Source of the DNA: an uncultured Thermomicrobiales bacterium
GTDB taxonomy: Bacteria > Chloroflexota > Chloroflexia > Thermomicrobiales > CFX8
Direction of reading: 5' to 3'
Length of the DNA stretch: 36,911 nt
Assembly (NCBI GenBank): GCA_964399615.1
Contig: CAYNTE010000001.1
Location: forward strand, 21,305-58,215
Below, piece after piece: positions 1 to 36,911 of this stretch. The position numbers were made by a program, and so were the translations under genes. Positions within the stretch are counted from its first letter, which is position 1. Each line of letters begins with the position of its first letter. The notes under the pieces were generated by a model. The model was not told the DNA's origin. It did no database searches and saw nothing but the letters and a program-made list of their open reading frames with translations.

Positions 1-779
1 CCGATGCCGATCTGGACCAGATTTGCCGGTGGTGCATTTGGAATGTTCGTGGCGTGAAAGAACGGCGAGCCGTGCATGCGCTCATCGAGTGCGAATTCAC
101 CGAGGTCCGAATGGCGGTCGAGGTGGATAATGCCGATATTTCCATTGATAAAGGGCGAGATACCGCGCACATCGGGGTAGCCGATGGCATGATCTCCTCC
201 CAAAACAACCGGGAAGACCTCGCGCTCAGCAACGTAGGCCAGCGCCTTGGCAATTTGATCGAACGATTTCTCGAGGTTGGAGGGGATGACTCGGATGTCG
301 CCTGCATCCACCATCTTGAGCGAGCGAGAGAGATCGACACCGAGTCCGGGATTATAGGCGCTCAGATTCTCGGTCGAGATCTTGCGCATGGCTGCTGGTC
401 CAAAGCGGGTACCGGGACGATTCGTGGTGCCGCCGTCATAGGGCGCCCCGACGATGACCACATCCTGATCATCGAGCTGTCGCATGTCCTCGAGAAATGG
501 AACCCCGAGGAACGTCTCATTCGGCCCGGCCATGCCGCGCGCGAAGAGGCTCAGCTTGCGATCTCGGATGCTCTCAGCGGGATCGAGGCCAAAGGCGCGC
601 CGTGCGGCGTCACGCTCCTCATCTTTGGTGCCTTCGAGGGCAGAGGCCGACTCCTTGGCCCAATGTCCCTGCAGATCTTCCGGCCGAATTCGTGACTCCT
701 GACCAGGCACCACGTCACCCTTCGCTTCCACGTCGTCACCCGCCAGCGCACTCCCAGCAGAACGATGCGGGAGTGTCAT
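1..779 (-). CDS. Ureohydrolase (arginase/agmatinase family), guanidine hydrolase GdmH-like; 3' end outside the window
   Basis: Manual translation from ATG at 779 stays open to the edge: MTLPHRS...GLDPAESIRDRKLSLFARG...VGAPYDGGTTNRPGTRFGP...DAGDI...NLEKSFDQI...LGGDHAIG...HLDRHSD...DERMHGSPFFHATNIPNAPPANLVQIGI. Contains the GGDH and DxHxD metal motifs. Absent from the ORF track because there is no stop in the window. Confidence 0.92.
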   Translation of the reverse strand, partial: MTLPHRSAGSALAGDDVEAKGDVVPGQESRIRPEDLQGHWAKESASALEGTKDEERDAARRAFGLDPAESIRDRKLSLFARGMAGPNETFLGVPFLEDMRQLDDQDVVIVGAPYDGGTTNRPGTRFGPAAMRKISTENLSAYNPGLGVDLSRSLKMVDAGDIRVIPSNLEKSFDQIAKALAYVAEREVFPVVLGGDHAIGYPDVRGISPFINGNIGIIHLDRHSDLGEFALDERMHGSPFFHATNIPNAPPANLVQIGI

Positions 780-796
780 GGACGGCTATGCTCACT

Positions 797-1300
797 CTAG
801 CCGGAGATGGAGTCTTTCGGAAGTCCCTCGCTCGAGTCGCGAACCTGCATCGAGCGGTCGACCATCGCCTCGGCCTCAGCAAGCATCGCGATCATCTGGA
901 AGGTGCGAACGGCCAGTGGAGCCACGATCAACCAGCTTCTGGCCCGGCCACTCATATCGCTGGCGGCCAGGTTTAGCTCCAGTTTGGCCTGGTCCCCGGC
1001 GAGCTGGGCAAATCTCCAGTACTCTGTCACGCCCTTGCCCGCGCCAGCCAGATGCTTGATGATGACCTGATGGTCATCGTCGCGTATCTCAACCAGTAGC
1101 CAAACGGGCCACCACCACAGCCGGAGCGCACGAAATCGCACGATCCGCCGCTCGTCGTCTTGATAATGGATATTCGCGAGTTCGATATGCGGCAGCAGTG
1201 GCGCCCAGCGAGAGGGATCGAGCAACAGATCCCGTGCCACCTCCACATTGGCGTCGATGATTTCAACTTGTCGCAAGACGGTGCGACCGTGACGCGTCAT
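797..1300 (-). CDS. SRPBCC/START-like (polyketide cyclase-type) protein
   Basis: 167 aa with N-terminal IDANVEVARDLLLDPSRWAPLLPH pattern and a C-terminal helix. GGAGAG RBS. Sits 17 bp upstream of the ureohydrolase. Confidence 0.7.
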   Translation of the reverse strand: MTRHGRTVLRQVEIIDANVEVARDLLLDPSRWAPLLPHIELANIHYQDDERRIVRFRALRLWWWPVWLLVEIRDDDHQVIIKHLAGAGKGVTEYWRFAQLAGDQAKLELNLAASDMSGRARSWLIVAPLAVRTFQMIAMLAEAEAMVDRSMQVRDSSEGLPKDSISG

Positions 1301-1360
1301 CTCTCCGCTCCCTTGAATCGTTCACATATCAGTCTATGCGAAAGTGAAGAGCAGCGGAAG

Positions 1361-2026
1361 TCAGTCAGCAGAATCGGTAGCGGCAGTGGTGATCTGGAGC
1401 GGATCGACCGAGCGCGCCTCGCCGTCATTCGCCACAAACCCTGTGAGTCCGATGAGTCCGGCTACGATGCCGGCAAGTCCCACCAGCACGAACGTGAGCC
1501 GGACACCGAGGAACGGCATGAGCACCAGCACCGGCACGAACGTCCCGATCAACGAACCTACCGTGCTCAAGCCGAAGATCCGGCCCGACGACGCCCCCGC
1601 CTCGCCGACCTGCGCCACGGTCAGCCGGATGGCCGCCGGGGTGACCAGACCCAGCAGAAACGGCTGGATGGTGATCAACGCGAGAACACAGATGAAGACC
1701 CCTAGCGTGACACCGCCGAAGTCAAAGGTCCAACCTTGCACCCAAAACGCAAACGAGCGTCCGGCGAAGGCAACGCCGAGTGTCCAGAGACCGGCACCGA
1801 TCAGCGCCAGACTCATCACCCGGTGTGTGGGCTGGCGGTCGATGAGCTTGCCCCCCAATTGATAGCCGATCGAGAGCGCTGCAAAGGTAACAGCGATGAC
1901 GATCGACCAGAGATCTAGTGTGGTGCCGAATGCTGGCGCGAGCAGCCGTTCTGCGGCGAGTTCAACGCCGAGGCCAACGACTCCGGCCATAAAGACTGCG
2001 AACTTGGCGTAGGTTGCAACCTGCAA
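1361..2026 (-). CDS. Membrane protein resembling the N-terminal domain of 'fused MFS/spermidine synthase' proteins, without the catalytic domain
   Basis: 221 aa, about 6 TM helices. Motifs ELAAERLLAPAFGTT..WSIVIAV..ALSIGYQLGG, LLGLVTP and SGRIFGLSTVGSLIGTF. TTG start with GGTGGAGAG RBS. Confidence 0.8.
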   Translation of the reverse strand: MQVATYAKFAVFMAGVVGLGVELAAERLLAPAFGTTLDLWSIVIAVTFAALSIGYQLGGKLIDRQPTHRVMSLALIGAGLWTLGVAFAGRSFAFWVQGWTFDFGGVTLGVFICVLALITIQPFLLGLVTPAAIRLTVAQVGEAGASSGRIFGLSTVGSLIGTFVPVLVLMPFLGVRLTFVLVGLAGIVAGLIGLTGFVANDGEARSVDPLQITTAATDSAD

Positions 2027-2115
2027 GCGTGTCTAACTCTCCACCGAAAATACGCATGATGCGTGTCGAATCCCCGCTAATTGTGCCGCAGGCGCGGGGA
2101 AGAACCCACGAATTT

Positions 2116-2124
2116 AGAATATCA
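2116..2124 (-). promoter_or_regulatory. Possible extended -10 promoter (TGnTATTCT) for the leftward operon
   Basis: Minus strand reads TGATATTCT about 90 nt upstream of the 2026 start. No good -35. Confidence 0.35.
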
Positions 2125-2137
2125 CCTCATCGCGATA

Positions 2138-2166
2138 TTGCGTTATTCATATCCGTAGGGTATACT
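2138..2166 (+). promoter_or_regulatory. Sigma70-type promoter
   Basis: TTGCGT (2138-2143), 17-nt spacer, TATACT (2161-2166). Predicted TSS about 2172-2174. Confidence 0.75.
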
Positions 2167-2172
2167 GCTTTC

Positions 2173-2390
2173 AGCTAACGAGGGAATGGTGATGGCCTGG
2201 AGCCACGAGAAACCACGAAATCGATCAACCTCGATCGAATCGCAGCTGGTTAGCTAGCTGCGAAGGGCAGTCCGAGAACCGTCGTCGGAATGTCCATAAC
2301 TACCAACCAGAGACGGTACCTTCTATTTACCTCATTAACTCCAGGATCCATCAGTCCATATGGAGCGGGGCCCAACAGGGCCCCGCAGCC
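2173..2390 (+). ncRNA. Candidate structured non-coding RNA (possibly 6S-like, or a new class)
   Basis: Promoter directly upstream. Long closing stem 2186-2202 with 2339-2359, four internal hairpins, and a 9-bp GC hairpin at 2365-2386. No convincing ORF. Confidence 0.6.
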
Positions 2391-2407
2391 ATTTCCAGCG
2401 TCTTTTT
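2365..2407 (+). terminator. Putative terminator hairpin
   Basis: GCGGGGCCC-AACA-GGGCCCCGC perfect 9-bp stem. The T-run is displaced to 2403-2407, so it is atypical. Confidence 0.5.
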
Positions 2408-2481
2408 CGCCTATGAATCAGCAAAATCCCCAGTTATGATGTCTGAGGAAGAGCGACCTGCCACGGCTGGAGGGAGATCCC

Positions 2482-2907
2482 ATGCACCAGTTCACTGATC
2501 CCGAGAAACGCTTCCTCGACTGCGACGGAGCCTACTTGCGGCTGGCGACGCTCCACGCGAACGGAGCGCCGCACCTGACCGTGATGTGGTTCCGGCGGGA
2601 AGCAGATCGCATCCTGATGATCACGCCGCTGGACTCCCAGAAAGTCAGGAATCTCAGACACGATACCCGCTTTTCCGCATTGATCGAAGACCCCGAGACG
2701 CCACAGCGCTACCTTGAACTGCGCGGGACTGCTGAAATCATCAACGACGATCAACGCGCCCGCGAAGAGCTCTTCCGGATTGCCCGCCGCTATATCGGCG
2801 ACGATCGCGCCCAGGCCTACGTCCAGGGCTTATCCCCTGCTCCCCGCGTCATCCTCGCCCTCGACACCGAGACCATCTTCAACCGCAACGCACTCGAAGA
2901 CGCATAG
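2482..2907 (+). CDS. PPOX-class (split beta-barrel) probable F420-dependent oxidoreductase
   Basis: 141 aa. Motifs LATLHANGAPHLTVMWF, SQKVRNLRHDTRFS and YLELRGTAEI. GGAGGGAGA RBS. Confidence 0.85.
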   Translation: MHQFTDPEKRFLDCDGAYLRLATLHANGAPHLTVMWFRREADRILMITPLDSQKVRNLRHDTRFSALIEDPETPQRYLELRGTAEIINDDQRAREELFRIARRYIGDDRAQAYVQGLSPAPRVILALDTETIFNRNALEDA

Positions 2908-2919
2908 CTACGAATTCGA

Positions 2920-3348
2920 TTAGCGCGGATCAGGCCCGTTCGGCAGGTGGTAATGCTTGAGTTCGATGCCGTGGCCGTCGGGGTCTTGGATGTAGAGAGC
3001 GTCGCCGTTGCCGTAGGCACCCTGACGGTTGCTAACCGGTCCCTCGATGATCGGGATGCCGCGCTCTTTGCAGACGTTTGCCAGCTCCTCGAGGTCCACC
3101 GGCTCGATCACGAGTGCGACATGGTTGAATCCGCCCTTGCTGGGGTCCCAATCGCCAACGTTGGGGACGATATCAATCAGCGCCGAGCCGGCCCGTAGCG
3201 CTGCGAAGCGGATATTGCCGTCGGCATCGTAATTCTGTCGAACCAGAGGCATCCCCAGTACATCGCGGTAGAACGCTATCGAGCGCTCGATATCGCGCGA
3301 ATTGATGTTGATGTGCTCCATGCCGATCGGTGTTACCAATGCATCCAT
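2920..3348 (-). CDS. VOC/glyoxalase family protein
   Basis: 142 aa. Motifs EHININSRDIERSIAFYRDVLG, NHVAL and LYIQDPDGHGIEL. Confidence 0.9.
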   Translation of the reverse strand: MDALVTPIGMEHININSRDIERSIAFYRDVLGMPLVRQNYDADGNIRFAALRAGSALIDIVPNVGDWDPSKGGFNHVALVIEPVDLEELANVCKERGIPIIEGPVSNRQGAYGNGDALYIQDPDGHGIELKHYHLPNGPDPR

Positions 3349-3454
3349 CCTGCCATCCTCGTTTCCGCTGCTGTGCCTTCAAGCTCCTGTAATGCATCCG
3401 CAATCAGCAACAGCAGCAGCGGGCGTTCAATTCCTTGGATTGTTGACTCCGGTG

Positions 3455-3495
3455 AAAAAGAGGAACCGCCGGTCGGGTGGGGGAGACCGGCGGTT
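3455..3495 (-). terminator. Rho-independent terminator
   Basis: Minus strand AACCGCCGGTC-TCCCCCACCC-GACCGGCGGTT (11-bp stem) followed by CCTCTTTTT. Confidence 0.85.
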
Positions 3496-3543
3496 ATGGG
3501 TTAGGGAAGGATAGGGATGAAGGGATAGGGAACCCTTCTATCT
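3455..3543 (-). ncRNA. Candidate ~90-nt sRNA with repeated C-rich motifs
   Basis: Lies between an ECF-like promoter and a strong terminator. 5' hairpin GAAGGG-TTCCCTAT-CCCTTC, three CCCTAWCC copies, and a C-rich terminator loop. Confidence 0.6.
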
Positions 3544-3548
3544 ATTAA

Positions 3549-3574
3549 GACGCTTCTGGCCCCGATTTTGTTCC
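3549..3574 (-). promoter_or_regulatory. ECF sigma-type promoter
   Basis: Minus strand GGAAC (3574-3570), 17 nt, CGTC (3552-3549), resembling the GGAAC/CGTC pattern of many ECF sigma promoters. Confidence 0.6.
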
Positions 3575-3613
3575 ATCAGGCTGATAACTTCTTCATTCCT
3601 CGGCATTCCCCCA

Positions 3614-4609
3614 TCACTTGGATCTGCTGACAACCACCACAGCCGCGGCGATGATCAGGCCACCGACGATGCTGGCCACCGTGATCGACTCCCCGAGAAT
3701 CAACGCTCCGAAGATGATCGCAACCGGTGGTTCCAGATAGACCCAGGTCGCAGCACGGCCGGCCTCGATCATTGCGAGTGCACGGTTGTAGCAGAAATAC
3801 GCCAGGACCGAGCACACGAGCGCCAGATAGACCACCCAGAGCCACTGCTTGCCGCTCAGGTCACCGACAGCATCCCAATCGCCCGTGATTGCAGCGAGGA
3901 TCGCCAGACCGGCCGCACCAGCTGCGGTCATCCCTGCCGTCAGTGTCAGCGCATCAAACCGGTCGCGCATGCCGCGAGCGAAGGTCGAGTAGAGCGCGAA
4001 GAGCGCGGCGTTGGCAACCAGGCAGAGCGCGCCGACCGCGAAGTCACGCGAGACGCTGAACTCCAGCCCCGACTCACGCTGGATCGTCACAACCACGACA
4101 CCGATCAGGCCCATCGCCAGGGCGACGATATGTGCCGAGCGGAACGCTTCGCCGAGTCTGGCACGCGCGACCAGCACCGTGGCGATCGGGATGAGCCCCA
4201 CCACCAAGATCGAGGCGATTCCGGCATTCGTCAGCCGCACACCGGTGTACTGAAGCCAGAAGTAGGCCGCAATGCTGACCTGCCCCAGCGCCACCAATCG
4301 TAGGAGATCGCCGCGGGTCAACCGCCGCGCCGGGGCCGCCGAGTTGCGGTTGGCGGCCCGACGGGCAATGAGCGGCGGGACAAAGAGCGCGCTGGCCAGG
4401 ACGAACCGCAGAGCGGCCAAGACTGTCGGGGTCAAGGTCGCGTCGCCTGGATTCGTCGGCGCCAGGAGCGCTCTGGCCGCTACAAACGAGCCGCCCCAGA
4501 CGACCATCGTGAACGCCAGCAGGCCATAGGCTAGCGCTCTTCCAGACGAGATCCCCGGCACACTGGTCGCGGCGGCTGCTGAGGTCGATGCCTCAGGCAT
4601 GGGTGACAT
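3614..4609 (-). CDS. DMT/EamA family transporter
   Basis: 331 aa, about 10 TM helices. Motifs VVWGGSF, LAALRF, YLEPPVA and LGESIT. Start could be 4600. Confidence 0.92.
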   Translation of the reverse strand: MSPMPEASTSAAAATSVPGISSGRALAYGLLAFTMVVWGGSFVAARALLAPTNPGDATLTPTVLAALRFVLASALFVPPLIARRAANRNSAAPARRLTRGDLLRLVALGQVSIAAYFWLQYTGVRLTNAGIASILVVGLIPIATVLVARARLGEAFRSAHIVALAMGLIGVVVVTIQRESGLEFSVSRDFAVGALCLVANAALFALYSTFARGMRDRFDALTLTAGMTAAGAAGLAILAAITGDWDAVGDLSGKQWLWVVYLALVCSVLAYFCYNRALAMIEAGRAATWVYLEPPVAIIFGALILGESITVASIVGGLIIAAAVVVVSRSK

Positions 4610-4629
4610 TTACACCTTTCACGTGTTGA

Positions 4630-5988
4630 CTAGTAGACCTCAAGATAGCGGTTGCGAATCCAGCTGCCAACATGCTGCCGGAACGCACCCCACTCTTGCT
4701 TCTGCGCGTCAACCAGGTGTGAGTAGATGTGTTCGCCGAGTGCCTCTCGCACGACATCGTTCTTCTGCAGCTCATCGACTGCTTCGCCGAGGGTGCCTGG
4801 AAGCGAGCCGACGTTGCGCCGCTCCAGATCGTCCTCCGTGAAGTGATAGAGATCTTCTTCAACGGGCTCTGGCAGAGGAATGTTGTTCTCGATGCCGTCG
4901 ATACCAGCCGCCAGCATCACCGCAAATGCGAGATACGGATTGCACGATGGATCTGGACAGCGCAGCTCGACGCGTGTTGCCGCCAGCTTATGGCCGCGCA
5001 CCGCTGGCACGCGAATCAGCGCTGAGCGATTGGTGCGCGCCCAGCTGATGTAGACCGGGGCCTCGAATCCCGGCACCAGCCGCTGGTAGGAGTTGATGAT
5101 CGGCGCGAAGACGGCTGTCATGCCGCGTGCGTGGTACAGCTGGCCCGCAATGAAGCGGCGCGCAACGTCCGAGAGCGAATAGGGATCATTCTCGTCGACG
5201 AACGCGTTGCTGCCGTCGTCCAGCCGGTAAAAGCTCTGATGGACGTGCATGCCCGATCCATTGACTCCCTCTAGCGGCTTCGGCATGAAGGTGGCGTGCA
5301 GACCGTGGCGCTGGGCGACAGCCTTGAGCGCATACTTCAGCGTGATGGCGCTATCTGCTGTCTTCAACGCATCGGCATAGCGGAAATCAATCTCGTGCTG
5401 GCCGTTGGCGACTTCATGGTGCGATTGCTCAACCGTGATCCCCATCTCTTCCAGCGTCACCACCATATCTTGGCGGACATCTGAGGCCAGATCAGTCGAG
5501 ACATCGAAATAGCCCGCCCGGTCGTACGGCAGCGGTGCAATCTGATCGCCTTCGATCCTGAAGAGGAAAAACTCCAGCTCAGGCCCCGTGTTGTAGCCAT
5601 AGCCGAGTTTCGCCAGTCTATCGAGCTGGCGCCGCAGCACCGTCCGGGGATCGCCGGGGAATGGATCGCCGTTGGGGTTGAAGACGTCGCAAATCAGGCG
5701 CGCCGTCGCGTGACCGTTCTTCTTCCAGGGGATCACCGCATAGGTGTCACGATCCGGCATCAGGTACATATCGCTCTCGGCGATGCGTGCGAAGCCCTCG
5801 ATCGACGAGCCGTCGAACCAGATGCCGTTGTTGAGCGCTTCCTCGACCTCCGTCTTCGGAATCGTCACGTTCTTCACTATCCCCATGATGTCCGTGAATT
5901 GCATATTCACGAACTTCACGCGGTCTTCATCGAGCCACGACATGACCTCCATCGTGCTCGGCTTGGGACTACTCACTACCGTGCTCAT
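4630..5988 (-). CDS. glnA: Glutamine synthetase type I (GSI-alpha-like)
   Basis: Motifs FDGSSIEGFARIAESDM, GPELEFF, HHEVANGQHEI, TFMPKP..NGSGMHVHQS, PGFEAP, NRSALIRVP and ELRCPDPSCNPYLA. Start set at ATG 5988 behind GAGGAGG (the ORF track starts at 6021). Confidence 0.96.
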   Translation of the reverse strand: MSTVVSSPKPSTMEVMSWLDEDRVKFVNMQFTDIMGIVKNVTIPKTEVEEALNNGIWFDGSSIEGFARIAESDMYLMPDRDTYAVIPWKKNGHATARLICDVFNPNGDPFPGDPRTVLRRQLDRLAKLGYGYNTGPELEFFLFRIEGDQIAPLPYDRAGYFDVSTDLASDVRQDMVVTLEEMGITVEQSHHEVANGQHEIDFRYADALKTADSAITLKYALKAVAQRHGLHATFMPKPLEGVNGSGMHVHQSFYRLDDGSNAFVDENDPYSLSDVARRFIAGQLYHARGMTAVFAPIINSYQRLVPGFEAPVYISWARTNRSALIRVPAVRGHKLAATRVELRCPDPSCNPYLAFAVMLAAGIDGIENNIPLPEPVEEDLYHFTEDDLERRNVGSLPGTLGEAVDELQKNDVVREALGEHIYSHLVDAQKQEWGAFRQHVGSWIRNRYLEVY

Positions 5989-6147
5989 CCAGCCGTCCTC
6001 CTCGCGCTTGCGATGCACCAAATTCCCACGTCGAACGTACGGTCACTGTTGTAAACCCCAGAACCCGCTTATGCATACGTACGCAATGACGAATTTTCGA
6101 TGGATTTTTAGGCATGATGCACAATGACCGCAGCAGCACAAGCAAAT

Positions 6148-6171
6148 GGGCGACCCGGATCCGGGTCGCCC
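6148..6171. terminator. Perfect 24-bp palindrome, probable terminator of the peptidase operon
   Basis: GGGCGACCCGGATCCGGGTCGCCC, 30 bp after the S9 peptidase stop. Weak T-tract on the minus strand. Confidence 0.6.
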
Positions 6172-6201
6172 TCATGCATGGTGCAATAGCGTGTTGCGGG
6201 A

Positions 6202-8157
6202 CTAGTTGCGTCCGAGGTGCCGCTCGTACCAGCCGATGGCGCGCTCCAGCACATCGAGCTGGTGCAGCCGGCCACCGATCCCGTGCGGCTCGCCTGGATA
6301 GAGCACCAGTTCGGTCTCAACACCGACGCTCTTGAGCCCCTCGAAGAGCTCGTGCCCCTGGCTCGGCGGAACACGGTCGTCCGCTTCACCGTAGAGGATC
6401 AGCGTTGGCGTCGTAACATTCTGGATCAGGCGGATGGGCGAGAGGCGCCAGTGCGTATCAAGCCCCTTGGACTCCACATCGCCCAGATAGCGGTTGAAGA
6501 CGCTGCGCACGTCGGCGGTGCCTTGGAAACTGACCCAATTCGCGATGCCGGCGCCGGATACGGCGGCCTTGAAGCGGTCGCTATGGGTGATCGTCCAGTT
6601 GGTCAGGAAGCCACCACCACTCCAGCCACCGACGACGAGCTGGTCACCATCAGCGATTCCCTCATCGATCAGGTAATCGACGCCGGTGATGATGTCGTCC
6701 CAATCTGGCTCGCCGTAGCAGTTCACGATCTCGCAGAGGAACGCCGTGCCCTTGCCAGAAGACCCGCGCGGGTTCGGCAGGAAGACGGCGTATCCACGCT
6801 GAGCCAGGAACTGACCCCAGTTGTGCCAGGTCGCTTGCAGATCGCGGGTCCAGGCGCCGCATGGACCACCGTGGATGTGCGTCATCAGTGGGTAGCGCGT
6901 ACCCTCTTCGTAGCCAACTGGCAGGATCAGCATACCTTCGATCTGCATGCCGTCCTTCGATTTCCAGCTGATCTCTCGCACCTCGCCAAAGTCGTAGTCA
7001 GCAACCCAGGGATTCAGGTCGGTCAGCTTCTTGGCTTCACCGCCGAGGTCAGCGATGTAGACATCGGCAAAGGTCGAATCGCTGCTCTTGCAGAACGCGA
7101 TCTTCGAGCCATCGGCGGAGATGCTCATCGGATTTTGGGTGAAGCCAATTCCGCCTGGTGGCAGCCCAGTCACCGCCGGCGAGAGCTCGCCAGTTTCCAT
7201 ATCGATAACCCGAAAGTCATCCTGCTGCCCGCTCTGGAAGACGACGACGGCGCGCTTGCCATCGGGCAACCACTTCGCGCCCATGAACGAACCTTCGATA
7301 CCAGGAGCGACGATCCGCTGATCTCCACCCTTTACCGGCATGGTCTGGAGCGAGAAGAGCGCCGGGATCACATCCTCTGCGGCGATCATCGCTAGGGTCT
7401 CGCCGTCCGGGCTGAACGATGGCGCGCCGAGCAGGCCGTCATACGACCCCATATTCTCAACTTCACCATCCATCGAGAAGAACGCCAGGTCGGGGATAAA
7501 TGTGTAATGCGCCTTCGGGCTGGGCGTCAGCGGCGAGACAATGCGCGACCCGTCCGGCGACCACGACAGCCCGCCACCCGTACCGCCGACATGCTGGCCT
7601 TCGGGACTGATGCGCTTCGGTTCAGGCATGTCGTCGCCCCCAAGGCTGGCGAGACCCGCCGGGACATCAATGACCCAAAGCCCCTGGCCCTTGACGTCTG
7701 CCTCGACAACTTTGATGTCGTTGCCTTCTTCTTTCTTCTTCTTTTCCTCTTCAGTCTCGGGGTCGACCGCCAGATAGGCGATCTTGCTGCCGTTCGGCGA
7801 CCACGCCAGCTGGCTGACGGCGCCCTCACCCGTCGTGAGCTGAATGGCTTCACCACCGGCAAGCTCAATGACATAGACCTGAGTCACACCACGATTGGCA
7901 CGGTCAGAGATGAACGCGATCCTGCTGCTGTCCGGCGACCAGCGTGGGTAGGCATCGATGCCGCTGGAGGTCGTCAGACGCTGTGGCGCGCCACCTTCGG
8001 CACTCACCAGCCAGATCTCACTCACTCTGCCATCTTTATCGGCTGACGCCGGGCTGACGGAGTAGGCAACCTGTGAGCCATCTGGCGAGATTTGCACATC
8101 GGTCACGATGGTCGCCGTGACGGCTCGCTCGAAATCCAACATTCGGACATCACTCAT
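6202..8157 (-). CDS. S9 family peptidase (acylaminoacyl/dipeptidyl aminopeptidase-like)
   Basis: 651 aa. WSPD/TolB-like propeller repeats, IHGGP, PNPRGSSG, nucleophile GWSGG, DDRVP and EPH. Confidence 0.93.
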   Translation of the reverse strand: MSDVRMLDFERAVTATIVTDVQISPDGSQVAYSVSPASADKDGRVSEIWLVSAEGGAPQRLTTSSGIDAYPRWSPDSSRIAFISDRANRGVTQVYVIELAGGEAIQLTTGEGAVSQLAWSPNGSKIAYLAVDPETEEEKKKKEEGNDIKVVEADVKGQGLWVIDVPAGLASLGGDDMPEPKRISPEGQHVGGTGGGLSWSPDGSRIVSPLTPSPKAHYTFIPDLAFFSMDGEVENMGSYDGLLGAPSFSPDGETLAMIAAEDVIPALFSLQTMPVKGGDQRIVAPGIEGSFMGAKWLPDGKRAVVVFQSGQQDDFRVIDMETGELSPAVTGLPPGGIGFTQNPMSISADGSKIAFCKSSDSTFADVYIADLGGEAKKLTDLNPWVADYDFGEVREISWKSKDGMQIEGMLILPVGYEEGTRYPLMTHIHGGPCGAWTRDLQATWHNWGQFLAQRGYAVFLPNPRGSSGKGTAFLCEIVNCYGEPDWDDIITGVDYLIDEGIADGDQLVVGGWSGGGFLTNWTITHSDRFKAAVSGAGIANWVSFQGTADVRSVFNRYLGDVESKGLDTHWRLSPIRLIQNVTTPTLILYGEADDRVPPSQGHELFEGLKSVGVETELVLYPGEPHGIGGRLHQLDVLERAIGWYERHLGRN

Positions 8158-8198
8158 GAACGCTTCCCTGCTCTTTCTCCCTGAATTCGCTGCGTCAC

Positions 8199-9569
8199 TT
8201 ACGCTGTTCGCGGATAGAGGCGACCACCAAAGCGAATGTAACGCACGGTATCACCACTCGTGATGAACTCAACTCGACCGTCCTCGTCGTCCTCACCTTC
8301 AACCACGATGAACTCATCGCTACCGATTGGCGCGATGACCACCGGCGGGAAGGTGACTTGCTCCTCCGTCAGCGGATGTACCATCGACGCGTCAATCTGC
8401 AGCCCCTTTTCGTGGCGAGTGATCGTCGCCTGTGCTTGCTTGACACCGTACTCCCCAACCAGACGGTCCAGCTCCTCGGCCGGCACCTCCACCGGCTCCG
8501 GGTAGACGTCCACGATGCCGCAATACTTCTCGAGCAGCCACTTCTCAACCGGCCCAATAACTTCGCCGCCGCGGCTGCTGTTCGTCAGAACCGACAGCGC
8601 AAAATTCTGCTCTGGGACAGCCAGCATCTGGGTGATGTGGCCGTTCGTCCCTCCACCGTGGCGGATGATGTCGACGCCACCGCGCGTATCAAGTGACCAA
8701 CCGATGCCCCAGCTGGACACCGAGTTCACTCTCGCCTGCACCGACTGCATCGCCTGGATCGACTCACGGCTGAGCACTTGCTCGCCATCTACCGTGCCGT
8801 CCCCCATGTGGAAGGCACAGAATTTCAGGAGGTCCTCAACGTTCGAGATGATCGCTCCTGCTGGGTTGGATGCGCGCGGAATGGCCCAGGGGTGCGCAAC
8901 CGTGGGCGCATCTTCGCCTGGATTCTGATTGTGTCCAGCTGCTGCTGAGTACATGATCGCTTCCTGGGCGAACCAGAATGAACGCTCCAGCCCCAACGGC
9001 GCAAAGACGCGCTCGGCAACGATGCTCTCAAACGGCTGGCCAACGATATGCTCGATCACGCGACCCGCCAGATAGAAGCCGCTGTTGCAGTAGCTCCAGA
9101 CCTCGCCAGGCTCACGCTCCTGCTTCCAGTTGACGGCAGCTTCAATACCCTTGGCCAGCGCATCGTCGCCGATCCCGTAATCTTCAAAAATGTCGCCTTC
9201 GAGGCCGCTCATGTGTGTCAGCAGGTGACGCATATTGATGGTGTTGAGCGCCTGCTCATCAGCCAGCCTCAAGTCCGGCAAATACTCATGCACGGGTGTA
9301 TCAAGATCGAGCTTCCCCTCCTCCACCAGCATCATGGCGAGGGTGGCGGTGAAGACCTTGGTGTTGGATCCAATCTGAAAGAGTGTGTCGGGACGGGTCG
9401 GGTAATTCGTCTCAAGACTGATGACGCCATAGCCGTACGCCTCGACCTCGCCATCGTGCAAAATACCGACCGTCACACCCGGCGTCTGCGTCTTCTCCAT
9501 CGCATGCCGGACCACATCGTCCAGCGATTCAAACTTCGGCGTCGATTTTGCCTCGTTCACAGAGAACAT
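8199..9569 (-). CDS. Serine hydrolase, beta-lactamase/S12 peptidase family
   Basis: 456 aa. FQIGSNTK (SxxK), LLTHMSG, YCN and HGG motifs, plus an extra C-terminal domain. Confidence 0.92.
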   Translation of the reverse strand: MFSVNEAKSTPKFESLDDVVRHAMEKTQTPGVTVGILHDGEVEAYGYGVISLETNYPTRPDTLFQIGSNTKVFTATLAMMLVEEGKLDLDTPVHEYLPDLRLADEQALNTINMRHLLTHMSGLEGDIFEDYGIGDDALAKGIEAAVNWKQEREPGEVWSYCNSGFYLAGRVIEHIVGQPFESIVAERVFAPLGLERSFWFAQEAIMYSAAAGHNQNPGEDAPTVAHPWAIPRASNPAGAIISNVEDLLKFCAFHMGDGTVDGEQVLSRESIQAMQSVQARVNSVSSWGIGWSLDTRGGVDIIRHGGGTNGHITQMLAVPEQNFALSVLTNSSRGGEVIGPVEKWLLEKYCGIVDVYPEPVEVPAEELDRLVGEYGVKQAQATITRHEKGLQIDASMVHPLTEEQVTFPPVVIAPIGSDEFIVVEGEDDEDGRVEFITSGDTVRYIRFGGRLYPRTA

Positions 9570-9601
9570 CTCCTCAACTACTACAACCGATTCGTCTCAC
9601 A

Positions 9602-10522
<921 letters not shown>

Positions 10523-10558
10523 GATGGACTCGCTCCGCTCTCACCAGCATCCCTACCC

Positions 10559-11485
10559 TCAGGAGAACTTGATCCGCGGATCGATCAGGCTATACAGCAC
10601 GTCGACCAGCAAGTTGACAAACACATAGACGACGGCAATCAGCAGCACGATACCCTGGATCATGGGGAAGTCGCGCGTTCTCAGCGCCTCGACCGCCAGC
10701 AGGCCGATGCCTGGGTAGCCGAAGGTTGCCTCGATAATGACAGCTCCCGAGAGCAAGCTGCCGATCAGCAACCCGATCAACGTCACAACCGGGATCAGCG
10801 CATTGCGGAGTGCGTGTCGCCAGACAACCCAGAACTCTCGCAACCCCTTCGCTCTGGCTGTCCGCACATAGTCCTCAGCCAGAGCATCGAGCATATTGGC
10901 ACGTGTGATGCGCGCCAGCACCGCCGAAACGACCAGCCCCAGCGTGACGGCGGGCATCACGACATGCTTCCAGCTGTCGGCCCCCGCAACCGGGAACCAC
11001 CCCAACCGCACTGAGAAGAACATGATGAACATGAGTCCCAGCCAAAACGACGGAATCGACACACCGGCTATGGCAATCAGCATGCTCAACCTGTCGATCC
11101 ATGAGTTGCGAAAGCTTGCCGAGAGAATCCCCGCCGAGAGCCCCACACTGAGCGCCACGACCAGGCTCGCCGCAGCCAGCTTGACCGTGTTGGGCAGGCG
11201 GTTCATGATCTGGTCGGAGACCGGGCGGTCTGTCCGGTACGACGTGCCGAGGTCGCCCTGCACCGCATTGCCGACAAAGCGAAGATATTGCAGATGGATG
11301 GGCAGATCGAGGCCCATCTCGTGCTCCATCCTCGCACGCTGCTCCTCAGAGGGTTGCGCCATCCCGGCGAACATGATCGAGATCGGATCGCCAGGCACCA
11401 GCCGCACCATGGCGAACACCGCGATCGAGATCCCGATCAAGACCGGGATGATGCTTACCAGCCGATAGAGAATGAACCGGCCCAA
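10559..11485 (-). CDS. Peptide/nickel ABC transporter permease (DppB/OppB-like)
   Basis: Motifs PGDP, GDLGTS, DYVRTARAKGL, HALRNALIP and IDPRI. Confidence 0.95.
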   Translation of the reverse strand: MGRFILYRLVSIIPVLIGISIAVFAMVRLVPGDPISIMFAGMAQPSEEQRARMEHEMGLDLPIHLQYLRFVGNAVQGDLGTSYRTDRPVSDQIMNRLPNTVKLAAASLVVALSVGLSAGILSASFRNSWIDRLSMLIAIAGVSIPSFWLGLMFIMFFSVRLGWFPVAGADSWKHVVMPAVTLGLVVSAVLARITRANMLDALAEDYVRTARAKGLREFWVVWRHALRNALIPVVTLIGLLIGSLLSGAVIIEATFGYPGIGLLAVEALRTRDFPMIQGIVLLIAVVYVFVNLLVDVLYSLIDPRIKFS

Positions 11486-11494
11486 GAATGCTCC

Positions 11495-13381
11495 CTATTC
11501 TTCAATCCAGGCATCCACCCAGATCGGATAGCCCCCCGAATCGAGATGGAAGCCCTGAACAAACGAACGCGCCGCGAACACGCCGAGCAGTGTCCAGAGC
11601 GGGATCGCAGCCGCATCTGCGAGTACGAGCTTCTGGGCTTCGAAGTAGATCTGCTTGCGCTCGTCCGCGTCCAGCGTCTCGCGACCCTGCTGGATCAGGT
11701 CCATATATTCCTGAGGATTGTAGTACCCAAATCCCCAGTTGAAGTCTGAGATAACCGAGAGGACATCGGCTTCGGGCCACCCGACGTTGACCATGTCGAA
11801 GTTGTGCGTGTTCTCTGGAAGCTGAGCGATCATCGTGCCGATCTCTAGCAGCTCCAGGCTGATGTTGATCCCGACTGCCGAGAACAGATTCTGCAACACC
11901 TGGCCAACTTGCTGATTCGTCGGGGTCGAGATCATCCAGAAGACCGGTTCAAGCTTCTGACCATCCTTCTCCCGGCCACCGTCCGCCTCGACCCAGCCAG
12001 CTTCATCGAGCAGCGCTTTCGCCTTGTCGACGTCATACGGGAAGCCGAACTCCTCGATGCCGGGGTCATATTGATAGAGTGCGCTGGGCAACATACCGAA
12101 GTTGCGACCTGCCAGCCCCTCCAGCACCACATCGACGATCGTCTGGGCATCGATGGCGTACCCTACTGCCTGCCGCACCTTGATGTCATCGAAGGGTGGC
12201 AAGAAGACTGGGTCGCCTACCGGCTCTTCGAGTGGTTGCATGGCGAATTCGATGTAGGTGATATTCGTGCCGCCCTCAGTGATCAACACCTGGAAGTTGC
12301 TATCGTCCTGGAGGTGCTTCACCTCTGATGTCGGCGGTACTACCACGTTCGCGTCGCCGGTCTGCATTGCCGCAAGCTGTGTCTGGCCTTCCGGGATCAC
12401 CTTGAAGGTCAGCTTGTCGGCGAGCGGCGGCCCTGTATTCTCCACATAGGTTCGGTAATTCGTGTACTCCGGATTCGGCGTCAGCGAGAGCGTTGAGCCT
12501 TCATTCCATTCGCTGAAGATCCACGGCCCCGAGCCAACGGGATTCTTGGCAAAATCGCCGCCCATCTCCTCGACCGCTCCCGGCGGCAAGATACCGAAAT
12601 ATTCAACAGCGATGTTGCTGAGGAATGGAGCAGACGGCGCGCTCATCTTCAAGGCCACGGTCGACTCGTCAACCAGCTCCGCCGATTCAAATCCTGCAAT
12701 GAACGAGGCTACCTGAGATGGATCATCGGGATCGATCGCCCGGTCAAAGGTGAACTTAACGGCTTCAGCATTTACATCCGTGCCGTCATGGAACTTCATG
12801 CCGCTCCGGATCGTGAACGTGTAGGTCAGCCCGTCGTCCGAGATATCCCACGCCTCAGCGATCAGCGGCTCGAACTCCAGCGCATCATTGATTGAAATGA
12901 GCGTGTCGTAGATATTGCGGAAGACTTCCCATGACGGTCCGGCAACGGTCCGCTGCGGGTCGAGTCCATCGCTATCGCTGGCACGGACGAAGATCAGCTC
13001 ACCACCGCCACCAGCGGGCTGCTCGGCAGCTTCAGTCTCCTCTGCGGTCTCTTCTGCCGCTTCAGTCTCCTCGGCGGCCTCAGTCTCGGTCTCTGCTTCA
13101 GTTTCGTCTCCGGCTGCCTCAGTTCCCGCCGCAGCCTGGGTCTCTTCGGCCTCCTCGGTAGCTTCTTCGGTTTCCTCAGTCGTCTCGGTTTCTTCGGCGG
13201 CTTCGGTTGCGTCGCCACCATCGTCATCGTCGTCATCGTCGCCGCCACAGGCAGCCAGCAGCGGCGCCATACCGAGCGCAGCTGCGGCGAATACCGACCC
13301 ACGCAACAACCGTCGCCGGTCGATTGCCGCACTCAAGAGGCCATCGACCTCATCATCCACACGATCAAACCATCGTGCCAT
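11495..13381 (-). CDS. Family 5 ABC substrate-binding lipoprotein, Tat-exported
   Basis: DRRRLL twin-arginine, LAAC lipobox, acidic linker, TYTFTIRSGMKFHDG, PVGSGPW and KVRQAVGYAID. Start set at ATG 13381 behind GGAGGGG (the track gives 13405). Confidence 0.93.
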   Translation of the reverse strand: MARWFDRVDDEVDGLLSAAIDRRRLLRGSVFAAAALGMAPLLAACGGDDDDDDDGGDATEAAEETETTEETEEATEEAEETQAAAGTEAAGDETEAETETEAAEETEAAEETAEETEAAEQPAGGGGELIFVRASDSDGLDPQRTVAGPSWEVFRNIYDTLISINDALEFEPLIAEAWDISDDGLTYTFTIRSGMKFHDGTDVNAEAVKFTFDRAIDPDDPSQVASFIAGFESAELVDESTVALKMSAPSAPFLSNIAVEYFGILPPGAVEEMGGDFAKNPVGSGPWIFSEWNEGSTLSLTPNPEYTNYRTYVENTGPPLADKLTFKVIPEGQTQLAAMQTGDANVVVPPTSEVKHLQDDSNFQVLITEGGTNITYIEFAMQPLEEPVGDPVFLPPFDDIKVRQAVGYAIDAQTIVDVVLEGLAGRNFGMLPSALYQYDPGIEEFGFPYDVDKAKALLDEAGWVEADGGREKDGQKLEPVFWMISTPTNQQVGQVLQNLFSAVGINISLELLEIGTMIAQLPENTHNFDMVNVGWPEADVLSVISDFNWGFGYYNPQEYMDLIQQGRETLDADERKQIYFEAQKLVLADAAAIPLWTLLGVFAARSFVQGFHLDSGGYPIWVDAWIEE

Positions 13382-13483
13382 CTTGACCCCTCCATGCCAC
13401 TCCACGCGCCCCTGTAGAAGCGCTCATACCCCAAAATTCATGCGTCGAACGTCGAATCTCGTCGCACCCCACTCCTTTCAACC

Positions 13484-14131
13484 TCAATCATTGGCGGGTG
13501 CCTCCGCCGGATCGGCCAGATCGTTCGACGGCTCGGCCACGAAATTCACCGTCGGCACCAGTACTGCAGTGAAGCTGATGCGGAAGTCACCACCTTCTTC
13601 ATCGGCTGCTTCCACCATCCCTTGAAGTTCTTTGAGCCGAGCGACAATCTCCCGCGCCCGCTCCTGGGTCGTATGAACGAAGGTGCGCGTAATATAGACA
13701 AAATCTGGAGTAGCATCGTCGATCGTTTCCGTCAGCGCGACACGCACATCCTTCGCCGCAGCTTCCGGCAACGATGCGTACCACTCGACCCCAGCCATCG
13801 CTCGCTCCGTGCCCCGCTCATCCTGGAGCATCGTGAAGGGGACAGTCAGATACCGTGCAACCGCACGGTAGTACTTCTGCGTCAGACCATTCACGATATC
13901 GGTCCGCACCAGCCTCACCAATCCGACCCGCTCCAGTTCAGCAACATGGTAGTAGAGCCGTGTCGAGGTTTCGCCCAGCAAGGCGCTCAGCTCCCTGACC
14001 GTGTACTCCCGCTCCTTGAGCAAGCGGCAGAGTTTGACGCGCAACGGGTGAGCAACGACTTGCAGCTCCTCGATCGTCCGCAACTCGTGATATGGCGCCA
14101 GATCGCTCCACCTGCCATCACCATCCGCCAC
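13484..14131 (-). CDS. Winged-helix (ArsR/HTH_20-like) transcriptional regulator
   Basis: AHPLRVKL...TVRELSALLGETSTRLYYHVAELERVGLV...KYYRA. GTG at 14131 has a GGGGAGGA RBS (the track gives 14176). Confidence 0.88.
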   Translation of the reverse strand: MADGDGRWSDLAPYHELRTIEELQVVAHPLRVKLCRLLKEREYTVRELSALLGETSTRLYYHVAELERVGLVRLVRTDIVNGLTQKYYRAVARYLTVPFTMLQDERGTERAMAGVEWYASLPEAAAKDVRVALTETIDDATPDFVYITRTFVHTTQERAREIVARLKELQGMVEAADEEGGDFRISFTAVLVPTVNFVAEPSNDLADPAEAPAND

Positions 14132-14195
14132 GTACCTGTCCTCCCCGCATGTGATAGGTACAAGACTGACCCGCATCGTTGCGGCCCGTACACAC

Positions 14196-14213
14196 GTTCA
14201 ATTTCATTTGAAC
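14196..14213. promoter_or_regulatory. Putative operator inverted repeat
   Basis: GTTCAA-TTTCAT-TTGAAC, located at the predicted transcription start of the regulator operon. Confidence 0.55.
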
Positions 14214-14220
14214 CGCGTCC

Positions 14221-14249
14221 AGTATATGGGGGATCAACACCGCCGTCAA
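14221..14249 (-). promoter_or_regulatory. Sigma70-type promoter
   Basis: Minus strand TTGACG (14249-14244), 17 nt, TATACT (14226-14221). Confidence 0.8.
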
Positions 14250-14282
14250 TTGGCGGCGTCTTCATCATTTCTGTGGACAGGC

Positions 14283-15059
14283 CTAGAGGTTCGCGCGCCA
14301 GTCCAGCAGGTGTTCGACGGGACCCAAGTCATTCTCCGGCGCTCGCACGCTATATATGAGATGGGTGATGCCTGCCGCCAGATAGTCATCGGCCAGCTCG
14401 GCTTGATATGGGCGAATGAGCAGAACAGAGCGTTCGATCTCGGCTGGATCGCGCCCCACACGCTCGCACCAACCGTCCAGCACGCCGTTCAGGCGCTTGA
14501 GCTCTTCGGGGTCGCCCTGGCCGTTCCAGATCTGAGCGTGTTCAGCGACGATACGGAGAGTCAGCTTCTCGCCATTGCCGCCGATCAGAATCGGGATCGA
14601 GCCACGCACTGGCACGGGATGTTTTGTCTGCCAGCGCTCTCGCATCAACCCGATTGCTTGCTCCATCGCGCGCAGCCGCTCCCCAGCCGTAGTCGGGTCG
14701 AGGCCTAGGTCGTCAAAATCCCGCGTCCAGCCACCTGCGCCGAGCCCTAGCACCAGGCGTCCACCGGAGGCATGATCGACCGTCCGCGCCATATCCGCCA
14801 TGAGGCCGGGGTTACGAAAGCCAGCATTGGTAATCAGCGGCCCGATTGTGACGCGCTCAGTCACCTCAGCCATAGAGCCGAGTGTCGTCCAGCACTCGAA
14901 CGTGTTGCCGTCCAGATCCCCAAAACGCGGCGAGAGGTGGTCCCAGTTGTAGATGCCGTCAACTCCGAGCGCTTCCACCGCACGCCAAGCGTCCCGCATA
15001 GCCTCGTAGGGTTGATGGTGTGGCTGAATCTGAACACTGATTGTGGGCGCAGAGGTCAT
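14283..15059 (-). CDS. LLM-class probable F420-dependent oxidoreductase
   Basis: Motifs WDH, ECWTTL, RNPGLMADMARTVDHASGGRLVLGLGAG and PILIGGNGEKLTLRIVAEHA. Start is 15059 or 15080. Confidence 0.9.
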   Translation of the reverse strand: MTSAPTISVQIQPHHQPYEAMRDAWRAVEALGVDGIYNWDHLSPRFGDLDGNTFECWTTLGSMAEVTERVTIGPLITNAGFRNPGLMADMARTVDHASGGRLVLGLGAGGWTRDFDDLGLDPTTAGERLRAMEQAIGLMRERWQTKHPVPVRGSIPILIGGNGEKLTLRIVAEHAQIWNGQGDPEELKRLNGVLDGWCERVGRDPAEIERSVLLIRPYQAELADDYLAAGITHLIYSVRAPENDLGPVEHLLDWRANL

Positions 15060-15119
15060 CAGCGCATCCCCCATCTCCATGCAAGCCGTAACCTCGAAGC
15101 AAGGTACCTGGCTGTGTCG

Positions 15120-16622
15120 TTATCCGACCGCGATCGTGAAAGCGTCCGCCCACCGCTGCGCCAGATCTAGCACCTGGCTGGAGAAAATACCCACCAGCAC
15201 CGTGCCTGCCACCATCGTGAGGATGCCGGCACCCAGCATGGGAGTACGGCCGATTGGAGCTGGCTGCTCCGCATCGGAGAAGTACATTACGGCGATGATT
15301 CGCAGGTAGTAGAAGGCCGAAAGCGCCGAGGCCAGCACGATCGCGACAGCGAGCCAGTAGAGGCCGGCGTTGATCGTGGCCACGATGACGTAGTACTTCG
15401 CATAGAAGCCCACCAACGGTGGAAGCCCAGTCAGTGAGAGTAAGAAGAGCGTCATCACTAACGCCGCGATAGGTGACTGGTTCGCAAGCCCACGGAAGTC
15501 GTCAACATCAGTATCACGGCCGCGATCTTGCAGCCAGATGCAGACGGCGAACGCGCCGATATTCATAAATGCATAGGCCAGCAGGTAGAAGAGCACCGAG
15601 GTGACCGACATATCATCTTGCGGGTCGTTGACTCCGCCGAACGCGGCCAGCCCAGCCAGCATATAGCCCGTGTGACCGATCGATGAATAGGCCAGCATAC
15701 GCTTGACGTCACGCTGTGTGATCGCAACGATGTTCCCGTAGGCCATCGTCACGACAGCCAGTACCGCGACGATGATCGACCACTCGTCCCGGAGTGGTTC
15801 GAGCGCCTGCGCCAGGATGCGCACCATCGCCACCAGTCCAGCTGCCTTGGGGATGACAGACATGTAGGCAGTGACTGGAGTAGGCGCGCCCTGGTAGGCG
15901 TCCGGCGTCCACATATGGAACGGCACCGCCGCAACCTTGAACCCAAGGCCAACGATCAACAGCAACAGTGCCAGCAGCAGTGAGGCTTCGATGTCGCCCT
16001 CAGTCACCACACCACCAAGCTCTGCCGCGATAGCGTTGAGATTGGTCGTGCCCGTGGCGCCGTAGGTCCAGGCCATGCCATAGAGCAGGATCGCTGAGGC
16101 AAAGAGGCCCAGCAAGAAGTACTTCAACGCGCCTTCGAGCGATGTCGTGCGGTGCCGGGCGAAGCCAGTCAGCGCGTAGGTGGCGAGCGATCCCAACTCG
16201 ATGCCGAGGAAGATCATCACCAGATCGCCTGCCGCACCCACGAGCATTGTCCCCAGGATTGAGAGACTGATGAGCGCGTAATACTCCGGCAGCGGCATCG
16301 TCCCAGGCTCAGCGCGTGACTTCAGGTAGTTCGACGCCACCAGGATCGAGAGGATACCGGCGGATAAGACGATGATATTGACGAAGACGCGCAGATCGTC
16401 AGCCCGGAACATCGACCCGAACGTTGATTCGTTCGTATCGATATAGAAGAAGGTGGCGATCAGGGCAGCGGCATAACCGGCGACGACCACATACGACAAG
16501 ATAAATTGCCGTTCTCGCGGTAGCGCCAGGTCGAGCGCCAGGCAAAGCAGAACCACGCCCAGAACGATCAGCTCTGGAATGACGAGCGTGAGATCTGGAT
16601 TTATGAGCTCCAGGCCCGGCAT
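15120..16622 (-). CDS. nuoN: NADH-quinone oxidoreductase subunit N
   Basis: Motifs EGALKYF, FKVAAVPFHMWTPDAYQGAP, KRMLAYSSIGH and GLPPLVGF. Confidence 0.96.
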   Translation of the reverse strand: MPGLELINPDLTLVIPELIVLGVVLLCLALDLALPRERQFILSYVVVAGYAAALIATFFYIDTNESTFGSMFRADDLRVFVNIIVLSAGILSILVASNYLKSRAEPGTMPLPEYYALISLSILGTMLVGAAGDLVMIFLGIELGSLATYALTGFARHRTTSLEGALKYFLLGLFASAILLYGMAWTYGATGTTNLNAIAAELGGVVTEGDIEASLLLALLLLIVGLGFKVAAVPFHMWTPDAYQGAPTPVTAYMSVIPKAAGLVAMVRILAQALEPLRDEWSIIVAVLAVVTMAYGNIVAITQRDVKRMLAYSSIGHTGYMLAGLAAFGGVNDPQDDMSVTSVLFYLLAYAFMNIGAFAVCIWLQDRGRDTDVDDFRGLANQSPIAALVMTLFLLSLTGLPPLVGFYAKYYVIVATINAGLYWLAVAIVLASALSAFYYLRIIAVMYFSDAEQPAPIGRTPMLGAGILTMVAGTVLVGIFSSQVLDLAQRWADAFTIAVG

Positions 16623-16664
16623 GACTTGCCCTTCTTCCTCAACGTCCCCAACGCCAGCTAGCGC

Positions 16665-18260
16665 TTAGATGCCAGCTCCGCCAAACCCTGAGATGATGTG
16701 CTCGAACGTCGCCTGCATCACTTCCATAAACGGACCTGGCCAGACGCCGAGGATTATCGTCAACGCCGCCAGCGGGATCAATGCAATCAATTCATTCCGG
16801 TTCGCGTCTGGCCACTGCTCCACGCCATACTCATCAACTGGCCATTCGCTCTCATGCGCCATGGTCTGCGGCTCAGCATCAGTGGACGCTCCCGTGACTG
16901 CAGGTAGTGCTGTATCGCCTGGATCTGGCGGCTCGCCCTCAGCCCGGCCCAGCACCACTCGCTGATAGAGCCAGAGCATGTACCACGCCGCGAAGATGAT
17001 GATCGACATGCCGATGACGCCCGCCCAACGGTGGACGTTGAACGCGCCGACGAGCGACAAGAATTCGCCAACGAAGCCAGACAGCCCAGGCAGGCCGAGC
17101 GAAGCCAGCGTAAATAAGCCGAACAATGCCGCGAACACCGGCATCCTGCTCACGACTCCGCCGAACTTGCTGATCTCACGCGTATGGGCGCGGTCGTAAA
17201 GCACACCGACACAGAAGAAGAGTCCGCCAGTCACGAAGCCGTGCGAGAGCATCACGATCATCGCGCCGTAGAGACCTTGCATATTGAAGGCAAAGATCCC
17301 CAGCGTCACAAATCCCATATGACTCACCGACGAATAGGCCACCAGCTTCTTCATATCGGGCTGGACGAGCGCAACTAACGCCCCATAGATGATGCCGATC
17401 AGCGACAAGACGATAATGTAGGGCGCGAGATCACGTGCTGCGTCCGGCGTCAACGACAGGTTGAAGCGGATCATCCCGTAGCCGCCCATCTTTAGCAGCA
17501 CGGAAGCCAGCAGCACCGAGCCCACCGTTGGCGCTTCGACGTGGGCATCTGGCAACCAAGTGTGGAACGGCCACATCGGCACCTTGACCGCAAAGGCGAT
17601 AAAGAATGCCAAGAAGACCCAGAACTGGAATGTATCGCTGTAGTTGCCCTGAGCCAGTTGCAGGATGTTGAGCGTGCGAACGCCCGTCTGGTCGTAATAC
17701 TCCCAGTAGAGCGCCACAATACCGACCAGCATCAGCAGGGATCCGAAGAGCGTGTAGAGGAAGAACTTCACTGCGGCATAGACGCGATTGTTGCTGCCCC
17801 AGATGCCGATCAGCAGCGCCATCGGCACCAGCATCAACTCCCAGAAGATGTAGAACAGGAACAGATCGACTGCGAAGAAAACGCCCACCATGCCCGTTTC
17901 CAGCAGCAGCAGAGCGATATAGAACTCGCGCCGCCGGAACTTGATCGATTGAGCAGCGATCACCCCCAGGAAGCTGATCAGCGTTGTCATGACCACCAGC
18001 AGCACCGAAACGCCATCGACGCCCATCTCGTAATTCGCGCCGACACTTGGCAGCCACGAGAGGTGCTCGGTCATCTGCATGCCAGACTCGCCCGTATCGA
18101 ACGCAGCCAGCATGGCCAGCGACGCGATGAAGGTGAGCGCTGTTGAGACGATCGCAATTTGCCGCGACATCTGCGGCGTTACCGATGCCCAGAAGAAGAG
18201 CACCAACGCCCCGACGAGCGGCAGGAAGGTTGTGATGCTTAGTATCGGTACGCTATCCAC
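16665..18260 (-). CDS. nuoM: NADH-quinone oxidoreductase subunit M
   Basis: Motifs FYIFWELML, KVPMWPFHTWLPDAHVEAP, KKLVAYSSVSHMG and GLPGLSGFVGEF. Confidence 0.96.
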   Translation of the reverse strand: MDSVPILSITTFLPLVGALVLFFWASVTPQMSRQIAIVSTALTFIASLAMLAAFDTGESGMQMTEHLSWLPSVGANYEMGVDGVSVLLVVMTTLISFLGVIAAQSIKFRRREFYIALLLLETGMVGVFFAVDLFLFYIFWELMLVPMALLIGIWGSNNRVYAAVKFFLYTLFGSLLMLVGIVALYWEYYDQTGVRTLNILQLAQGNYSDTFQFWVFLAFFIAFAVKVPMWPFHTWLPDAHVEAPTVGSVLLASVLLKMGGYGMIRFNLSLTPDAARDLAPYIIVLSLIGIIYGALVALVQPDMKKLVAYSSVSHMGFVTLGIFAFNMQGLYGAMIVMLSHGFVTGGLFFCVGVLYDRAHTREISKFGGVVSRMPVFAALFGLFTLASLGLPGLSGFVGEFLSLVGAFNVHRWAGVIGMSIIIFAAWYMLWLYQRVVLGRAEGEPPDPGDTALPAVTGASTDAEPQTMAHESEWPVDEYGVEQWPDANRNELIALIPLAALTIILGVWPGPFMEVMQATFEHIISGFGGAGI

Positions 18261-18269
18261 GCGCGCTCC

Positions 18270-20192
18270 CTATCCGCCGATGAGGTTACTTTGGAAGACG
18301 AACGCCAGGCCGATCACCACCACCGCCCCGATTGCAATCGCCAGCGCGTAATTCGCCACGAAACCAGTCTGCGCCTTGCGTAGCTGTCCTGATGAGAAAT
18401 TCACGAGACCCGCGACACCGTTGACGATGCCATCGATGATGCGGACATCAATAATTTGCCAGAGCACTCGTTCCGAGAACCAGTAGAGCGGGTGCACGAT
18501 GTAGCGCTCGTAGATCTCGTCCAGATACCACTTGTTGACGAAGAGCGTGTACACGCCGCGTGCCCTGCTCACCCACAGATCGGGCGCAAAGGCCGGGTGC
18601 TTCTTGACGTATGCCAGGTACATGATGATCGCGCCGCCGATGGCCAGTGCTGTCGAGATGGCTCCGAACGTCACCGTCATCGCTGTCGAGACACGATGCT
18701 CTGCTGCATGTGCGCCCTCGGCCAGCACCGTGAAATTCGGCTCCAAGAAATCGTGGATCCAGCCGTTCTCCGGCGGGAAGCCCAGGAAACCGATCAGCGC
18801 CGCAGGAATCGCCAGGATGATCAACGGCACTGTCATGCTTGCCGGTGACTCGTGCGGGTGGACCTCCTTGGAATCGAAGCGCTCTTCGCCGAGGAAGGTC
18901 ATAAAGGTAGCGCGGAAGATATAGAGCGACGAGAGGAAGGCCGCCACCAGCACGATAATCGTCAGAACATAGCGATTGTCGAGCCAGCCGCTGACGATCA
19001 GCTCATCCTTACTCCAGAAACCGGCAAAGAGGATGATGCCCGCGTTCGATGCCGCCGCGATCACGAACGTCCAGAACGTCGTCGGCATGTACTTCTTCAG
19101 GCCGCCCATCTTGCGCATGTCCTGATTGCCATCGACCGCGTGGATGACTGACCCACTGCCCAGGAAGAGCAATCCCTTGAAGAAGGCGTGTGTCATCAGG
19201 TGGAAGATCGCAGCCGTAAACGCCCCGACACCGATGGCGAAAGCCATGAATCCGAGATGCGAGACCGTCGAGTAGGCGACCACACGCTTGATATCGAACT
19301 GAGTCAAGGCAATCGTGCCAGCGATGAAGGCCGTCGCCGCGCCGATGATCGCCACCACCAGCAGCGCATCATCACTCTCGACAAAGATTGGGAAGAGCCG
19401 TGCCATCATGTAGATGCCCGCCGTCACCATCGTGGCCGCGTGCATCAGGGCCGAGACAGGTGTCGGACCCTCCATAGCGTCTGGCAACCAGACGAAGAGC
19501 GGGAACTGTGCCGATTTGCCGACCGCGCCAATGAAGAAGAGCAGCGCCATGATGGTGACGGTCGTATTGCCGAGTCCCGCAATATTCGGGAAGACCTCAC
19601 TGAAGACGAGCGAGCCCATCTTCCAGAAGACCAGCATGATGCCGACCGCAAAGGCAAAGTCACCAATTCGATTGACGATGAACGCCTTCTTGGCGGCCTG
19701 GTTGGCCGAGTGCCGCCGGAAATAGAACCCGATCAATAGGTACGAGGCGACACCGACACCTTCCCAGCCGAAGAAGAGCACCAGGAAGTTATCAGCCATC
19801 ACCAGCATCAGCATCGAGAAGACGAAGAACGGCATGAAGGCGAAGAAGCGGTAGTAACTCGGGTCGCCTTGCATGTAGCCGACCGAGTAGATCATCACCA
19901 GCAACGCAACGCCGGTCACGATCAGCAGCATGACCGCCGTCAGATGATCGACCATCAGACTCAGTGGGATGTCGAATTGCCCCGCCGGAATCCAGGTATA
20001 GAGATGCTGCCGAATCGGCTCATCGCTATCGAGCTGATCGATGAACGAGAGCACACTGAGGACGAACGATGCGCCGATAGTGGCGATCGCAACGTAGGCC
20101 GTCGCCGACCGGAAGTACCAGCGCCCGACAATATAGTTCACTACCGCCGCAAGCAGCGGGAGGAGTGGTATGAAGATGAGCAGATCCTGCAT
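18270..20192 (-). CDS. nuoL: NADH-quinone oxidoreductase subunit L
   Basis: Motifs GWEGVG, NRIGD, GKSAQFPLFVWLPDAMEGPTPVSALMHAATMV, HAFFK and NKWYLD. Confidence 0.97.
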   Translation of the reverse strand: MQDLLIFIPLLPLLAAVVNYIVGRWYFRSATAYVAIATIGASFVLSVLSFIDQLDSDEPIRQHLYTWIPAGQFDIPLSLMVDHLTAVMLLIVTGVALLVMIYSVGYMQGDPSYYRFFAFMPFFVFSMLMLVMADNFLVLFFGWEGVGVASYLLIGFYFRRHSANQAAKKAFIVNRIGDFAFAVGIMLVFWKMGSLVFSEVFPNIAGLGNTTVTIMALLFFIGAVGKSAQFPLFVWLPDAMEGPTPVSALMHAATMVTAGIYMMARLFPIFVESDDALLVVAIIGAATAFIAGTIALTQFDIKRVVAYSTVSHLGFMAFAIGVGAFTAAIFHLMTHAFFKGLLFLGSGSVIHAVDGNQDMRKMGGLKKYMPTTFWTFVIAAASNAGIILFAGFWSKDELIVSGWLDNRYVLTIIVLVAAFLSSLYIFRATFMTFLGEERFDSKEVHPHESPASMTVPLIILAIPAALIGFLGFPPENGWIHDFLEPNFTVLAEGAHAAEHRVSTAMTVTFGAISTALAIGGAIIMYLAYVKKHPAFAPDLWVSRARGVYTLFVNKWYLDEIYERYIVHPLYWFSERVLWQIIDVRIIDGIVNGVAGLVNFSSGQLRKAQTGFVANYALAIAIGAVVVIGLAFVFQSNLIGG

Positions 20193-20237
20193 TAGCTGGC
20201 GCTCTCTCCGAACGTGGCGGCATGCATCAGCACGCCG

Positions 20238-20546
20238 CTACTCACGCAATAGCCGGACATCGGCGACGTCCACCGAATCCACACGACGCGACAGGGCCAT
20301 GATAATACCGAGACCGACGACGGTTTCCGCCGCGGCCACCGCAATGACAAATAGTGCGAACACCTGACCAGTCAGACTGTTCTGCTCCCAGGCGAAGCCG
20401 ATCAGCGAGACATTGACGCCGTTGATCATTAGCTCGACCGACATGAAGATCGTAATCACATTGCGACGCGTCAACACCCCCATCATCCCGATGATGAAGA
20501 GCGCGGCGCTGAGCAGCAGGAAATGTGTTGCCGTCAATTCAGCCAT
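20238..20546 (-). CDS. nuoK: NADH-quinone oxidoreductase subunit K
   Basis: Motifs RRN..MSVELM and GQVFALFVIAVAAAE. Confidence 0.96.
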   Translation of the reverse strand: MAELTATHFLLLSAALFIIGMMGVLTRRNVITIFMSVELMINGVNVSLIGFAWEQNSLTGQVFALFVIAVAAAETVVGLGIIMALSRRVDSVDVADVRLLRE

Positions 20547-20549
20547 CGA

Positions 20550-21293
20550 TCAGCTCTCCTCATCCTCACGAACCGTGCCACCCGCCCAGGCGGCCGTGTC
20601 CGTGAAGGCCTCAGCGTCGTCGACCATGATCAAGCCATCTTCGACTCGCACTCCCGGCATCTCACCCTCCTGGCTGGCGATCAGCGCAGGCGAAAGCTCC
20701 GGCAGCGGGCGGTCCGTGCCACGCGGGTGGCCGAGCGAGATCAAGCCCGAACGCTTGGTCTGGCCCGGAGCGGTTGCCTCGTCGGGACGGGCAAGAACGA
20801 GCGCGGCGATGGTGCCGGCCAGCAGCACGATGGCTGTGACCTGGATCGGCAGCACATAGCCCGAGTAGAGCACCTGACCCAGTGCCTGAATATTGCCACC
20901 GACCGTCTGCACGGCTTCCGGACTCCAGGGGCCAGGCCGCCCGACCACGGTACGAGTCAGAATCGCGGCGGCCATCTCGCCCAGCAGGGCCAGACCGATG
21001 ATGAGTGCGAAGGCTAACTGCACCGGGTTGCCGCCGTGAAACTCCGGCAGATCATCGACCCGCACCAGCATGACCACAAAGAGAATCAGCACCAAAATCG
21101 CGCCCGAATAGACGACGAGCTGGACGGCAGCCATGAACTCGGCATGCAGGATGATGAAGATACCGGCAACATTGAGCGTCGAAACAATCAGCGATACGGC
21201 GCTGTGGACCGGGTTCGGGAAGACGACCACCCCAAGTGCACCGAGCACCGCAATGATCGCCAGGATGTCGAAGACGAGTACTTCAGCCGACAT
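20550..21293 (-). CDS. nuoJ: NADH-quinone oxidoreductase subunit J, with long C-terminal tail
   Basis: Motifs NPVHSA and AEFMAAVQLVVYSGAILVLILFVVML; position between nuoH and nuoK. Confidence 0.93.
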   Translation of the reverse strand: MSAEVLVFDILAIIAVLGALGVVVFPNPVHSAVSLIVSTLNVAGIFIILHAEFMAAVQLVVYSGAILVLILFVVMLVRVDDLPEFHGGNPVQLAFALIIGLALLGEMAAAILTRTVVGRPGPWSPEAVQTVGGNIQALGQVLYSGYVLPIQVTAIVLLAGTIAALVLARPDEATAPGQTKRSGLISLGHPRGTDRPLPELSPALIASQEGEMPGVRVEDGLIMVDDAEAFTDTAAWAGGTVREDEES

Positions 21294-21296
21294 CGC

Positions 21297-22337
21297 TTAG
21301 AAAATCTCCCCGCTGCGGAGCAACACAAAGAACCCAGTCAGGACCACGTTGGCCAGCACGAGCGGGAGCAGCACCTTCCAGGCCAGCCCCATCAACTGAT
21401 CGTAGCGGAAACGCGGGAGTGTCGCGCGCAACCAAACAAAGAAGAACAGGAAGATGAGCATCTTCGGGAAGAGCCACCAGATGCCATCGGCGATCGGGCC
21501 GTTGATGCCACCCAGGAAGAGTGTCGCCGCCAGCAGCGAGATCACGATAACCGCAATGAATTCACCCAGGAAATAGAACGACCAGCGGAAGCCCGAGTAC
21601 TCGGTGTGGAATCCACCGATCAGCTCCGTCTCCGCCTCTGGCAAGTCGAATGGTGGGCGGTTAGTCTCTGCCACCCCAGCGATCATGAAGAGCACGAAGG
21701 CGAGCGGCTGCGAGAAGATGTACCAGTTGGGCAAATTGAAATCGATGAAGCCAAGGTCGACATTCAGTGCCTGCGACTGCTGGTTCACGATATCGACCAG
21801 CGAAAGCGAGCCGGAGAGGATAAAGACCCCGACCAGCGAAAGACCCAGCACGATCTCATAACTGATGACCTGTGCCGCGGAGCGCAGCGCGCCGAGCAAC
21901 GAGAAGCGGTTGCCCGACGAGTAGCCGCCGAGGATGACCCCGTATGAGCCGACACTGCTGATGCCGAAGATGAAGAGAACAGCGACGTTGATGTCGGAGA
22001 CCCAGAGCCGGATCTCCTGGCCAAAGATCGTGACTGTCTCCCCGAAGGGGATAAAGAGGGCAATGAGAGGGGCGGTTGCAAAGGTAATCAACGGGGCAAT
22101 CGGGAAGATCCAGCGGTCTGCCCCAGCAGGTCGCAAATCTTCCTTGGCAATCAGCTTCACACCGTCGGCAAGTGGTTGGAACAGCCCAAATGGGCCGGTG
22201 CGATTTGGCCCCAATCGGTCTTGCATTACACCGAGCATGCGGCGCTCGAACCACGTCATATAGGCCATGCCGACGAGCATGACGTTGAGTACGATGAAAG
22301 CCGAGATGATCGTGATCCAGAATGGCTGGTCGACCAT
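21297..22337 (-). CDS. nuoH: NADH-quinone oxidoreductase subunit H
   Basis: Motifs ERR..MQDRLGPNR, QPLADGVKLIAKE, ETNRPPFDLPEAE and PRFRYDQLM. Confidence 0.97.
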   Translation of the reverse strand: MVDQPFWITIISAFIVLNVMLVGMAYMTWFERRMLGVMQDRLGPNRTGPFGLFQPLADGVKLIAKEDLRPAGADRWIFPIAPLITFATAPLIALFIPFGETVTIFGQEIRLWVSDINVAVLFIFGISSVGSYGVILGGYSSGNRFSLLGALRSAAQVISYEIVLGLSLVGVFILSGSLSLVDIVNQQSQALNVDLGFIDFNLPNWYIFSQPLAFVLFMIAGVAETNRPPFDLPEAETELIGGFHTEYSGFRWSFYFLGEFIAVIVISLLAATLFLGGINGPIADGIWWLFPKMLIFLFFFVWLRATLPRFRYDQLMGLAWKVLLPLVLANVVLTGFFVLLRSGEIF

Positions 22338-22471
22338 GCGGCGGCCTATCTCCCCCTTCGTTCTCCACCAGATCCGCTACCCCCGGAGCTGGGATCTGGC
22401 TCGCCAGAATGGCGCTTGGTCAGTGTACCCCATCGGGCCCTCAGATTCCGGCCCGATCCCGAGACGCTTCT

Positions 22472-23722
22472 CTAGCGATCGACGGACCCAAGCACGATAT
22501 CTATCGTCCCAATCAAGGCTACGGCATCCGCCACCATCGCCCCCTCCGCCATATACGGCAATACCTGCAGGTTCACGAAATCAGGCGACTTGATACGTAA
22601 GCGATAGGGTACGCTGGACCCATCCGAAACGATGTAATATCCCAGCTCTCCCTTCGACTGCTCGATCGCGTGATACACCTCGCCCTTGGGTGCGTTGAAA
22701 CCCTTGATCACCCAGACGAAGTGCCGCTGCATATCCTCGGCCGTGCGCAGCACAGTGTCATGCGGCGGGATCACATAATTCAGATCATTCGCCATGATTG
22801 GCCCCTCAGCAGGCATCTGATCGAGGCACTGGCGGATGATCTTCATCGCCTGTCGCATCTCTTCCATGCGCACCATGTAGCGGTCAAAGACATCGCCATT
22901 CGAGCCGAGCGGCACTTCGAAATCGAGCCGGTCATAGATCAAATACGGTTGGGCCTTGCGAACGTCGTAATTGATTCCGCTGCCACGCAGACATGCTCCG
23001 GTCAGGCCGTAATCCAGCGCAACTTCCGGTTCGATGACGCCGATACCTCGCGTTCGCGCCAGCCAGATCGGGTTGTCGGTCAAGAGATCGACCCAATCCT
23101 GTTGCGCGCCGGGGAACTCATCGAGGAATTTCTCAATCAGTTCAATCGTCTCGGGCTTGATATCGCGCGAGAAGCCGCCGATCTCCATCATGTTCGTCGT
23201 CAGTCTCGCGCCGCAGAATTGCTCGAAAATATCCAGAATCTTCTCGCGCTCGATGAAGGTGTAGAGCACGACCGAGAGCGCACCGATGTCGATAGCATGC
23301 GTGCCGAGCCAGACACAGTGGCTAGCGATGCGTGAGAGTTCCGCCATGATCACCCGCAGATACTGCGCGCGTTCCGGCGCAACAATGCCGCACAACTTTT
23401 CGACCGCCATGATGTAGCCGAGATTGTTGAGTGGAGCCGCTACGTAGTCCGTGCGATCGGTCCACGGGGTGAACTGACTGTAGCGAACCTTCTCGCCGAT
23501 CTTCTCTATGCCACGATGGAGATAGCCGATGATCGGGTCGGCGCTGACGATCACTTCACCATCGAGCGTCAGGAGCAGCCGCATCACGCCGTGCGTCGAG
23601 GGATGCTGCGGACCCATGTTCAGGATCATCTCGCGACGGCCACCACCGAGGTCGCGCTCATCCTCCAGTTGCCAGGTGCCGAATTCGCCGCTATTTTCTT
23701 TGGTTGCAGCTGCAAACGACAT
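22472..23722 (-). CDS. nuoD: NADH-quinone oxidoreductase subunit D
   Basis: Motifs NMGPQHPSTHGVMRL, GYLHRGIEK, DRTDY, KGELG and DIVLGSVDR. No NiFe-binding CxxC. Confidence 0.96.
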   Translation of the reverse strand: MSFAAATKENSGEFGTWQLEDERDLGGGRREMILNMGPQHPSTHGVMRLLLTLDGEVIVSADPIIGYLHRGIEKIGEKVRYSQFTPWTDRTDYVAAPLNNLGYIMAVEKLCGIVAPERAQYLRVIMAELSRIASHCVWLGTHAIDIGALSVVLYTFIEREKILDIFEQFCGARLTTNMMEIGGFSRDIKPETIELIEKFLDEFPGAQQDWVDLLTDNPIWLARTRGIGVIEPEVALDYGLTGACLRGSGINYDVRKAQPYLIYDRLDFEVPLGSNGDVFDRYMVRMEEMRQAMKIIRQCLDQMPAEGPIMANDLNYVIPPHDTVLRTAEDMQRHFVWVIKGFNAPKGEVYHAIEQSKGELGYYIVSDGSSVPYRLRIKSPDFVNLQVLPYMAEGAMVADAVALIGTIDIVLGSVDR

Positions 23723-23725
23723 GTC

Positions 23726-24457
23726 TTAGAGCCTCCGGAAATCTTTGACGCGCTTCGCCGCTCCCTCTTCAAAGCCAGGTTCGATGTAGGGCGAGTAGCC
23801 ACGAATCGGGTAATCCTTGCGAAGCGGGTGACCTTCCGACCAATCTTCGGCCAGCAACATCCGTCGCAAATCAGGGTGTCCCTCGAAGGTGATGCCGAAC
23901 ATGTCGTAGCACTCGCGCTCCAGCCAGCCAGCTGCCGTGTAGACCTGCGTCAGCGTTGGAATTGACTGGTCCTCCTCAATGCCCGTCTTGATGCGCAGCC
24001 GCCAGCGTCGCTTGATCGAATAGAGCGTGGCTACAACATCGAAACGAGGGGAGGGCCGCAAGCGCAACATGTCGACCGCCGTCAAATCGCTCAGCAAGCG
24101 GTAGGAGAGGTCCTGATCGTCGCGCAGCACCGTCATCGCGTCGATCCAGATAGAGGGGTCGACGCGGATCGTCACCTCGTCGCGAAAGAAAATCGTCTCC
24201 AGCACACGCTCGCCAAAGAGCGCTCGCAGCGCCACGATGGCGGGATGATCCTCACTGAGCGGTCCCCAGAAACCAGTGATCACCCAGCTTGGGTCGATCT
24301 TCGCGATGCCAGTCTTATCGTGCGCTCGCTCGGTGAGGTTTCGCTCAGCGATCTCGGTCATCCAGGGCGATTCACTCTTGATGGACTCCAGCTCAGAGCT
24401 TGAGACCGGCGGTTCACCGCTGGACATTCCTTGACCGTTTGCTTGATCGTCAGCCAT
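23726..24457 (-). CDS. nuoC: NADH-quinone oxidoreductase subunit C, with N-terminal extension
   Basis: Motif WLERECYDMFGITFEGHPDLRR..GHPLRKDYP. Start is 24457 or 24469. Confidence 0.94.
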   Translation of the reverse strand: MADDQANGQGMSSGEPPVSSSELESIKSESPWMTEIAERNLTERAHDKTGIAKIDPSWVITGFWGPLSEDHPAIVALRALFGERVLETIFFRDEVTIRVDPSIWIDAMTVLRDDQDLSYRLLSDLTAVDMLRLRPSPRFDVVATLYSIKRRWRLRIKTGIEEDQSIPTLTQVYTAAGWLERECYDMFGITFEGHPDLRRMLLAEDWSEGHPLRKDYPIRGYSPYIEPGFEEGAAKRVKDFRRL

Positions 24458-24489
24458 CGAATCGCACACTTTCCATGAGATCGAAGCGT

Positions 24490-25080
24490 CTAGCGGCTCA
24501 CAACTTCCAGTGGTCGCTCTGGTGGAGTCGGCCGGCCGAGTGCTTCGCGCAGTGCCTGACGGTGCGCCTCACGCTGCCGCTCCGCCTCTTCGACGCCGGA
24601 CTTGCGCACGATGCGGTCGTACTTGATGACCTCATTCTGCAGCTGCAAGACCCCATAGTAGAGCGCCTCTGGCACCGGCGGGCAGCCTTCGACATAGACA
24701 TCGACCGGGATAACCTGATCGACGCCCTGGACCACTGCATAGGTATCGAACGGGCCGCCGACATTGGCGCACGAGCCCATCGACAGCACCCACTTGGGGT
24801 CAGCCATCTGGTCGTAGAGCGTGCGTACGACGGGGGCCATCTTCTTGGTTACGGTGCCGGCGATGATCATCATATCGGCCTGGCGCGGCGAGGCGCGGAA
24901 GAGCATGCCGAAGCGCTCGCCCATATCGAAACGAGGTTGCATCGCCGCGATCATCTCGATCGCACAGCACGCCAACCCGAACTGCAGCCACCACAGACTA
25001 GAGCGTCGTGCCCAGTTGAAGAGCCAGTCGACCGAGGTTGTCAGAACATTGTCGTCAAATCGATTTTCCATCATACCCAT
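24490..25080 (-). CDS. nuoB: NADH-quinone oxidoreductase subunit B
   Basis: [20 protein letters not shown] and [10 protein letters not shown] (all four N2 cysteines). Start set at ATG 25080, overlapping the nuoA stop (the track gives 25191). Confidence 0.96.
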
Positions 25081-25427
25081 TCGAGGCCACCCTTCTTCCA
25101 CTCGTAGGCCAGGCCAAAGAGCAGGATAGAGATAAAGGCAACGGCCTGGATGTAGCCATACAGCCCCAATGCGTCGAAGGCCACAGCCCACGGAAAGAGA
25201 AAGATGGCTTCAACATCGAACACGACGAAGAGGAGCGCCACCACGTAGTAGCGCGGCGTGTAGCGGTGCTCGGGTGGCTCGATGTCCGGCACACCCGATT
25301 CATATGGTTGCGATTTCTTGGGATTCGGCCGTCTGGGACGGATAAGTGTGCCAACGAGCAGCAGAGAGCCGCCCATGACCACGGCCAGCACCAAAGCGAT
25401 GCCGATTATTGCGTAATTCTCGAGCAA
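25071..25427 (-). CDS. nuoA: NADH-quinone oxidoreductase subunit A
   Basis: Motifs [20 protein letters not shown] and [13 protein letters not shown] start with AGGAGG RBS. Confidence 0.96.
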
Positions 25428-25531
25428 CGTGGGCGGCCTCCTGTCTGTCCCCGCGACACTTGTACCCTCGTCGCTACTATAACAAGGCGGCCCTAATTTT
25501 GTGTACCGAACCGGCAGGAGATACTCGCCGC

Positions 25532-28264
25532 TTATTCTCCTCGAATCGCGACCGAAACCTGGAATCCAGAGGGCACTTGCGAGCCAGCATTGGGGCTCTG
25601 CAGCAGAATCTGACCGACATCAACCACCGTAATATCCACACCAGGCGGCAGATCATCCTGCGTCACGAAGAAGACTCCACCAAGCTCCAGACCGCTGTTG
25701 GCGAGCGCGGCGGCCGCCTGATTCTGTGTCATACCGACCAAGTTCGGCACTGTCACCTGCTGGCCAGGCGAGCCCGAGTCGTCATCATCGTCACCGCTCG
25801 TTGGCGTCGGTGTCGACGTCGGCGTTGCGGTCGGGGCAGGTGTGGCCGTTGGGGCCGGCGTCGGAGTCGGAGTCGGGGTCGGCGTGGGTGTCGGCGTCGG
25901 CGTGGGGGTTGGTGTCGGCTCGACAGGGTCGTCCGGCAAACTCACGCCACCGCGCACCTCGGCCGCATAGTTCATCAGTGCCTGTGAGCCGTCGGCAGTG
26001 AACCGGCTCCCATCGGCCGAGAATGCCTGGAGCGCAGCCTGAAGCTCGCGATACTGCCACTCCGTCAGCTGCGAACAATCTGTCGTTGGCCGGGCGCGTT
26101 GATCGACGAGTGCGTCAAATGTCTGATCACCGTCGCTTGGCAAGCCGCCAGTTGCGCTGCAAAGCTGCATCTCGATGATGCCGTCCGGCTGTTCAAATTC
26201 ATCCGGTGCCGCTTGGCCATCTGGCAACACCAGCGCCTGCGAAGGTGTGCCCTCATGGCTGCTCGCCATGATCTCGTGGAAGATCGGCGCGGCGCCTACG
26301 ATACCCTCCAGGTCACGCATCGGGGTGTTGTCGGCATTGCCTACCCAGACACCGAGCACGAGATCAGTCGAATAGCCGACCGTCCAGTTGTCGTACCAGT
26401 CGAAGCTTGTGCCCGCTTTGACCGCGACCGGCTCATCCATGTTCGGGAACTCAAGCACGTTGTCCTCACCATAGCGGCGTTCACGTGCTTCGTCATCGCT
26501 CAGGATGTCGCTGATCAGATAGGCAGTCTCGGGCCGGATCACCTGCTCGCCGTGGTCATAGGCTTCACCGCGAGCATAGGAGTAGATGACGTTGCCGTCC
26601 GCACCGCGAATCTCCAGCACCGTCTGCGGCGGGATATAGCGACCCAGATTCGCAAGTGTCGCGTAAGACGTCGTCAGCTCCAGCGGCGACACCTCGCCCG
26701 CACCCAGCGCCAGGGCAAGCCCGTAGAAGTCGAGTCCGCGCCAGAGTCCAGTCCGGATGCCCATCGCGTGAGCTCGATCGATTGTCTCGGCAATGCCCGC
26801 GTACTCAAGTGCCTTGACTGAGGGGATATTCACCGAGTTACCGAGCGCATTACGCGCGGTGATCACACCGGAGTAGGAGCCACCGGCATTCTCGGGTACA
26901 AACTCCGCCGAGGGTGCGCCCGGCGTCTGGTAGCGCACCGGGTAGTCGAAGATCATCGACGCCGGTCCCCAGCCCTTCTCGAACGCTGATGCGTAAATCA
27001 GGGGCATGAAGGCCGAGCCTGGCTGGCGCTCGGATGTCGCGATGTTAAACTGCCCCGCAATCGCATCGTCCCAGTAATCGGCCGACCCCACCAGCGCCAG
27101 AACCTCGCCGGTACGCGGCTGCATGGCCACCACCGAGCCAGTGTTCGCGCCCTGATCCTGGATCTCGGCCAGGTGTTCGGTGAGCGCGGACTCGGCCTGC
27201 TGCTGGAGATTGAGATCGAGCGTGGTGTAGACGCTCAGTCCACCCCGGTAGACCAGCTCCGCGCCATACTGGTTCTCCAGTTGAGAGATGACGTAGTTGA
27301 CGAAGTGCGGGGCCTGAATCTGGCGGTTCGGGTGCGGCTGAATGATCAGAACCTGCTCCCAAGCATCTTCCGCCTCTTCCTGCGTGATATAGCCGCCCTC
27401 GACCATCTCATCCAGCACATAGCGCTGTCGGGCCTTGGCCGCACCGAGATTCTGCGTCGGGTCATAGGCACTTGGGGCTTGCGGCAGACCAGCCAGCAGC
27501 GATGCCTCCGCCAGCGAGAGTTCTGCTGGTTCCTTATCGAAATAACTGCGCGCAGCCGCCTCAATACCGTAGGCACGGTTGCCGTAGTAGACCGAGTTAA
27601 AGTACAGCTCCAGGATCTCTTCTTTGTCGTACTCCGCCGTGAACTGGACGGCAACGATCGCCTCGCGAATCTTGCGATCCAGGTTCACGTCCGTGCCGAT
27701 CGTGTCGGGGTAGAGCTGGCGCACGAGCTGCTGGGTGATCGTCGATGCTCCGGAACTTCCTTCTCCTGAGAGGTTGATAAAGACGCCCCGCACGATGGCG
27801 AAGGGATCGACGCCGAAGTTGTTCCAGAAGGTGGCGTCCTCGGCAGCCACGGTGGCGTTGACGAGATACATGTTGCTGCCGTTACCGGTGATGTTCTCAA
27901 GTGAGCTGTAGGTGCGGAATCCCGTCTGCGGATCGCTCACCTCATAGAGCAGCTCGCCGTTGCGGTCGTAAATACGTGTTGTCTCGAATTGCCGGGCCTC
28001 GAAACTGCCAATCTCGGGCAGCTCCGCGCTATAGGAATCCCAAATCGCGATACCGACCATGAGCGAGAGCAACGCGACGCCAGTGACCAGCGTTCCGAAG
28101 AAGATCACCGCCAGCGTCAACGTCCGGAAGATCACCCGCTGGCGGTTGCGTGCCCGGCGTTCTCGCGCAGCCAGAATCGCGGCCACCCGGCGCTGTCGAG
28201 ATCCATGAATCCCGCGCATCTGTAGCCATCGTCGCGTTCCAAAGTAGCCGCGGCCGGCTGTCAT
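25532..28264 (-). CDS. Class A penicillin-binding protein (PBP1A-like) with Pro/Thr linker and C-terminal PASTA-like domain
   Basis: TM anchor. Glycosyltransferase motifs [18 protein letters not shown] and [10 protein letters not shown]. Transpeptidase region [17 protein letters not shown]-terminal VTVPNLVGM. Confidence 0.93.
25798..25918 (-). repeat. Coding Pro-Thr dipeptide repeat in the PBP1A linker
   Basis: 6-nt periodicity encoding [40 protein letters not shown], with varied wobble positions. Confidence 0.9.
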
Positions 28265-28410
28265 AGTCTGCGAGAATGTCCTCTCCGACCTACACGACGG
28301 ATAATCAGCTTCTCACCACTTCGGTACTTCGCCACTGGTGGGACAGCCGTCCCATTCCGTAGTACTATCCGCCAAAGAACGGTGCCAAGCACGCATACGG
28401 AAGCAATGTT

Positions 28411-29499
28411 ATGGATCAGCATCCCGATCGGTCGGCCCTGCGGGAGGCTATGCCGATCTTCTACGCACTGCTACTGGCGATATTCACGGTTGCGCTCGTT
28501 TTCCTGCTCATTCGCCTGGAACACGTGCTGCTGATCCTGTTCATCAGTTTGCTCTTTGCCGCAACCCTGGCCCAACCCGCCGAGGCGCTCACCCGCTTCA
28601 AAATTCCTCGTGGTCTCGCGGTCATCATTATTTACCTGGCCGCGTTCGGCTTCATTGGCCTGCTCGGCTGGCTCGTGCTGCCACCGGTACTGACCGAGCT
28701 GGCGGAGTTCGGCGGCAATCTCCCTGAGTATGCCGAAGAAGTCGAGGCCGCACGTCAGGCCTACGACAGCCTGCGCGAACGATACCCCGGCCTGGCTTCC
28801 TTTGACGCCCAGATCACCCGCATCAGCAGCAGCATCACGACCAGTGTCAGCAGCACCCTGTTGGGACTGCCAACAACGCTCATCCGTGTAGCGTTCGACG
28901 CCTTGAGTATCTTCTTCATTTCGATCATGCTGGTGACGAGCCGGGAACGCATCCTCAATCTCACCCTCTCGGTGATCCACCCCAACCAACGCGATATTTG
29001 GGAGCGTGTACTGACCAAGATGTGGGACCGGCTCGGGCGGTATCTGCGCGCCAAACTCATCGTCATGACCATCTGTGGCATTTTGATGTATATCGCCCTG
29101 ATTATCCTTGGCGTCCAGTTCCCCTTGTTGCTGGCGATCATCGTGGCCTTTGGCGAGACGATCCCCCGCATTGGTGTCTGGTTCGCGCGCGTGCCGCTCT
29201 TCGGCATCGCCGCGCTCGATGGTATCGACAAGGTCATCCAGGTCTACATCGCTTCGATCATCATCGAGAATGCCAAGGGGTATGTCATCTCGCCCTGGGT
29301 CGAGGGTGGGCAGCTCGATATCCATCCGCTGCTGGTGTTCGTCTCGGTGCTGGTTGGCGGCACCTTGCTTGGCGTAGCCGGCGCGTTTGTGGCTGTCCCC
29401 GCCGCCGCAATGATCCAGGTGGTCTTCGAGGAAGTCATTCTGCCGTGGCGCGCAGGGCAATTCACCTCCCGCTGGCAACCCGATGAACCCGTTAGCTAG
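28411..29499 (+). CDS. AI-2E (PerM) family transporter
   Basis: 362 aa, hydrophobic. Motifs TIPRIG, ENAKGYVISP and IHPLLVFVSVLVGGTLLGVAGAFVAVP. Confidence 0.92.
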   Translation: MDQHPDRSALREAMPIFYALLLAIFTVALVFLLIRLEHVLLILFISLLFAATLAQPAEALTRFKIPRGLAVIIIYLAAFGFIGLLGWLVLPPVLTELAEFGGNLPEYAEEVEAARQAYDSLRERYPGLASFDAQITRISSSITTSVSSTLLGLPTTLIRVAFDALSIFFISIMLVTSRERILNLTLSVIHPNQRDIWERVLTKMWDRLGRYLRAKLIVMTICGILMYIALIILGVQFPLLLAIIVAFGETIPRIGVWFARVPLFGIAALDGIDKVIQVYIASIIIENAKGYVISPWVEGGQLDIHPLLVFVSVLVGGTLLGVAGAFVAVPAAAMIQVVFEEVILPWRAGQFTSRWQPDEPVS

Positions 29500-29511
29500 T
29501 AGTGCATCGAA

Positions 29512-30075
29512 ATGCTGAGTTCTCAGTCCGATCAAGCTGAACCCGACAGGCGCAGGGCGCAAAAAGTGCGCATCATCGCCATCCTGACGCTGCTGGCGCT
29601 GCTTGTATCTGGCTGCGTCGTTGGTAGCGAGGCTGAGACACACGCCCCTCCAACGCCATCCACCGCAAACCCGCAACCACCGGTATCGACCGCAATTCCA
29701 GCGCCCTCACCATCATCGACGCCACAGCCGCAGCCAACTGAGGCGAATGCTGAGTCGACAGCCTCACCGACCGTTCCAGCCAGCCCGACGCTTGAGCCAG
29801 CGCCTGCCGAAACAGCAGTGACGCAGCCACCTATCATCGATGCTGTGCTGCAGCGAGCCGTGGAAGAGTTCGGCGTCTCGCCCGATGTCGTCGAGCTGGA
29901 TAGCTTCAGTGAGCGCTTCTGGTCGTCAACAGCGCTTGGCTGTCCAATGCCTGGCCGGTCCTACGCCCAGGTCATCGTCCCGGGCTTCAAAGTGACCGTC
30001 ACTGTCGAAGGACGACCCGTGATCTATCACACCGGCAACCAGCACATCGTTCGCTGCGACGATTCAGCGAACTGA
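29512..30075 (+). CDS. Hypothetical lipoprotein with Pro/Thr linker and Cys-containing C-terminal domain
   Basis: VSGC lipobox, low-complexity linker, and WSSTALGCPMPGRSYAQVIVPG...YHT...RC. Start could be GTG 29566. Confidence 0.75.
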   Translation: MLSSQSDQAEPDRRRAQKVRIIAILTLLALLVSGCVVGSEAETHAPPTPSTANPQPPVSTAIPAPSPSSTPQPQPTEANAESTASPTVPASPTLEPAPAETAVTQPPIIDAVLQRAVEEFGVSPDVVELDSFSERFWSSTALGCPMPGRSYAQVIVPGFKVTVTVEGRPVIYHTGNQHIVRCDDSAN

Positions 30076-30105
30076 TCGCATTTGACTGACTGAAGGGTGG
30101 AGATA

Positions 30106-31134
30106 ATGCACAGCGATGAAGGTCAGCGTATCCGTGGCACCGAGGCGTATTACCACGTCGTACTCGAACGAATCCCTCCCCGGCCCGAGCCACCATTCGA
30201 GGACCCAGCCATGCAGGAGCGGGTCTGGGGACGGGTTTGGGGCTGCGCCAACGACGTCGGCGCACTCAGGATGGTCGCGTTGCACCGGCCCGGCAAAGAG
30301 ATGGAGACCATCGATCCAGACAAGTACGACGACTCGATCGAGGCGCTCATCGACGACCGGGAGCAGTGGTACTGGCGCGACGAAACGCCGCCAGACATTG
30401 CGCTCATGCAGCGCCAGCACGATGGCCTGCGAGATGCGCTCGAGAACGAAGGCGTCGAGATCGTCGAGGTTGGTGGATCAGACGGTGACGTCAAAGCAGT
30501 CTTCACTCGTGATATGGCCATCGCCATCGACGGTGGTGCGATCATCTGCCGGATGGGTCCGGTCGGTGTGGATTACGGCTTCGGGCGACGGGGAGAAGAG
30601 GCGTACATCACCCGTGTCTTGGCCGGGCTGGGGATGCCGATTATCCGGACGATCACCGGCCGCGGTCTGCTCGAGGGCGGCAGCTTTTGCATGCTCAACG
30701 AAACGACCGCGGCAGTCGGTCTCTCATATCGTCAGAACGAAGAAGGTGCCAGGCAGCTGGAAGAAGCGCTGGCGGTATCAGGCGTCAGGCTGATTCGGGT
30801 GCCACTCACGGGCCACGCGCTGCATATCGACGGTGCGATCGTCATGGTCGATCACGATGTCGCCCTAATCAACATGACGAGATTGCCCTACTGGTTCCTC
30901 GATGAATTGAGCGATCTGGGGATCCGGCCCGTCCATGTCTGGCCAGATGAAGGCCATGCCGTCAATTCACTCGCGCTACGCCCCGGCAAGATTCTGATCT
31001 CCGAAGGCTGCCCACGGACGGTGGAGCGGCTGGCGGAAGCAGGGGTCGAGGCGATTGAGATCCCGTACAGCGAGATTCGCAAGAACGGCGGCGGGATTCA
31101 CTGCTCGACATTGCCGTTGATCCGCGACCGCTAG
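30106..31134 (+). CDS. Pentein-superfamily amidinotransferase / dimethylarginine dimethylaminohydrolase-like enzyme
   Basis: FTRD, LEGG, HID and GGGIHCST motifs give a Cys-His-Asp/Glu set. ATG 30106 preferred over GTG 30097. Confidence 0.9.
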   Translation: MHSDEGQRIRGTEAYYHVVLERIPPRPEPPFEDPAMQERVWGRVWGCANDVGALRMVALHRPGKEMETIDPDKYDDSIEALIDDREQWYWRDETPPDIALMQRQHDGLRDALENEGVEIVEVGGSDGDVKAVFTRDMAIAIDGGAIICRMGPVGVDYGFGRRGEEAYITRVLAGLGMPIIRTITGRGLLEGGSFCMLNETTAAVGLSYRQNEEGARQLEEALAVSGVRLIRVPLTGHALHIDGAIVMVDHDVALINMTRLPYWFLDELSDLGIRPVHVWPDEGHAVNSLALRPGKILISEGCPRTVERLAEAGVEAIEIPYSEIRKNGGGIHCSTLPLIRDR

Positions 31135-31415
31135 CCGTTGGCCCATCCGGTTGCGCGAGGGCTTCCTGAAGGTTCTGGATTTGGCAACAGCTCGATGCGG
31201 GTCGATCCAACGAGGGGCATCGAGCCTGGCTCCCGCCGCACCAGCAGGATCGCGGCAATCAGGATACCGATGGCCGTGCCGAGCGAGAGCCCTGTCACAA
31301 ATGAGAGGCCAAGCTGGTCAGGCTGGGGTTGCCTGGTAGCTGGAAGATCCTGGGAAATCAGATCTCGCGCGCGTTGCACAGCTCGCTCACGTCTGGATAA
31401 ACGCCGCCGGAACAT
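31131..31415 (-). CDS. Hypothetical single-TM membrane protein
   Basis: 94 aa with a Gly-rich TM helix (FVTGLSLGTAIGILIAAILL). Starts 3 bp after the preceding gene's stop. Confidence 0.65.
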   Translation of the reverse strand: MFRRRLSRRERAVQRARDLISQDLPATRQPQPDQLGLSFVTGLSLGTAIGILIAAILLVRREPGSMPLVGSTRIELLPNPEPSGSPRATGWANG

Positions 31416-31418
31416 CCG

Positions 31419-31922
31419 TTACGAGCCACCTTTCGCGCTGTTCTTCGACGACTTCTTGCCGGAGGGTTTCGTGACAAACATGGTGGCCGTCTTCCGCAAG
31501 CGTGTGAAGGTGCCGAGCGTCGAGATGACCGGCGTCACGACCGTTTCGGAGACGAATTCGCCGGTGCCACGCGCACGCTTGGCGGTGGCGGTGACCTCGG
31601 TGGTCGTGTCGCGAACGTTGAGCAGGATCTCTTCGAGTGTCGGCACGACGCGATTCTTGATCTGGAATCCGATCCAGACCAGCACGCCAACACCGACACC
31701 AACGATCAGGACAAAGATAATCCAGAGCAATCCAATGAAGACGACGGTGACATCGCGCAGCTTCTCGAGCGCCGATGACTCAGAATCACCCAGGAGATAG
31801 AGAACGACAGGTATCCCAATGCCGAGGAGAAGAACCAGGACGCCGATACCAATCATCGTGAGCGTGCGTTGCGCACCACCTTGACTCGTATGCTCATTTT
31901 CATCCAGGCGGGGTTGTTCCAA
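31419..31922 (-). CDS. Hypothetical membrane protein with two TM helices and a helical tail (loosely DUF948-like)
   Basis: TTG at 31922 behind GGAAGGGAG (the track gives 32003). LRD..IGL TM segment, then PTLEEILLNVRDTT...GTGEFVSETVVTPVI. Confidence 0.75.
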   Translation of the reverse strand: MEQPRLDENEHTSQGGAQRTLTMIGIGVLVLLLGIGIPVVLYLLGDSESSALEKLRDVTVVFIGLLWIIFVLIVGVGVGVLVWIGFQIKNRVVPTLEEILLNVRDTTTEVTATAKRARGTGEFVSETVVTPVISTLGTFTRLRKTATMFVTKPSGKKSSKNSAKGGS

Positions 31923-31999
31923 ACCGAACTCCCTTCCGGAAACGGTACGTTTCAATCCACTTTGGCCTCGATTGTCGCACAAACGCGGCCGAAACGTAG

Positions 32000-32272
32000 T
32001 CAATCAGCAGCGCGACGCGCATATGGCTCGCTGAAGAACCAGGCCAGAGCCAGGCAGACAAAAGAGCCAGCCGTAGCTGCCAGCAACGGGATGCTCCCGA
32101 CCTTCAACCAGTCAAGATCGAGTCCAACGCCAAGCACGATGCCGCCGAAGAAGCCAAGCAGCGCAACGCCCCAGAAGAGCGGCCATTGCCACAATCTGCG
32201 GCCAAAACACGCATGAAATGCACAGCCGTAGAGTGTTGCGATGAGCAGGCTGATCAGGATCGGCGGAGTCAT
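32000..32272 (-). CDS. Small hypothetical 3-TM membrane protein
   Basis: 90 aa, hydrophobic. GGGAGAG RBS. Starts 16 bp after the mnmA stop. Confidence 0.75.
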   Translation of the reverse strand: MTPPILISLLIATLYGCAFHACFGRRLWQWPLFWGVALLGFFGGIVLGVGLDLDWLKVGSIPLLAATAGSFVCLALAWFFSEPYARRAAD

Positions 32273-32288
32273 CAGTCTCTCCCGCCGG

Positions 32289-33518
32289 TCATGCGCTGAT
32301 TGCTCGCAGCTCTAGCGCGGTGTTGGAGTGTTCGATGATGCCGCCACCCAGAACCTCGGAGCCGTTGTAGAAGACGACGGACTGCCCCGGCGCGACGGCA
32401 TAGGGTGCATCCTCGAAGAACACCTCGACCGACCCCGGCTCACCCGGCACGATCTGGGCATGATGACGGGTGCCCTGATAGCGGACGCTCGTCTCACACT
32501 CGAAGGGCTCGGAGGGCCACTCGCCACTGGTGAATGAGACCCGGCCAGCATCCAGCCGCACGAACTCCAGCTGATCGCGCGTGCCGACGACGAGCCGGTT
32601 GTGGCGCGTGTCGATCCGAACGACATAGAGCGGCTCGCTGTGGGCAATGCCGATGCCCTTGCGCTGGCCAACGGTGAACGGCAACAGCCCCTGGTGCTCG
32701 CCGATAATCTCACCATCGACGGTGACGATATCTCCGGGTGTATTAACCCCGGGACGGCGCTTCAGGACGAAATCCGCGTACGCGCCACGGCCCACAAAGC
32801 ACGTCTCCTGGCTGTCTGGCTTGCTGGCGACGTTGAGGCCGAAGCGTTCAGCGATCTCCCGCACCTCCCACTTGTGCAGACGTCCCAGCGGCAGCATCAG
32901 ATACTGCAGCTGCTCCTGCGTCATGGTGTGCAACACGTAGGACTGGTCCTTCGTCTCATCGACGGCCTCGTAGAGCCGGCAGAAACCATCTGCATCACGC
33001 TCGATGCGTGCATAGTGGCCGGTCGCCAGGTAATCGGCTCCAAGGAACTTGGCCTTGTCGATCAGGTTCTTGAACTTGACGTGCCGGTTGCACTCCAAGC
33101 ATGGGTTCGGCGTGCGACCGCGTGCGTACTCATCCACGAAATAGTCAATGACGTTGCGCTGGAACTCCTTCTCCAGGTTGATCGGGTAGAAGGGAATGCC
33201 GATGCGCTGGCTGGCGATGCGGGCATCCTCCAGCGCCTCCGGAGCACAACACGGATTGGGATATTCCTCACCCTCTGGTGGAGTGTAGAGCCGCATGTTC
33301 ATGCCGACGACCCGGTAGCCTCGCTCGCGCAGCAGCAGAGCCGTGACTGCCGAATCGACGCCACCGCTCATTGCCGCCACCACGAGCCGGCCATTGCCGT
33401 CGGCTGGCCCGACATCGTAATCGGCCAATAATTGAGCTGATTCCTCGGTGCCCAGACGGGGCAGCGGAGTAATTGAAATATCTGAATGTGGGTCAGCGTG
33501 CGCAATTGCGTGAGTCAT
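32289..33518 (-). CDS. mnmA: tRNA-specific 2-thiouridylase
   Basis: AMSGGVDS PP-loop, PCC, TPNPCLECNRHVKF, ATGHYA, KDQSY, DSQETCF, TVGQRKG and PGQ. The CC/CxxC/C pattern fits the Cys-rich Fe-S type. Start set at ATG 33518 (GGAG RBS). Confidence 0.97.
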   Translation of the reverse strand: MTHAIAHADPHSDISITPLPRLGTEESAQLLADYDVGPADGNGRLVVAAMSGGVDSAVTALLLRERGYRVVGMNMRLYTPPEGEEYPNPCCAPEALEDARIASQRIGIPFYPINLEKEFQRNVIDYFVDEYARGRTPNPCLECNRHVKFKNLIDKAKFLGADYLATGHYARIERDADGFCRLYEAVDETKDQSYVLHTMTQEQLQYLMLPLGRLHKWEVREIAERFGLNVASKPDSQETCFVGRGAYADFVLKRRPGVNTPGDIVTVDGEIIGEHQGLLPFTVGQRKGIGIAHSEPLYVVRIDTRHNRLVVGTRDQLEFVRLDAGRVSFTSGEWPSEPFECETSVRYQGTRHHAQIVPGEPGSVEVFFEDAPYAVAPGQSVVFYNGSEVLGGGIIEHSNTALELRAISA

Positions 33519-33690
33519 GATCTCCAGTGTCTCTTCGTCGTGCAATGTCGATAGCAACGTTGGAACGGGCCAGCTGGCCCGCATCATGATTGTACTAGCG
33601 ACACCCAATCAGACACCGTAGTTGGAACAACTCGGGCTAGACTATCCCAAACGGATCAGCAACCGCCATCACCATGAAGGAGCAGGCTAC

Positions 33691-33894
33691 ATGGCTTCTC
33701 AGGATCAGTACATCGAAGCGTTGCTCACACAGGCTGAGTTCGGCGCCGGTCGTGAGCTGCAGGAGGACGAGCGGGATCGCCTGCGGCGCATGATCAGCGA
33801 CCGGCTGAAGCAAGTTGAAACGCTCCAGAAATTTCCACTGACCAATGCCGACGAGCCGTTCTCGGTATTCAAGGCCTATCGAGAAGAAGGGTAA
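33691..33894 (+). CDS. Small helical protein, putative amidase partner subunit (GatC/AtzG-like)
   Basis: 67 aa from ATG 33691 with GAAGGAG RBS. Ends LTNADEPFSVF, 4 bp before the amidase start. Confidence 0.75.
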   Translation: MASQDQYIEALLTQAEFGAGRELQEDERDRLRRMISDRLKQVETLQKFPLTNADEPFSVFKAYREEG

Positions 33895-33898
33895 AACC

Positions 33899-35287
33899 GT
33901 GACAGAGCTGCATTTCAAAAGTGTCGCCGAACTCGACCGCATGATTCGGGCTGGCGAAACGAGTCCGACTGAGCTGACCAAGCTCTTCCTCGAACGGCTC
34001 GACAGCGTGGCGCGCAAGCTCAACGCCGTCGTCACCATCACCGAAGAGCGAGCACTGCGAGAGGCCGCACACGCCGAGGCGGAGTTGCGATCCGGACTCG
34101 ACCGTGGCCCGCTCCACGGCATCCCCTACGGCGCGAAGGACCTGCTGGCCGCAGCCGGATATCCAACAACCTGGGGGACAGCGCCCTATCGCGACCAAGT
34201 CTTTGATTACGACGCAGAAGTCATCACCCGCCTGCGCGATGCCGGCGCAGTGCTGGTCGCCAAGCTCGCGATGATCGAACTGGCCGGGGGCGCCGGCTAC
34301 GAGCAACCAAACGCCAGCTTCACTGGGCCGTGCATGACGCCGTGGAATACCGGTGCCTGGGCGGGCGGATCTTCGAGTGGTAGCGGTGCTGCTGTCGCCG
34401 CCGGTGCTGTGCCATTCGCGATCGGCTCCGAGACGCAGGGCTCGATCTTCTCCCCAGCCAGCTACTGTGGACTCTCTGGTCTGCGACCCACCTACGGGAG
34501 GGTTAGCCGCCGCGGTGCAATGGCGCTCTCCTGGACGATGGACAAGCTCGGACCGCTGGCGCGCACAGCCGAGGATTGCGGGTTGATCCTCAACGCCATC
34601 GCGGGCCGCGACGAGAACGACCCCAGCTCGCTACGCGATAGCTATCAGTACCCACCACGCAATGAGCCGCGACGACCATTCAGAATCGGCGTTCTCGAGA
34701 GTGAAGCGGTCGAGCTCCATCCAGAGGTCGAGACAAACTTCCGGCGCTCACTGGGCGTCATGGAAGACTTCGCCACGCTGGAGACTGTCGAGCTACCCGA
34801 TATGCCCTACTCCGAGTCGGCAGCGCTCGTCATTCGGAGCGAGATGGCTGCCGCCTTTGAAGATCTGCTGCGTTCGGGCCGCGTCGCCGAGCTCAGCGCG
34901 CCGGAGGACCGCGTCAACGCCCTGGCGGCACTGGCTGTGCCCGCCGTTGATTACCTGCGCGCCCTGCGAGTGCGCAAGCACGCATGCGCCGCACTGGACG
35001 AGCTCTTTAGCCAGTACGACGCCGTGGTCGCCCCAACCACACCCACAGTCGCGCCACCGATCGACGGGCGCTTCGATGCGTTCTTCTCCTCACGGCGACG
35101 GCGAAAACTGCTTGCGGCGGCGAATCTCGCTGGCTTGCCAGGGATTGCGATACCCGACGGATTTGGCGAGCGTGGATTGCCGACATCGATCAGCATCACG
35201 TCGCGGGTGAAGGAGGAAAATCGAGCCATCGCCATAGCAAACAGCTTCCAGGAGCGCACCGACTGGCACACCCGGACACCCGCCTGA
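33899..35287 (+). CDS. Amidase signature family enzyme
   Basis: GPLHGIPYGAKD, GGSSSGS and GSETQGSI supply the Lys-Ser-Ser triad; also GLRPTYGRVSR. GTG 33899 preferred over 33845. Confidence 0.93.
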   Translation: MTELHFKSVAELDRMIRAGETSPTELTKLFLERLDSVARKLNAVVTITEERALREAAHAEAELRSGLDRGPLHGIPYGAKDLLAAAGYPTTWGTAPYRDQVFDYDAEVITRLRDAGAVLVAKLAMIELAGGAGYEQPNASFTGPCMTPWNTGAWAGGSSSGSGAAVAAGAVPFAIGSETQGSIFSPASYCGLSGLRPTYGRVSRRGAMALSWTMDKLGPLARTAEDCGLILNAIAGRDENDPSSLRDSYQYPPRNEPRRPFRIGVLESEAVELHPEVETNFRRSLGVMEDFATLETVELPDMPYSESAALVIRSEMAAAFEDLLRSGRVAELSAPEDRVNALAALAVPAVDYLRALRVRKHACAALDELFSQYDAVVAPTTPTVAPPIDGRFDAFFSSRRRRKLLAAANLAGLPGIAIPDGFGERGLPTSISITSRVKEENRAIAIANSFQERTDWHTRTPA

Positions 35288-35428
35288 GCGAGGCGTGACG
35301 AAGCAGCGGCAAGTTCGATTGTTGAGAGCGGCGTCCGATCTGGTGCCAAAACAGTGACTGACTGGCAAAGCATCGCGACTGGTACGTACACTTACAGGGC
35401 GTCATGACGTCGCATCCAACGGAAGGCT

Positions 35429-36911
35429 TTGAATCTCGACGTGGCCCGCCCTCCCAAGCGCTCTCGACCATTCTCCAGTAGCTCGCGAGACTTCCCGTCC
35501 AGCGCCACTGGCCGCAAGGTCAGCGGGCGAGGCGGTGGACGCGGTTGGTCCGGGCGCAGCAGTTGGTCGCCCTACGAAGCTGAGCAAGACCGGCTCTGGC
35601 CGAAGATCCTGATCGTCGGCGTCATTCTAACGGTCGTCATCGGCGGCTCGATTCTGGTGGCCAGCGCGTTGGGTGGCGATGGTGGCAACGACAACGACAC
35701 GCCCGCTGTTGCTGCTAGCGACCCCACTGCATCGAATACGCCTGAGAACTCGCCCGAGGCAGGGGTCGGCGCAAGCACGGCCGACCAAACCGCTCCCGAG
35801 CCATCCGACGGCCCTACTGCCACCAACGAACCTGAGGCCTCACCCACCCCGCACGACCCCAGCGCGCTCGATACACCCAAGAAGGTCGCCGAGGCATACG
35901 CCCGTACCTGGTCGTCGTTCGCCTACAGCCAGATGTACGCCCTGCTGAGCTCACAATCGAAAGAGCAGATCAGCGAGGAAGACTTCGTCGCACGCTATGA
36001 ATCAATCGGTGTCGAGGCTGGGCTGATCCGCATCCAGGCCCAAATCTCCGGTGGACGCGATGACGATCTGATCTTCCCGCTGCAGGTGACCTTCACCTCT
36101 TCGCGCATCGGTGATTTCACCGATGACAACCAGATCCCGATCGTTCGCGACGGAGACCAGTTCAAGGTGGACTGGACCCCCTCACTGATCTTCAACGGCC
36201 TGGGGGATGGCCGTGTCCAGTGGTCGGCACAGGTGCCGCAGCGGGGCCGGATTCTCGACCGCAAGGGACGACCGCTCGCCGAGACTGGCTTCATCAGCCG
36301 CGTTGGCGTCGTGCCGGGCAAGATCGAGAATGAGGACGATCTACTCAGCCAGCTCTCCGAATTGTTAGAGATGCCAGCCGAAAAGATCCAGGCACGCTAC
36401 GCCGACGGCGAGCCAACCTGGTTCATGCCCGTCAAGGACTACCCCGACACGATGGATGCCCAGCTGGTTGCACGCCTGAGCGCGATCCCAGGCGTCACCA
36501 TCCAGAAGTGGCCTGCTCGCACCTATGCGCTAGGCCCCGCCGCGGCGCACATCACCGGCTACATGAGCGAGATCACCGCGGAAGAGCTTCCGGAGCTTGC
36601 GAAAGAAGGCTACTCGTCTGGGGACATGATCGGGCGGGGTGGTGTCGAATCTTCTGCTGAACAGTGGCTGGCGGGTAAGCGCGGCGGGACACTGTCAATC
36701 GTCGCCCCCGACGGCAGCACACGTCGCATTCTTGGCGAAGTCGAGGCCGAGCCAGCCAAGGATGTCGTCTTGACCATCGATTTGGATCTCCAGCGCGCCC
36801 TCTACGATGCCATTGGAGATGATCAGATCGGTTCAGCCGTCGTCATCGACCCCAACACCGGCCAGGTGCTAGCGATGGCGAGCCGGCCTTCCTTCGATCC
36901 CAACAAGTTCG
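35429..36911 (+). CDS. Class B penicillin-binding protein with NTF2-like (MecA_N) and dimerisation domains; 3' end outside the window
   Basis: Manual translation (start TTG 35429 or GTG 35441): TM WPKILIVGVILTVVIGG, YSQMYALLS, KVDWTPSLIF, RGRILDRKG, RTY, GRGGVE, LTIDLDLQ and DPNTGQVLAMASRPSFDPN. Not in the ORF track. Confidence 0.92.
   Translation, partial: MNLDVARPPKRSRPFSSSSRDFPSSATGRKVSGRGGGRGWSGRSSWSPYEAEQDRLWPKILIVGVILTVVIGGSILVASALGGDGGNDNDTPAVAASDPTASNTPENSPEAGVGASTADQTAPEPSDGPTATNEPEASPTPHDPSALDTPKKVAEAYARTWSSFAYSQMYALLSSQSKEQISEEDFVARYESIGVEAGLIRIQAQISGGRDDDLIFPLQVTFTSSRIGDFTDDNQIPIVRDGDQFKVDWTPSLIFNGLGDGRVQWSAQVPQRGRILDRKGRPLAETGFISRVGVVPGKIENEDDLLSQLSELLEMPAEKIQARYADGEPTWFMPVKDYPDTMDAQLVARLSAIPGVTIQKWPARTYALGPAAAHITGYMSEITAEELPELAKEGYSSGDMIGRGGVESSAEQWLAGKRGGTLSIVAPDGSTRRILGEVEAEPAKDVVLTIDLDLQRALYDAIGDDQIGSAVVIDPNTGQVLAMASRPSFDPNKF

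Follow-up and report, generated by a model that had tools for sequence, protein, structure and literature searches.

A structured, pseudoknotted non-coding RNA kept across one family of Thermomicrobiales-type Chloroflexota

Introduction

What is encoded in the 455-nt gap (2027–2481) between a divergent membrane-protein gene and a PNPOx/PPOX-family gene of an uncultured Thermomicrobiales bacterium? The window analysed here is a stretch of 36 911 nt from contig CAYNTE010000001.1 (assembly GCA_964399615.1, positions 21 305–58 215 of the forward strand), and coordinates refer to it throughout. A first-pass annotation, made from the letters alone, had placed in this gap an independently transcribed, highly structured RNA of ~200 nt with alternative folds, and had offered as readings a divergent 6S-like RNA, an undescribed RNA class, or a riboswitch-like leader of the PPOX gene. 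Here we ask whether the gap holds an RNA gene of its own, how far that gene extends among relatives, and what its product may do.

Results

The locus and its promoter

The RNA gene and its surroundings are made up of the following features.

1361–2026, minus strand: 221-aa ORF to the left of the RNA gene, divergent
2119–2138, plus strand: palindrome ATATC-N10-GATAT, candidate regulator site read from the sequence, abutting the −35 hexamer
2138–2396, plus strand: RNA gene including its promoter
2138–2166, plus strand: promoter, with −35 TTGCGT (2138–2143), a 17-nt spacer and −10 TATACT (2161–2166)
2173–2189, plus strand: 5′ leader with GGAAU at 2184–2188; GGAA(U/G) is kept at the 5′ boundary of homology
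2190–2202, plus strand: P1 5′ strand, TGATGG and CCTGGAG, partner of 2339–2353
2203–2220, plus strand: J1/2, A-rich single strand, left unpaired by both the MFE and the consensus folds
2221–2238, plus strand: P2 hairpin, stem CGAUC/GAUCG, loop AACCUC
2240–2263, plus strand: P3 hairpin, of variable length
2265–2295, plus strand: P4 hairpin, outer stem 2265–2269/2291–2295, inner stem 2271–2275/2285–2289, loop 2276–2284
2278–2283, plus strand: pseudoknot 5′ strand ACCGUC, within the P4 loop, partner of 2312–2317
2312–2317, plus strand: pseudoknot 3′ strand GACGGU, partner of 2278–2283
2318–2338, plus strand: pyrimidine-rich single strand with CUUCU and an invariant CCUC (2330–2333)
2339–2353, plus strand: P1 3′ strand CTCCAGG-AT-CCATCA, from the alignment fitted to model R1 (see below)
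2355–2364, plus strand: P6, tentative short hairpin of varying sequence, seen by eye in most homologues
2365–2386, plus strand: terminal 9-bp GC hairpin
2387–2396, plus strand: 3′ tail AGCCAUUUCC, which could pair with 2181–2189 in the window's genome
2482–2907, plus strand: PNPOx/PPOX-family ORF to the right of the RNA gene

The ORF on the left had no match in a Pfam search and corresponds to the N-terminal membrane module of fused MFS/spermidine synthases (NCBIfam NF037959, 71.5 bits). On the right, the PPOX ORF starts 96 nt past the terminal hairpin, on the same strand. The stretch is present in a single copy in the window's own genome.

The promoter TTGCGT-N17-TATACT lies where the first-pass annotation had placed it and is conserved in seven genomes, the window's included, that share this promoter type (class A): the −35 hexamer is invariant in all seven, and the −10 reads TATACT in six and TATAAT in one. 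A generic promoter scan made no call for this sequence, which matches 8 of 12 consensus positions. The palindrome next to it recurs as well, with ATATCAC...GATATTGCGTTA found again in all seven class-A genomes; it is a candidate regulator site.

Distribution across genomes

When the other 19 family (f1) genomes were searched with plain DNA, only seven gave partial matches, and a covariance model was therefore needed. The first relatives to be aligned had conserved the promoter and the hairpins, with compensatory changes visible. Model R1, built from 10 sequences with the structure set by hand, gives exactly one full-length match (74–209 bits) in 19 of the 20 family genomes, the window's included; the single genome without a match is an 81%-complete assembly. 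The same model has no match in 131 genomes from four other families of the order (f2–f5). All 19 sequences then went into R2, a shorter model of the core, which was run on a sample of 151 genomes from the class and on 41 genomes from f4, the neighbouring family; its strong matches fall in family f1 only. The genomes searched are samples in which the RNA was not found, which is no proof of absence. G228, G134 and G094, which are unpublished, enter only the denominators of these negative counts and support no positive claim.

Twelve of the weak R2 matches outside the family (15–24 bits) were inspected and two loci were read as well; in no case are the pseudoknot strands kept along with P2, P3 and P4, and even the most promising match (L166) covers just 41 nt. 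All were taken as noise. Scanning named genome records by pattern gave 114 stretches, nine of which nhmmer confirmed, all in contigs titled Thermomicrobiales, Chloroflexia or Chloroflexi. By nhmmer the others are chance matches, and one of them (L010), when read, resembled coding sequence. As far as the models reach, the RNA occurs once per genome and is restricted to one family, and its alignment comprises 19 sequences from nine genera.

Covariation and strand

The plus strand of 2170–2400 folds to −99.7 kcal/mol, compared with −64.3 ± 5.0 kcal/mol for 200 dinucleotide shuffles, none of which folds equally well (z −7.09); the minus strand of the same interval has a z of −4.26.

Pairs were counted after the 19 sequences had been aligned to R1 and the pseudoknot entered manually. 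Standard pairs make up 84.6% of the 1018 cells, falling to 32–43% when the 3′ partners are slid by 1–3 columns, and 36 of the 55 pairs show changes on both sides. Among 500 column shuffles, none matches the observed value on any of five measures. Because the R1-fitted alignment leans towards the model, the count was redone on a MAFFT core alignment, which is not structure-fitted; here 88.4% of cells are paired, versus 23–41% when slid, with double changes in 16 of 27 pairs. Covariation among Chloroflexota homologues, which the first-pass annotation had named as a check on its proposal, is thus strong in the 19 sequences gathered.

G-U pairs are frequent, reaching 11 of the 19 sequences at one P1 pair; read on the opposite strand they become A-C mismatches, so their frequency fits the plus strand. 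In the window's genome all six reading frames contain stops, and any one frame stays open in 4 of the 19 genomes at most; on these stops a hidden small ORF was rejected. A structured non-coding RNA of about 190–225 nt is encoded in the gap by a gene of its own, in agreement with the independently transcribed, highly structured RNA of ~200 nt first proposed.

Parts of the fold

The RNA is closed by P1, a 13-bp stem in the window's RNA. Of its 12 pairs in the model, 7 have changed on both sides, and 78% of cells are paired; the long closing stem that had been drawn between 2186–2202 and 2339–2359 is present and backed by covariation. The hairpins at 2221–2238, 2240–2263 and 2265–2295 (P2, P3 and P4) are likewise where they had been drawn and are kept among homologues. 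They differ in how they vary: the P2 stem has the same sequence in 17 of the 19 RNAs and still pairs in the other two (U-A to C-G, A-U to G-U); P3 has changed on both sides in six of its eight pairs (91% paired) and carries inserts of 12–30 nt at its tip in other genera; and the inner stem of P4 shows both-side changes in all four pairs (86–87% paired). The outer stem of P4 is 63–64% paired, in a part where the alignment is weak.

Two further 6-bp complementarities, each proposed to allow a pseudoknot or a switch to a rod, fared differently. ACCGTC/GACGGT forms a covarying helix in which 97.4% of cells are paired and three of the six pairs show compensatory change, with exchanges of A-U to G-C and C-G to U-A among homologues. 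This helix is absent from both covariance models, yet RNAalifold picked it unaided. P4 and the helix 2278–2283/2312–2317 together are an H-type pseudoknot. CTGGTT/AACCAG is unconserved: it reaches 6 bp in the window's genome only and 3–5 bp in the other 18 carriers, no better than shuffles, and with it the proposed switch to a rod falls away. The hairpin suggested at 2301–2318 needs the GACGGT of the pseudoknot, and the alignments hold no conserved equivalent by eye; we rejected it as a competitor of the covarying pseudoknot. A further helix, between J1/2 and the strand that follows the pseudoknot (CUGGAU with AUC-UA-CAG in genera g5, g7 and g9), was also rejected, being broken without compensation in genome G011.

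Beyond P1, the tentative P6 is paired in just 54% of cells of the R1-fitted alignment. The GC hairpin noted at 2365–2386 at first pass is present, 99% paired in the 19 homologues and compensated in three of its seven outer pairs; it is a probable terminator or 3′ protective hairpin. A terminator scan made no call there because the short U run lies 5 nt past the stem. In the window's genome the tail and leader could form a duplex of −13.2 kcal/mol, equalled by 0 of 300 shuffles. As a conserved feature, leader–tail pairing around the terminal hairpin was rejected: a comparable duplex is found only in genus g2 and is absent from g8, g3 and g9.

The sequence in RNA libraries

The stretch or part of it occurs in 20 public sequencing runs from nine studies, five of the runs being recorded as RNA. 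Four RNA-library runs from three studies were compared over 1400–3100. Their contigs cannot fix the ends, strand or level of the RNA, nor prove transcription; DNA may contaminate RNA libraries. Three contigs (2183–2370, 2194–2361 and 2187–2345) show no differing letter, and a fourth (2189–2498), with one differing letter, crosses the terminal hairpin to the PPOX start. Thus, three of the four stop at or before the terminal hairpin, and the one that runs on to 2498 implies incomplete termination in that sample. The four 5′ stops (2183, 2187, 2189 and 2194) fall within 12 nt, which hints weakly that the RNA begins at the conserved GGAAU, some 10–15 nt past the start expected from the −10.

In runs X17, X18 and X19 nothing else was covered in 1400–3100, and in run X15 the interval 2073–2188 was uncovered; such gaps are no evidence of absence. 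The contig over the RNA has the highest depth figure, 71, depth being no measure of expression level. The RNA libraries that contain the sequence come from soil and compost samples.

Neighbouring genes and a two-component system

The upstream neighbourhood takes two forms. At the seven class-A loci (genera g1, g3 and g8, window included), the divergent upstream gene encodes the 221-aa membrane protein. At the 11 class-B loci (genera g2, g4, g5, g6, g7 and g9), the divergent neighbour encodes an OmpR/PhoB-type response regulator and is followed by a histidine kinase gene, whose product has two membrane-flanked sensor segments and HAMP, HisKA and HATPase domains. A 12th two-component locus is truncated by a contig end. 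Orthologues of the regulator (72–100% identity) are found in exactly these 12 genomes; the best matches in the seven class-A genomes reach 47–58%, the level of paralogues, and the family genome that lacks the RNA also lacks a regulator orthologue.

Class-B loci have, in the stretch separating the regulator gene from the RNA, three to four direct repeats (T/C)GTCA(T/G) in 11-bp phase, as counted by eye. Phased direct repeats are a known layout of OmpR/PhoB-family sites. In 12 of the 19 genomes the divergent OmpR/PhoB-type system would set transcription of the RNA through these repeats; they may also serve the regulator's own promoter only. In the seven class-A genomes, where the system is missing, the other promoter would be in use, with its ATATC-N10-GATAT palindrome. 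Given the two promoter layouts, the RNA appears to have been retained through a rewiring of its regulation. As the two-component system is missing from 7 of the 19 carriers, the window's genome among them, it is not required for function.

Downstream, at least five unrelated families are represented among the neighbours. PPOX is found there in the window's genome only; elsewhere the place is taken by a 145-aa Cys-rich ORF (three g8 genomes), a 130-aa ORF (g7), a CNNM/PaeA-like exporter (g9) or an HTH protein (g3). Conserved downstream ORFs are co-oriented with the RNA at 11 or more of the 19 loci (at least 11).

Comparison with known RNA classes

Searched against Rfam 15, the whole window gave no match at gathering scores and 1950–2550 none at E ≤ 10, so that the check proposed at first pass, an Rfam search including 6S, returned no known family even at this permissive cut-off. 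The first-pass annotation had recognised no SRP, RNase P or tmRNA motifs in the RNA, and the genome indeed has its own copies of all three on other contigs, each above its cut-off: none of the three matches the region, and the large SRP RNA lies on C135 (197.5 bits), the RNase P RNA on C126 (123.3 bits) and the tmRNA on C78 (178.3 bits).

Genes for known RNA-binding partners were also sought. The window's genome (95.5% complete) has no matches to Ro (TROVE, PF05731), Hfq (PF17209) or CsrA/RsmA (PF02599), which disfavours Y-RNA, Hfq-dependent and Csr-sponge readings. A Y RNA or YrlA was rejected for want of both a Ro gene and an Rfam match, and a CsrB/Rsm-type sponge for want of a CsrA gene and of repeated GGA loops, of which inspection found none (at most one or two GGA motifs are present).

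For 6S RNA, the family offers a direct comparison. RF00013 gives one full-length, sub-threshold match (16–34 bits) elsewhere in 19 of the 20 family genomes, and 18 of the 20 rows can be aligned as a single conserved RNA, ~165 nt long and with a promoter of its own. The copy in the window's genome (G000:C55:1898-2030, 24.2 bits) has a rod fold with a z of −4.95. With this separate, conserved RNA, the family already has a 6S-type RNA.

Discussion

What might the RNA do? Its unpaired strands are conserved to the same degree as its helices, and they carry short pyrimidine motifs. The CCUC between the pseudoknot and P1 is present in 19 of 19 sequences, the P2 loop tetrad is CCUC in 10, CUUC in five and CCCC in four, and J1/2 has CCUC, CUUC or CCAC in all 19. 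Each RNA contains one to six CCUC motifs, versus 0.8–1.7 in shuffles. ACCUC is the anti-Shine-Dalgarno core, and in sRNAs of the RsaE/RoxS and 6C types multiple C-rich motifs pair with ribosome-binding sites without dependence on Hfq. Several conserved unpaired pyrimidine tetrads are present here as in those C-rich, anti-SD base-pairing sRNAs, a likeness in workings and not in descent. Like RsaE/RoxS and the actinobacterial 6C RNAs, ours shows pyrimidine- or C-rich tetrads at loop and linker positions and comes from a genome in which no Hfq gene was found; unlike them, it is two to three times longer, has four covarying helices and a pseudoknot, and has no Rfam match.

On these grounds the RNA would act in trans as a regulatory RNA, and action in trans is favoured because the downstream genes differ by genus. 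A rigid scaffold of P1–P4 and the pseudoknot would display two or three unpaired pyrimidine tetrads, which would base-pair to GGAG-type, purine-rich ribosome-binding sites on target mRNAs and so reduce translation of these mRNAs, with no need of Hfq. By analogy with the sRNAs named above, trans repression of translation by displayed CCUC strands is weakly suggested, and we would sooner bet against this particular mechanism than on it. The best explanation overall, which we favour tentatively and at somewhat less than an even chance, is a family-restricted trans-acting regulatory RNA with CCUC display, under two-component control in 12 of the 19 genomes. The pairing mechanism is read from motifs of 4–5 nt, which any pyrimidine-rich strand could show.

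The four-helix junction, the pseudoknot and the invariant P2 are more typical of protein- or ligand-binding RNAs than of base-pairing sRNAs. The RNA could accordingly be a scaffold whose junction, pseudoknot and P2 form a specific binding site, making it a decoy, a sponge, an RNP component, a trans aptamer or a ribozyme that would act by means other than base pairing. We regard such a scaffold as a serious possibility that still falls well short of probable, and rate it nearly equal to CCUC display. The P2 stem is the same in 17 of 19 sequences although pairing alone would permit change, covariation holds a complex fold over nine genera, and a two-component system lies alongside in 11–12 of the 19 genomes. 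GlmY and CsrB, protein decoys under two-component control, provide a precedent. On the other side, no protein gene adjoins the RNA across both synteny types, genes for CsrA, Ro and Hfq were not found in the window's genome, inspection finds no repeated GGA loops, and the neighbouring genes vary and so give no clue to a ligand. The comparison with the CsrB/RsmZ and GlmY decoys is itself double-edged: here too a structured sRNA has a gene likely driven by a response regulator, its divergent neighbour at 11 of 19 loci, but there is no similarity of sequence or fold, and the regulator is missing from 7 of 19 carriers. In its most specific form, a new class whose four-helix core binds a protein or small molecule as the output or decoy of an OmpR-type system, following CsrB/GlmY logic with an unrelated fold, the proposal seems to us rather unlikely.

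Two of the readings offered at first pass carry far less weight. A leader or riboswitch acting in cis on the downstream gene, here PPOX, through the terminal hairpin would account for the PPOX start 96 nt past that hairpin on the same strand, for the co-oriented conserved ORFs at 11 or more loci (at least 11 of 19) and for the RNA-library contig spanning 2189–2498. The downstream genes are of at least five unrelated families, however, with PPOX in that place in the window's genome alone and unrelated genes in other genera, and it is on this difference between genera that the PPOX-leader reading falls. In addition, P6 stands between P1 and the terminal hairpin, inspection finds no strand competing for 2365–2386, no riboswitch family was matched in Rfam, and only one of the four RNA-library contigs extends beyond the hairpin. 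We consider a cis leader very unlikely as the main role, while the read-through contig to the PPOX start leaves room for some cis effect on the downstream gene. About as unlikely is a divergent or second 6S-like RNA, with P1 taken as the downstream duplex and the open bubble formed by the A-rich and pyrimidine-rich strands; we give it the least weight of all. The resemblance is in layout, since both RNAs are ~200 nt long, single-copy and driven by their own promoter, with a long closing stem beside two long unpaired strands that face each other, and some bacteria do have two 6S RNAs. Unlike 6S RNA with its apical stem, the core here is branched and pseudoknotted, with three hairpins and a pseudoknot in place of an irregular stem; RF00013 has no match on the region at E ≤ 10; and 18 of the 20 family genomes encode the separate rod-like, RF00013-matching RNA with its own promoter. 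These findings leave the 6S-like reading unsupported.

What is left is a new RNA family among lineage-restricted structured sRNAs, with no Rfam 15 match. In its general character it recalls the raiA motif RNA (PMC10861870), a structured, conserved bacterial RNA that is independently transcribed and of obscure biochemical function. Both are highly structured, conserved orphans with their own promoter and, here probably, terminator; the present RNA differs in being confined to one family, a far narrower range, and does not match the Rfam raiA model. For the phylum, passages of the 2010 structured-RNA survey (PMC2864571) name only Chloroflexi-1 (Chloroflexus aggregans, RF01698) and pan. The main text of the 2017 survey (PMC5737381) contains no mention of Chloroflex, Thermomicrob or Sphaerobacter; the supplementary motif tables of the two surveys might carry an unnamed listing. 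A literature search on non-coding RNAs of Chloroflexi, Thermomicrobiales, Thermomicrobia and Sphaerobacter, survey supplements aside, found no description of this RNA.

The narrow distribution limits the immediate impact of the finding. Bacterial RNAs with complex, covarying folds, pseudoknots and multi-helix junctions included, often prove to be riboswitches, ribozymes or protein-regulating RNAs, which makes a new class a lead for biochemistry, and with a clean 19-sequence alignment, a defined promoter and an adjoining two-component system in most carriers, this one is ready for experiment. Thermomicrobiales-type Chloroflexota are common in soil, compost and sludge and are poorly studied, and the RNA would offer a first handle on RNA-based regulation in these bacteria.

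The membrane-protein side of class A

In the seven class-A loci, the RNA gene is adjoined by a divergent membrane-protein gene, which is kept in all seven genomes, and a short box lies in the upstream region:

1361–2026, minus strand: gene for a 221-aa protein, matching positions 4–180 of 480 of NF037959
2078–2087: box TAATTGTGCC, present in class-A loci

The 221-aa protein matches fused MFS/spermidine synthases (NF037959) only in their N-terminal membrane part; it stands alone as a module that lacks the synthase domain. The box reads AATTGTGC in six of the seven loci and differs by one base in the relative G016. Its minus-strand sequence resembles a −10 element for the divergent membrane-protein gene, over which one RNA-library contig has an end at 2072.

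Upstream and downstream elements in other genera

Other conserved elements flank the RNA core in the relatives (L, extracted locus):

L124–L142, 30–110 nt upstream of the core: direct repeats (T/C)GTCA(T/G), three to four copies at 11-bp spacing
L134–L140, ~100 nt upstream of the core: extra conserved sequence with GAGTATAGCGGCA and a local hairpin
L125:930–1367, minus strand: 145-aa ORF, with counterparts in L127 and L128

In class-B loci, the repeats lie in the interval that separates the RNA gene from the response-regulator gene (e.g. in the 170 nt preceding L134:1501), and are candidate binding sites for the adjoining OmpR/PhoB-type regulator. The extra stretch, found in genera g5, g7, and g9, sits between the repeats and the RNA core, and would either lengthen the RNA at its 5′ end in those genera or act as a second promoter. 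The 145-aa ORF, which is the immediate downstream neighbour of the RNA in three genomes of g8, has an N-terminus rich in Cys/His and no match in Pfam or NCBIfam.

A separate 6S-like RNA

The window's own genome (G000) encodes another RNA on a different contig, outside the window:

G000:C55:1898–2030 (L009:1501–1633): 6S-like RNA of ~165 nt, matched by the Rfam 6S model

This RNA has a rod-like fold and its own promoter of the TTG...TATACT type, and homologues are conserved in 18 of the 20 family genomes. The Rfam match is full-length, yet scores only 16–34 bits against a cut-off of 46.4. It is probably the true 6S RNA of the family, missed at the threshold that Rfam sets.
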